From IMG/VR virus record IMGVR_UViG_2541047945_000007: a stretch of 7,817 nucleotides of DNA; one strand, 5' to 3'. This document shows positions 1 through 7,817 of this stretch, piece by piece. A program made the position numbers and the translations under genes. How positions within the stretch are numbered: the first letter of the stretch is position 1; the number at the start of each line of letters is the position of its first letter. The notes beneath the pieces were generated by a model. The model did no database searches and was not told the origin of the DNA. It worked only from the letters and a program-made list of their open reading frames with translations. This DNA is from a virus. Taxonomy: Duplodnaviria; Heunggongvirae; Uroviricota; Caudoviricetes.

Positions 1-180
1 GCCCCCGGTATCCCGCTCATGCTGGCGAACCCAGACACGCAGAGTCTCCGGCGTACAGCCAATCTTTGGAGCAATGGAACAAATTGTCGCCCATTGTGAG
101 TCATATTCGCCCTGACTTTCCAGAACCATACGGACTGCCCGTTGACGGACTTCAGGGGAAAAACGAGTATTTTTAGTCAT
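1..180 (-). CDS. IS3-family transposase OrfA, N-terminal 60 codons (gene start at 180, runs off the window)
   Basis: Open minus-strand frame from ATG 180..178 to the window edge; SD-like GAGG upstream on the minus strand (GAGGTAAACAGG then ATG); HTH-like N-terminal sequence typical of IS3 OrfA. Confidence 0.8.
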
Positions 181-234
181 CCTGTTTACCTCTTTCTCAG
201 GAAGTTTAGTCTCCAGGATTCCCGGGGCGGTTCA
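1..234 (-). mobile_element. Left end of an IS3-family insertion sequence (IS629/IS1203-like), partial; the element continues beyond the window start
   Basis: Minus-strand translation from the ATG at 180..178 gives [60 protein letters not shown], which I recognise from memory as IS3-family OrfA (IS629-type). The minus-strand sequence ending at 234 begins TGAACCGCCCCGGG, consistent with an IS3-family terminal inverted repeat (TG...CA ends). Only one end is visible, so no target-site duplication can be assessed. Confidence 0.75.
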
Positions 235-379
235 GTATGAAGATATTCAGCAGCCTGCGCAACAACAGACACAACAAGCAACATCTGGCGGTCAAACATT
301 TCGAGAAGGTATGACCGCGAAAAATCCTAAAACTGGTCAGAAAATTATTTACAGGAACGGACAATGGCAACCAATGTAG
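235..379 (+). pseudogene. 3' remnant (47 codons) of a virion gene truncated by the IS insertion; by synteny a P22 gene 20-like ejection protein
   Basis: Frame 2 is open from the first base after the IS end (236) to TAG at 377..379, giving YEDIQQPAQQQTQQATSGGQTFREGMTAKNPKTGQKIIYRNGQWQPM*. It has no start codon of its own and its stop overlaps the next gene start by 16 nt, as in tightly packed late operons. Identity of the gene is inference from position only. Confidence 0.45.
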
Positions 380-2487
380 GTTTACCAGAGGGATTTGTTC
401 TGGATGAACAGCCTGATAACTCACAGCTTCCTGATGGCTTTGTGCTTGATGCCCAACCAGAACAGCAGCAATCTCCTTTGGTTTCACCAGAGGAAAATTC
501 CAGACAGGAAAATGTTGTTAATAATGCTAACGGTTTCGACCGTTTTATGTATGGCGTTCTCAGTGGATTGATGGATGTTGGTAAAGGTGTTGGTCTATTT
601 CAGGATATGACACCAGAAGAGCAAGCCGCAATTCAGTCTCTACAGCAGAAGTTAGCGGCAAAACCATCAACCGTACAAGATGTTGGTGAGTTCGTTGGAC
701 AAGCAGCACCATTTGTTAGTGGTGGTGGGATTATTTCTCAGGTTCCGAAAGGGGCGGCAAGGCTGGCTGCCGCCGCAGGGCTTGGTGCTGGAGAAGGGGC
801 TATTGTAGCCAATGGAACAAATAGCGATGTTGCTTCTGGAGCTGCTATTGGCGCTGTGGCTGGCCCTGTAGCAGAGATTGTTGGTCCAGCTCTTGGGAAG
901 ATTGCAGGAAAAATTAAAAATAGTGCCGGAGATATTTATCGCTCATCCGTAGGGATGGGTAGTAAATCATCTAAAGCAACGTTAAAGAAAGCTGCTGGCG
1001 CAATGGACAATAAATTTATCGGCGGGCAACGAGCTATTCAAGATTTCGCCGATGAAGTTAATCCTGATTTTAACGCGATAAATGCTATTCGTGAGCTAGA
1101 ACTGGAAAATTATGCCACTCCAGGCATGATCTCTAATAATCCTGCTGTCAGGGCTCTTGATAATGCAGTGGCAAGTCTCCCTGGAACAGAGATTAGTGAG
1201 GCGCATAAGCGTTTTATTACTGAATTAGGAAGAAAAGCTGATGAAATGATAACTTCATTTGGGGGAAGCCTTGATAAGCAACTGGTTTCTGACAGGCTTG
1301 CAGATAATTTTGATAAAACCATTTCATCATTACAAAATCAGTCAGATAACATCTACAACAAAATTGCCGAAAAGGTTCCTGTAAGAGACCGGATTGAGGC
1401 AACTAATACATTGAATTTTTTAGAGGATTTTGCTGATGATATAGGTGGAATTGATGAATTATCTCCAATAATGAAGCGGACATTGAACCGACTTGATCCA
1501 AACACCTTGCCAACGTATGGGCGTTTAGATCTCGCTAGAAAGCAGGTTGGGCAAGCTATTGGCAAAGGCTCTGGCCCATTCAAGGATGAAGAAACAGGTG
1601 TTCTTAAAAAGTTATATGCGGCTATAACAGATGACCAACAGGCTGTCGCAGAAAAATATGGCGCAGGGGAGTTATGGACGCTTGGTAAGGAGTTGGTAAA
1701 AACACGAAAATCCATTGAAGATGATGCCGTAACCGTTTTGGGTAGAAAACTTCAGCAATCAGCAATTCCAAAAGTTGAAAGTGCCGTTGTTAATATGGCA
1801 AAAGGAAACGGTGGTGACTTTAGGCAATTAATGAAGTCAATTCCAAAGGATATGCGGCAGGAAGTTGCGCTCACCTCAATGAATAAAGCATTTACCAGCT
1901 ATGCTAAATCACCAGGTCAGCAATTAGGGGTTGATGGATTTGTAAAATGGTATAACGGAATGTCACGCAATGGGGCCAATATGAAGGCTCTCCGTGATGC
2001 TATTGGCACAGATGCATCAAAGCGCCTTGATACGATTTATCAAGCAGCTAAGGCTATGAATAGACTCAATACTGGTAAGCAGTATGCTAGTAGTCTTGTG
2101 GATCAGCAAGTTAATAACTTTCTGAAAGAAAAGGGTAGTCTCGCAAAAATTTATGGAATAGCCTCAAAAGCTGCTGCGGCGGAAGGTATTACAAGCTTAT
2201 CTGGTCTTCCTGGTGTAGGTGCAACAGGGGTGATAACGTCAGCATTGATGTCAGGGAAAACAAGCAGGATAAAGGCTGCTGATGCTCTACTGTCTTCTCC
2301 TGAGTTTAAATCAATGCTATTTCGCCTGCAAAACGCACCTGTAGACAGAGCAGAAGTGAGACGCGTAATAGAAAGGAAACTGATGCAATCTGGGGCATTT
2401 AAGAGATGGGAGAAAACCTTATCAACAGATGAAGCAAAAACCATTGCCCGCACGGGGATTATTACATGGCTCGCTAGTGACAGTTAG
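364..2487 (+). CDS. Internal virion / DNA ejection protein (707 aa); P22 gene 16-like by position
   Basis: 2124-nt ORF; SD AGGAA at 353..357, 6 nt before ATG 364. N-terminal acidic tandem peptide repeat (LPEGFVLDEQP / LPDGFVLDAQP), a long Gly/Ala-rich hydrophobic segment (about aa 107-184), then a long predicted alpha-helical region. It lies immediately upstream of the immI region, as gene 16 does in P22. Functional assignment is from synteny and composition, not recognised sequence identity. Confidence 0.8.
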   Translation: MATNVGLPEGFVLDEQPDNSQLPDGFVLDAQPEQQQSPLVSPEENSRQENVVNNANGFDRFMYGVLSGLMDVGKGVGLFQDMTPEEQAAIQSLQQKLAAKPSTVQDVGEFVGQAAPFVSGGGIISQVPKGAARLAAAAGLGAGEGAIVANGTNSDVASGAAIGAVAGPVAEIVGPALGKIAGKIKNSAGDIYRSSVGMGSKSSKATLKKAAGAMDNKFIGGQRAIQDFADEVNPDFNAINAIRELELENYATPGMISNNPAVRALDNAVASLPGTEISEAHKRFITELGRKADEMITSFGGSLDKQLVSDRLADNFDKTISSLQNQSDNIYNKIAEKVPVRDRIEATNTLNFLEDFADDIGGIDELSPIMKRTLNRLDPNTLPTYGRLDLARKQVGQAIGKGSGPFKDEETGVLKKLYAAITDDQQAVAEKYGAGELWTLGKELVKTRKSIEDDAVTVLGRKLQQSAIPKVESAVVNMAKGNGGDFRQLMKSIPKDMRQEVALTSMNKAFTSYAKSPGQQLGVDGFVKWYNGMSRNGANMKALRDAIGTDASKRLDTIYQAAKAMNRLNTGKQYASSLVDQQVNNFLKEKGSLAKIYGIASKAAAAEGITSLSGLPGVGATGVITSALMSGKTSRIKAADALLSSPEFKSMLFRLQNAPVDRAEVRRVIERKLMQSGAFKRWEKTLSTDEAKTIARTGIITWLASDS

Positions 2488-2774
2488 TCAACTTTGGTTA
2501 TTTTGCCTTCTTTTTCTTGATGAACTTTGCATCCATCATCTTTTGATAGCCAAACTAAAAACTTTAAAACCTTAAACACAAGTACGGCTACTGCAATGAA
2601 AGCACCAATTGCAATTATTGCAAGCGAAATTATTTGCATTGGTGCTTTTAATGCAGGGAAAATAGTGTAAATGATCGCGAAAACAGTAATTATGAGGAAC
2701 CATCGCTTCACACCAACCTCCTTAGTTTTGTGCAGGATACCAGATGGTTTGGAGTGAGATAAAGGTTTGTCCAC
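2484..2774 (-). CDS. Small hypothetical membrane protein (96 aa from a GTG start; possible shorter form from an internal ATG)
   Basis: Minus-strand ORF with two strongly hydrophobic stretches (WFLIITVFAIIYTIFPAL and IISLAIIAIGAFIAVAVLVFKVL). Co-oriented with, and 64 bp downstream of, the PIN gene. GTG start with no clear SD and a T-rich coding strand mean the ORF could partly be a composition artefact. Its stop overlaps the convergent 707-aa gene stop. Confidence 0.4.
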   Translation of the reverse strand: MDKPLSHSKPSGILHKTKEVGVKRWFLIITVFAIIYTIFPALKAPMQIISLAIIAIGAFIAVAVLVFKVLKFLVWLSKDDGCKVHQEKEGKITKVD

Positions 2775-2794
2775 TTTTGGCTATAGCTTTATGT

Positions 2795-2823
2795 ATCCGT
2801 GACGGATGTAATTATCACGGATG
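2795..2823. other. Inverted and direct repeat cluster between the PIN gene and the small membrane-protein ORF
   Basis: ATCCGTGACGGAT (2795..2807) is a palindrome; ATCCGTGA (2795..2802) is the inverse complement of TCACGGAT (2815..2822); ACGGATG occurs twice (2802..2808 and 2817..2823). No T-run follows on either strand, so it is not a clean intrinsic terminator. Confidence 0.4.
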
Positions 2824-2838
2824 CATAAAAATTATATT

Positions 2839-3387
2839 TTAGTGTAATCTCTGATCGTCTGAATCGTGTAAGAACTCCATGAGACTTTGAACCGGAATTG
2901 GTTCTATTGATGATAATGTGAACACAGGAATATTGAGACTTTTGCAACGCTCAAACACTCCCTTATCATGAGTCCATACCTCGTCAGCATTAATTGCTCT
3001 TGCAATTGCTATTATTTGTCTGTCAAACTTAATTTTGTTTGCTGTACCTTCTGTGCTAATTTTCCTTAATTCTTTTAATGTTGGTATCGATGCGCATTCA
3101 ATAGCAGCCAACTCATCAAATGATACAGTTTCGAAGCACGATAACGATTTGATAACATTCAGTTTTTCTTGTTGGTAATCTTTATGGATTCCAACTAAAA
3201 ACTCCGCCAATACAGGAGTTGGAACGATGATTGTCCCGTTCTTGTTATCTATTCGATCAACAAGAGCTTCTGCTCTTCTTTTGGCATCTGGAATCTCAGA
3301 ACCAAGTATAGGGTCAGATAATCTATAATCGTGTTCTATATCTGATAGTAGGTATACCAGAATATTGGTATCTAAAATTACTCGCAA
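2839..3387 (-). CDS. PIN-domain nuclease, VapC-like (182 aa)
   Basis: N-terminus MRVILDTNILVY is the canonical PIN start. The four conserved acidic positions are present in the expected motifs: D6 (ILDTN), E62 (PVLAEF), D122 (KFDRQIIAIA) and D141 (WTHDKGVFER, matching the VapC T-x-x-D...FER C-terminal motif). Start is TTG at 3387..3385 preceded by a good SD (GAGGAA, 7-nt spacer); there is no in-frame ATG. The start overlaps the upstream gene's stop by 10 nt, indicating translational coupling. Confidence 0.8.
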   Translation of the reverse strand: MRVILDTNILVYLLSDIEHDYRLSDPILGSEIPDAKRRAEALVDRIDNKNGTIIVPTPVLAEFLVGIHKDYQQEKLNVIKSLSCFETVSFDELAAIECASIPTLKELRKISTEGTANKIKFDRQIIAIARAINADEVWTHDKGVFERCKSLNIPVFTLSSIEPIPVQSLMEFLHDSDDQRLH

Positions 3388-4097
3388 TTTATCTTCCTCA
3401 GAGTCCTAAGGATTGAATCAACATCGCGTTCCTCGGACCACTGATCTCCAGGAACTTGCTTGATAGCATTAATAGCATCCTTGAGTGATGATTTTTTGAG
3501 CAATACAAATGAAGTTATTTTTAGTTTCTTTAGCTCCCATTTGTTGTTCTTTTTTTCCCAGCACCCATCTCCTTTAACCCTAATATATTTGAATAGATGG
3601 GACCCAAGAGCTGCCGCCAAATCAGGGGTTGCCTCGCACTTGAATGTTTCACCGTTGGCTCCCTCAATACGCACAGGTATTGAGTTGTCTTTTCCGCCAA
3701 CACTGTATAGCCTTCCTTGAACTTCTGACGTTTTTGTTATGAGTAAAGGGATTGGCTCCTTTTTTACTCGCGGGAATGCGATAATGGTTGAGTGGTTTCG
3801 TCCGAGTAGTTTCGCTGAAAAACCATCATGCTCCAGTAAATTAACAATTTTTTGATACGCGGGTGATTTCTCTTTGGCTGAGAGAGAGGCCCTTGCTATG
3901 ACAGCGTTATAACAAATATCATTATCGACCCATGCATTTAAGTCAGCCGATCCTTCACTTACACAGTCGAAGTGAACAGAATCTGCAGAACCGTATAGAT
4001 CTACGAGAGCAGACATATACTTGACCAACTTAGCCATTGACAGCTGGCCAGGGGTGGTTCCGTCAAGTTTTAATGTGAGTCCATTGCTTTTTTTCAT
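3378..4097 (-). CDS. Hypothetical protein (239 aa), upstream partner of the PIN nuclease; no recognisable domain
   Basis: 720-nt minus-strand ORF starting 49 bp downstream of the mnt stop; AT-rich like the PIN gene; ends ...LRKINCE* with its TAA inside the PIN start region. No Walker, HTH or other motif I can identify. The SD is weak (GTGATGACAA then ATG). Confidence 0.7.
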   Translation of the reverse strand: MKKSNGLTLKLDGTTPGQLSMAKLVKYMSALVDLYGSADSVHFDCVSEGSADLNAWVDNDICYNAVIARASLSAKEKSPAYQKIVNLLEHDGFSAKLLGRNHSTIIAFPRVKKEPIPLLITKTSEVQGRLYSVGGKDNSIPVRIEGANGETFKCEATPDLAAALGSHLFKYIRVKGDGCWEKKNNKWELKKLKITSFVLLKKSSLKDAINAIKQVPGDQWSEERDVDSILRTLRKINCE

Positions 4098-4146
4098 TTG
4101 TCATCACGCGAGCCAATATCGATATGGTTAACTATACGTCATAAGC

Positions 4147-4401
4147 CTATAACTTACTTTTGCTATAAATATTTTTCAGCGTTTCAAAGACCATCTTCTT
4201 AACAACGTCAGATTGCTCATCCGCGACTCGCTCAGCTTCGTCTCGATAGCCTACAATTGATGATGGCTTTGAGAGAGCATCCTGAACGATTTGTAATAAC
4301 TCAGAGTTCATTGACCTTCCGTTAGCCTCTGCTCTTAATTTCAATTTTTCTCTTACTTCCAAAGGCATACGGAAGTTAAAGTGCGGATCGTCTCTAGCCA
4401 T
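4147..4401 (-). CDS. mnt: Mnt repressor (ribbon-helix-helix), maintenance-of-lysogeny repressor of the immI region
   Basis: Translation MARDDPHFNFRMPLEVREKLKLRAEANGRSMNSELLQIVQDALSKPS... is nearly identical to P22 Mnt as I recall it. Divergent from arc, with the P22-type operators between them. Confidence 0.93.
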   Translation of the reverse strand: MARDDPHFNFRMPLEVREKLKLRAEANGRSMNSELLQIVQDALSKPSSIVGYRDEAERVADEQSDVVKKMVFETLKNIYSKSKL

Positions 4402-4423
4402 GCCATCACCCCAAGTTAGTGTA

Positions 4424-4452
4424 TTGACATGATAGAAGCACTCTACTATATT
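4424..4452 (+). promoter_or_regulatory. Pant-like sigma70 promoter (-35 TTGACA 4424..4429, 17-bp spacer, -10 TATATT 4447..4452)
   Basis: Consensus -35, 17-nt spacer and near-consensus -10 read directly from the sequence; location and arrangement match P22 Pant. Confidence 0.7.
4429..4449. promoter_or_regulatory. Arc operator (Oarc): ATGATAGAAGCACTCTACTAT
   Basis: The 21-bp sequence matches the P22 arc operator as I remember it from the Arc-operator structural literature, with TAGA/TCTA half-sites; it lies in the Pant spacer and overlaps the Pmnt -10. Confidence 0.7.
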
Positions 4453-4457
4453 CTCAA
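4429..4457 (-). promoter_or_regulatory. Pmnt-like divergent promoter (minus strand: -35 TTGAGA at 4457..4452, 17-bp spacer, -10 TATCAT at 4434..4429)
   Basis: Read on the reverse complement. Overlaps Pant back-to-back, as described for P22 immI. Confidence 0.55.
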
Positions 4458-4477
4458 TAGGTCCACCGTGGACCTAT
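4457..4477. promoter_or_regulatory. Mnt operator (Omnt): perfect 21-bp palindrome ATAGGTCCACCGTGGACCTAT centred on 4467
   Basis: Perfect dyad symmetry verified base by base; it lies just downstream of the Pant -10 (covering the expected transcription start), where Mnt represses ant in P22. Confidence 0.75.
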
Positions 4478-4491
4478 ATTGTGAGGTAAAT

Positions 4492-4650
4492 ATGAAAGGA
4501 ATGAGCAAAATGCCGCAGTTCAATTTGCGGTGGCCTAAAGAAGTATTGGATTTGGTGCGCAAGGTAGCTGAAGAGAACGGGCGATCTGTTAACTCTGAGA
4601 TTTATAAGCGAGTGATGGACAGCCTGAAGAGAGAGGGGATAACGGTATGA
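4492..4650 (+). CDS. arc: Arc repressor (ribbon-helix-helix), 52 aa
   Basis: [52 protein letters not shown] is near-identical to P22 Arc as I recall it. SD GAGG 7 nt upstream of ATG 4492. The longer ORF-track start at 4429 is rejected because it would cover the promoter and operators. Confidence 0.93.
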   Translation: MKGMSKMPQFNLRWPKEVLDLVRKVAEENGRSVNSEIYKRVMDSLKREGITV

Positions 4651-4868
4651 AGTTTATTGAGGTTGATGAGATTGGCTATGAGAATGCACTTGGTAGAGGT
4701 AAATCTTTAGTTAACGTTAATGGCATTGAGTCGATAAGGAGCGGTGAATTTACGGAGATCAGAATGATGTCAGGTGGAATCATTCCTTGCCGTGATTCAG
4801 TAGAGTCAATCAAAGCAAGAATGAGTGGTCAGTGGCTTTATAACTACAGTGACTTACAAAAACAGTGA
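4647..4868 (+). CDS. Hypothetical protein (73 aa) inserted between arc and ant
   Basis: ATG overlaps the arc stop (ATGA at 4647..4650); strong SD GAGAGGGG at 4628..4635. Nothing of this size lies between arc and ant in P22 as I recall it. No recognisable motif. Confidence 0.55.
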
Positions 4869-4930
4869 AGCCCCAACTGCGGGAACAGTCAGGGCTTCGG
4901 TTGTCAGTAAATCCGTGGAGAAAAACCAAC
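4857..4930 (-). ncRNA. Possible sar-like small antisense RNA covering the ant ribosome-binding site
   Basis: Minus-strand candidate promoter inside the ant start (-10 TATACT at 4942..4937, weak -35 TGTTCA 16 bp upstream) would start transcription near 4930, antisense to the ant SD (4917..4920). A minus-strand intrinsic-terminator-like hairpin (outer stem 4867..4873 with 4892..4898, inner stem 4876..4879 with 4886..4889) is followed on the minus strand by ACTGTTTTTG. The implied length of about 70 nt is comparable to P22 sar. This is inference only. Confidence 0.3.
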
Positions 4931-5833
4931 ATGAATAGTATAGCAATTTTAGAAGCAGTGAACACCTCTTACGTGCCTTTCAATGGTCAGCAAATTATCA
5001 CCGCCATGGCTGCCGGAGTTGCATATGTTGCGATGAAGCCAATCGTTGAAAACCTTGGAATGAGCTGGTCAACGCAGCAAACAAAACTCATGAAGCAGAT
5101 TAGCAAATTCAACTGTGTTCATATGAACATGGTTGCCGCTGATGGTAAGCTTCGTAAGCTACTCTGCCTTCCTTTGAAGAAGTTAAATGGATGGCTGTTC
5201 AGCATCAACCCTGAGAAAGTTCGTGCTGACATCCGCGATAAACTGATTCAGTACCAGGAAGAATGCTTTACTGTGCTGCATGACTACTGGACGAAGGGAA
5301 AGGCAGAAAATGCACGTAAGAAAACATCTGTTGATGACAGGACTCCGCTTCGTGATGCTGTAAATATGCTAGTCAGCAAAAAGCATCTAATGTACCCAGA
5401 AGCTTATGCAATGATTCATCAGCGTTTCAATGTGGAAAGTATTGAAGAGCTTGATGCATCTCAGATACCGCAAGCTGTAGAGTACATCCACAGGGTAGTG
5501 CTTGAAGGTGAGTTCATCGGCAAACAAGAGAAGAAAACCAACGAGCTTTCTGCAAAAGAAGCAAACAGCCTTGTATGGTTATGGGATTATGCCAACCGCT
5601 CACAGGCATTATTCCGCGAACTGTATCCGGCGCTAAAACAAATTCAATCGAACTATTCCGGCAGATGTCATGACTGCGGTTATGAGTTCTCCCGTATTAT
5701 CGATATGGCGAGAGATGTTTTAATCAACCATACACGAGATGTTGATATTAATGAGCCAGACGGACCAACGAATCTTTCCGCATGGATGAGACTTAAGAAT
5801 AAAGAATTACCTCCTTCAGTACATAACTACTGA
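4931..5833 (+). CDS. ant: Antirepressor Ant (300 aa from ATG 4931; the ORF track's GTG at 4865 is a less likely start)
   Basis: N-terminus [24 protein letters not shown]... matches the P22 antirepressor as I recall it; GGAG at 4917..4920 precedes ATG 4931; the position downstream of arc matches P22. The extension from 4865 would span the hairpin and overlap the upstream ORF. Confidence 0.88.
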
Positions 5834-5851
5834 CAGATAACCAACGCAACG

Positions 5852-5876
5852 ACCCAGCTTAGGCTGGGTTTTTTTA
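5852..5876 (+). terminator. Rho-independent terminator after ant
   Basis: Stem ACCCAGC (5852..5858) pairs with GCTGGGT (5863..5869), 4-nt loop TTAG, followed by a run of six T (5870..5875); it starts 19 nt after the ant stop. Confidence 0.8.
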
Positions 5877-6011
5877 TGCCCAAAATTCACCGCAGCAACT
5901 AAGCGGCGATGGCCTTGATGGATAGCACTACGAAATTTTCGTAGTTCAAAAACCAAACAAATACCAACCGTAGCCATGCTGCGGCGATTCCTTGTATCTG
6001 GAGCAAATTAA

Positions 6012-7817
6012 ATGACAGACATTATACCTAACATTATAGTTTCCATGCCTAATCAATTGTTCACAATGTCAAGAACATTTAAATCAGTATCGAATGGAAG
6101 CATTTATATCGGGAAGCCTGATACCGATCCGACTAATCCAGATAATCAAGTGGATGTTTATTTTGAGAATGAGAATGGAAAATATATTAAGGTTTCTCAA
6201 CCAATAAAAATAAGTCAAGCTGGACAACCTGTATTGAATGGTCAATTCGGTAAGTTTGCGACTATAAAAAATCACTCAATGGCGATTTTTGATGCGTATG
6301 GCTCTCAGCAGCACTATTTCCCAAATGTAATGAAATATGCTCCAGATCAGTTAAGGCAGGAATTAACAAATTTTTCTGGTGAAAATTCTCCTGGTTATGC
6401 TGACCCAAGTAATACGGTATGGGGAATTGATGCATTTTCTTCTAATGAATATGCGAAAAATAATGCTTTTTTCGGAGTTGGAGCAGGATCATCAATTATA
6501 GGTAACGAGTCAGATGAGGCTGTTGGTGCGGAAAATACTGGTATTGGTAGACGAGCCGGTGCAAGCCTTACAACAGGACAGCGCAATGTTCTACTTGGAC
6601 ATGAGGCTGGAGCACTGTTAACTACAGGTAGTTGTAATATTTTTATTTACGCTCAAAGTTCTTCTTATGCCAACTATAAAACCGGTAGTTATAATGTAGT
6701 GGTTGGTTATAACGCTGGCAAACTATTAACATCAGGAGAGAGAAATGTTTCAGTTGGTACGGATGCTGGGTCACGAACAACAACAGGAAGAGATAACGTT
6801 GCTGTCGGTCAAGCAGCAATGCAAAATAACTCAACTGGTGGTGGTAATACCTATATAGGAGCATTCTCTGGTGCTGAGACGGGAACTGGCGGTAATAATC
6901 TTGCTGCAGGTCGCTCTGCCTTATTTAGAAATGTGGATGGTTCTGGAAACGTTGCACTAGGACGTGAGGCTTCTCTTGGTTTGTCTTCATATGGGGAATC
7001 TCCCAATAATATTGTTGCTATAGGGTATCAAGCTGCATGGTCACAGAATGGATTAAATGGTGTTGTTTTTTGTGGGATGCAAGCAGGATATAAAGCAACA
7101 AAAATGAATGATTCAGTTCTTATTGGTAGGGCTTCCGGCTTTAATTTAACAACAGGAAGTGATAATGTTTTTGTTGGTGCAGCGTCAGGAGATAGTGAGA
7201 CTACTGGAACCCAATTAGTATATCTTGGACATCAAGCTGGTAGGTTTTTGATTGATGGGACACCTGCAAAAGAGAAATTAAATTGTGTAGCTTTAGGCTG
7301 CCGTGCCAGAGTTGGTGGAGATCATGAGATTCAGTTAGGAAATTCTTCTCAGACAGTTTATGTATATGGTACGGTGCAAACTCGGTCTGATGAGCGTGAT
7401 AAAGCAGATAAACGAATAATAGACGGAGAACTTGCTGTATCATTCGTCCGTGGAATAATCCCATATTTTTATAAGTGGGATTTTCGTGATGATTATATAG
7501 AAGAATACAATGTAAAAATTGGTGATGATTCTAATGGCAATCCGATTTTTGAAACTAGAATTCATCAACATGAAAAAGATGGCAGTAGAAAAAGGAAAAG
7601 AGAACATGCCGGGTATCTTGCACAGCAAGTTAAAGAATTACTTGATCGACTTGGAATTGACTGTGGTATATATCAAGATCATCTAGTAAACAATGGATGC
7701 GATGTAAAAACAATTGCCTACGAACAGGTTATACCGTTTGTTACAAAGGCTATAGATGTTGCATTTTCAAGGATAGAGGGGTTAGAGCAAAGATTGAACA
7801 AACTCGAAAACCTATAA
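6012..7817 (+). CDS. Tailspike / tail fibre protein (601 aa): P22-type N-terminal head-binding domain, Gly-rich repeat shaft, C-terminal intramolecular chaperone domain
   Basis: The first ~115 aa (MTDIIPNIIVSMPNQLFTMSRTFKSVSNGSIYIGKPDTDPTNPDNQ...HSMAIFDAYGSQQHYFPNVMKYAPDQ) align closely with the P22 gp9 head-binding domain as I recall it. GGAG at 6000..6003 precedes ATG 6012. The C-terminus contains SDERDK (S459 to K464) followed by about 140 aa including HAGYLAQQVKELL, typical of the S74-type self-cleaving chaperone of phage fibres. Complete ORF with TAA at 7815..7817. Confidence 0.93.
   Translation: MTDIIPNIIVSMPNQLFTMSRTFKSVSNGSIYIGKPDTDPTNPDNQVDVYFENENGKYIKVSQPIKISQAGQPVLNGQFGKFATIKNHSMAIFDAYGSQQHYFPNVMKYAPDQLRQELTNFSGENSPGYADPSNTVWGIDAFSSNEYAKNNAFFGVGAGSSIIGNESDEAVGAENTGIGRRAGASLTTGQRNVLLGHEAGALLTTGSCNIFIYAQSSSYANYKTGSYNVVVGYNAGKLLTSGERNVSVGTDAGSRTTTGRDNVAVGQAAMQNNSTGGGNTYIGAFSGAETGTGGNNLAAGRSALFRNVDGSGNVALGREASLGLSSYGESPNNIVAIGYQAAWSQNGLNGVVFCGMQAGYKATKMNDSVLIGRASGFNLTTGSDNVFVGAASGDSETTGTQLVYLGHQAGRFLIDGTPAKEKLNCVALGCRARVGGDHEIQLGNSSQTVYVYGTVQTRSDERDKADKRIIDGELAVSFVRGIIPYFYKWDFRDDYIEEYNVKIGDDSNGNPIFETRIHQHEKDGSRKRKREHAGYLAQQVKELLDRLGIDCGIYQDHLVNNGCDVKTIAYEQVIPFVTKAIDVAFSRIEGLEQRLNKLENL
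6459..7346 (+). repeat. Degenerate periodic coding repeat in the tailspike (about 14 units of 17-18 aa, consensus roughly G-x-x-AG-x-x-L-TTG-x-x-NV-x-x-G)
   Basis: Units read from the translation include RRAGASLTTGQRNVLLG, HEAGALLTTGSCNIFIY, YNAGKLLTSGERNVSVG, TDAGSRTTTGRDNVAVG, RASGFNLTTGSDNVFVG and AASGDSETTGTQLVYLG. The periodicity is at the protein level; the DNA units are diverged and not identical tandem repeats. Confidence 0.6.

What the first reader, a model, noticed from the sequence alone, without database searches (positions are those of the whole stretch)
2484..4097. Low-GC cargo block between the ejection gene and mnt
Hand counts of single 60-nt lines give roughly 37% GC inside the PIN gene (2881..2940) against roughly 48% in the ejection gene (1501..1560). 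These are single-line samples, not a computed profile. Together with weak or atypical starts (TTG, GTG) and the hypervariable location, this suggests a horizontally acquired moron rather than core phage genes.
Basis: seen in the sequence. Interest (0 to 1): 0.35.

Follow-up and report, generated by a model that had tools for sequence, protein, structure and literature searches.

The report
Swappable prophage cargo: PIN nuclease pair
The stretch is exchangeable accessory cargo in a known variable slot of a P22-like E. coli prophage, shown by comparison with relatives rather than by its only slightly lower GC, and it carries an uncharacterised PIN-nuclease gene pair that is probably a toxin-antitoxin-like anti-phage system.

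Summary
The hand counts are exact (36.7% and 48.3%), but they overstate the contrast. The block is 39.0% GC against 42.3% for the rest of the window. Only 2484-3600 is low (36.4%); 3601-4097 is 44.7%, and the tailspike gene is just as low (38.6%). Third-position GC of the PIN gene (0.29) matches the ejection gene (0.32), and the block's dinucleotide signature is not an outlier. Composition therefore does not mark the block.

Comparison with relatives does. The slot between the ejection gene and mnt holds different genes in nine P22-like genomes. The block is two separate modules joined at a conserved 34-41-nt leader (2706-2746):
- a 75-aa two-helix membrane protein gene in the sieA position (2484-2711);
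- an overlapping pair, orf239 then PIN (2839-4097), apparently read from the mnt promoter.

The pair is conserved down to about 30% identity. In five phage lineages it sits directly behind a lysogeny repressor. Orf239 (no Pfam family; 1,591 cluster representatives) models as a ferredoxin-like domain, an OB fold and a helical tail. The PIN keeps its acidic tetrad. DefensePredictor lists this exact PIN protein as an untested putative defence gene.

Verdict: ordinary moron hotspot carrying a moderately interesting candidate defence pair.

The parts
1..234 (.). End of an IS3-family (IS1203-like) insertion sequence that truncates the prophage on the left. Context only, not part of the cargo.
   Evidence: 100% identical to the IS3-family element end in NZ_CP091756 and about 95% to the IS1203 copies in L020. 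It accounts for thousands of matches across E. coli genomes.
364..2487 (+). Ejection (DNA transfer) protein gene, 707 aa. Left flank of the slot. Its stop overlaps the stop of the small membrane gene by 4 nt, tail to tail.
   Evidence: PHROG 6704 full length and phrog_770 'DNA transfer protein'; ORF list; sequence.
2484..2711 (-). Module A: 75-aa protein with two hydrophobic helices and a charged C-terminus, in the sieA position. GTG start preceded by AAGGAGG. The 96-aa ORF to 2774 is an upstream extension that is probably not used.
   Evidence: PHROG 7294 matches residues 22-96 of the 96-aa ORF over 75/75 positions. RefSeq annotates 228 nt. Hydropathy peaks lie near residues 12 and 38. No similarity to P22 SieA. 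It travels with this ejection-gene type (query 1-447 hits).
2706..2746 (-). Conserved leader and ribosome-binding segment, shared with the P22 sieA leader and many other prophages. It is the junction between the two modules and the likely recombination joint.
   Evidence: 34 nt are 100% identical to P22 immediately upstream of sieA. The two classes of megablast hits end and begin here. Isolated hits of 34-45 nt occur in further genomes (H114-H120).
2788..2829 (.). 15-nt inverted repeat (93% complementary, 12-nt loop) just downstream of the PIN stop. Possibly the end of the mnt transcript or a protein-binding site. No T-run on the minus strand.
   Evidence: the repeat finder pair I3; sequence; not called as an intrinsic terminator.
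2839..3387 (-). Module B, gene 2: PIN-domain nuclease, 182 aa. TTG start with GAGGA 7 nt upstream; it overlaps the orf239 stop by 10 nt.
   Evidence: Pfam PF01850, E = 4e-10, above the gathering score. D6, E62, D122 and D141 are invariant in 35 homologues. Junction sequence. WP_001263856.1 is listed as a putative novel defence gene in DefensePredictor Table S10.
3378..4097 (-). Module B, gene 1: orf239, the partner of the PIN protein. The model shows an N-terminal ferredoxin-like domain (1-110), an OB fold (118-199) and a lower-confidence C-terminal helical tail (205-237) with conserved G217, W220 and R234.
   Evidence: No Pfam, NCBIfam, PADLOC or PDB sequence hits. AF2 model pLDDT 85. Foldseek hits to Stn1, RPA32, LysRS and SSB OB folds. 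The N-terminal domain has only weak ferredoxin-like hits. Family size 1,591 representatives. Conservation.
4147..4401 (-). mnt (Arc/Mnt-family repressor). Right flank and probable first gene of the mnt-orf239-PIN transcript. Homology to prophages with other cargo starts at 4157-4175.
   Evidence: Pfam Arc plus Repressor_Mnt; hit boundaries.
4424..4477 (.). Face-to-face Pant (+, 4424-4452) and Pmnt (-, 4457-4429) promoters, and the 21-nt palindromic Mnt-operator-like site (4457-4477).
   Evidence: Best promoter matches in the scan, 11/12 and 10/12; perfect palindrome I5; same layout as annotated in P22.

Best explanation
The window is a P22-like E. coli prophage truncated by an insertion sequence. 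The region 2484-4097 fills the known variable slot between the last ejection gene and the immI repressor gene mnt.

The region is two exchangeable modules, not one block.
- Module A (2484-2711) encodes a 75-aa two-helix inner-membrane protein. It occupies the sieA position and uses the conserved sieA leader. It is probably a small superinfection-exclusion-type protein (inferred from position only).
- Module B (2839-4097) is a translationally coupled gene pair, orf239 then PIN, lying 49 nt downstream of mnt with no promoter or terminator called in between. It is therefore most likely transcribed with mnt from Pmnt in the lysogen (inferred).

Proposed mechanism for module B, all inferred. The PIN protein is a Mg-dependent nuclease toxin, most likely an RNase as in VapC. 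Orf239 binds it, probably through its conserved C-terminal helical tail (W220, R234), and keeps it inactive. The OB fold of orf239 senses a nucleic acid or a protein made during infection by another phage. That releases or redirects the nuclease and aborts the infection. This would make the pair a toxin-antitoxin-like, prophage-borne defence, positioned like lambda rexAB.

The slightly lower GC is a general property of this slot and of this gene pair, not a signature that sets it apart from the neighbouring phage genes.
For: Shown:
- Slot variability. Nine P22-like genomes carry different contents here. P22 has sieA plus orf59a. E. coli relatives have P63C plus small genes (14), a 140-aa gene plus the PIN pair (15), the PIN pair alone (16), Rap1a/Tai immunity protein (63), two IS1203 copies plus a transthyretin-like domain protein (64), and a 199-aa gene plus a YafO toxin (65, 66).
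- Two modules with a junction at 2706-2746.
- The PIN domain has an invariant D6/E62/D122/D141 tetrad.
- 10-nt overlap between the two genes, with a Shine-Dalgarno sequence before the PIN start.
- Strict pairing. Of 23 representative-genome loci with an orf239 homologue, 21 have an intact PIN directly downstream, 2 a decayed one and 1 none. All six earlier loci also have it.
- Distant PINs (35-38% identity) have distant orf239 homologues upstream (hhalign E = 8e-36 and 2e-34).
- The pair sits directly downstream of, and co-oriented with, a lysogeny repressor in five lineages: mnt here; S24 cI in Pseudomonas (21); HTH_3 CI in Leclercia (29); S24 cI in Providencia (41); CI-like repressor in the isolated phage Ostro (85).
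- The commonest neighbours are Peptidase_S24 and HTH_3 repressors. Type I R-M genes and DUF3375/DUF4194 also occur; I recall the latter two as Wadjet JetA/JetB, not checked here.
- OB fold with a low-confidence conserved C-terminal tail.
- Pmnt and Pant were found, with no terminator or promoter called between mnt and orf239.
- An independent machine-learning prediction of a defence role for exactly this PIN protein, mean log-odds 6.8. It is absent from that study's table that lists tested systems such as DS-5 (supplementary file 2).
Against: There is no experimental evidence for toxicity, neutralisation, defence or co-transcription.
- Orf239 is three times the size of a usual VapB and has no recognisable DNA-binding antitoxin domain.
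- In the one validated two-gene PIN system I could read about (DS-5), the partner is not an antitoxin, so the antitoxin role may be wrong.
- No PADLOC model matches either protein.
- Several homologous pairs sit next to housekeeping genes.
- The hairpin after PIN lacks a T-run, and no own promoter was found for the small gene, so the transcript map is uncertain.
- The role of the 75-aa protein rests only on its position.
Confidence: 0.6

Rival explanations
1. The pair is a plain addiction (post-segregational killing) toxin-antitoxin module. It stabilises the prophage or its remnant in the chromosome and has no role against other phages.
For: It has toxin-antitoxin-like architecture: an upstream partner, overlapping genes and a PIN toxin. 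NCBI names close homologues 'VapC family toxin'. The pair persists at 99.4-100% identity in IS-truncated prophage remnants. A YafO-toxin pair occupies the same slot in other prophages.
Against: The partner lacks the DNA-binding domain that autoregulates classical VapBC operons and carries an OB fold instead. The pair is repeatedly placed behind lysogeny repressors, and sometimes next to R-M genes and DUF3375/DUF4194. DefensePredictor scores the PIN protein as defensive. The two roles are not mutually exclusive.
Confidence: 0.2
2. The pair serves the phage's own life cycle. For example, it could be an OB-fold single-strand-binding factor plus a nuclease acting in replication, recombination or RNA processing, so it would not be lysogen-expressed cargo.
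For: The OB fold resembles SSB and RPA-type domains. PIN-like nucleases act in DNA and RNA processing (general knowledge).
Against: Most P22-like phages lack it: only 32 of 274 E. coli genomes matching this query carry it, and no isolated P22-like phage does. It is oriented with the lysogenic repressor, opposite to the late genes. It also occurs outside prophages.
Confidence: 0.07
3. The compositional reading as given: the block is a recently acquired foreign segment, recognisable by its low GC and atypical codon usage relative to the core phage genes.
For: Total GC is 3.3 points below the rest of the window and 4.5 below the ejection gene. The slot is 37-41% GC in eight relatives, and the pair is below its flanks in 11 of 11 other hosts.
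Against: GC3 of PIN and orf75 equals that of the ejection gene. The tailspike is lower still. Orf239 is not low. The dinucleotide signature is the least deviant of all same-size segments. The whole window is about 10 points below host genes.
Confidence: 0.1

Closest known systems
VapBC type II toxin-antitoxin systems (PIN toxin VapC, antitoxin VapB)
   Same: A PIN domain with the conserved acidic tetrad. The partner gene lies immediately upstream and overlaps the toxin gene. The module is small and mobile, and NCBI names close homologues VapC-family toxins.
   Different: The partner is 239 aa, against roughly 70-100 aa for VapB (from memory). It has a ferredoxin-like domain plus an OB fold and no RHH, AbrB, HTH or Phd DNA-binding domain. 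The PIN is 182 aa, with an insertion of about 30 residues between the first aspartate and the glutamate. It scores far below the NCBIfam VapC cut-offs (27 against 140 bits).
P22 sieA / orf59a / mnt region (immI-proximal accessory slot of P22-like phages)
   Same: Same position between the gene 16 homologue and mnt, same orientation and the same conserved sieA leader. The Pant, Pmnt and operator layout is the same. SieA homologues lie between the homologues of genes 16 and 9 (PMC10883804).
   Different: No SieA homologue is present. The 75-aa protein has no similarity to P22 SieA; I did not see the FxRYPxEAxxFNK motif in its sequence (by eye, no motif search). Orf59a is replaced by the orf239-PIN pair.
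Lambda rexAB and other repressor-linked prophage defences (for example BstA in BTP1)
   Same: A two-gene (or one-gene) accessory unit directly downstream of, and co-oriented with, the lysogeny repressor, and so expected to be made in the lysogen. The pair occupies this position in five phage lineages (and this window).
   Different: No sequence or fold relationship. The comparison concerns position and presumed regulation only, and rests on general knowledge of lambda.
DS-5 of DefensePredictor (PIN ribonuclease plus DUF5830/AcrIF4-like partner; validated defence)
   Same: A two-gene system with a PIN nuclease whose catalytic residues are required for defence. The partner is required and is encoded upstream (PMC13092281).
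   Different: The DS-5 partner is 166 aa with DUF5830, whereas orf239 has no DUF5830 hit. The DS-5 catalytic residues mutated were D7 and E44, against D6 and E62 here. The accessions differ (WP_021513008/9). I could not compare the sequences directly.

Membership tests
Moron / accessory cargo of a temperate phage (Hendrix-Juhala sense) | Present at a given position in some genomes and absent or replaced at the same position in close relatives | tested here: met
   Nine P22-like genomes carry different contents between the ejection gene and mnt. Hit boundaries lie at 2706-2746 and 4157-4175.
Moron / accessory cargo of a temperate phage (Hendrix-Juhala sense) | Own promoter and terminator flanking the inserted unit | tested here: inconclusive
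   No sigma-70-like promoter was called between mnt and orf239. A 9/12 promoter-like site lies at 2863-2836, across the 3' end and stop of the PIN gene. A 15-bp hairpin without a T-run lies at 2788-2829. The unit looks appended to the mnt transcript.
Moron / accessory cargo of a temperate phage (Hendrix-Juhala sense) | Base composition or codon usage distinct from neighbouring phage genes | tested here: not met
   GC3 is 0.29 (PIN, orf75) and 0.40 (orf239), against 0.32 (ejection gene), 0.22 (tailspike) and 0.41-0.44 (mnt, ant). The dinucleotide distance is the smallest of all segments tested. Only total GC is 3 points lower.
Moron / accessory cargo of a temperate phage (Hendrix-Juhala sense) | Expressed from the repressed prophage | not testable with these tools
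   Inferred only, from co-orientation with mnt and Pmnt and from repressor-proximal placement in other phages.
VapBC type II toxin-antitoxin | Toxin is a PIN domain with four conserved acidic residues | tested here: met
   PF01850 scores 40.8 bits against a cut-off of 23.6. D6, E62, D122 and D141 are invariant in 35 sequences.
VapBC type II toxin-antitoxin | Cognate partner gene immediately upstream in one operon, often overlapping | tested here: met
   10-nt overlap. Of the 23 orf239-homologue loci returned by the genome scan, 21 have an intact PIN directly downstream, 2 a decayed one and 1 none; the 6 loci fetched earlier all have it. The arrangement is the same at each, with spacing of about -10 to +4 nt where the start is clear.
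VapBC type II toxin-antitoxin | Small antitoxin with an N-terminal DNA-binding domain (RHH, AbrB, HTH or Phd) and a C-terminal toxin-binding tail | tested here: not met
   239 aa with no Pfam or NCBIfam hit. The model shows a ferredoxin-like domain plus an OB fold. A conserved, low-confidence C-terminal helical tail exists but its role is untested.
VapBC type II toxin-antitoxin | Toxin arrests growth and the partner neutralises it | not testable with these tools
   Needs expression experiments.
SieA superinfection exclusion protein (for the 75-aa gene) | Sequence homology to SieA types A-C, including the FxRYPxEAxxFNK motif; about 160-200 aa | tested here: not met
   BLASTP against P22 SieA gives E = 3.6. 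The protein is 75 aa. I did not see the motif in the sequence (by eye, no motif search). Motif and types are from PMC10883804. Only the position and the leader are shared.
Known anti-phage defence systems (PADLOC-DB v2.0.0) | Significant match of a component to a PADLOC model | tested here: not met
   No hit at E <= 0.1 for PIN or orf239. The 75-aa ORF has only a 0.073 hit to a 4TM effector model.
DS-5 (DefensePredictor) | Partner protein with DUF5830 and an AcrIF4-like domain | tested here: not met
   No DUF5830 (PF19148) hit for orf239 or for 35 distant homologues. The DS-5 partner is 166 aa.

The most novel reading that the evidence does not exclude
Orf239-PIN is the founding example of a widespread family, with at least 1,591 clusters at 50% identity across Proteobacteria and no Pfam or PADLOC model. 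In this reading it is a lysogen-expressed, two-component anti-phage system. A ferredoxin-like plus OB-fold protein acts as both inhibitor and infection sensor of a PIN nuclease. Temperate phages of several lineages place it in the repressor-proximal 'rex' position.
Probability: 0.45. Interest if true: 0.55.

Novelty: new variant of a known kind. Interest (0 to 1): 0.38.

Why it matters
As posed, the finding is routine. Accessory genes in the sieA-mnt slot of P22-like phages are expected, and the GC argument does not hold up. Three points are worth keeping.

1. A methodological point. Composition failed here and synteny succeeded, and the 'block' is really two modules joined at a conserved 34-41-nt leader that looks like a recombination joint.

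2. A concrete experimental candidate. The PIN nuclease has an unusually large OB-fold partner. The pair is strictly conserved as a pair and repeatedly placed behind lysogeny repressors. It belongs to a large family that no curated database describes, and an independent predictor has flagged it without testing it. If it defends, it adds a new sensor-effector design to the toxin-antitoxin-like defences. It would also help explain why IS-eroded prophage remnants keep this segment.

3. The slot also holds a YafO-toxin pair and a Rap1a/Tai immunity gene in sister prophages. It is therefore a compact hotspot to mine.

Tried and rejected
- Single coherent low-GC island. Rejected: the dip covers only 2484-3600, and GC3 and the dinucleotide signature match the flanks.
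- The 75-aa protein as a short SieA. Rejected: no similarity.
- Orf239 related to the 199-aa partner of the YafO toxin in the same slot of UM146, which would imply a shared modular antitoxin. Rejected: hhalign probability 0.4%.
- Identity with DS-5. Rejected on the partner's domain and length, and on different accessions.
- Function from the N-terminal domain of orf239. A separate model (pLDDT 84) gave only generic ferredoxin-like hits with E > 0.01, so nothing could be inferred.
- Sequence searches of orf239 and its profile against PDB, Pfam and NCBIfam: nothing significant.
- PADLOC: nothing.
- Literature. No paper mentions either RefSeq accession in its main text. Brenes & Laub 2025 (Cell Host Microbe), which reportedly validated a PIN-containing prophage defence, is not held. 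I therefore could not check whether it covers this pair.
- Intrinsic terminator or own promoter for the pair: none found by the consensus scan.
- The search for related loci with the deep alignment A4 failed for lack of conserved stretches. The closer alignment A2 worked.

Full report
**What the window is.** ORF listing and family scans give the gene order of the immI end of a P22-like phage:
- ejection (DNA-transfer) protein gene, 364-2487 (+);
- three minus-strand ORFs at 2484-2774, 2839-3387 and 3378-4097;
- mnt, 4147-4401 (-);
- arc (+), a 73-aa ORF, and ant;
- a tailspike gene with a P22 head-binding domain, 6012-7817.

Megablast places the window in E. coli chromosomes. It is 100% identical to NZ_CP091756, where the element is an IS-flanked remnant between appA and torT. 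Window 1-234 is the end of an IS3-family element. In NZ_CP091756 the same IS abuts window position 668. The prophage is therefore truncated on the left.

**Checking the observation.** The two hand-counted lines are exact at 36.7% and 48.3%, but they exaggerate the contrast. The ejection gene averages 43.6%, and single 60-nt lines have an SD of 7 points.
- Block 2484-4097 is 39.0% GC against 42.3% for the rest (Mann-Whitney on 60-nt lines, p = 0.04).
- Only 2484-3600 is low (36.4%). 3601-4097 is 44.7%.
- The lowest 1614-nt window of the whole sequence starts at 5986 in the tailspike region (38.7%).
- GC3 is 0.29 for PIN and the small gene. That is indistinguishable from the ejection gene (0.318 +/- 0.034) and above the tailspike (0.223). 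Orf239 (0.396) resembles mnt and ant.
- The deficit in total GC relative to the ejection gene lies in codon positions 1 and 2, so it reflects amino-acid composition.
- The block's dinucleotide signature is the closest to the rest of the window of all same-size segments tested.
- Every gene in the window is far from a host sample, appB and appA at 53-54% GC.

Composition does not separate this block from 'core' phage genes. The TTG and GTG starts are real, but they have good ribosome-binding sites (GAGGA and AAGGAGG) and carry no information about origin.

In eight P22-like genomes the slot is always 37-41% GC whatever it holds, below the ejection gene (43-50%) and immI (42-44%). PIN-pair homologues are below their flanks in 11 of 11 other hosts.

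**What shows it is cargo.** Synteny does. The space between the ejection gene and mnt holds the following:

| Genome | Slot contents |
|---|---|
| P22 | sieA + orf59a |
| E2528-C1 | the same 75-aa gene, then a P63C protein and three small genes |
| p11A (strain 4433, labelled O25b:H4-ST131, gave the same match span) | a 140-aa gene, then the PIN pair |
| PEC011 | the PIN pair alone, behind a P22-type gene 16 |
| CFSAN061770 | Rap1a/Tai immunity protein + a 104-aa gene |
| 2013C-4081 | two IS1203 copies, a transthyretin-like domain protein and a 104-aa gene |
| UM146, MS14385 | a 199-aa gene overlapping a YafO-family toxin, plus a small gene |

Hit boundaries define two modules.
- Window 2300-2746 (ejection gene 3' end plus the small gene) travels together, including in the isolated phages EC.P3 and E212.
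- Window 2706/2709-4450 (PIN pair plus mnt) travels together at 99.4-100% identity in 32 of 5,426 complete E. coli genomes, behind at least three ejection-gene types.
- The two classes overlap in a 34-41-nt leader. It is 100% identical over 34 nt to the sequence just upstream of P22 sieA and recurs as an isolated hit in further genomes. It contains the AAGGAGG ribosome-binding site of the sieA-position gene and looks like the recombination joint.
- On the right, homology to prophages with other cargo begins at 4157-4175, in the 3' end of mnt.

**Module A.** PHROG 7294 (75 aa) matches residues 22-96 of the 96-aa ORF. RefSeq annotates the 228-nt gene. The GTG at 2711 follows AAGGAGG. The product has two hydrophobic segments and a charged C-terminus. 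It shows no similarity to P22 SieA. SieA proteins come in three types of roughly 160-200 aa that share an FxRYPxEAxxFNK motif and lie between genes 16 and 9 (PMC10883804). The small protein shares the position and the leader only. A superinfection-exclusion-like role is a guess from position.

**Module B anatomy.** Orf239 (ATG at 4097) ends 10 nt inside the PIN gene. The PIN TTG at 3387 is preceded by GAGGA, and its N-terminus MRVILDTN matches the homologues.
- PIN matches PF01850 above the gathering score. D6, E62, D122 and D141 are invariant in 35 homologues down to 29% identity.
- Orf239 has no Pfam, NCBIfam, PADLOC or PDB sequence match, alone or as a profile.
- Its AlphaFold model (pLDDT 85) shows an N-terminal alpha/beta domain (1-110), a beta-barrel (118-199) and lower-confidence C-terminal helices (205-237).
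- Foldseek matches the barrel to OB folds of Stn1, RPA32, LysRS anticodon-binding domains and SSBs.
- The N-terminal domain modelled alone gives only weak ferredoxin-like matches.
- G217, W220 and R234 in the tail are invariant among close relatives. W220 and R234 are nearly invariant among distant ones.

**Module B distribution.** A profile search finds 1,591 representatives at 50% identity (824 at E <= 1e-10). The 150 best-scoring ones listed are almost all about 220-260 aa.

The pairing is strict. Of 23 representative-genome loci, 21 have an intact PIN directly downstream, two have a decayed PIN and one has none. All six loci fetched earlier also have it. PIN homologues at 35-38% identity, in Marinobacterium and Providencia, have upstream partners that hhalign identifies as orf239 relatives (E = 2e-34 and 8e-36).

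Context repeats. The pair follows, co-oriented, a lysogeny repressor in:
- Pseudomonas prophages (S24 cI);
- Leclercia Rac-like prophages (HTH_3 CI);
- a Providencia prophage (S24 cI);
- the isolated Pseudomonas phage Ostro (CI-like repressor);
- this window (mnt).

Among the neighbours of the 23 genome loci, Peptidase_S24 and HTH_3 are the commonest families. Type I R-M genes and DUF3375/DUF4194 also appear, which I recall as Wadjet JetA/JetB (not checked here); other loci lie beside housekeeping genes.

**Transcription (inferred).** The best promoter matches in the region are the face-to-face Pant (4424-4452, +) and Pmnt (4457-4429, -). Next to them is a perfect 21-nt palindrome, the Mnt-operator position in P22. 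No promoter or terminator is called in the 49 nt between mnt and orf239. A 15-bp hairpin without a T-run follows PIN. In P22, orf59a lies between mnt and the annotated t_mnt terminator. The simplest reading is one mnt-orf239-PIN transcript made in the lysogen.

**Mechanism proposed.** I rate this at about 0.55 for defence or toxin-antitoxin logic, and about 0.9 for 'exchangeable accessory cargo'.
- PIN is a metal-dependent nuclease toxin.
- Orf239 is made just before it from the same message and holds it inactive, probably through the conserved C-terminal tail. This is by analogy with VapB and FitA tails that reach into the PIN active site (established knowledge, not tested here).
- The OB fold senses a nucleic acid or protein produced by an infecting phage and releases or redirects the nuclease, aborting the infection.

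The domains, the catalytic residues, the gene coupling, the pair conservation and the genomic placement are shown. Everything about binding, sensing, target and phenotype is inferred.

**Comparison with the known.** The pair works like a VapBC module, but it fails one defining feature, the small DNA-binding antitoxin. It scores far below the NCBIfam VapC cut-offs. It occupies the kind of position that rexAB holds in lambda. It is not DS-5, the validated PIN pair of DefensePredictor, whose partner is 166 aa with DUF5830.

DefensePredictor's Table S10 lists exactly WP_001263856.1, this PIN protein, as an uncharacterised 'putative novel defense gene'. Its mean log-odds is 6.81 and it has no known-defence homologue. 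It is absent from that study's table that lists tested systems such as DS-5 (supplementary file 2). No held paper names either accession in its main text. Brenes & Laub 2025 could not be read, so prior validation there cannot be excluded.

**Verdict.** The slot is a known hotspot, so the finding as posed is ordinary. The orf239-PIN pair is a reasonable untested candidate for a new variant of toxin-antitoxin-like prophage defence.

Noticed in passing
window 1-234 and 235-667: The window opens with the end of an IS3-family (IS1203-like) element that truncates the gene-20 homologue. In NZ_CP091756 the same IS abuts window position 668, so a further 433 bp are missing there. This looks like nested IS-adjacent deletions eroding the prophage from the left, while the cargo, immI and tailspike are kept.
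   Followed up: partly
window 4647-4868 (+): A 73-aa ORF (PHROG 11805, unknown function) overlaps the arc stop and sits between arc and ant. P22 has the sar antisense RNA and its terminator in this interval and no ORF. Sister prophages carry 73-, 74- or 89-aa ORFs in the same place, so this is a second small variable slot.
   Followed up: no
L021 3442-4445 and L022 3442-4445 (E. coli UM146, MS14385): In these sister prophages the same position downstream of mnt holds a 199-aa protein of unknown family overlapping a YafO-family toxin gene. The 'large partner then small toxin' layout matches orf239-PIN, but the partners are unrelated (hhalign probability 0.4%).
   Followed up: partly
L019 4157-4492 (E. 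coli CFSAN061770): A Rap1a/Tai-family (type VI secretion effector) immunity protein gene overlaps the mnt stop in the same slot. An orphan immunity gene carried by a prophage is unusual cargo for this position.
   Followed up: no
window 2788-2829: A 15-nt inverted repeat (one mismatch, 12-nt loop) lies between the PIN stop and the leader of the small gene. It has no T-run on the minus strand and contains the near-repeat CATCCGTGA / CATCCGTCA. It could be a bidirectional stop signal or a protein-binding site.
   Followed up: no
window 2591-2656, inside the 75-aa gene: A 29-nt imperfect inverted repeat (79% complementary, 8-nt spacer) lies within the coding sequence of the membrane protein's second hydrophobic segment. 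Whether it is chance or an RNA hairpin is not known.
   Followed up: no
window 6012-7817: The tailspike gene has the lowest GC3 in the window (0.22). It combines a P22 head-binding domain with a C-terminal Peptidase_S74 (endosialidase chaperone) domain. It is at least as compositionally deviant as the flagged block, and it differs between sister prophages after the head-binding domain.
   Followed up: partly
L023 and L026 (Pantoea latae contig NZ_MWUE01000022.1): One Pantoea genome carries two diverged copies of the orf239-PIN pair about 12 kb apart on the same contig (70% and 57% identity to the window's orf239).
   Followed up: no

What the first reader, a model, noticed from the sequence alone, without database searches (positions are those of the whole stretch)
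2484..2774. Small two-helix membrane protein downstream of the PIN gene
A 96-codon ORF with two clear hydrophobic helices lies co-oriented just beyond the PIN gene. Small inner-membrane proteins at this locus are plausible superinfection-exclusion factors (P22 SieA is membrane-associated) or a third component or effector of the cassette. It may equally be a hydrophobic artefact of T-rich sequence: the start is GTG with no SD, and the only internal ATG also lacks one.
Basis: inference. Interest (0 to 1): 0.4.

Follow-up and report, generated by a model that had tools for sequence, protein, structure and literature searches.

The report
Small membrane gene in sieA slot
The flagged ORF is a real, conserved prophage gene, but it codes for a 75-residue (not 96-residue) two-helix membrane protein that sits exactly where phage P22 keeps its superinfection-exclusion gene sieA and uses sieA's ribosome-binding site and start codon, so it is best read as an independent, untested candidate exclusion factor and not as part of the neighbouring PIN cassette.

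Summary
The ORF at 2484-2774 (minus strand) exists and has two hydrophobic helices, but its start was misplaced. An in-frame GTG at 2711 lies 5 nt after a perfect Shine-Dalgarno (AAGGAGG, 2723-2717), giving a 75-aa CDS (2484-2711).

- **Start codon.** A 34-nt stretch (2709-2742) is 100% identical to the P22 sieA start codon, SD and leader. A second allele class has ATG at the same codon behind a different SD. RefSeq (WP_000832789.1) and PHROG 7294 both give 75 aa.
- **Real gene.** 44 of 45 fetched loci keep the 75-codon frame. A 57%-identical homologue aligns without gaps (dS about 1.0, dN/dS about 0.30; C-terminal tail 0.13).
- **Not part of the PIN cassette.** The gene occurs behind at least seven unrelated upstream contexts. 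The PIN cassette occurs with three different genes at this position.
- **Linkage.** It always abuts the same 707-aa gp16-type ejection-protein gene, with a 4-nt overlap of the stop codons.
- **Wider pattern.** The same leader occurs in 482 of 5,426 complete E. coli genomes and precedes at least eight unrelated, mostly envelope-targeted proteins.

It is not homologous to SieA, and its function is untested. [quoted passage not shown]

The parts
2484..2711 (-). True CDS: 75-aa small membrane protein (GTG start 2711-2709, TAA stop 2486-2484); RefSeq WP_000832789.1, PHROG 7294
   Evidence: SD and GTG. PGAP annotates 228 nt in an identical locus. Full-length PHROG 7294 match, E = 3e-49. ATG at the same codon in the second allele class. 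44 of 45 loci intact. dN/dS 0.30 against a 57%-identical homologue.
2717..2723 (-). Shine-Dalgarno AAGGAGG, 5 nt upstream of the GTG
   Evidence: Read directly from the sequence. Identical in P22 sieA and in 26 of 36 loci fetched at that point.
2712..2746 (-). Conserved 'sieA leader' (CATCTGGTATCCTGCACAAAACTAAGGAGGTTGGT). With the GTG it forms the mosaic junction shared with P22 sieA and with at least seven other unrelated genes
   Evidence: 2709-2742 is 100% identical to the P22 sieA start and leader. Homology with phages EC.P3 and E212 ends at 2746. The leader lies behind at least 6 unrelated upstream sequences and in front of at least 8 unrelated CDS. It is present in 482 of 5,426 complete E. 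coli genomes.
2734..2742 (-). TGGTATCCT: possible extended -10 promoter element inside the leader (inference only)
   Evidence: Invariant across all contexts that carry the leader. A similar TGTATCCT is kept in the divergent locus L037 although the spacer to the SD has changed. No transcription-start data. The consensus scan did not call a promoter here.
2712..2774 (-).
   Evidence: The N-terminal extensions predicted in other contexts are unrelated to each other. The upstream sequences diverge beyond about -37.
2649..2702 (-). Hydrophobic helix 1 (residues 4-21, WFLIITVFAIIYTIFPAL)
   Evidence: Kyte-Doolittle profile. Substitutions among alleles are hydrophobic-for-hydrophobic.
2574..2633 (-). 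Hydrophobic helix 2 (residues 27-46, IISLAIIAIGAFIAVAVLVF)
   Evidence: Kyte-Doolittle profile, peak 3.1.
2487..2546 (-). Conserved charged C-terminal tail (residues 56-75, SKDDGCKVHQEKEGKITKVD), predicted cytoplasmic; the most constrained part of the protein
   Evidence: dN/dS is 0.13 for codons 56-75 against 0.38 for codons 2-55. LSKxDxCKVxQExxGKITKVD is kept in the 57%-identical homologue. The K/R distribution favours N-in/C-in topology.
364..2487 (+). Gene 16-type ejection (DNA transfer) protein, 707 aa, convergent with the small gene; the stop codons overlap by 4 nt (2484-2487). Constant partner of the small gene
   Evidence: Annotated as DNA transfer or injection protein in relatives. 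This gp16 type is adjacent wherever the flank was long enough to test (43 of 45 loci), including the divergent L037. Of 45 complete E. coli genomes with this gp16 type, 34 carry the small gene.

Best explanation
The locus encodes a 75-residue protein (2484-2711, minus strand) with two membrane-spanning helices joined by a loop of about 5 residues, and a conserved, charged 20-residue C-terminal tail. Both termini are predicted to face the cytoplasm. It is a stand-alone accessory gene of a P22-like (Lederbergvirus) prophage. It fills the sieA slot of the variable 'ant moron' between the ejection-protein gene 16 and mnt. It is translated from the same SD and GTG that P22 uses for sieA, and it is oriented against the late operon, like the prophage-expressed genes sieA and mnt. 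It is not a component of the adjacent PIN cassette. Shown: the gene model, its purifying selection, its independence from the PIN cassette, its constant linkage to one gp16 type, and the shared leader. Inferred (probability about 0.4): it is made in the lysogen, inserts into the inner membrane, and acts as a non-homologous functional analogue of SieA. That is, it would block DNA delivery by superinfecting P22-like phages at the inner membrane, by disturbing the gp16/gp20 conduit or a host factor the conduit needs. The conserved cytoplasmic tail would be the specific interaction surface.
For: Gene model: SD plus GTG; PGAP 75 aa; PHROG 7294, 75 of 75 profile positions; ATG at the same codon behind a different SD in 9 loci. 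Selection: 44 of 45 loci intact; variable sites by codon position 16/2/10; dS 1.0 and dN 0.30 with no indel against P0022; simulation. Membrane character. sieA slot and signals: 34 nt identical to the P22 sieA start, SD and leader, with the annotated PsieA directly upstream in P22. In about ten loci the whole 110 nt upstream are the P22 PsieA region, so only the CDS has been swapped. In P22, 85 bp upstream of sieA suffice for exclusion from a single copy (PMC10883804). [quoted passage not shown] Prophage-side operon: in the ATG allele class the gene follows, 28 nt downstream, two genes that follow mnt. In the window it follows mnt, the 239-aa gene and PIN, with no terminator-like site in between. 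Independence from PIN. Linkage to gp16. Seven of eight gene families that use the leader have an N-terminal signal peptide or transmembrane segment.
Against: There is no sequence or profile similarity to SieA (BLASTP E = 3.6; hhalign probability 0.3%). The protein lacks the FxRYPxEAxxFNK motif and has 2 rather than 3-4 transmembrane segments (PMC10883804). There is no experimental datum for this family in any paper found, and no PADLOC, Pfam, NCBIfam or PDB match. The slot also holds a soluble 140-aa protein and secreted proteins of unknown function, so position alone does not fix function. With N-in/C-in topology almost nothing is exposed to the periplasm, where gp20 acts. The linkage to gp16 has a trivial explanation: overlapping stop codons leave no intergenic DNA in which to recombine. 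The same gp16 type also occurs with four other slot contents. Promoter activity in the window's own upstream context is unproven. AlphaFold2 gave one continuous helix rather than a hairpin, at modest confidence.
Confidence: 0.42

Rival explanations
1. A prophage-expressed small membrane protein with a function other than phage exclusion. It could, for example, modulate a host inner-membrane transporter, sensor or stress response, acting as a lysogenic-conversion or fitness factor in the way chromosomal small membrane proteins do.
For: The same leader drives a YobH-family protein and several secreted proteins of unknown function. The gene is retained intact in a prophage whose gene 20 is disrupted by an IS3-family element, which suggests benefit to the host. 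There is no homology to any known exclusion protein.
Against: The family is confined to P22-like prophages next to one ejection-protein type, with only two clusters at 50% identity among 1.84 billion representatives. Such narrow, phage-bound distribution fits a phage-phage interaction better than a general host function. The slot's only characterised occupant is an exclusion protein (PMC10883804).
Confidence: 0.3
2. A partner of its neighbouring gp16 ejection protein. It would be a cognate factor co-inherited with the 707-aa gp16 type, for example one that spares or specifically targets that conduit type, or acts during the phage's own infection cycle.
For: Every fetched copy whose flank was long enough to test (43 of 45) abuts this gp16 type with the same 4-nt stop overlap. 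This includes the homologue that is 57% identical, whose gp16 is 78% identical. Recombination breakpoints lie at the start codon and leader, so the slot gene and gene 16 move together.
Against: 11 of 45 E. coli genomes with this gp16 type carry other slot genes, namely the 140-aa gene and the 129-aa gene followed by YobH. The 129-aa slot gene occurs with two gp16 types. Physical adjacency suffices to explain the linkage. The gene is antisense to the late operon, so co-expression with gp16 is unlikely. P22 SieA shows no such specificity (PMC10883804).
Confidence: 0.12
3. A third component or membrane effector of the upstream 239-aa and PIN cassette.
For: It is co-oriented and lies 127 nt downstream of PIN, with no canonical terminator between. 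Six complete E. coli genomes share the whole arrangement.
Against: The identical cassette (99.8%) is followed by a 62-aa or a 109-aa gene in other prophages, with the breakpoint at the GTG. Of 44 fetched loci that carry the small gene (L004 apart, which is the window's own arrangement), none carries the cassette. The gene has a conserved translation initiation region, shared with sieA, that does not belong to the cassette.
Confidence: 0.03
4. Not a gene: a chance hydrophobic ORF in AT-rich, T-rich DNA.
For: ORFs of 100-120 codons occur by chance in this window. GC content is 34.6%. One metagenomic copy has a 1-nt deletion.
Against: Perfect SD and a conserved start. 44 of 45 loci intact. Codon-position bias and dN/dS below 1. 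Ungapped 75-codon alignment at dS about 1.
Confidence: 0.02

Closest known systems
P22 SieA (superinfection exclusion protein A; types A, B and C; PHROG 7745)
   Same: Same genomic slot (between gene 16 and mnt in the ant moron of P22-like phages), same strand, and the same SD, GTG and 34-nt leader. It is a membrane protein with a conserved, probably cytoplasmic C-terminal element. It is convergent with gene 16, whose product is implicated as SieA's target (PMC10883804).
   Different: No detectable homology. 75 aa against 162-200 aa; 2 rather than 3-4 transmembrane segments; no FxRYPxEAxxFNK motif. Function untested.
T4 Imm and HK97 gp15 (small inner-membrane proteins that block phage DNA entry)
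   Same: Small phage-encoded membrane proteins, with no enzymatic domain, that stop injection at the inner membrane (my own knowledge, and the review PMC11436027). HK97 gp15 is likewise a moron expressed from the prophage.
   Different: No sequence relationship was detected: the PHROG scan returned only two families of unknown function. They belong to different phage types with different DNA-delivery machines. The resemblance is in kind only.
'Ant moron' accessory genes of P22-like phages (Villafane et al. 2008, PMC2629481)
   Same: [quoted passage not shown] The 75-aa gene is one such gene. Its GC content is lower than that of the flanking gene 16 (34.6% against 43.6%).
   Different: The papers read here do not describe this gene. 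They also do not describe the sieA leader being reused as a common entry point for many unrelated envelope-protein genes.
PHROG 7294 / RefSeq WP_000832789.1 (hypothetical protein)
   Same: Full-length membership (E = 3e-49, 75 of 75 positions); identical protein annotated by PGAP.
   Different: Nothing beyond the name: no function is assigned.

Membership tests
P22 SieA family (types A/B/C) | Detectable sequence homology to SieA | tested here: not met
   BLASTP E = 3.6. hhalign probability 0.3%. The two proteins fall in different PHROGs, 7294 and 7745.
P22 SieA family (types A/B/C) | Conserved cytoplasmic motif FxRYPxEAxxFNK near the C-terminus (PMC10883804) | tested here: not met
   The 75-aa sequence has no such motif. 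Its conserved tail is LSKxDxCKVxQExxGKITKVD.
P22 SieA family (types A/B/C) | About 160-200 aa with 3-4 predicted transmembrane helices | tested here: not met
   75 aa with two hydrophobic segments.
P22 SieA family (types A/B/C) | Located between the gene 16 and gene 9 homologues of a P22-like prophage, transcribed against the late operon | tested here: met
   Window gene order is gp16, small gene, PIN, 239-aa gene, mnt, arc, ant, tailspike. The start aligns with the P22 sieA start.
P22 SieA family (types A/B/C) | Inner-membrane localisation | not testable with these tools
   Only a hydropathy and positive-inside prediction. AlphaFold2 was uninformative.
P22 SieA family (types A/B/C) | Blocks DNA injection by P22-like phages; escape mutations in gp16/gp20 | not testable with these tools
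   Needs plating, K+ efflux and escape-mutant experiments.
PHROG 7294 | Full-length match to the family profile | tested here: met
   E = 3e-49, residues 1-75 on profile positions 1-75 of 75.
Component of the 239-aa + PIN cassette | Consistent co-occurrence with the cassette | tested here: not met
   The cassette occurs with three different downstream genes. The gene occurs with at least seven upstream contexts. Among the fetched loci only L004, the window's own arrangement, combines gene and cassette.
Moron (independently expressed accessory gene inside a phage operon) | Present or absent among otherwise syntenic relatives; composition differs from flanks | tested here: met
   Replaced by other genes in syntenic prophages. 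GC content 34.6% against 43.6% for gene 16.
Moron (independently expressed accessory gene inside a phage operon) | Own promoter | tested here: inconclusive
   A conserved TGGTATCCT in the leader could be an extended -10. About ten loci carry the full P22 PsieA region. The window's own context gave no consensus promoter in the scan. No transcript data.
T4 Imm / HK97 gp15-type injection blockers | Sequence homology | tested here: inconclusive
   The PHROG scan gave only families 7294 and 27630, both of unknown function. No direct pairwise test was run because those sequences were not at hand.

The most novel reading that the evidence does not exclude
The 38-nt sieA leader would be a recombination 'port' through which P22-like prophages exchange a repertoire of non-homologous envelope proteins that are all DNA-injection blockers. 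The known members are SieA, this 75-aa hairpin, a 62-aa hairpin, a 109-aa anchored coiled coil, a YobH-like protein and others. On this reading the 75-aa protein is a minimal two-helix blocker that travels with, and is functionally matched to, the 707-aa gp16 ejection-protein type. Exclusion genes and ejection genes would then co-evolve as one arms-race module.
Probability: 0.15. Interest if true: 0.6.

Novelty: new member of a known kind. Interest (0 to 1): 0.35.

Why it matters
SieA is the only characterised occupant of this slot, and how it blocks the P22 ejection-protein conduit is still unknown. A 75-residue, non-homologous protein under the same expression signals would be a much simpler handle on that mechanism if it also excludes phages. 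Its single conserved cytoplasmic tail would be the obvious place to start. The shared leader, present in 482 of 5,426 complete E. coli genomes, also gives a one-line way to harvest at least eight families of candidate envelope-acting prophage proteins, several of which current pipelines do not annotate. If the protein does not exclude phages, it is simply one more small moron gene of unknown function. The practical gain would then be limited to the corrected gene model and the exclusion of a three-gene PIN system.

Tried and rejected
- **AlphaFold2** on a 16-sequence alignment gave one continuous helix (residues 2-70, pLDDT 76, pTM 0.37). This is uninformative for a hairpin, so no fold search was run.
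- **Profile search** of 1.84 billion representatives found only one true distant homologue, P0022. The other two hits were low-complexity repeat proteins.
- **Genome-contig scan** (one genome per species) found nothing. The metagenome scan found only close relatives.
- **Family libraries.** No Pfam, NCBIfam, PADLOC or PDB hit for the small protein.
- **Literature.** A search for the RefSeq and PHROG identifiers found nothing. The HK97 gp15 paper is not held.
- **Phage L/ST64T 'orf62'.** I considered that the 62-aa slot gene might be this gene. tblastn did not hit those phages, so I make no such claim.
- **Intrinsic terminator between PIN and the small gene.** The 16-bp hairpin at 2787-2830 has no U tract, so I rejected this.
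- **Cleaved signal peptide.** I considered helix 1 as one and rejected it by inspection: -3 is Leu and +1 is Pro at the only A-x-A-like site.
Full report
**Context.** The window is the right end of the virion gene cluster and the 'ant moron' (immI region) of a P22-like (Lederbergvirus) prophage of E. coli. The gene order is as follows:
- a 707-aa gene 16-type ejection protein (364-2487, +)
- the flagged ORF (minus strand)
- a PIN-domain gene (2839-3387, -)
- a 239-aa gene overlapping it by 10 nt (3378-4097, -)
- mnt (4147-4401, -)
- arc (4492-4650, +)
- a 73-aa gene
- ant
- the tailspike gene

In P22 the position between gene 16 and mnt is occupied by sieA.

**The observation.** A 96-codon ORF from GTG 2774 to TAA 2484 is present, and its product has two strongly hydrophobic stretches. 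Four independent lines fix this as the start:
1. Window 2709-2742 is 100% identical to P22 DNA. That DNA runs from the annotated sieA start codon through its SD and leader to the edge of the annotated PsieA promoter.
2. PGAP annotates a 228-nt CDS (WP_000832789.1) in an identical E. coli locus. The PHROG 7294 profile is 75 positions long and matches end to end.
3. A second allele class (MKQW...) has ATG at exactly this codon, behind a different SD (GGGAGG-ACAAC). It lies 28 nt after the stop of an upstream gene.
4. The 21 'extra' codons differ completely between genomic contexts.

The gene is therefore 2484-2711, coding for 75 aa.

**Is it a real gene?** ORF length alone is not significant, because the same window has 100- and 120-codon ORFs antisense to gene 16. 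Conservation is.
- Of 45 loci fetched from phage, E. coli, viral-contig and metagenome collections, 44 keep an intact 75-codon frame (35 start with GTG, 9 with ATG). One metagenomic contig has a single-base deletion in a T run.
- Among 19 distinct DNA alleles, the 28 variable sites split 16/2/10 by codon position. The scarcity at position 2 (P = 0.0013) is the signature of hydrophobic-for-hydrophobic exchange.
- A profile search of 1.84 billion representative proteins found one genuine distant homologue, P0022: 75 aa, 57% identity, no gaps.
- Against P0022, dS is about 1.0 and dN is 0.30. The C-terminal 20 codons are the most constrained (dN/dS 0.13, against 0.38 for the membrane part).
- In a simulation, only 8.6% of sequences with 70 random substitutions stay open. 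None of 20,000 exceeded the observed amino-acid identity.

The 'T-rich artefact' reading is excluded.

**Relation to the PIN cassette.** The two assort independently. The same 239-aa + PIN + mnt block (99.8% identical) is present in other E. coli prophages, where homology to the window stops at 2706-2709, the start codon. In those prophages a different gene follows. One is a 62-aa two-helix ORF that PGAP does not annotate. The other is a 109-aa protein with an N-terminal hydrophobic helix and a coiled coil. Conversely, the 75-aa gene is found behind at least seven unrelated upstream contexts. These include the authentic P22 PsieA region, a Panacea/SocA-type pair, a ClpP-like protease gene, a P63C gene, and a two-gene operon after mnt. 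None of the other 44 fetched copies has the PIN cassette; L004 is the window's own arrangement. The 'third component' idea is therefore not supported.

**What it always travels with.** Wherever the flank could be tested (43 of the 45 loci), the gene abuts the same 707-aa gp16 type (97.7-100% nucleotide identity), with the two stop codons overlapping by 4 nt. The divergent homologue in locus L037 shows the same arrangement next to a gp16 that is 78% identical. In complete E. coli genomes, 45 carry this gp16 type and 34 of them carry the gene. The other 11 have different slot contents, with the breakpoint in the last 18 nt of gene 16. Simple adjacency explains this linkage. A functional pairing is possible but not required.

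**The shared leader.** A roughly 38-nt sequence, CATCTGGTATCCTG..CAAAACTAAGGAGGTTGGTGTG, is found in 482 of 5,426 complete E. coli genomes. In the sample I could fetch, it precedes at least eight unrelated coding sequences:
- P22 SieA (164 aa)
- this 75-aa gene
- the 62-aa ORF
- the 109-aa protein
- a 140-aa soluble protein
- a 68-aa YobH-family protein
- a 99-aa protein with a signal peptide
- a 129-aa protein with a signal peptide

Seven of the eight begin with a signal peptide or a transmembrane segment, and several share even the first codons (MKRW). The leader thus acts as a mosaic junction, and the slot as a cassette site for envelope-directed prophage proteins. The literature already describes the region as a hypervariable 'ant moron' (PMC2629481; PMC8022706). 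It also reports that only a third of P22-like phages have sieA (PMC10883804). I did not find the reuse of the leader described in the papers I read. The invariant TGGTATCCT within the leader resembles an extended -10 element, but this is inference only.

**Likely mechanism.** The distribution of lysine and arginine predicts an N-in/C-in helical hairpin. There are 2 at the N-terminus, 1 in the 5-residue loop and 3 just after helix 2. This places the conserved tail LSKxDxCKVxQExxGKITKVD in the cytoplasm.

The gene is oriented against the late operon and lies on the mnt side. In many loci it sits behind the P22 PsieA region. In P22, 85 bp of that region suffice to drive enough SieA from a single copy to give a 10^7-fold exclusion (PMC10883804). 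Expression from the prophage is therefore likely, but it has not been shown.

[quoted passage not shown] Its escape mutations lie in the C-terminal regions of gp16 and gp20, and its best-conserved motif is also cytoplasmic. By position, regulation and cellular compartment, the most economical hypothesis is that the 75-aa protein is a non-homologous analogue of SieA. I give this about 0.4.

It is not a member of the SieA family. There is no sequence or profile similarity, no motif, half the size and fewer helices. The main rival is a different membrane-level conversion function (about 0.3). A gp16-cognate role is less likely (about 0.12). Both the PIN-component and the artefact readings are effectively excluded.

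**Novelty and verdict.** The sequence is already in RefSeq and PHROGs as a hypothetical protein. The family is very narrow, confined to E. coli and Salmonella P22-like prophages, two isolated phages (EC.P3 and E212), and one divergent metagenomic lineage. New here are:
- the demonstration that the gene is independent of the PIN cassette;
- the exact sharing of sieA's initiation region;
- the broader observation that many unrelated envelope proteins use that leader.

Interest is moderate to low. It is a sound, testable candidate exclusion factor of a known kind, not a surprise.

Noticed in passing
window 2709-2746 (minus strand); loci L001-L045: The 38-nt sieA leader (possible extended -10, SD and GTG) occurs in 482 of 5,426 complete E. 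coli genomes. It precedes at least eight unrelated CDS, seven of them with an N-terminal signal peptide or transmembrane segment. Some, such as the 62-aa two-helix ORF, are not annotated by PGAP.
   Followed up: partly
window 1-234: This is the end of an IS3-family insertion sequence, 100% identical to many chromosomal and plasmid copies. Prophage homology begins at 235, inside the 3' end of the gene 20 (ejection protein) homologue, so this prophage is probably defective. No complete E. coli genome in the collection has this junction. A near-identical prophage (CP091756) instead has an IS3 element truncating gene 16.
   Followed up: partly
window 2787-2830 (minus strand): A 16-bp hairpin lies between the PIN stop and the small-gene leader. 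It has no U tract, so it is not a canonical terminator. The 146-nt stretch folds with z = -2.8. The hairpin travels with the PIN cassette and is also present in L005 and L006. It contains the direct repeat CATCCGTGA / CATCCGTCA.
   Followed up: partly
window 2839-4097 (minus strand): The PIN-domain gene (182 aa; weak VapC-like similarity) and the preceding 239-aa gene overlap by 10 nt and sit directly downstream of mnt. They fall in PHROG 21691 and 19868, both of unknown function, and have no PADLOC hit. The block is present in about 32 complete E. coli genomes. It may be an uncharacterised toxin-antitoxin or defence pair.
   Followed up: partly
loci L002, L007, L010, L037, L041, L042: Other ant-moron contexts of the same small gene carry a Panacea/SocA-like antitoxin-domain gene with a partner, a ClpP-like protease gene, a P63C-domain gene, or a coiled-coil 186-aa + 92-aa pair. 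The region behaves like a small defence and toxin-antitoxin island.
   Followed up: no
locus L033 about 1640-1700: One metagenomic copy of the small gene has a single-base deletion in a T run (TCATTTAC to TCATTAC) that breaks the frame. It is either a pseudogene or an assembly error.
   Followed up: yes
window 4647-4868 (+): A 73-aa gene lies between arc and ant (PHROG 11805, unknown function; no Pfam hit). P22 has only the sar region at this position.
   Followed up: no

What the first reader, a model, noticed from the sequence alone, without database searches (positions are those of the whole stretch)
2839..4097. Candidate undescribed two-gene module: 239-aa unknown protein translationally coupled to a VapC-like PIN nuclease, in the sieA-equivalent cargo slot
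Two minus-strand genes overlap by 10 nt (the TTG start of the PIN gene with a strong SD lies inside the end of the upstream gene), so they are almost certainly one operon. The downstream protein has a complete PIN catalytic set (D6, E62, D122, D141). The upstream partner is 239 aa with no motif I can recognise, far larger than a typical VapB antitoxin (about 70-90 aa, with an N-terminal DNA-binding fold), so this does not look like a standard VapBC pair. The module sits between the gene 16-like ejection gene and mnt, where P22 carries the superinfection-exclusion gene sieA, a known variable slot. Possible roles are an anti-phage defence or abortive-infection system with a PIN effector and a larger sensor or regulator, a superinfection-exclusion module, or an atypical toxin-antitoxin pair that stabilises the prophage. 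It is the strongest candidate in this window for a previously undescribed system.
Basis: partly seen in the sequence, partly recalled or inferred. Interest (0 to 1): 0.85.

Follow-up and report, generated by a model that had tools for sequence, protein, structure and literature searches.

The report
Prophage PIN nuclease with OB-fold partner
A prophage carries a tightly coupled gene pair, a VapC-type PIN RNA-cutting enzyme and a large uncharacterised partner with a nucleic-acid-binding (OB) fold, that many unrelated prophages place right after their repressor gene; it is probably an untested toxin/antitoxin-style anti-phage module.

The parts
3378..4097 (-). Partner gene (239 aa, pI 9.15). Three parts: N-terminal alpha/beta domain (aa 1-112, nt 3762-4097), OB-fold barrel (aa 113-200, nt 3498-3761) and C-terminal helical tail (aa 201-239, nt 3381-3497) with conserved W220 and R234.
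2839..3387 (-). VapC-class PIN nuclease gene (182 aa, TTG start, pI 5.1). Catalytic D6, E62, D122, D141. It has an insertion of about 20 aa after the first helix and a C-terminal extension of about 30 aa with a conserved P-x-P-x-Q motif.
3378..3399 (-). Translational-coupling junction: GAGGAAG Shine-Dalgarno (3393-3399), TTG start (3385-3387) and the 10-nt overlap with the partner's last codons and stop.
   Evidence: Sequence. The same junction geometry (10-nt overlap to 3-nt gap, TTG or GTG start) occurs in 28 of 29 intact pairs from other genomes.
4147..4401 (-). mnt (Arc/Mnt ribbon-helix-helix repressor), the first gene of the leftward operon that most likely also carries the pair.
   Evidence: Pfam Arc E=5.7e-27 and Repressor_Mnt E=4.8e-13. 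87% DNA identity to P22 mnt-arc. P22-pbi annotation: Pmnt -> mnt -> orf59a -> t_mnt.
4429..4457 (-). Pmnt-like promoter (TTGAGA-17-TATCAT), divergent from and overlapping a Pant-like promoter (4424-4452, +).
   Evidence: Consensus scan, 10/12 and 11/12 matches. Same arrangement as annotated in P22-pbi. No terminator-like site between mnt and the partner gene.
2787..2830 (-). Stable RNA hairpin immediately after the PIN stop codon. It is the probable 3' end or stabiliser of the mnt-partner-PIN transcript, at the position of t_mnt in P22, but it lacks a U-tract.
   Evidence: RNA fold: -20.7 kcal/mol, z = -5.7, 0 of 200 shuffles as stable. Position compared with P22-pbi.

Best explanation
This is a mobile two-gene module expressed in the lysogen. 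A VapC-type PIN ribonuclease is the latent toxin or effector. It is made by coupled translation from a weak TTG start, downstream of a larger basic partner that is made first and in excess. The partner most likely combines two jobs. Its C-terminal tail, with the near-invariant R234, binds and masks the acidic PIN active site as VapB tails do. Its OB fold and N-terminal domain sense a cue of infection, probably nucleic acid such as phage ssDNA or RNA, or a protein that binds it. When an incoming phage delivers that cue, or shuts off partner supply, the PIN is freed and cleaves tRNA, rRNA or mRNA. Translation stops and the infection aborts, which protects the lysogen population and the resident prophage. 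Shown here: gene architecture, PIN fold and catalytic residues, OB fold, co-inheritance of the pair, and recurrent placement in prophage repressor operons. Inferred: PIN toxicity, neutralisation by the partner, the ligand, the RNA target and phage protection.
For: 1. Architecture typical of a type II TA module. The partner comes first and the PIN second, with spacing from a 10-nt overlap to a 3-nt gap and a TTG or GTG PIN start in 28 of 29 intact pairs.
2. The PIN belongs to the VapC toxin class with an intact, invariant catalytic tetrad.
3. The pair is inherited as a unit. A homologous PIN follows the partner in 29 of 32 loci examined and even at 26-32% partner identity. Pairwise identities of the two proteins correlate at r=0.94, with 0 of 2000 Mantel permutations reaching that value.
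4. The decay pattern fits a toxin. The three damaged loci have a broken PIN with an intact partner (L018, L025) or both genes broken (L031); none has a lone intact PIN.
5. The partner's tail is variable except for W220 (83%) and R234 (97%) across 138 representatives. Many VapB antitoxins use a conserved arginine at the VapC active site, as stated in PMC13373217.
6. The partner is basic (pI 9.15, OB domain 9.4) and the PIN is acidic (pI 5.1). The OB fold resembles SSB, RPA, Stn1 and the LysRS anticodon-binding domain.
7. Position. The pair lies directly downstream of, and co-oriented with, the maintenance repressor in at least three prophage types: mnt in P22-like prophages (window, L035-37), S24 cI in lambda-like prophages of Klebsiella, Pseudomonas, Providencia, Pantoea, Halomonas and phage Ostro, and HTH cI in Rac-like prophages of Enterobacter and Leclercia. 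This is the slot of lambda rexAB (my own knowledge). Elsewhere the pair lies near a predicted type I R-M specificity (hsdS-like) gene, Mrr, NYN or IS elements.
8. The same P22-like slot holds other exclusion or TA-like cargo: sieA/orf59a in P22 and a Panacea-domain pair in E. coli E50.
9. DefensePredictor scores this exact PIN protein as a 'predicted novel defense gene', log-odds about 6.8.
10. There are precedents for VapC-like PINs with non-VapB partners in phage defence: VapKSC, DS-5 and HEC-03.
Against: No experiment or complex model supports neutralisation. In the one tested analogue with a non-VapB partner and only two genes (DS-5), deleting the partner abolished defence without unleashing toxicity, so that partner is a co-factor rather than an antitoxin. 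The OB fold is identified only at fold level (12-20% identity), and OB folds also bind proteins and sugars. PADLOC models do not recognise either protein. Some distant members sit among housekeeping genes with no defence neighbours. Placement in a repressor operon would equally suit a prophage-addiction role. I could not read Brenes & Laub 2025, so I cannot exclude that this pair was tested there, with either outcome.
Confidence: 0.5

Rival explanations
1. The pair is an obligate two-subunit nuclease, as in DS-5. The partner is not an antitoxin but a required activator or specificity subunit. Its OB fold would recruit the RNA or DNA substrate, for example a tRNA anticodon loop as in class IIb aminoacyl-tRNA synthetases, or would sense the phage and switch on an otherwise inactive PIN.
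For: In DS-5 the partner deletion abolishes defence without causing toxicity. Foldseek hits include the LysRS anticodon-binding OB domain, and VapC enzymes typically cut tRNA. The partner is as conserved as the PIN (mean pairwise identity 0.474 for each), which is unusual for a simple, fast-evolving antitoxin. Both the N-domain and the OB domain carry many near-invariant residues.
Against: The weak-start, partner-first coupled layout and the conserved terminal arginine fit neutralisation better. The DS-5 proteins are unrelated: hhalign probability 0.06% for the partner, and the DS-5 PIN is a 376-aa PIN_12 protein. Only PIN-broken, never partner-broken, decay was seen, although there are just three cases.
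Confidence: 0.2
2. The pair is a plain addiction (post-segregational killing) toxin-antitoxin module. It stabilises the prophage or genomic island against loss and has no role in phage defence.
For: TA-like architecture. The pair survives in a prophage remnant flanked by IS elements in E. coli LC-1302-2020. It also occurs in chromosomal, non-prophage sites among housekeeping genes.
Against: Repeated, independent capture at the same repressor-adjacent, lysogen-expressed slot in unrelated prophages is the hallmark of superinfection-immunity cargo. A 239-aa two-domain partner with an OB fold is more than neutralisation requires. DefensePredictor gives positive log-odds. The two roles are not mutually exclusive.
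Confidence: 0.15
3. The pair is a phage-internal regulatory function. The PIN-partner complex would process prophage or host transcripts to tune immI (mnt/arc/ant) or the lysis-lysogeny decision, rather than acting on invaders.
For: Probable co-transcription with mnt, next to the arc/ant/sar regulatory circuit.
Against: The same pair follows quite different repressors (cI S24, HTH_3) and also occurs outside prophages. P22 and 47 Salmonella phages with the same immI circuit lack it. Only about 33 of about 260 E. coli loci with matching flanks carry it.
Confidence: 0.05

Closest known systems
VapBC type II toxin-antitoxin systems (e.g. Shigella/Salmonella VapBC, Rickettsia felis VapBC2, FitAB)
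   Different: The partner is 239 aa rather than about 70-90 aa. It has no AbrB, RHH, HTH or Phd DNA-binding domain and no sequence similarity to any VapB. Instead it has an alpha/beta domain plus an OB fold. The PIN is about 50 aa longer than classical VapC and falls below the NCBIfam VapC cutoffs. In prophages transcription appears to be borrowed from a repressor operon rather than autoregulated.
VapKSC (Corbett lab, EMBO J 2026, PMC13373217)
   Same: A VapC-like PIN toxin is held by a non-VapB antitoxin whose C-terminal helix approaches the active site. Activation is linked to single-stranded DNA, and the system protects against phage.
   Different: VapKSC has three genes. Sensing is done by a separate GHKL kinase that phosphorylates a STAS-domain antitoxin. 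Here there are two genes, no kinase and no STAS match. The candidate nucleic-acid-binding element, the OB fold, is part of the partner itself.
DS-5 (DefensePredictor, Science 2026, PMC13092281)
   Same: A two-gene E. coli system with an uncharacterised upstream protein and a PIN nuclease. The PIN catalytic residues are needed for defence.
   Different: The proteins are unrelated. The DS-5 partner is 166 aa (DUF5830 plus an AcrIF4-like domain; hhalign probability 0.06% against this family). The DS-5 PIN is a 376-aa PIN_12 protein. The DS-5 partner is a required co-factor, not an antitoxin.
Lambda rexAB, P22 sieA/orf59a and other lysogen-expressed exclusion genes
   Same: Same genomic logic: cargo placed directly after, or within the operon of, the prophage maintenance repressor and so expressed in the lysogen. 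Here the pair takes the orf59a position in the P22 mnt operon.
   Different: There is no sequence or fold relationship. RexAB and SieA are membrane-based systems, whereas this pair is a soluble nuclease and partner.
HEC-03 (ABC ATPase + VapC-like PIN; Payne et al. 2024 preprint)
   Same: A VapC-like PIN acts as the effector, coupled to a larger non-VapB sensor protein in a validated defence system.
   Different: The HEC-03 partner is an ABC ATPase. The partner here shows no NTPase domain hit in Pfam.

Membership tests
PIN-domain nucleases, VapC class | PIN fold (Rossmann-like alpha/beta/alpha) | tested here: met
PIN-domain nucleases, VapC class | Four conserved acidic active-site residues | tested here: met
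   D6, E62, D122 and D141 are invariant in 41 homologues down to 28% identity and in 19 paired loci.
PIN-domain nucleases, VapC class | Curated VapC equivalog score (NCBIfam) | tested here: not met
   Best hit NF047863 at 27.1 bits against a cutoff of 140, and TIGR00028 at 19.9 against 73.6. This is a divergent subfamily, not an equivalog of a characterised VapC.
VapBC type II toxin-antitoxin | Antitoxin gene immediately upstream, overlapping or abutting the toxin gene | tested here: met
   10-nt overlap here, and a 10-nt overlap to a 3-nt gap in 29 intact pairs.
VapBC type II toxin-antitoxin | Small antitoxin (about 70-90 aa) with an N-terminal DNA-binding domain (AbrB, RHH, HTH or Phd/YefM) | tested here: not met
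   The partner is 239 aa. Pfam and NCBIfam give no hit for it or for 39 diverse relatives. The model shows an alpha/beta domain plus an OB fold.
VapBC type II toxin-antitoxin | Antitoxin C-terminal segment binds the PIN and blocks the active site | tested here: inconclusive
   The tail is low-confidence helical (pLDDT 60-73) with W220 and R234 conserved.
VapBC type II toxin-antitoxin | The toxin arrests growth and the antitoxin neutralises it | not testable with these tools
   Needs expression experiments. The only indirect evidence is that decayed loci lose the PIN, never the partner alone.
OB-fold nucleic-acid-binding proteins (SSB/RPA/aaRS anticodon-binding type) | Five-stranded closed beta-barrel with a helix between strands 3 and 4 | tested here: met
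OB-fold nucleic-acid-binding proteins (SSB/RPA/aaRS anticodon-binding type) | Actual binding of ssDNA or RNA | not testable with these tools
   Only supportive: the domain has pI 9.4 and conserved aromatic and basic residues (Y131, R173, W180, W187).
DS-5 (DefensePredictor) | Partner homologous to WP_021513008.1 (DUF5830/AcrIF4-like) and a PIN_12-type 376-aa nuclease | tested here: not met
   hhalign probability 0.06%. The PIN here is 182 aa, with PIN_12 at E=0.025, below cutoff.
VapKSC | GHKL kinase (VapK) and STAS-domain antitoxin (VapS) encoded with the VapC | tested here: not met
   Only two genes are conserved in the module. No kinase or STAS Pfam hit in the partner or its neighbours.
Catalogued anti-phage defence systems (PADLOC-DB v2.0.0) | Match to any of 5,027 models of known or candidate defence proteins | tested here: not met
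   No hits for either protein at E<=1, and none for 39 diverse partner relatives apart from one chance hit (Cas2_II, E=0.022). DefenseFinder's current models could not be run.

The most novel reading that the evidence does not exclude
The partner would be a new kind of single-polypeptide sensor-antitoxin. Its OB fold, with the conserved N-domain, would directly bind phage replication or recombination intermediates (ssDNA or RNA), or a phage ssDNA-binding protein. That binding would pull the arginine-bearing tail off the VapC active site. Sensing and neutralisation would then be fused in one protein, with no kinase, protease or transcriptional control. Temperate phages of several families would have repeatedly installed this device in the rexAB-equivalent slot as general superinfection immunity.
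Probability: 0.25. Interest if true: 0.75.

Novelty: new variant of a known kind. Interest (0 to 1): 0.62.

Why it matters
If the inference holds, this defines a widespread family, with about 1,600 clusters at 50% identity and no Pfam, NCBIfam or PADLOC model, as the cognate partner of a VapC-type nuclease. It would add a VapC partner type built on an OB fold, alongside recently described non-VapB partners such as VapS. It would also show that phages as different as P22-like, lambda-like and Rac-like ones converge on the same lysogen-expressed slot to carry it. The module is present in clinically important lineages: E. coli including an O25b:H4-ST131 isolate, Klebsiella and P. aeruginosa prophages. 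It could therefore affect phage-therapy host range. It also offers a compact two-gene system for studying how a PIN toxin is coupled to a nucleic-acid sensor.

Tried and rejected
1. Sequence-profile identification of the partner failed. Pfam, NCBIfam, PADLOC and PHROGs (only unknown-function phrog_19868), and PDB searches with one sequence, with A1 and with the more diverse A2, gave nothing meaningful.
2. Foldseek against AFDB50 was unavailable.
4. Both fold searches were dominated by the OB domain, so the N-terminal domain got no fold assignment. Its beta-alpha-beta-beta-alpha-alpha-beta-beta order suggests a ferredoxin-like plait, but that is only a reading of secondary structure.
5. The idea that the pair is DS-5 was rejected because the proteins are unrelated. 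The idea that it is 'PIN2' from DefensePredictor was rejected because PIN2 is ImmA/IrrE plus DUF4411. HEC-03 was rejected because its partner is an ABC ATPase.
6. The phage Fc02 'overlapping exclusion genes' paper concerns different genes.
7. The idea that the small TM ORF downstream is a truncated SieA was rejected, as there is no similarity. It is also absent next to the pair in Salmonella salamae, so it is not part of the module.
8. The apparently orphan or short PINs in Klebsiella were rejected as such. They are mis-called starts, because the TTG-initiated 181-aa frame is intact and the partner is present.
9. The genome-contig scan with the diverse alignment A2 failed for lack of a conserved stretch and was redone with A1.
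10. Brenes & Laub 2025 could not be read.

Full report
**1. Observation**

The window carries two minus-strand ORFs: 3378..4097 (ATG, 239 aa) and 2839..3387 (TTG, 182 aa). They overlap by 10 nt. A GAGGAAG Shine-Dalgarno lies 5 nt upstream of the TTG, inside the 3' end of the upstream gene. RefSeq annotates the same two CDSs in identical E. coli DNA as 'hypothetical protein' WP_000749484.1 and 'PIN domain-containing protein' WP_001263856.1.

**2. The PIN protein**

- Pfam PIN matches at E=4.1e-10, above its gathering score.
- NCBIfam VapC models match only far below their cutoffs, so this is a divergent subfamily.
- In an alignment of 41 homologues reaching 28% identity, D6, E62, D122 and D141 are invariant. 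So are R38, P56, P58, F90 and the F121-D-R-Q-I125 motif.
- The protein is about 50 aa longer than classical VapC. It has an insertion after the first helix and a low-confidence C-terminal extension.

**3. The partner**

Sequence methods give nothing. There are no Pfam, NCBIfam, PADLOC or PDB-sequence matches for the protein or for 39 diverse relatives. The only hit is an unknown-function PHROG. All source names are 'hypothetical protein'.

The family is nevertheless large. A profile search of 1.84 billion cluster representatives finds 1,579 proteins at E<=1e-3 and 342 at E<=1e-30. Nearly all are 230-260 aa, and the family reaches Acidobacteriota.

The AF2 model (pLDDT 85.4) shows three parts:

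- An alpha/beta N-domain (aa 1-112).
- A five-stranded barrel with a helix between strands 3 and 4 (aa 113-200, pLDDT about 90-95).
- A lower-confidence helical tail (aa 201-239).

Across 138 family representatives, both globular domains carry near-invariant residues. These include Y27, G36, H42, G49, S50, D91, G128, G135, G176, W180 and W187. In the otherwise variable tail, W220 (83%) and R234 (97%) stand out.

**4. The pair is a unit**

- Across the window and the loci fetched from Pantoea, Buttiauxella, Hafnia, Pectobacterium, Providencia, Enterobacter, Salmonella, Pseudomonas, Marinobacter, Marinobacterium and Halomonas, 29 have an intact PIN immediately downstream of the partner.
- Spacing runs from a 10-nt overlap to a 3-nt gap, and the PIN start is TTG or GTG in 28 of 29.
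- The three exceptions are decayed. In L018 the PIN frame is broken. In L025 the PIN is truncated by an insertion next to a predicted type I R-M specificity (hsdS-like) gene. In L031 both genes are broken. No locus has an intact PIN beside a broken partner.
- Distant partners (26-32% identity) are still followed by the same PIN subfamily. hhalign gives probability 100% for the PINs and 99.9% for the partners.
- Pairwise identities of the two proteins correlate at r=0.94, with 0 of 2000 Mantel permutations as high, and the mean identity is 0.474 for each. Shared ancestry contributes to this correlation.
- The apparently short Klebsiella PINs (146 aa) are mis-called starts. The TTG-initiated 181-aa frame is intact.

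**5. Where it sits**

The window is a P22-like immI region. In order it carries: a gene 16-like DNA-transfer protein; a 75-aa TM ORF; the PIN; the partner; mnt; arc; a 73-aa ORF with sar RNA; ant; and the tailspike.

Comparison with P22 shows the following:

- Window 4175-4638 matches mnt-arc at 87% identity.
- Window 2709-2742 is 34 nt identical to the sieA start and ribosome-binding site.
- Everything between those two blocks differs from P22.
- In P22-pbi the annotated order is Pmnt, mnt, orf59a, t_mnt, then PsieA and sieA.

The pair therefore replaces orf59a inside the mnt operon. An unrelated small TM ORF occupies the position of sieA itself.

Three features make co-transcription with mnt in the lysogen likely, though it is not shown:

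- Pmnt-like and Pant-like divergent promoters are present at 4424-4457.
- No terminator-like site separates mnt from the partner gene.
- A very stable hairpin (-20.7 kcal/mol, z -5.7) follows the PIN stop at the place of t_mnt.

**6. Variable cargo with a preferred address**

About 260-270 of 5,426 complete E. coli genomes match the flanks, but only 32-33 carry the pair. No isolated Escherichia or Salmonella phage in the 50,697-record phage collection carries it; P22 and its relatives match only the flanks. In E. coli E50 the same slot holds a Panacea-domain protein plus a hypothetical protein.

The pair lies directly downstream of, and co-oriented with, the maintenance repressor in several unrelated prophage types:

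| Prophage type | Upstream repressor | Hosts / loci |
|---|---|---|
| P22-like | mnt | E. coli (window), Salmonella salamae |
| Lambda-like | S24 cI | Klebsiella, Pseudomonas, Providencia, Pantoea, Halomonas, sequenced P. aeruginosa phage Ostro |
| Rac-like | HTH cI, opposite YdaS/YdaT | Enterobacter, Leclercia |

This is the position of rexAB in lambda (my own knowledge). The pair also occurs outside prophages, in these settings:

- Next to Fic and IS elements, Mrr, an MTase-HNH gene with NYN, or a predicted type I R-M specificity (hsdS-like) gene.
- Among housekeeping genes.

**7. Mechanism**

*Shown:*
- A VapC-class PIN with an intact catalytic tetrad.
- A co-inherited upstream partner that has an OB fold.
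- Coupled translation from a weak start codon.
- Recurrent placement in repressor operons.

*Inferred:*
- The PIN is a latent RNase toxin.
- The partner, made first and in excess, masks the active site through its tail and R234, by analogy with VapB arginines (as summarised in PMC13373217).
- The OB and N-domains sense an infection cue, most plausibly nucleic acid.
- Release of the PIN aborts infection.

Three precedents show that VapC-like PINs work with non-VapB partners in defence:

- VapKSC has a STAS antitoxin whose C-terminal helix approaches the active site, and an ssDNA-activated kinase.
- DS-5 has a partner that is required for defence and is not an antitoxin.
- HEC-03 pairs the PIN with an ABC ATPase.

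None of these is homologous to this partner. For DS-5 this was tested directly (hhalign probability 0.06%). No kinase, STAS or ATPase domains were found here.

DefensePredictor lists this exact PIN protein among 'predicted novel defense genes' with log-odds about 6.8. The pair was not among its cloned systems.

The main rival is a DS-5-like co-factor role for the partner. That reading is supported by the partner's high conservation and by the LysRS-type OB similarity. A pure addiction role is the next rival.

**8. Limits**

- Nothing here tests toxicity, neutralisation, ligand binding or phage protection.
- The N-domain fold is unassigned.
- Brenes & Laub 2025 could not be read, so prior experimental description cannot be fully excluded.
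- OB-fold similarity is at fold level only.

**9. Verdict**

This is a real, conserved, mobile two-gene module.

I rate it a new variant of a known kind, namely a VapC-type toxin with a non-canonical sensor/antitoxin-like partner that is probably abortive-infection cargo. I set interest at about 0.6. It is a well-defined, experimentally tractable and widespread candidate, but it is one of many predicted PIN-based systems and its function is not yet shown.

Noticed in passing
window 2487-2711 (-), or 2484-2774 for the longer GTG frame: A 75-aa ORF with two predicted TM helices (WP_000832789.1; phrog_7294, no Pfam) sits where P22 has sieA. It keeps 34 nt identical to the P22 sieA start and ribosome-binding site (window 2709-2742), yet the protein is unrelated to SieA. 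It may be a different small membrane exclusion factor. It is absent next to the pair in two Salmonella salamae prophages.
   Followed up: partly
window 2787-2830 (-): A very stable RNA hairpin (-20.7 kcal/mol, z -5.7) lies immediately after the PIN stop codon, at the position of t_mnt in P22, but it has no U-tract. It could be a terminator, a processing site or a 3' stabiliser.
   Followed up: partly
window 4864-4930 (-): Rfam sar RNA (RF00262, 87.7 bits), the antisense regulator of ant. It confirms an intact P22-type immI circuit.
   Followed up: yes
window 4647-4868 (+): A 73-aa ORF (phrog_11805, unknown function, no Pfam) lies between arc and ant. P22 has no gene there. It is also annotated in the E. 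coli RefSeq record and occurs in some Salmonella salamae prophages.
   Followed up: no
L056 2878-3745 (E. coli E50, NZ_CP121199.1): In another P22-like prophage, the same slot between the gene 16 side and mnt holds a Panacea-domain protein plus a hypothetical protein, a PanA-type toxin-antitoxin-like pair. This E50 locus also has two tandem Arc/Mnt-family genes. The slot is a hotspot for TA or defence cargo.
   Followed up: partly
L011 and L014 (Pantoea latae NZ_MWUE01000022.1, about 12 kb apart): One genome carries two diverged copies of the whole partner-PIN pair, with partners 70% and 57% identical to the window's. The second copy lies directly after an S24 cI-like repressor. This suggests two neighbouring or nested prophages, each with its own copy.
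   Followed up: partly
partner protein, aa 27-91 (window about 3825-4019): The N-domain has near-invariant polar residues H42 (88%), S50 (98%) and D91 (96%), together with G49 and Y27, across 138 family representatives. Whether they form a catalytic, phospho-acceptor or ligand site could not be checked, because no model coordinates were available.
   Followed up: no
L049-L051 (Klebsiella-type lambda-like prophages): Gene callers annotate the PIN as 146 aa starting at an internal ATG. The 181-aa frame starting at TTG, overlapping the partner by 10 nt and including the catalytic D6, is intact. The systematic mis-call hides the first catalytic residue in public annotations.
   Followed up: yes
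L001 (E. coli LC-1302-2020, NZ_CP091756.1 3060-3071 kb): In this strain the region is a prophage remnant of about 8 kb between appA and torT, bounded by IS3-family and IS2 elements, with gene 16 truncated. The mnt-partner-PIN segment is 100% identical and intact, so it persists after the phage has decayed.
   Followed up: partly
window 6012-7817 (+): The tailspike combines the P22 head-binding N-domain (E=1.5e-50) with a non-P22 receptor-binding part that ends in a Peptidase_S74 intramolecular-chaperone domain. This is a mosaic typical of host-range swapping.
   Followed up: no

What the first reader, a model, noticed from the sequence alone, without database searches (positions are those of the whole stretch)
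4402..4491. Conserved P22-type immI control region: overlapping divergent promoters with arc and mnt operators
Within 90 bp, Pant (consensus TTGACA, 17-bp spacer, TATATT) and Pmnt (TTGAGA, 17-bp spacer, TATCAT) sit back-to-back. The arc operator sequence is in the Pant spacer, and a perfect 21-bp palindrome (the mnt operator) covers the Pant start site. This is the textbook P22 immI arrangement and anchors the identification of the whole region; it also shows the antirepressor circuit is probably intact.
Basis: partly seen in the sequence, partly recalled or inferred. Interest (0 to 1): 0.4.

Follow-up and report, generated by a model that had tools for sequence, protein, structure and literature searches.

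The report
P22-type immI promoter-operator control region
This 90-bp stretch is the well-known phage P22 "immI" switch, two overlapping opposite-facing promoters with the Arc and Mnt repressor binding sites, and here it sits essentially unchanged in a fragment of a P22-like prophage of E. coli, so it is ordinary and already understood.

Summary
Window 4402-4491 is exactly the mnt-arc intergenic region. It holds Pant (TTGACA/17/TATATT, 4424-4452, +), Pmnt (TTGAGA/17/TATCAT, 4457-4429, -), the 21-bp arc operator (4429-4449) and a perfect 10+1+10 palindrome (4457-4477). Bases 4411-4466 are identical to phage P22, where these elements were defined. Only four bases of the 90 differ from P22: 4410 (mnt Shine-Dalgarno), 4467 (operator centre, C not G), 4476 (makes the palindrome perfect over 21 bp rather than 17) and 4488 (arc Shine-Dalgarno). 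Across 51 distinct related sequences the promoters and Oarc are almost invariant. The Omnt centre is freely G, C or T. Mnt and Arc keep P22's DNA-reading N-termini, and sar RNA and ant are intact. Three caveats apply. A 73-codon ORF absent from P22 sits between arc and sar. Arc has a different C-terminus. Phage DNA starts only at base 235, next to an IS3-family element, and the identical copy in E. coli LC-1302-2020 is a ~7.4-kb IS-flanked prophage remnant with no immC within 20 kb. So the local circuit is intact, but the phage it served is not shown to be present. This is a known element of low interest.

The parts
1..234 (-). End of an IS3-family insertion sequence (OrfA N-terminus at 180-1 plus the IS terminus). 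It truncates the prophage; phage homology begins at 235.
   Evidence: 100% identical to L004 16335-16568, which overlaps the annotated IS3-family transposase. The translation matches NCBIfam transpos_IS3 only weakly, 16.9 bits against a cut-off of 160. All phage hits start at 235.
4147..4401 (-). mnt gene: 84-aa Mnt repressor, an Arc-like ribbon-helix-helix domain plus the Mnt C-terminal tetramerisation domain.
   Evidence: Pfam Arc 93.7 bits and Repressor_Mnt 49 bits. 82% identical to P22 Mnt, with residues 1-13 identical.
4409..4412 (-). mnt Shine-Dalgarno, GGGG here and GGAG in P22 (difference at 4410).
   Evidence: Mapped from the RBS annotated in X01916 at 287-290 through alignment A1. 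Position 4410 is polymorphic among relatives.
4424..4452 (+). Pant promoter: -35 TTGACA 4424-4429, 17-bp spacer, -10 TATATT 4447-4452. The inferred start is about 4459-4460.
   Evidence: 11/12. Identical to the P22 arc/ant promoter annotated in BK000583 and X01916. 2 of 29 columns vary among 51 distinct relatives.
4429..4457 (-). Pmnt promoter: -35 TTGAGA 4457-4452, 17-bp spacer, -10 TATCAT 4434-4429.
   Evidence: 10/12. Identical to the annotated P22 mnt promoter. 1 of 29 columns varies.
4429..4449 (.). Arc operator (Oarc), ATGATAGAAGCACTCTACTAT.
   Evidence: Identical to the BK000583 protein_bind feature 'arc operator'. A unique exact match, 0.00 expected by chance. 1 of 21 columns varies among relatives.
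4457..4477 (.). Mnt operator (Omnt): perfect 10+1+10 palindrome ATAGGTCCAC-C-GTGGACCTAT, with the 17-bp core at 4459-4475.
   Evidence: It aligns with the P22 mnt operator apart from 4467 (C for G) and 4476 (A for G). The centre is G, C or T among relatives.
4483..4488 (+). arc Shine-Dalgarno, GAGGTA here and GAGGTG in P22.
   Evidence: Mapped from the X01916 RBS at 361-366.
4492..4650 (+). arc gene: 52-aa Arc repressor with the ...REGITV C-terminal allele.
   Evidence: Pfam Arc 95.4 bits. 90% identical to P22 Arc over residues 1-49, with residues 1-15 identical. C-terminal alleles are tabulated.
4647..4868 (+). ORF73: a 73-codon ORF of unknown function inserted between arc and sar. Its ATG overlaps the arc stop codon (ATGA) and its stop codon lies inside the sar terminator.
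   Evidence: Absent from P22 and epsilon34. PHROG 11805, unknown function. Eight protein clusters found, one at 60% BLASTP identity. Present in phages 611R6 and Emek.
4864..4930 (-). sar antisense RNA, complementary to the ant ribosome-binding site. Its terminator hairpin is at 4867-4898.
   Evidence: Rfam RF00262, 87.7 bits against a gathering score of 43, E 4.7e-18. Terminator-like site. Two-hairpin fold with z = -5.0.
4937..4965 (-). Psar promoter, placed by position-for-position homology with P22.
   Evidence: The BK000583 sar promoter at L001 3054-3082 mapped through alignment A2. The consensus scan did not detect it.
4931..5833 (+). ant gene: 300-aa antirepressor.
   Evidence: Pfam P22_AR_N 153.6 bits and P22_AR_C 98.5 bits. 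85% identical to P22 Ant over all 300 residues.
5851..5870 (+). Intrinsic terminator after ant.
   Evidence: It lies in the same position as the ant terminator annotated in P22 and epsilon34.

Best explanation
Window 4402-4491 is the cis-acting control region of a P22-type immunity I (immI) module in a P22-like (Lederbergvirus) prophage fragment of Escherichia coli.

Two almost superimposed, divergent sigma-70 promoters compete for RNA polymerase. Pant fires rightward into arc, ORF73 and ant. Pmnt fires leftward into mnt. An Arc tetramer (two dimers) binds the 21-bp Oarc between and into the Pant hexamers and represses both promoters. An Mnt tetramer binds the palindromic Omnt over the Pant start site. 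That shuts off Pant in a lysogen and, by removing the stronger competitor, lets Pmnt fire. The sar antisense RNA (4864-4930, minus strand) pairs with the ant ribosome-binding site and adds post-transcriptional repression.

What is shown here: the sequence elements, their identity to P22, their conservation, intact cognate repressor genes with unchanged DNA-reading residues, and sar. What is inferred from P22 work: the actual binding, the promoter competition and the start sites.

Two features are not in the textbook version. An extra small gene (ORF73) is translationally coupled to arc. The surrounding phage is truncated by an IS, so Ant's natural target (the C2 repressor of the same phage) is probably not encoded alongside.
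For: 1. Both promoters lie at the stated positions with 17-bp spacers, and the palindrome is perfect.
2. Bases 4411-4466 are identical to P22 in BK000583 and X01916. Those records annotate the arc/ant promoter, the mnt promoter, the arc operator and the mnt operator at the aligned positions.
3. Among 51 distinct mnt-arc sequences from 73 IMG/VR loci plus P22, variable columns are 2/29 in Pant, 1/29 in Pmnt and 1/21 in Oarc, against 40% of the mnt CDS and 25% of the arc CDS.
4. Mnt residues 1-13 and Arc residues 1-15 are identical to P22.
5. All 73 P22-type control regions pair with the Mnt N-terminus MARDDPHFNFRMP. Emek has a different palindrome at the same place and the N-terminus VARNDPQFNVRMP, and 611R6 differs in both operator and N-terminus.
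6. sar matches Rfam RF00262 at 87.7 bits and folds into two hairpins. Ant is full length and 85% identical to P22 Ant.
7. Literature: Arc bound at its operator represses the two divergent, overlapping promoters Pant and Pmnt (PMC2724298, citing Smith & Sauer 1996). mnt, arc and sar control ant within immunity I (PMC2629481, PMC11016777).
Against: No experiment was done on this sequence, so binding, transcription start sites and promoter competition are carried over from P22. The consensus promoter matches are not statistically unusual on their own. Psar was not picked up by the consensus scan. ORF73 lengthens the arc-ant transcript by about 215 nt and changes the Arc C-terminus, with unknown effect on Arc stability or ant expression. 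The phage is cut by an IS at 234/235, and the identical E. coli copy has no immC within 20 kb, so the circuit may have nothing of its own to regulate.
Confidence: 0.93

Rival explanations
1. The region is a correctly identified immI control region but is a functionless relic. It lies in a decaying, IS-bounded prophage fragment and no longer regulates anything that matters to phage or host.
For: Window 1-234 is an IS3-family end and phage homology starts at 235. In E. coli LC-1302-2020 the 100%-identical block (a truncated gene-16-like ejection gene through the tailspike) lies between IS3-family and IS2 elements in the appA-torT interval, with no other phage genes within 20 kb.
Against: mnt, arc, ORF73, ant and sar are all full length with no frameshifts. 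The control region is identical or nearly identical to that of complete prophage contigs and of viable phages. Identity of 100% among strains suggests the truncation is recent, so decay may simply not have started. P22 Ant is reported to inhibit superinfecting phage (PMC11016777), so an orphan module could still act in trans.
Confidence: 0.3
2. The mnt operator here has altered specificity or affinity. The C centre and the 21-bp perfect symmetry would make this a functionally distinct immI type.
For: Positions 4467 and 4476 differ from P22. Heteroimmune immI types with different operators do exist, in Emek, 611R6 and the seven outlier loci.
Against: The centre is G, C or T among loci that share the same Mnt N-terminus. 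In an odd-length palindrome a G-to-C change at the centre only inverts the site. The A at 4476 is the majority state among relatives and reproduces P22's left half-site. The 17-bp core is otherwise identical, and Mnt residues 1-13 are identical to P22.
Confidence: 0.04
3. The promoter-like hexamers and the palindrome are chance features of an AT-rich intergenic region.
For: Promoter-like matches of >=10/12 occur at the chance rate in this window, and overlapping divergent pairs occur in 7% of simulations.
Against: Identity over 56 consecutive bases with the experimentally defined P22 region. Near-invariance across 51 distinct relatives while the flanking coding DNA varies. Exact unique matches to both operators with 0.00-0.01 expected.
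Confidence: 0.01

Closest known systems
Salmonella phage P22 immI control region (Pant / Pmnt / Oarc / Omnt; GenBank X01916, BK000583; Sauer et al. 1983)
   Same: Same gene order: mnt leftward, then arc, sar and ant. Same 90-bp intergenic length. Bases 4411-4466, holding both promoters, Oarc and the left half of Omnt, are identical. The 17-bp Omnt core is identical apart from its centre. The DNA-reading N-termini of Mnt and Arc are identical. sar and the ant terminator are in the same places.
   Different: Four substitutions in the 90 bp (4410, 4467, 4476, 4488). The palindrome is perfect over 21 bp here and 17 bp in P22. Arc ends ...REGITV rather than ...KEGRIGA. A 73-codon ORF lies between arc and sar. 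The flanking cargo differs: a 239-aa ORF plus a PIN-domain ORF in place of sieA and orf59a. The host is E. coli, and the element is truncated by an IS.
Salmonella phage epsilon34 immI region within the 'ant moron' (EU570103; PMC2629481)
   Same: Same architecture, with identical promoters and Oarc. Its sar and ant 5' region are closer to the window than P22's are: 92.9% overall across the mnt-to-tailspike-start hit.
   Different: epsilon34 has G at the Omnt centre and two different outer-arm bases, no ORF73, and the P22-type Arc C-terminus.
immI regions of Salmonella phage vB_SemP_Emek and Escherichia phage vB_EcoP-611R6
   Same: The same arc-ORF73-ant arrangement, with the arc stop codon overlapping the ORF73 start; ORF73 DNA is 95.7-97.4% identical. 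The same ...REGITV Arc C-terminus. The same divergent repressor layout. Both are viable isolated phages.
   Different: Their intergenic control regions carry different operator sequences, and their Mnt-like proteins have different N-termini, so the immI specificity is different.

Membership tests
P22-type immI control region | An intergenic region of about 90 bp between a leftward mnt gene and a rightward arc-ant operon | tested here: met
   mnt 4147-4401(-), arc 4492-4650(+), ant 4931-5833(+). Pfam Arc, Repressor_Mnt and P22_AR_N/C all match. Identity to the P22 proteins is 82-90%.
P22-type immI control region | Overlapping divergent promoters Pant and Pmnt with P22's hexamers and 17-bp spacers | tested here: met
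   One search finds both. They are identical to the promoter features annotated in X01916 and BK000583.
P22-type immI control region | The 21-bp arc operator lying between and into the Pant hexamers | tested here: met
   An exact 21/21 match at 4429-4449 to the BK000583 'arc operator'.
P22-type immI control region | A symmetric mnt operator over the Pant start region | tested here: met
   The core AGGTCCACNGTGGACCT is at 4459-4475 and the perfect 21-bp palindrome at 4457-4477. Only the centre (C for G) and position 4476 differ from P22, and both vary among relatives. The Pant start at about 4459-4460 is inferred from the -10 position and was not mapped.
P22-type immI control region | Cognate repressors with the P22 DNA-recognition N-terminal residues | tested here: met
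   Mnt 1-13 and Arc 1-15 are identical to P22. The Mnt N-terminus co-varies with operator type across modules.
P22-type immI control region | A sar antisense RNA opposite the ant ribosome-binding site | tested here: met
   Rfam RF00262, 87.7 bits against a gathering score of 43. Two-hairpin fold with z = -5.0.
P22-type immI control region | Arc and Mnt actually bind these sites and regulate Pant and Pmnt | not testable with these tools
   This needs gel shift, footprinting, reporter or transcript mapping. It is inferred from identity to P22.
Complete P22-like temperate phage with a working immI-immC circuit | immI lies in a complete phage genome that also encodes the C2 repressor (immC) on which Ant acts | tested here: not met
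   Phage DNA begins at base 235, next to an IS3-family end. The 100%-identical E. coli copy is an IS-flanked block of about 7.4 kb with no further phage genes within 20 kb. The window's own source genome was not identified, so another prophage elsewhere in that genome cannot be excluded.

The most novel reading that the evidence does not exclude
ORF73 (4647-4868) is a real, previously uncharacterised fourth protein of the immI operon. It is translationally coupled to arc and is transcribed from Pant under Arc and Mnt control. In this reading it modulates the antirepressor circuit, for example Ant activity or stability or Arc turnover, or it acts with Ant against competing phages. Relatedly, the IS-bounded orphan immI module may be kept by E. 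coli because its Ant acts in trans on other prophages. The evidence shows only that the ORF is conserved, is in the operon and occurs in viable phages with at least three different immI specificities. Nothing found here indicates its function.
Probability: 0.12. Interest if true: 0.45.

Novelty: already known. Interest (0 to 1): 0.1.

Why it matters
It matters little as a discovery. This is one of the best-studied promoter-operator regions in phage biology, and a copy at least 90% identical is present in 173 of 5,426 complete E. coli genomes.

It is useful as an anchor. It fixes the identity, strand and boundaries of mnt, arc, sar and ant, and it marks the window as the 'ant moron' of a P22-like prophage.

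The comparative data give two modest points. First, natural variation agrees with the biochemical picture: the promoters and Oarc are frozen, while the Omnt centre and outer edges are free. Second, the 3' end of arc is a recombination junction behind which different cargo, here ORF73, is inserted into the Pant operon.

Tried and rejected
1. Structure prediction of ORF73 from an 8-sequence alignment gave mean pLDDT 54 and pTM 0.34. That is too poor for a fold search, so none was run.
2. ORF73, the 239-aa ORF, the PIN-domain ORF and the 96-aa ORF have no PADLOC match. They have no informative NCBIfam match and only 'unknown function' PHROGs.
3. The primary Mnt and Arc operator papers (Man & Stormo 2001, Knight & Sauer 1989, Berggrun & Sauer 2001) are not held. 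Statements about His6 of Mnt, Mnt tetramer binding and Mnt activating Pmnt through promoter competition therefore rest on my own knowledge and on the GenBank feature tables.
5. The ORF at 4429-4650 listed by the ORF finder is just arc extended upstream to an in-frame ATG inside Pant. I rejected it as a gene because P22 arc starts at the position equivalent to 4492, behind the annotated RBS.
6. A third promoter-like site (4451-4480, 9/12) was considered and set aside as a chance-level match.
7. The window's exact source genome was not found. The best complete E. coli genome covers 94% at 100% identity but lacks 235-667.

Full report
OBSERVATION. Coordinates 4402-4491 are exactly the gap between the start codon of a leftward gene (4147-4401) and the ATG of a rightward gene at 4492.
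- The consensus scan finds Pant on the plus strand: TTGACA 4424-4429, 17-bp spacer, TATATT 4447-4452, 11 of 12 matches.
- It finds Pmnt on the minus strand: TTGAGA 4457-4452, 17-bp spacer, TATCAT 4434-4429, 10 of 12.
- The two 29-bp promoters are offset by only 5 bp. They are nearly superimposed rather than merely back-to-back.
- The inverted-repeat search gives arms 4457-4466 and 4468-4477, 100% complementary around a single central base at 4467.
- The 21-bp arc operator sequence sits at 4429-4449.

IS IT MORE THAN CHANCE? The hexamer matches alone are not. In 300 first-order Markov simulations of the window, matches of >=10/12 average 4.1 (5 observed) and >=11/12 average 0.22 (1 observed). 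An overlapping divergent pair appears in 7% of simulations. The perfect 10+N+10 palindrome is rarer, 0.05 expected, and it is the only one in the window. The Omnt core and Oarc each match once, against 0.01 and 0.00 expected.

The real proof is comparative. Aligned with P22 (BK000583 and the original immI record X01916), bases 4411-4466 are identical. Only four of the 90 positions differ: 4410, 4467, 4476 and 4488. Both GenBank records annotate the arc/ant promoter, the mnt promoter, the arc operator and the mnt operator at the aligned positions.

WHAT SURROUNDS IT.
- The leftward gene encodes an 84-aa protein with Pfam Arc and Repressor_Mnt domains. It is 82% identical to P22 Mnt, with residues 1-13 identical.
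- The rightward gene encodes a 52-aa Arc, 90% identical to P22 Arc over residues 1-49 and with residues 1-15 identical.
- Rfam finds sar RNA at 4864-4930 on the minus strand, 87.7 bits against a gathering score of 43. It folds into the expected two hairpins, z = -5.0.
- ant (4931-5833) is full length and 85% identical to P22 Ant.
- It is followed by an intrinsic terminator at 5851-5870 and by a tailspike gene with the P22 head-binding domain.
- Upstream lie a gene-16-like ejection protein gene (364-2487) and three leftward cargo ORFs.
This is the variable 'ant moron' of P22-like phages described by Casjens and colleagues (PMC2629481).

CONSERVATION TEST. I fetched 80 viral contigs through the Mnt protein, so the sample was not chosen on operator sequence. 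Seventy-three carry the P22-type control region. Among 51 distinct mnt-to-arc sequences, the share of variable columns is:
- mnt CDS 40%
- arc CDS 25%
- Pant 2 of 29
- Pmnt 1 of 29
- Oarc 1 of 21, each change seen in only one or two sequences
- Omnt 9 of 21
The Omnt changes concentrate at the centre and at the two outer arm positions 4475-4476. The centre is G in most loci, C in about a dozen and T in one. L009 is identical to the window over the whole 90 bp.

The C at 4467 is therefore ordinary polymorphism, and in an odd-length palindrome it only turns the site around. The A at 4476 is the majority state. It is P22 that is unusual in having G there. Positions 4410 and 4488 fall in the mnt and arc Shine-Dalgarno sequences (GGGG against GGAG, GAGGTA against GAGGTG). 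Both are polymorphic among relatives.

SPECIFICITY CO-VARIATION. All 73 P22-type control regions go with the Mnt N-terminus MARDDPHFNFRMP. Phage Emek has the same layout but a different palindrome (TAGTAGTACGGTACTA) at the Omnt position, and its Mnt-like protein begins VARNDPQFNVRMP. Phage 611R6 differs again in both. From my own knowledge, His6 of Mnt is the classic specificity residue, and it is one of the residues changed in Emek. Seven loci keep a P22-type mnt but have a second Mnt-like gene, a different divergent control region and a different Arc-like protein upstream. In them the homology to the window breaks at about 4420, just left of the Pant -35. immI therefore comes in several specificities, and the window carries the P22 one.

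MECHANISM (transferred from P22). Arc bound at Oarc represses both divergent overlapping promoters (PMC2724298, citing Smith & Sauer). Mnt, arc and sar together control ant (PMC2629481, PMC11016777, PMC12111858). From my own knowledge of the Sauer and Susskind work, Mnt binds as a tetramer over the Pant start region. This represses Pant in the lysogen and indirectly activates Pmnt by removing promoter competition. The -10 position places the Pant start at about 4459-4460, at the left edge of Omnt. That start is inferred, not mapped.

DEPARTURES FROM THE TEXTBOOK.
1. About 215 bp absent from P22 and epsilon34 lie between arc codon 49 and the sar terminator.
   - They hold a 73-codon ORF (4647-4868). 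Its ATG overlaps the arc stop codon, and its own stop codon lies in the sar terminator.
   - It belongs to PHROG 11805, of unknown function. It has no Pfam, PADLOC or NCBIfam match.
   - Only eight protein clusters were found. The two with a source name are from E. coli and Salmonella, and one cluster is only 60% identical (BLASTP) yet keeps the frame open.
   - It occurs in two isolated phages, Emek and 611R6.
   - The AlphaFold model was too poor to use, pLDDT 54.
2. Arc has two C-terminal alleles. The ...EGRIGA allele is followed directly by sar wherever sar lay within the fetched flank, though in 16 such loci sar was not found. The ...EGITV allele, as here, is followed by a 216-264 bp insert or by different downstream DNA. 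The 3' end of arc is therefore a recombination junction.
3. Window 1-234 is the end of an IS3-family element, and all phage homology begins at 235.
4. In E. coli LC-1302-2020 the 100%-identical block is about 7.4 kb, flanked by IS3-family and IS2 elements between appA and torT. No other phage gene lies within 20 kb.
So 'circuit probably intact' is true of the local parts, but not of the phage-level circuit in which Ant targets that phage's own C2 repressor.

HOW COMMON. The 90-bp region occurs at >=90% identity in 173 of 5,426 complete E. coli genomes and in P22-like Salmonella phages generally.

VERDICT. The element is already known and interest is low. The only loose ends are the uncharacterised ORF73 inside the Pant operon and the orphan status of the module in an IS-bounded remnant.

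Noticed in passing
window 4647-4868 (+): A 73-codon ORF lies between arc and sar and is absent from P22 and epsilon34. Its ATG overlaps the arc stop codon (ATGA). It belongs to PHROG 11805 (unknown function) and only eight protein clusters were found. It is present in the viable phages Emek and vB_EcoP-611R6, which have different immI operator types.
   Followed up: partly
window 4620-4650 (arc 3' end): Arc ends ...[14 protein letters not shown] rather than P22's ...QRVMESFKKEGRIGA. In none of the related loci examined is this allele followed directly by sar: a 216-264 bp insert or different downstream DNA follows it. It resembles the C-terminus of unrelated Arc-like proteins in other immI types (L010, 611R6). 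This marks a mosaic recombination junction inside arc.
   Followed up: partly
window 1-234 (-): This is the end of an IS3-family insertion sequence; the OrfA N-terminus is [16 protein letters not shown].... Phage homology begins at 235, so the prophage is truncated here. E. coli LC-1302-2020 has the same IS junction plus a further 433-bp deletion, of window 235-667.
   Followed up: yes
window 2839-4097 (-): Two overlapping leftward cargo ORFs occupy the position where P22 has sieA and orf59a. One is 239 aa with no family match (PHROG 19868). The other is 182 aa with a PIN domain and weak VapC-like matches. This could be a toxin-antitoxin or defence pair. There was no PADLOC hit.
   Followed up: partly
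window 2484-2774 (-): A 96-aa ORF that looks hydrophobic and membrane-like by eye (PHROG 7294, unknown function). Its 3' end (stop codon at 2484-2486) overlaps the stop codon of the ejection-protein gene by 4 bp. RefSeq annotates a shorter 75-aa version.
   Followed up: no
L010 974-1477 (also L021, L022, L029, L031, L043, L049): These loci carry an alternative immI architecture. A P22-type mnt, in L010 100% identical to the window's, is preceded by a second Mnt-like gene (87 aa), a different divergent control region, a different small Arc-like repressor and a Cys-rich 67-aa ORF. Homology to the window breaks just left of the Pant -35, at about window 4420.
   Followed up: partly
L086 2260-2352 (phage Emek) and L085 2250-2322 (phage 611R6): These are heteroimmune immI control regions with the same layout but different operators. 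Emek has the palindrome TAGTAGTACGGTACTA, and its Mnt N-terminus is changed at residues 4, 6 and 10. Emek's Arc is nearly identical to the window's from residue 7 onward, although the DNA at the Oarc position differs.
   Followed up: partly
window 4451-4480 (+): The A at 4476 (G in P22) creates a second TATATT hexamer at 4475-4480. With TTCTCA at 4451-4456 and an 18-bp spacer this gives a weak promoter-like match of 9/12 inside Omnt. It is probably chance.
   Followed up: no
window 6012-7817 (+): The tailspike has the P22 head-binding N-terminal domain, but its C-terminal part carries a Peptidase_S74 (endosialidase chaperone) domain rather than the P22 endorhamnosidase. The window ends exactly at its stop codon.
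   Followed up: no

Follow-up and report, generated by a model that had tools for sequence, protein, structure and literature searches.

ORF73, an additional gene that separates arc from ant in a P22-like immI operon, and the apparent cargo slot that it occupies

Organization of the immI region

The window, i.e. the whole stretch of 7,817 nt that was analysed, comprises the immI region of a P22-like (Lederbergvirus) element. An additional small gene of 73 codons, here called ORF73, is located in this region between arc and ant (Table 1). Over its full length the window matches the chromosome of E. coli LC-1302-2020 with 100% identity; there it belongs to a prophage remnant situated between appA and torT and bordered by an IS3-family and an IS2 element. 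Bases 1 to ~234 of the window represent the end of the IS3-family element. The ORF73 copy residing in this IS-flanked prophage remnant is probably silent.

Table 1. Positions of genes and regulatory features in the immI window.
Feature	Position	Strand	Evidence or remark
DNA-transfer gene	extends to 2487		
Small membrane ORF	2484-2774	-	
PIN-domain gene	2839-3387	-	
239-aa partner of the PIN-domain gene	3378-4097	-	
mnt repressor gene	4147-4401	-	Pfam Arc, E 5.7e-27; Repressor_Mnt, E 4.8e-13
Pant promoter	4424-4452	+	TTGACA-17-TATATT; promoter scan, 11/12 matches
Pmnt promoter	4457-4429	-	divergent; overlapped by Pant, as are the arc/mnt operators
arc	4492-4650	+	52 aa; first cistron of the Pant operon; Pfam Arc, E 1.7e-27
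Left boundary of the proposed slot	4617-4650	+	last ~10 arc codons, including the GAGGGG Shine-Dalgarno (SD) sequence and the ATGA overlap
ORF73	4647-4868	+	73 aa (222 nt); predicted SwrD/FlbD-RemA-like fold; conserved aromatic C-terminal tail
sar intrinsic terminator, right boundary of the proposed slot	4857-4898	-	terminator scan; stem 4898-4867, T-tract 4866-4857
sar antisense RNA	4930-4864	-	complementary to the ant leader and ribosome-binding site
ant antirepressor gene	4931-5833	+	300 aa; final cistron of the operon; P22_AR_N, E 2.8e-45; P22_AR_C, E 2.3e-28
Terminator-like hairpin 3' of ant	5851-5870	+	T-run to 5880; terminator scan
Tailspike gene	begins 6012		

In an alignment with P22 and epsilon34, the Pant site coincided with their annotated Pant and Oarc, and the hairpin downstream of ant matched the annotated ant terminator of the same two phages in position. 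The antisense RNA was recognized as sar (Rfam RF00262) over its full length (1-68) with 87.7 bits (gathering score 43) and an E-value of 4.7e-18. Pant and Pmnt were the only promoter-like sites that the promoter scan detected near ORF73, and no such site was present between Pant and ORF73. Moreover, in the terminator scan the plus strand from arc to the end of ant was free of terminators. ORF73 is carried on one transcript with arc and ant. Its placement in the Pant operon upstream of the sar/ant leader had been proposed in an earlier note made from the sequence alone, and was confirmed by the promoter scan together with the Rfam match of sar and the Pfam matches of ant.

The ATG of ORF73 (4647-4649) overlaps the TGA stop codon of arc (4648-4650) in the tetranucleotide ATGA. 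Through this overlap and a GAGGGG SD sequence encoded in the arc tail (4633-4638, 8 nt upstream of the ATG), ORF73 is translationally coupled to arc. The position, the start/stop overlap and the SD sequence given in the earlier note for the 73-codon ORF could all be reproduced. Its description of the ORF as ending just before the ant leader held in so far as the gene stops 62 nt upstream of the ant ATG; the final 5 nt, however, fall within sar. The TGA of ORF73 (4866-4868) forms the opening three bases of TGAAGCCCC, at the start of the sar terminator stem, and the T-tract of this terminator is complementary to the last three sense codons of ORF73 (Q71-K72-Q73) and its stop codon. The TGAAGCCCC sequence was kept in all loci.

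In P22 and epsilon34, arc directly adjoins sar and ant, and ORF73 is absent. The earlier view that only a sar-carrying intergenic stretch separates arc from ant in P22 is thus correct and applies to epsilon34 as well. A five-way alignment displayed a clean indel at ORF73 relative to both phages, which identifies ORF73 as an extra gene relative to P22. The left edge of the indel lies within the last arc codons (P22 ...KKEG/RIGA-stop versus ...KREG/ITV-stop in the window), the right edge exactly at TGAAGCCCC. While Arc of P22 terminates with ...ESFKKEGRIGA, the Arc of the window has a different ending, and the P22 arc stop codon is located almost where ORF73 ends, near the sar terminator stem. 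Since P22 and epsilon34 possess a sar/ant leader identical to that of the window in the absence of ORF73, the gene is dispensable for the immunity switch.

Coding potential, distribution and predicted fold of ORF73

ORF73 is a genuine protein-coding gene. None of the 22 loci collected, which came from phages, IMG/VR contigs and E. coli and include the plaque-forming phages Emek and 611R6, showed a disrupted reading frame. A divergent homologue with 60-69% amino acid identity, L022, was found on a 1.1-kb Logan contig. Its gene order (mnt, arc, ORF, sar terminator) matches that of the window, the overlap with arc reads GTGA and the stop position is conserved. Comparison of ORF73 with L022 gave dS values of 1.1-1.3, dN values of 0.22-0.25 and dN/dS ratios of 0.17-0.23. 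Judged from these substitution rates, the amino acid sequence is under strong purifying selection. An RNA element in place of a gene was rejected, as Rfam shows sar alone and the substitution pattern is protein-like. The earlier note had named a disrupted frame or lack of conservation among relatives as grounds for discarding the gene. Neither was borne out, given the intact ORF at every one of the 22 loci and a dN/dS of ~0.2. It had also named prior annotation in close relatives. This was encountered in part: ORF73 is annotated in Salmonella phage Emek (orf73, YP_006560572), in Escherichia phage vB_EcoP-611R6 and in RefSeq (WP_021572780), but only as a hypothetical protein without a function, and it matched PHROG 11805 (function unknown) with an E-value of 4.5e-52 and 175 bits, residues 1-73 aligning to profile positions 1-73.

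The distribution of ORF73 is restricted. It occurred in 51 of 5426 complete E. coli genomes, corresponding to ~15% of the 344 genomes with a sar/ant leader, and only three phage records carry it. A tblastn search against 50,697 phage records retrieved Emek and 611R6 only, and a contig scan of species-representative genomes found no relatives. The family comprised 8 clusters in 5.8 billion proteins, and an exhaustive HMMER search of 1.84 billion representatives returned 2 real matches. One additional HMMER match (P0009; 541 aa, 8 stretches) was dismissed as spurious, being a low-complexity tandem-repeat translation that aligns only via GQWSYSY. Because the family is so narrow, it offers little comparative leverage. 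Decayed copies of ORF73 exist as well, namely one with a 45-aa in-frame deletion, one truncated by an IS element and a read-through variant; ORF73 is therefore dispensable in prophages.

An AlphaFold2 model of ORF73 was built on a shallow alignment of 7 sequences. The mean pLDDT was 79.6, with values of ~90 for residues 21-60 and of 51-56 for the last 13 residues. The modelled protein consists of five strands (residues 2-8, 18-23, 27-32, 36-40 and 45-48), a 3-10 turn (24-26) and a helix (52-59). An 11-aa insertion in L022 maps to the low-confidence loop between the first two strands. In a Foldseek search of the BFVD predicted viral structures, the model retrieved as its best matches many small phage proteins annotated as FlbD with TM scores of 0.6-0.7 and a best E-value of 6.9e-4. 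Foldseek against the PDB yielded nothing significant, RemA chains appearing at E-values of 1 or above. The Pfam FlbD profile (PF06289) aligned its positions 10-51 to residues 18-59 of ORF73 at 12.7 bits (E 0.096), which is below the cut-off of 24.7, and nothing in Pfam, NCBIfam or PADLOC exceeded threshold. FAIM1, the sole match of a sequence search against the PDB (E 0.1), was regarded as a chance hit. Based on the model, ORF73 would be SwrD/FlbD-RemA-like in fold, and we assign it to neither family. The statement in the earlier note that the sequence fits no family has to be qualified in view of the fold and weak profile evidence pointing to a SwrD/FlbD-RemA-like protein.

Two further properties of the protein are relevant for its possible function. 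The motif GQW.Y.Y.DL in the C-terminal tail is invariant even in L022, and this invariance suggests a binding motif. Furthermore, the protein has a slightly acidic character, as its 10 acidic residues outnumber the 9 basic ones.

Genes located between arc and sar and their possible role

IMG/VR was scanned for the sar terminator, and the upstream content was classified in 112 usable loci among the matches listed, of which there were at least 120. At 60 of these 112 immI regions arc adjoins the terminator, and at 52 a small ORF is present in between. This position accommodates at least eight unrelated families of small ORFs, ORF73 being replaceable by at least seven others. Among the matches listed, ClpX zinc-finger-like proteins of three subfamilies accounted for 22 loci (one matched zf-C4_ClpX with an E-value of 4e-11), a 57-aa protein of PHROG 17642, also encoded by phage phiv205-1, for 12, an 89-aa transmembrane coiled-coil protein for 7, ORF73 for 6, a 74-aa zinc-ribbon protein for 3 and an 80-aa FlbD-like protein for 2. 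The latter matched Pfam FlbD with an E-value of 1.7e-4 and bears the NCBI name 'flagellar FlbD family protein'. PADLOC and NCBIfam searches with the cargos other than ORF73 gave no matches.

All cargos share the same borders. Each is preceded by an arc tail containing the SD sequence and starts in a 4-nt start/stop overlap, either ATGA or GTGA. The arc tail was near-identical upstream of every cargo family (45 loci), and the tail pattern DSLKREG[IV]xV was found at none of the loci among the matches listed in which arc adjoins sar. At the 3' end, the TGA codons of all cargos are positioned at the start of TGAAGCCCC, following an A-rich stretch that encodes the T-tract of the sar terminator. The genes outside these borders vary. 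ORF73 is paired with at least three Arc N-terminal types and with at least five antirepressor types (P22 Ant, a KilA-N type and three others), and only the last ~10 arc codons, ORF73 itself and the sar terminator are constant across ORF73 loci. The cargos in general combine freely with Arc and antirepressor types, a pattern that would be expected if two short conserved flanks recombine and thereby exchange cassettes. As the best explanation of the data as a whole, the polymorphic arc-sar junction would constitute a recombination-bounded cargo slot with ORF73 as one accessory occupant; we consider this narrowly probable. The polymorphism of the position, with at least eight different ORFs, and the variety of Arc (at least three) and antirepressor (at least five) types associated with ORF73 support an accessory gene, as proposed earlier, rather than a core part of the switch.

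In P22, Pant fires as soon as the DNA has entered the cell; Arc turns the promoter off within minutes, and Mnt keeps it repressed in lysogens. By analogy, Arc, ORF73 and Ant would be produced jointly in one brief immediate-early burst, and ORF73 would remain silent in stable lysogens. Late-operon transcripts read through the immI region (epsilon34 paper), and some late expression of ORF73 is likewise possible on the same grounds. Residues ~2-60 are predicted to adopt the SwrD/FlbD-RemA fold, which builds hexameric or octameric rings through strand sharing between subunits, and the conserved aromatic tail GQW.Y.Y.DL may be free for partner binding. Such a putative ring-forming small effector would bind a protein of the host or of a rival phage within the first minutes of infection, leading to counter-defence, host takeover or an advantage in inter-phage competition, and would not take part in the immunity switch. 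An accessory effector outside the switch is the reading that we regard as reasonably probable, because unrelated cargos are interchangeable, because ORF73 is tied to no Arc or antirepressor type, because its sequence is under purifying selection and because the predicted fold is oligomer-prone and followed by a conserved tail. It might act on a host process, on a defence system or on an exclusion system that a resident prophage encodes. Among the effector functions, an anti-defence or anti-exclusion activity is tentatively placed first, an influence on host physiology of the P1 Icd type is doubtful, and any other activity appears more doubtful still.

Other explanations have to be weighed against an accessory effector. 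Foremost, ORF73 might modulate the immI circuit, either by serving Arc, Mnt or Ant as a co-factor, by antagonizing one of them, or as a DNA-binding regulator of the RemA/LytTR type at Pant, Pmnt or another phage promoter. The co-occurrence of ORF73 with at least three Arc and at least five unrelated antirepressor types argues against such a function, as does the switch of P22 and epsilon34, which runs without it. The slot and its arc tail moreover host cargos unrelated to one another, zinc fingers and a membrane protein among them. Since one arc tail precedes all of them, this tail is better explained as a shared SD sequence, start site and recombination site. A DNA-binding regulator in particular is difficult to reconcile with a model that lacks the Arg51/Arg53 insertion of RemA and with a protein containing 9 basic versus 10 acidic residues. 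Modulation of the circuit is therefore judged unlikely.

The rarity of ORF73, which was present in 6 of the 112 immI regions among the matches listed, in 51 of the 344 sar-bearing E. coli genomes and in three phage records, might indicate a decaying or selfish passenger that currently serves no phage function. The decayed variants and the location of the window copy in a prophage remnant would fit such a passenger. The dN/dS of ~0.2 across the divergent pair, the intact frame at all 22 loci, those of plaque-forming Emek and 611R6 included, and the conserved geometry of start site and stop codon speak against it, and we regard a mere passenger as quite unlikely.

The conserved stop position raises the question of a translated spacer, whose amino acid sequence matters little and which tunes ant expression through terminating ribosomes or through sar pairing on the ant leader. 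In all cargos the TGA codon coincides exactly with the beginning of the sar terminator stem, the P22 arc stop codon is found nearly there too, and P1 icd is annotated as 'apparently required for expression of ant'. Against a spacer stand the low dN/dS of ~0.2 at dS above 1, the confidently folded domain in the model and the invariant C-terminal motif. In addition, ant has its own leader and SD sequence, identical to those of epsilon34 and located 62 nt downstream, so that coupling to ORF73 is not required, and the fixed stop position of the cargos is accounted for by the need to preserve the T-tract of the sar terminator. A spacer function is very unlikely.

Finally, the layout, in which a small gene overlaps the preceding ribbon-helix-helix (RHH) gene by 4 nt, together with weak matches of Arc to FitA-like and TraY RHH proteins, resembles a type II toxin-antitoxin pair of RHH antitoxin and overlapping small toxin gene, an interpretation that we dismiss as highly implausible in view of an Arc of 52 aa that consists of the RHH domain only and lacks a C-terminal toxin-binding extension, of eight unrelated cargos behind one Arc tail, of the lack of any toxin family match in Pfam, NCBIfam and PADLOC, of in-frame-deleted and truncated ORF73 copies that coexist with arc, and of the repression of the operon by Mnt in lysogens known from P22, which precludes action as an addiction module.

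Returning to the accessory effector, our broadest proposal combines several of these elements. The slot would be a dedicated site bounded by homologous recombination, in which any small ORF gains immediate-early, self-limiting and lysogen-silent expression. The at least eight cargos, among them two SwrD/FlbD-like proteins, ClpX zinc-finger look-alikes and a membrane coiled-coil protein, would then represent unexplored effectors of counter-defence, host takeover or inter-phage competition. ORF73 would be a ring-forming SwrD-fold protein that uses its aromatic tail to block a protein of the host or of a rival prophage in the first minutes of infection. That all parts of this proposal hold jointly is a speculative possibility.

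[quoted passage not shown] In addition to this variation, one precise position of the Pant operon behaves as a swap site for small genes. All cargos inherit one ribosome-binding site and one stop position and, by analogy to P22, would be expressed very early and in a self-extinguishing manner. A literature search found no description of the arc-sar slot or of ORF73. ORF73, which is already annotated though uncharacterised, is therefore by itself one more accessory gene of the P22-like 'ant moron'; should it prove to have no phenotype, it would merely be another hypothetical phage gene. The defined polymorphic slot with its list of occupants is the more interesting result. It provides a short list of candidate early effectors, for example ORF73 and a free-standing ClpX zinc-finger-like protein, and, if the model is correct, ORF73 would extend the little-understood SwrD/FlbD-RemA fold by a branch from phages. 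Candidate effectors can be tested in the cultivable phages Emek and vB_EcoP-611R6.

Comparison with known systems

SwrD, a small protein encoded in flagellar operons and a member of the FlbD family, forms hexameric rings and is related in structure to RemA and LytTR; its conserved residues are N15-xxx-I/L19, E20, E23 and P26-D27-T28, and Escherichia lacks SwrD (2026 preprint, PMC13232269). The predicted topology of ORF73 is the same, comprising β1-β2, a 3-10 turn, β3-5, a C-terminal helix and a low-confidence tail. With the offset of the Pfam alignment, N23, I27, E28 and T36 of ORF73, none of which varies within the ORF73 family, correspond to N15, I19, E20 and T28 of SwrD. In contrast, E23 of SwrD is replaced by R31 and P26-D27 by E34-F35, positions that are not conserved. 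The tails differ as well, that of ORF73 being conserved and aromatic, whereas that of SwrD is variable and charged. Furthermore, ORF73 belongs to a phage immunity operon, in which it lies between arc and ant, and not to a flagellar or chemotaxis operon. The 80-aa protein is a second FlbD-like cargo of the slot.

RemA (DUF370), a biofilm regulator of Geobacillus and Bacillus (PDB 7bme, 7bm2 and 7p1w), is an octameric DNA-wrapping ring with a core fold to which that of the ORF73 model is similar. RemA binds DNA via Arg51 and Arg53 on a helical insertion between β3 and β4 (PMC13232269). Like SwrD, the ORF73 model has no such insertion, its β3 (27-32) and β4 (36-40) being joined by three residues. 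The slightly acidic character of ORF73 is a further difference from RemA.

For the 'ant moron' of P22-like phages, Villafane et al. (2008; PMC2629481) described variation of whole genes in the neighbourhood of mnt, arc and ant, but no defined slot between arc and sar. ORF73 resembles a moron in that it is present or absent among otherwise collinear relatives. It is, however, not a classic self-contained moron, since it brings neither a promoter nor a terminator and relies on Pant and on its coupling to arc.

A positional analogue is found in phage P1, in which the 73-aa cell-division inhibitor Icd, which targets FtsZ, is encoded just 5' of ant1 (PMC11897509). The order is c4, icd, ant1 in P1 and arc, ORF73, sar, ant in the window. 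Both genes are 222-nt cistrons upstream of an antirepressor gene in an antisense-RNA-controlled operon named immI, the antisense RNA of P1 being c4, and the analogy is one of position only. Homology of Icd and ORF73 was rejected despite their equal length and position, as the sequences show no similarity (hhalign probability 0.1%, E 0.52), and Icd is predicted to adopt a 'bow-tie' fold (PMC11897509). Moreover, translation of ant1 requires icd, which overlaps it, whereas ORF73 overlaps arc and is separated by 62 nt from an ant gene with its own SD sequence. P1 Icd nevertheless sets a precedent, according to which a cistron of this kind can encode a host-directed effector.

Cargo C-termini and the sar terminator

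Small genes occupying the slot between arc and the terminator of the antisense RNA sar (cargo genes) share their 3' ends with this RNA element. In all cargo-bearing loci the last codons of any cargo present (window 4857-4868 and the equivalent site) encode, on the opposite strand, the T-tract of the sar terminator, and all cargo proteins stop at the same TGA, the first three bases of TGAAGCCCC, the conserved stretch that begins the terminator stem. As a consequence of this overlap, the proteins end in a common TGA preceded by tails that are all Lys-, Gln- or Ser-rich (..LQKQ, ..KKSKQ, ..VEKR, ..GQKS and ..EVKS). The C-termini of unrelated cargo proteins are thus constrained by an RNA element. 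The stop site of the cargo genes is also the TGA that ends arc itself in some cargo-free immI variants, such as L024 (phage Kapi1) and loci whose Arc tails read ..LIRSLKS or ..KGNLAKS before the stop. In loci of the P22 type, the stop codon of arc precedes this TGA by 4 nt.

Zinc-finger-like and FlbD-like cargo

Among the related immI loci sampled, the most frequent cargo of the slot was a free-standing CxxC...CxxC protein. One subfamily matched the ClpX N-terminal C4 zinc finger in Pfam (E 4.1e-11) with 43 bits, exceeding the cut-off of 27 bits. Made by a phage together with an antirepressor, a look-alike of the ClpX zinc finger could disturb the way in which ClpXP recognises adaptors or substrates.

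A further cargo of 80 aa matched Pfam FlbD with an E-value of 1.7e-4 and is named 'flagellar FlbD family protein' by NCBI in Salmonella. Comparison with the family of ORF73, the 73-aa cargo of the window with a predicted SwrD/FlbD-RemA-like fold, by hhalign was not significant (probability 2.9%). As the 80-aa protein looks unrelated to ORF73 and itself matches FlbD, the slot houses two FlbD-like lineages.

Features of the window and cargo genes of related immI loci (L-numbers)
Feature	Location	Strand	Remarks
IS3-family element end	1 to about 234		
ORF entering the IS3-family end	206-487	-	at left window edge
707-aa ORF	364-2487		DNA-transfer gene
Small predicted membrane protein	2484-2774	-	PHROG 7294 (function not assigned); directly after DNA-transfer gene
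PIN-domain gene	2839-3387	-	Pfam PIN, E 4e-10; weak VapC-like NCBIfam matches; PHROG 21691
239-aa protein gene	3378-4097	-	PHROG 19868
80-aa cargo	L064, L134		between arc and sar; Pfam FlbD
CxxC...CxxC cargo, about 67 aa	e.g. L034, L044, L060		between arc and sar terminator
CxxC...CxxC cargo, 60 aa	e.g. L073, L103		between arc and sar terminator
CxxC...CxxC cargo, 63 aa	e.g. L050		between arc and sar terminator

Altered ORF73 copies and the prophage remnant

Three relatives of ORF73 are decayed or altered. P0008 (45 aa, on 9 contigs) lost residues 34-61 by an in-frame deletion, which falls between two Ser-Gly dipeptides (S32-G33 and S60-G61), and in P0004 (90 aa) the reading frame continues into the sar region. 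In P0007, a truncated copy is fused to ...NRPGNPGD, the peptide that also ends the minus-strand ORF running into the IS3-family end, which suggests that it arose by IS insertion.

The window matches E. coli LC-1302-2020 (NZ_CP091756.1, 3062764-3070147) at 100% identity, and in that genome the site is a degraded P22-like prophage remnant flanked by appA and torT. Here, IS2 is situated past the tailspike gene, and the 707-aa ORF is annotated as a partial pseudogene because the IS3-family element truncates the DNA-transfer gene.

Minus-strand neighbours of mnt

The PIN-domain gene and the 239-aa gene overlap and are located between gene 16 and mnt. The 239-aa protein had no Pfam match, and neither protein was found in PADLOC. 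The prophage could express the pair as a module that resembles a toxin-antitoxin system or serves in defence. The gene of the small predicted membrane protein occupies the site that harbors sieA in P22 and other small genes in Sf6 and HK620.

Follow-up and report, generated by a model that had tools for sequence, protein, structure and literature searches.

The window, by which we mean the whole 7,817-nucleotide stretch of viral DNA analysed here (IMG/VR record IMGVR_UViG_2541047945_000007), is the immI ("ant moron") region of a P22-like (Lederbergvirus) Escherichia coli prophage, a podovirus. Matches to Pfam and PHROGs, a promoter scan and RefSeq annotation together give the gene order mnt, Pmnt/Pant, arc, orf73, sar, ant and tailspike (Table 1). 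The Pant and Pmnt hexamers (4424..4457) are the same as those at the annotated P22 promoters, and Pant converges on the sar promoter, Psar, at a separation of 485 bp in the window as compared with 276 bp in P22. The tailspike gene, whose stop codon coincides exactly with the end of the window, encodes a P22-type N-terminal head-binding domain and a C-terminal Peptidase_S74 (endosialidase-chaperone) domain, whereas the receptor-binding part of the P22 tailspike is different. The place taken in P22 by sieA and orf59a is held in the window by the PIN-domain gene and the phrog_19868 gene, which overlap by 10 nt. PADLOC returned no match for this pair, which is possibly a moron, a toxin-antitoxin pair or an exclusion pair.

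Table 1. Features of the window, with the strand and the evidence on which each was placed
Feature	Position	Strand	Basis
DNA-transfer-like protein	364..2487	+	Pfam/PHROGs; intact 707-aa ORF in the window
PIN-domain protein, 182 aa	2839..3387	-	Pfam/PHROGs
239-aa protein, phrog_19868	3378..4097	-	PHROGs
mnt repressor gene, 84 aa	4147..4401	-	Pfam Arc and Repressor_Mnt
Pant	4424..4452	+	TTGACA-17-TATATT, promoter scan
Pmnt, overlapping and divergent from Pant	4457..4429	-	Promoter scan
arc, 52 aa	4492..4650	+	Pfam Arc 1.8e-27, RefSeq annotation, alignment
orf73, 73 aa, between arc and sar	4647..4868	+	phrog_11805, E 4.5e-52
Predicted sar antisense RNA, about 70-73 nt	4858..4930	-	Rfam RF00262, epsilon34 identity, fold
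sar 3' tail, ACUG-UUUUU (U-tract 4862..4858)	4858..4866	-	Sequence, terminator scan
Stem-loop II, predicted intrinsic terminator hairpin, 14 bp, loop UCCC	4867..4898	-	Terminator scan, fold
Stem-loop I, 6-bp stem GUUGGU/ACUGAC, 16-nt loop	4903..4930	-	Rfam consensus, ViennaRNA
sar target: ant SD GGAG (4917..4920), 10-nt spacer, ATG (4931..4933)	4917..4933	+	Sequence
ant antirepressor gene, 300 aa	4931..5833	+	P22_AR_N 2.8e-45, P22_AR_C 2.3e-28, PHROG 245 anti-repressor Ant
Predicted Psar extended -10, TGCTATACT, ant codons 3-5	4945..4937	-	Identical to the annotated P22/epsilon34 Psar -10 end
Predicted Psar -35-like hexamer GTGTTC, 17-bp spacer	4960..4965	-	Position of the annotated P22 Psar -35 end
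Tailspike, head-binding N terminus	6012..7817	+	Pfam/PHROGs

RF00262, the Rfam sar model, is the sole Rfam family above threshold in the window. It matches the minus strand at 4930..4864 with 87.7 bits (E 4.7e-18), untruncated over model positions 1-68 of 68 and at twice the cutoff (gathering score 43). The initial annotation of this DNA had proposed a sar-like RNA mirroring P22 sar opposite the ant ribosome-binding site, and the proposal is borne out: the region aligns base for base with the annotated sar RNA, sar terminator and Psar of P22 (BK000583) and epsilon34 (EU570103), and it is cis-antisense to the leader and ribosome-binding site of ant in an mnt-arc-ant immI region. A permissive Rfam scan surfaced one further match on the same bases, to ctRNA_pGA1 (RF00236), at 26.9 bits against a gathering score of 45 (E 0.042). 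It was taken as chance; that family operates in plasmid replication control, whereas the site here belongs to the immI region of a prophage.

Judged by the annotations of P22 and epsilon34, in both of which the start corresponds to 4930, the transcript would begin at G4930, the base adjoining the complement of the ant AUG, and would end within the U-run 4862..4858, giving the length in Table 1. The known sar RNA is 68/69 nt long, and a length of about 68-70 nt is expected of the family. Folded with ViennaRNA, the predicted RNA has a free energy of -29.4 kcal/mol (z = -5.05, with 0 of 200 shuffles as good), and its minimum free energy and centroid structures both equal the Rfam consensus of two stem-loops. 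This z score and the Rfam E value place the sar ensemble far beyond chance. Stem-loop I, which is weak and 28 nt long, is joined by an AACC spacer to the strong 32-nt hairpin of stem-loop II, and its loop holds the anti-Shine-Dalgarno sequence CUCC at sar nt 11-14. The hairpin, identical to that of epsilon34, corresponds to the annotated "sar terminator" of P22 and comprises a lower tier of seven Watson-Crick pairs (five G-C and two A-U), two G.U wobbles that follow, a 5-bp upper tier and the 4-nt loop, so that its 14 bp include three G.U pairs. Both stem-loops are stabler on the minus strand than on the plus strand (-4.3 versus -0.8 kcal/mol for stem-loop I; -21.9 kcal/mol, z -5.83, versus -16.0 kcal/mol, z -3.76, for the hairpin) because the three G.U pairs turn into A.C mismatches on the plus strand.

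A two-tier hairpin followed by TTTTT, about 70 nt downstream of the -10-like sequence, had been noticed from the letters alone, and both elements are where they were placed. The hairpin occupies 4898..4867, the U-run makes up nt 69-73 counted from the predicted start, with a G next, and four nucleotides (ACUG) separate the U-tract from the stem. This tail passes a simple terminator rule that the P22 tail, AACUUUACG, fails. A scan of the window for terminator-like sites gave two matches as compared with 0.5 expected. The second match is inside arc (4530..4513, minus strand), with a 5-bp stem, an 8-nt loop and a T-rich tail; it also exists in P22 (positions 731..714 of our P22 sequence, L001) and would be downstream of sar on the same strand. 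It may be a chance match.

The minus-strand TATACT that had been reported in the first codons of ant is present at 4942..4937, in codons 3-4 (AGT ATA), and is preceded by TGC. The annotated P22 Psar -10 falls at the same place, as the alignment with the P22 sar region confirmed. Relative to the annotated P22 Psar a single -35 base differs, outside the RNA (GTGTTC in the window, GTGTTA at L001 952..957 in P22), and relative to the annotated epsilon34 Psar the window is identical. The predicted promoter thus lies within the first ant codons and is directed away from ant, toward Pant. A generic sigma-70 scan of the window did not call Psar because its -35, GTGTTC, is weak, being a poor match to TTGACA, and the call rests instead on homology to the annotated promoters. 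The extended -10 sequence, TGNTATACT, was dropped as stand-alone evidence since it is within chance expectation, with one match as compared with 0.25 expected and at least one match in 44 of 200 shuffles. Between the -10 and the predicted start, the minus strand reads CAT (4933..4931), the complement of the ant start codon. The suggestion that promoter and terminator bracket the Shine-Dalgarno sequence and start codon of ant therefore holds in that both are bracketed and the GGAG is inside the predicted transcript, but the AUG, between the -10 and +1, would not be complementary to sar if transcription starts at 4930.

It is very probable that 4858..4965 on the minus strand is a sar gene with the mechanism of its P22 counterpart, in which translation is blocked when sar pairs with the ant leader. 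A P22-like mechanism is by far the most likely because the RNA core is identical to that of epsilon34 and two loop bases away from that of P22. Psar, with its weak -35 and extended -10 in ant codons 3-12, would start transcription at G4930 and read toward arc, and the 14-bp hairpin and U-run would end the transcript after about 70-73 nt. Loop I would expose CUCC, the anti-Shine-Dalgarno sequence. Complementarity between the RNA and the orf73-ant intercistronic leader, the ant Shine-Dalgarno sequence included, is perfect, and by homology with P22 the RNA would pair with ant mRNA, occlude the ribosome-binding site and limit antirepressor synthesis. By analogy we infer that the sar of the window is transcribed, that it has the ends given above and that it represses Ant.

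The P22 sar RNA is said to have been described by Liao et al. and Wu et al. in 1987 and by Schaefer and McClure in 1997. The first of these reports is said to have found that convergent transcription from Pant silences Psar in cis, and both 1987 reports reportedly found Psar active once Pant is repressed and Psar mutants overproducing antirepressor late in infection. On this account, most sar would be produced after Arc or Mnt has shut Pant off, and it would mop up residual ant mRNA. In P22, sar is documented to act post-transcriptionally, blocking the synthesis of Ant by pairing with the ribosome-binding site of ant (PMC10732415, PMC7968456, PMC11016777), and sar reads have been detected by small-RNA sequencing of a P22 infection (PMC13397905). 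The locus called there as "sar" (P22J-sar) is 104 nt (PMC13397905, Table 2); its start lies 6 nt upstream of the annotated +1 and its end about 30 nt beyond the terminator, in arc, which suggests some read-through or imprecise locus calling. Its extent bears on how far transcripts of the sar type reach into the upstream gene.

The divergence of the window from P22 sets in precisely at the hairpin's 3' foot. The window shares with vB_EcoP-611R6 and vB_SemP_Emek (Emek) a module, made up of a variant arc 3' end and the 222-bp orf73, that replaces the arc 3' end and sar 3' tail of P22. The joining of this module at the hairpin foot has three consequences: (i) the sar tail changes from the P22 form to ACUGUUUUUG; (ii) the orf73 stop codon (TGA, 4866..4868) overlaps the foot by 2 nt; and (iii) the U-tract is encoded by the last codons of orf73, CAA AAA CAG, ahead of the TGA, so that the tail is complementary to these codons and to T4866, the first base of the stop. 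The initial annotation took the terminator to be displaced into the 3' end of the extra ORF. It has not moved, the hairpin-to-ATG distance being 32 nt as in P22; it is the DNA on its far side that has been replaced by the orf73 module. The predicted sar overlaps only the extreme 3' end of orf73, by 8-11 nt (the stop codon and the last two or three sense codons). In P22, arc ends 2 nt inside the annotated sar 3' end, its stop codon overlapping the RNA, and overlap with the end of the upstream gene is therefore the normal state and not new. The last 15 or so codons of arc in the window (4590..4650, plus strand) differ from those of P22 and epsilon34, in which arc ends in QRVMESFKKEGRIGA before the stop; the variant arc 3' end travels with orf73, which puts a mosaic joint inside arc.

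The ATG of orf73 overlaps the arc stop codon (ATGA), an arrangement by which orf73 is predicted to be translationally coupled to arc. The sequence evidence favours a real gene: all eight DNA alleles have the frame open, as does a 60%-identical relative that has an 11-residue insertion and keeps the same arc-overlapping start and hairpin-overlapping stop, and orf73 is annotated as hypothetical in vB_EcoP-611R6, Emek and RefSeq E. coli. The family is narrow (eight clusters, with E. coli and Salmonella as the only named sources); there are no matches in Pfam or PADLOC and no relatives in a one-genome-per-species collection. An AF2 model of moderate quality (pLDDT 78.8; other models, 41-62) has five strands followed by two short helices. 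A Foldseek search of the PDB with this model gave nothing with E <= 0.001, and BFVD yielded only borderline matches, with a best E of 1.1e-3 and TM about 0.7, the targets being small phage proteins that carry the label "flagellar and swarming motility protein" (FlbD/SwrD-like).

The relatives compared, all encoding orf73 homologues, were 16 loci from IMG/VR, one Logan contig and the records of the phages 611R6 and Emek. Across the 24 related sequences examined the hairpin is almost unchanged, with substitutions confined to the loop except for one change of G.U to A-U in L022. In contrast, the 32 nt between hairpin and ant, together with the ant allele, fall into at least five sequence types (A-E), and each leader-specific sar type is attached to a different ant allele, stem-loop I varying and the hairpin being common to all (L004, L006-L022). 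All five types keep TGnTAnnCT at the same position in ant codons 3-5, including in the divergent ant alleles that read TGCTACACT, TGCTAAGCT and TGTTAAACT. They also build a 5-8-bp stem I from different sequences, with a pyrimidine-rich anti-Shine-Dalgarno in loop I, and have the same overall fold (-27 to -32 kcal/mol), with Rfam sar scores of 60-98 bits, above the cutoff. Both the hairpin and the -10 are thus conserved in relatives. A full-length MAFFT alignment of the sar variants put stem I out of register and was set aside in favour of Rfam alignments, individual folds and an alignment trimmed to stem I. In the trimmed alignment 97.9% of cells are paired, as compared with 71% or less in slid controls, a figure that slightly understates the pairing because type B is one column off at two pairs. 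Two of the six stem pairs are changed on both sides, and the observed covariation score was reached by 4 of 500 shuffles; with a sample this small, made up of related sequences, we regard the covariation as supporting rather than decisive. Given the high identity to P22 and epsilon34, conservation within type A mostly reflects shared ancestry and is not independent evidence.

These variants provide natural compensatory-mutation support for stem-loop I and for a promoter inside ant. The hairpin has a mosaic joint at either foot, which suggests that it provides the shared homology for module recombination. The invariant hairpin may be the joint at which arc/orf73 modules are reassorted with at least five "specificity" modules, each made up of a sar 5' domain and an ant allele. 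The existence of several leader-specific sar variants that share one terminator hairpin is a mildly useful by-product of the comparison.

Positions 4400..5100 of the window are 100% identical to several E. coli chromosomes and, from position 668 onward, the entire window equals NZ_CP091756 (E. coli LC-1302-2020). In that chromosome an IS3-family insertion at exactly window 667/668 cuts the DNA-transfer-like gene short, and downstream of tailspike there is an IS2; the immI region there is in a degraded prophage, and its circuit may be a remnant. The insertion elements and the truncated gene would suit the view that sar is an inherited relic, intact in sequence and without a regulatory role here, either in a defective prophage or beside an ant that is never expressed, and the near-identity to epsilon34 could likewise reflect recent transfer rather than selection. 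We consider this very unlikely, because in the window itself mnt, arc, orf73, ant, tailspike and the DNA-transfer-like ORF are all intact, and the same orf73-sar junction occurs in viable phages (611R6 and Emek) and in the 51 complete E. coli genomes in which orf73 is also present. A 299-nt query covering orf73 and sar (4647..4945) has matches in 438 of 5426 complete E. coli genomes; among the rows sampled, many of the partial matches consist of the 80-nt sar part only.

The hairpin might also serve mainly on the plus strand, as an attenuator, a terminator or an mRNA-stabilising structure that ends arc-orf73, with TATACT a chance occurrence and no antisense RNA made. The plus-strand hairpin is still stable at the energy given above and stands exactly at the orf73 stop codon, and the extended -10 taken alone is within chance, but no T-run follows the hairpin on that strand, the terminator scan called no plus-strand terminator, and the three G.U pairs give the minus-strand stem an advantage of 6 kcal/mol. 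Neither the retention of TGnTAnnCT and of a compensated stem I across divergent ant alleles nor the identity of the homologous P22 element, an RNA characterised by experiment according to annotations and the literature, fits this explanation, which we hold to be extremely improbable. A small protein-coding ORF as the source of the minus-strand signal (4854..4946, 30 aa, or 4810..4965, 51 aa) can be dismissed: both are in the mechanical ORF list, but their TTG and GTG starts are upstream of the predicted +1 (4930), both are antisense to ant and orf73, and a structured RNA family with compensatory changes fully explains the region.

It is doubtful that orf73 is a third protein gene of immI tied physically to sar, with the orf73 stop and last codons serving as the terminator foot and U-tract, and an effect of sar on orf73, through processing of the duplex or an interplay between ribosomes and the hairpin, seems unlikely. 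If such coupling were true, the sar-mRNA duplex would begin at the orf73 stop codon and, besides blocking ant translation, could determine where the arc-orf73 message ends and how stable it is, either directly or through processing by a double-strand-specific RNase. Ribosomes finishing orf73 could, in turn, open the target hairpin and modulate sar pairing.

The sar of the window is a known RNA family in a known context; our literature search found no paper naming RF00262. The arc-orf73-sar-ant arrangement is likewise already in published phage genomes, in which sar is unannotated, and RefSeq and several phage records leave the RNA unannotated too. The P22 sar/ant safety circuit appears to be present unchanged in E. 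coli prophages, and little is added here beyond annotation.

The features marked in the P22 record (BK000583) include a sar misc_RNA ending one base before the ant ATG, a sar terminator and, inside ant, a promoter for sar; all of these are marked in the epsilon34 record as well. As in P22, the predicted antisense RNA of the window is directly upstream of the ant AUG, covers the ant Shine-Dalgarno sequence and has two stem-loops, the extended -10 is in ant codons 3-5 and the hairpin-to-ATG distance is the same. Over the first 64 nt of sar the two differ by only two changes, both in loops (nt 16 A>C and nt 48 A>C). The differences are that the 3' tail is not shared, that the upstream neighbour of sar is arc in P22 and orf73 in the window, and that the host is Salmonella for P22 and E. 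coli for the window. Epsilon34, in which the misc_RNA and Psar are annotated, is 100% identical to the window over 4867..4965, from the hairpin foot through the -35, but lacks orf73 and has the P22-type tail. Phages vB_EcoP-611R6 and vB_SemP_Emek have the same arc 3' end, orf73, hairpin and 3' tail as the window, with sar unannotated in both records. The former also has the same sar 5' domain and Psar, whereas in Emek, whose sar is of type D (61.7 bits), the same hairpin is joined to another leader and another ant allele. The CA RNA of N15 and the OOP RNA of lambda, phage antisense RNAs acting on antirepressor or lysis-lysogeny genes, are also short structured RNAs that lower the expression of switch genes (PMC10732415, PMC5415839), but they have no sequence or structural homology to the sar of the window.

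What the first reader, a model, noticed from the sequence alone, without database searches (positions are those of the whole stretch)
7386..7817. Predicted autoproteolytic site (SDERDK) and C-terminal intramolecular chaperone in the tailspike
The Ser-x4-Lys spacing in SDERDK (S459, K464) matches the Ser-Lys catalytic dyad of S74-type fibre chaperone domains, which cleave after the serine and release a roughly 140-aa C-terminal fragment once the trimer has folded. The predicted mature protein would end at S459.
Basis: partly seen in the sequence, partly recalled or inferred. Interest (0 to 1): 0.45.

Follow-up and report, generated by a model that had tools for sequence, protein, structure and literature searches.

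The report
Self-cleaving chaperone domain of a prophage tailspike

The parts
6012..7817 (+). Tailspike ORF, 601 aa plus TAA stop
   Evidence: It is 100% identical to the PGAP 'phage tailspike protein' WP_021572783 in E. coli LC-1302-2020. It lies directly downstream of mnt/arc/ant, as in P22.
6012..6350 (+). P22-type head-binding domain (aa 1-113)
   Evidence: Pfam PF09008, E=1.5e-50. phmmer gives E=2.6e-46 against the N-terminus of Sf6 gp14. Foldseek hits to P22 and Sf6 head-binding domains have E about 1e-9 to 1e-10.
6462..7385 (+). Mature body (aa ~151-458) built of ~17-residue Gly-rich repeats N-[VIL]-x-[VIL]-G-x-x-A-G-x-x-x-T-T-G-x-x
   Evidence: Repeat starts at 175, 192, 228, 245, 262, 279, 296 and 313 follow a 17-residue period (the 192-to-228 step is 36), and further starts lie at 151 and 385. 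The AF2 model has short strands every 17 residues, with pLDDT 50-70. No Pfam or NCBIfam family matches.
7311..7385 (+). Conserved pre-cleavage segment (aa 434-458, VGGDHEIQLGNSSQTVYVYGTVQTR) that would stay on the mature spike
   Evidence: Q441, G443, Y450, Q456 and R458 are invariant in 53/53 homologues whose bodies differ.
7383..7403 (+). R458-S459-D460-E461-R462-D463-K464: the autoproteolytic site. S459 (7386-7388) is the nucleophile and K464 (7401-7403) the general base.
   Evidence: R, S, D, R, D and K are invariant in 53/53, and RSDxRDK is present in 177/178. Pfam S74 profile position 1 falls on S459. The site aligns to SDRRIK of 6f45.
7386..7814 (+). Intramolecular chaperone / peptidase S74 domain (aa 459-601), the predicted released fragment
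7497..7568 (+). Long beta-hairpin (aa 496-519), probable 'tentacle'. It lies within the roughly 32 extra residues that stretch the 58-position Pfam profile over 90 residues.
   Evidence: AF2 strands 496-505 and 511-519. Pfam positions 1-57 span aa 459-548. This stretch varies in length among homologues.
7605..7631 (+). H532-A-G-Y-L-A-Q-Q-V540, equivalent of the conserved 'HxGxIAQ' trimerisation motif
   Evidence: H532 and A537 are invariant and Q538 is kept in 52 of 53. hhalign aligns this stretch to endoNF HFGVIAQQI. The GVIAQ motif is described in PMC3742440.
7719..7811 (+). Long C-terminal helix (aa 570-600) with 3-4 spaced hydrophobics (I581, F585, I588, L591, L595, L598); predicted trimeric coiled coil
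   Evidence: AF2 helix 570-599/600 with pLDDT >90. The helix aligns with the C-terminal helices of 6f45 and MyRF.

Best explanation
Residues 459-601 of this P22-like prophage tailspike are a C-terminal intramolecular chaperone domain of the peptidase S74 family (also called CIMCD or ICA). Three nascent chains are brought into register by the C-terminal coiled coil and the mixed alpha/beta part of this domain. That nucleates folding of the repeat-built trimeric body. This step is inferred from the K1F and T5 paradigms. Once the last turns of the body (aa ~434-458) are correctly formed, K464 deprotonates the S459 hydroxyl. The serine then attacks the adjacent peptide bond and the domain is released. 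This too is inferred, from conserved residues and fold. The products would be a mature spike of about 48 kDa per chain, ending at R458 or S459, and a 16.6-kDa fragment that is not part of the virion. Domain identity is shown computationally. Cleavage, chaperone dependence and the exact scissile bond are inferred.
For: PF13884 starts at S459 and scores above the gathering threshold (24.1 bits, E=4.4e-5; 28.9 bits, E=1.5e-6 on aa 430-601). Of 26 homologous C-termini, 25 hit the same family, with best E=1.6e-13.

R458, S459, D460, R462, D463 and K464 are invariant in 53/53 homologues. RSDxRDK is present in 177/178, and the one exception keeps S and K.

An exhaustive search finds 1908 cluster representatives with E<=1e-3. 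The match ends a median of 2 residues from the C-terminus, in proteins of 64-1375 aa. The predicted released fragments are 117-163 aa.

A family profile searched against the PDB hits phage S16 gp37 (6f45, E=1.2e-3), with S459-D-x-R-x-K aligned to SDRRIK, and more weakly the MyRF ICA domain.

The HxGxIAQ motif aligns to endoNF.

The dyad and its 5-residue spacing are experimentally essential in endoNF, T5, MyRF and MrfA (PMC8326128; PMC4690869; PMC3742440; PMC3828593).

The gene sits in a complete P22-like virion module in E. coli NMBU_W05E18.
Against: There is no experimental evidence for this protein. The Pfam score on the full-length protein is only 2 bits above threshold, and the precomputed Pfam annotation of its cluster lists only PF09008. 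Direct sequence comparison with solved members is weak: phmmer against the PDB gives E=0.68, and hhalign against the endoNF CTD gives probability 19%. The Arg 'folding sensor' found 14 residues upstream of the serine in endoNF (R897) and T5 (R1250) has no counterpart here. Position 445 is Ser, and no basic residue is conserved in 434-457. So the trigger or oxyanion arrangement may differ. The model is a monomer, so the geometry of the active site in the trimer was not examined. The copy in this window lies in an IS-truncated prophage remnant and may never be expressed as a virion protein there.
Confidence: 0.87

Rival explanations
1. The S74-like domain is present but is not cleaved in this subfamily. 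It would stay on the spike as its distal tip, because the upstream Arg sensor of endoNF and T5 is missing.
For: No Arg lies at -14 and no basic residue is conserved in aa 434-457. The residue at -1 is an invariant Arg instead of the Thr of endoNF and T5.
Against: S459 and K464 are invariant across 178 homologues at 40-80% identity. That is hard to explain without catalysis. MyRF also lacks the stalk Arg and still self-cleaves (PMC8326128). In T5 the uncleaved chaperone masks the receptor-binding tip (PMC4690869).
Confidence: 0.07
2. The domain and dyad are as proposed, but the scissile bond is R458|S459 (N-terminal side of the serine) and not S459|D460. The mature spike would then end at R458 and the released fragment would be 143 aa, starting with SDERDK.
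For: The T5 structure paper states cleavage of the Thr1263-Ser1264 bond. It also reports no density for the serine in mature T5 and K1F proteins. PMC3828593 states that endoNF is cleaved immediately N-terminal of S911. Attack of a serine hydroxyl on the preceding carbonyl is the chemically usual route (established knowledge of N-to-O acyl shifts).
Against: [quoted passage not shown] Mass spectrometry of MrfA found a fragment starting one residue after the serine. As I recall it, not checked here, the 2007 description of the family says the CTD is cleaved 'after' the conserved serine.
Confidence: 0.55
3. SDERDK is a chance Ser-x4-Lys match in an unrelated C-terminal domain.
For: S-x4-K occurs 4 times in the protein, with about 2 expected by chance.
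Confidence: 0.01

Closest known systems
C-terminal intramolecular chaperone domain of coliphage K1F endosialidase endoNF (PDB 3GW6; MEROPS S74, Pfam PF13884)
   Different: Sequence identity is only about 12%. The site is TSNGERK in endoNF and RSDERDK here. The endoNF stalk Arg897 sensor has no counterpart. The upstream body is a sialidase beta-propeller plus triple beta-helix in endoNF, and a 17-residue-repeat body here.
[quoted passage not shown]
   Different: T5 has Thr at -1 and Arg1250 at -14. pb1 belongs to a siphovirus side fibre with a bullet-shaped mannose-binding tip.
MyRF/MrfA ICA domain of eukaryotic membrane-bound transcription factors (PDB 7DC3)
   Different: MyRF is a eukaryotic ER-membrane protein. 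Its domain is internal and stays on the membrane after cleavage, and its function is release of a transcription factor.
CUS-3-type P22-like prophage tailspikes of E. coli (head-binding domain + endosialidase + S74 domain)
   Same: The overall architecture is the same: P22 head-binding N-terminus followed by a receptor module and a C-terminal S74 domain, in an E. coli P22-like prophage. Examples are P0101 and P0118, carrying PF09008 and endosialidase domains and named 'peptidase S74' by a source, and P0114, carrying PF09008 and PF13884.
   Different: The central module is unrelated: endosialidase there, a Gly-rich 17-residue-repeat body here. The S74 domains belong to different subfamilies.

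Membership tests
Peptidase S74 / C-terminal intramolecular chaperone domain (Pfam PF13884; CIMCD, ICA) | Significant match to the family profile above the curated threshold | tested here: met
   24.1 bits (E=4.4e-5) on the full protein and 28.9 bits (E=1.5e-6) on aa 430-601, against a gathering score of 22. 25 of 26 homologous C-termini also match.
Peptidase S74 / C-terminal intramolecular chaperone domain | Catalytic Ser and Lys five positions apart at the N-terminal edge of the domain, aligned with the catalytic residues of characterised members | tested here: met
   S459 falls on profile position 1. S459-x4-K464 aligns with SDRRIK of 6f45 and with the MyRF site. The spacing equals S911/K916 read from the K1F sequence. 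Both residues are kept in 178/178 homologues.
Peptidase S74 / C-terminal intramolecular chaperone domain | Characteristic fold: alpha/beta part with a beta-hairpin, followed by a long C-terminal helix | tested here: met
Peptidase S74 / C-terminal intramolecular chaperone domain | Located at the extreme C-terminus of a phage fibre or spike protein | tested here: met
   The domain ends at the stop codon of a protein with a P22 head-binding domain. In homologues the match ends a median of 2 residues from the C-terminus.
Peptidase S74 / C-terminal intramolecular chaperone domain | Conserved HxGxIAQ motif implicated in trimerisation | tested here: met
   H532-AGYLAQQV. H532 and A537 are invariant and Q538 is kept in 52 of 53. 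It aligns with endoNF HFGVIAQQI. The motif's role is taken from PMC3742440.
Peptidase S74 / C-terminal intramolecular chaperone domain | Stalk arginine about 14 residues upstream of the serine acting as folding sensor or oxyanion stabiliser (endoNF R897, T5 R1250) | tested here: not met
   Position -14 is S445, and no basic residue is conserved in 434-457. R458 at -1 and R462 are invariant instead. This feature is not universal: MyRF lacks it and still cleaves.
Peptidase S74 / C-terminal intramolecular chaperone domain | Autoproteolytic release of the domain, abolished by Ser-to-Ala or Lys-to-Ala substitution | not testable with these tools
   Needs protein expression. The predicted products are 48.0 kDa and 16.6 kDa.
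Peptidase S74 / C-terminal intramolecular chaperone domain | The domain is required in cis for trimer folding of the upstream part | not testable with these tools
   Needs truncation constructs and trimer assays.
P22-like (Lederbergvirus-type) tailspike | N-terminal head-binding domain and a gene position downstream of mnt-arc-ant | tested here: met
   PF09008, E=1.5e-50. Arc, Mnt and the P22 antirepressor domains lie upstream. A complete P22-like module is present in NZ_CP042878.
P22-like (Lederbergvirus-type) tailspike | Right-handed parallel beta-helix glycanase body | tested here: inconclusive
   No beta-helix or pectate-lyase Pfam hit. The body is a 17-residue repeat with low AF2 confidence. 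Foldseek matches to the P22 and Sf6 spikes come from the head-binding domain only, with whole-chain TM about 0.15.

The most novel reading that the evidence does not exclude
The large 'RSDxRDK' subfamily, at least 178 sequenced members here and up to 1908 cluster representatives, may couple cleavage to folding in a different way from endoNF and T5. It has an invariant Arg at P1 and invariant R462/D463, and it lacks the stalk arginine sensor. The oxyanion stabiliser or trigger would then be supplied from within the chaperone domain or by R458 itself. This subfamily is attached to 17-residue-repeat bodies, not to classical triple beta-helices.
Probability: 0.25. Interest if true: 0.3.

Novelty: new member of a known kind. 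Interest (0 to 1): 0.15.

Why it matters
The practical value is in annotation and engineering. The mature virion protein is about 48 kDa, not 64.6 kDa. Any recombinant expression, proteomics or structural work on this tailspike must keep the C-terminal domain for folding and expect it to be absent afterwards. The result also shows that Pfam only just detects this subfamily. The stored annotation of the protein's cluster lacks the S74 domain, so similar domains are probably under-annotated in prophage tailspikes. It does not open a new biological question.

Tried and rejected
- A megablast of the gene against 50,697 phage records found nothing. tblastn of the C-terminus found only distant relatives at <=53% identity, in Aeromonas, Bacillus SPO1-like, Prochlorococcus and Xanthomonas phages.
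- The word-indexed homologue search with the C-terminal fragment returned only one hit. The full-length query and the exhaustive representative search were needed.
- phmmer of the single C-terminal sequence against the PDB was not significant. Only the family profile reached 6f45.
- hhalign of the profile against the endoNF CTD aligned only the HxGxIAQ region, with low probability.
- NCBIfam gave no family.
- The full-length AF2 model has a low-confidence body, and its fold search identified only the two terminal domains. The nature of the body remains open.
- The model coordinates are not exposed, so the S459-K464 geometry could not be measured.
- PMC2666599 (endoNF processing paper) is not held. 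The 'cleaved after the serine' wording therefore rests on my memory only.
- The chance-motif explanation was considered and rejected.
- PADLOC found nothing for the neighbouring PIN operon.

Full report
**What is in the sequence**

The window carries the right arm of a P22-like E. coli prophage. From left to right it holds:
- a gp16-like DNA-transfer gene at 364..2487, a full-length match to phrog_6704;
- a three-gene minus-strand insert that includes a PIN-domain protein;
- mnt-like and arc-like repressor genes and a P22-type antirepressor gene;
- the ORF 6012..7817 (601 aa), which ends at the last base of the window with TAA.

Seven complete E. coli genomes carry this gene at >=99.6% identity, annotated as 'phage tailspike protein'. 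Residues 1-113 are a P22 head-binding domain (Pfam E=1.5e-50; E=2.6e-46 against Sf6 gp14).

TCT at 7386-7388 is S459, AAA at 7401-7403 is K464, and the hexapeptide is SDERDK. The fragment after S459 is 142 aa and 16.6 kDa. The part up to S459 is 48.0 kDa.

**Is it more than chance?**

The spacing alone is not. S-x4-K occurs four times in this protein, and about two are expected from composition. The context is what matters.

- Pfam's Peptidase_S74 model ('chaperone of endosialidase') aligns its position 1 to S459. It scores 24.1 bits on the whole protein and 28.9 bits on aa 430-601, and the curated cut-off is 22.
- The 58-position profile is stretched over 90 residues. This subfamily carries about 32 extra residues in that span, which includes a beta-hairpin at aa 496-519. 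That explains the marginal score, and why the stored annotation of the protein's own cluster lists only the head-binding domain.
- In 53 homologous C-termini taken from proteins with different N-termini and bodies, R458, S459, D460, R462, D463 and K464 are all invariant.
- After adding the best 150 representatives of an exhaustive search, RSDxRDK is intact in 177 of 178. The exception, SDANDK, still has the Ser and the Lys.
- That search found 1908 cluster representatives at E<=1e-3. Among the homologues I could examine, the match ends a median of 2 residues before the C-terminus, in proteins of 64 to 1375 aa. The predicted released fragments are 117-163 aa.

**Independent evidence for the domain**

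- A profile of 26 C-termini searched against all PDB sequences hits the phage S16 long-tail-fibre protein gp37 (6f45, E=1.2e-3). The alignment places 'sDeRDkaDi' over SDRRIKKDI. The MyRF ICA domain is hit more weakly, over its ADLRAK site.
- An AlphaFold2 model of aa 430-601 has mean pLDDT 80.7. It shows a short helix, a long beta-hairpin, a second helix starting at the HAGYLAQQV motif, and a 30-residue C-terminal helix.
- Foldseek against the PDB returns only the MyRF ICA domain (E=3e-4) and the K1F endoNF intramolecular chaperone (E=5e-3) before falling to noise.
- hhalign aligns the invariant H-x-G-x-[IL]-A-Q-x-V motif with HFGVIAQQI of endoNF. PMC3742440 describes this motif as the region needed for trimerisation.

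**Mechanism**

In endoNF, T5 pb1, MyRF and Dictyostelium MrfA, the Ser and the Lys five residues downstream form a catalytic dyad. Mutation of either residue abolishes self-cleavage. Cleavage happens only in the folded trimer (PMC8326128; PMC4690869; PMC3742443; PMC3742440; PMC3828593).

By homology I infer the following sequence of events:
1. The C-terminal helices of three chains form a coiled coil. Hydrophobic residues at I581, F585, I588, L591, L595 and L598 show the 3-4 spacing.
2. The domain templates folding of the repeat-built body.
3. K464 activates S459 and the domain is released.

Domain identity is supported by computation. Cleavage and chaperone function are inferences.

**A correction of detail**

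- For a cut N-terminal to the serine: the T5 structure paper speaks of cleavage of the Thr1263-Ser1264 bonds. It notes that the serine is absent from mature T5 and K1F proteins. PMC3828593 says endoNF is cleaved immediately N-terminal to S911.
- For a cut after the serine: the phi29 structure and the MrfA mass spectrometry point the other way.

The mature C-terminus is therefore R458 or S459. I lean slightly to R458.

**How this subfamily differs from the paradigms**

EndoNF (…SNRFTTAYLGSNPIVT|SNGERK, read from the K1F genome) and T5 have Thr at -1. They also have a stalk Arg at -14 (R897, R1250) that acts as a folding sensor. Here -14 is Ser. No basic residue is conserved in aa 434-457. The -1 residue is an invariant Arg. 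MyRF likewise lacks a required stalk Arg and still cleaves, so this does not argue against membership. The trigger may nevertheless be arranged differently.

**Context and caveats**

- Window 1-234 is the end of an IS3-family element.
- In E. coli LC-1302-2020 the tailspike region is a prophage remnant between appA and torT, flanked by IS3 and IS2. This copy may not make virions.
- The same gene (99.9%) sits at the end of a complete P22-like structural module in strain NMBU_W05E18. The protein is therefore a genuine virion component.
- The architecture of head-binding domain plus receptor module plus S74 domain already exists in other E. coli P22-like prophages, including CUS-3-type endosialidase spikes.
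- Intramolecular chaperone domains are now routinely recognised in phage receptor-binding proteins.

**Verdict**

This is a new, uncharacterised member of a well-known domain family, so interest is low.

Noticed in passing
window 1-234: This is the terminal part of an IS3-family insertion sequence. It is 100% identical to the IS3 end next to the prophage remnant in NZ_CP091756 and has thousands of copies across E. coli genomes. The prophage is cut off upstream of the gp16-like gene. The reference genome lacks window 235-667, so the window comes from a slightly different strain or junction.
   Followed up: partly
window 2484-4097 (- strand): This is a three-gene minus-strand cassette in the slot between the gp16-like gene and mnt. 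It holds a 96-aa hydrophobic protein (2484..2774) and a PIN-domain protein (2839..3387, Pfam E=4e-10). The PIN gene overlaps by 10 nt a 239-aa protein of unknown function (3378..4097, phrog_19868). It could be a toxin-antitoxin or exclusion module. There is no PADLOC match.
   Followed up: partly
window 6462-7385: The mature body of the tailspike consists of ~17-residue Gly-rich repeats (N-[VIL]-x-[VIL]-G-x-x-A-G-x-x-x-T-T-G-x-x). It has no Pfam or NCBIfam family and no parallel beta-helix glycanase signature. One homologue is named 'trimeric autotransporter adhesin' by JGI. The AF2 monomer confidence is low. It may be a fibre-like, non-enzymatic receptor binder, which is unusual for a P22-like spike.
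   Followed up: partly
L003 21907-22506 (downstream of the tailspike in NZ_CP042878); L001 10907-11311: In the intact prophage the tailspike is followed by an acyltransferase gene, a likely O-antigen or capsule-modifying lysogenic-conversion gene. In the remnant (NZ_CP091756) the corresponding ORF is shorter and abuts an IS2 element.
   Followed up: no
window 7383-7403 and homologues: The subfamily site is RSDxRDK, with invariant Arg at -1 and invariant R462 and D463. The -14 arginine sensor of endoNF and T5 is absent.
   Followed up: partly
window 4429-4650: the ORF listing gives a 73-aa Arc-like ORF, but the Arc domain covers only residues 25-70. PGAP annotates a 52-aa protein that starts at an internal ATG (window ~4492). 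The long ORF start is probably not the real one.
   Followed up: no
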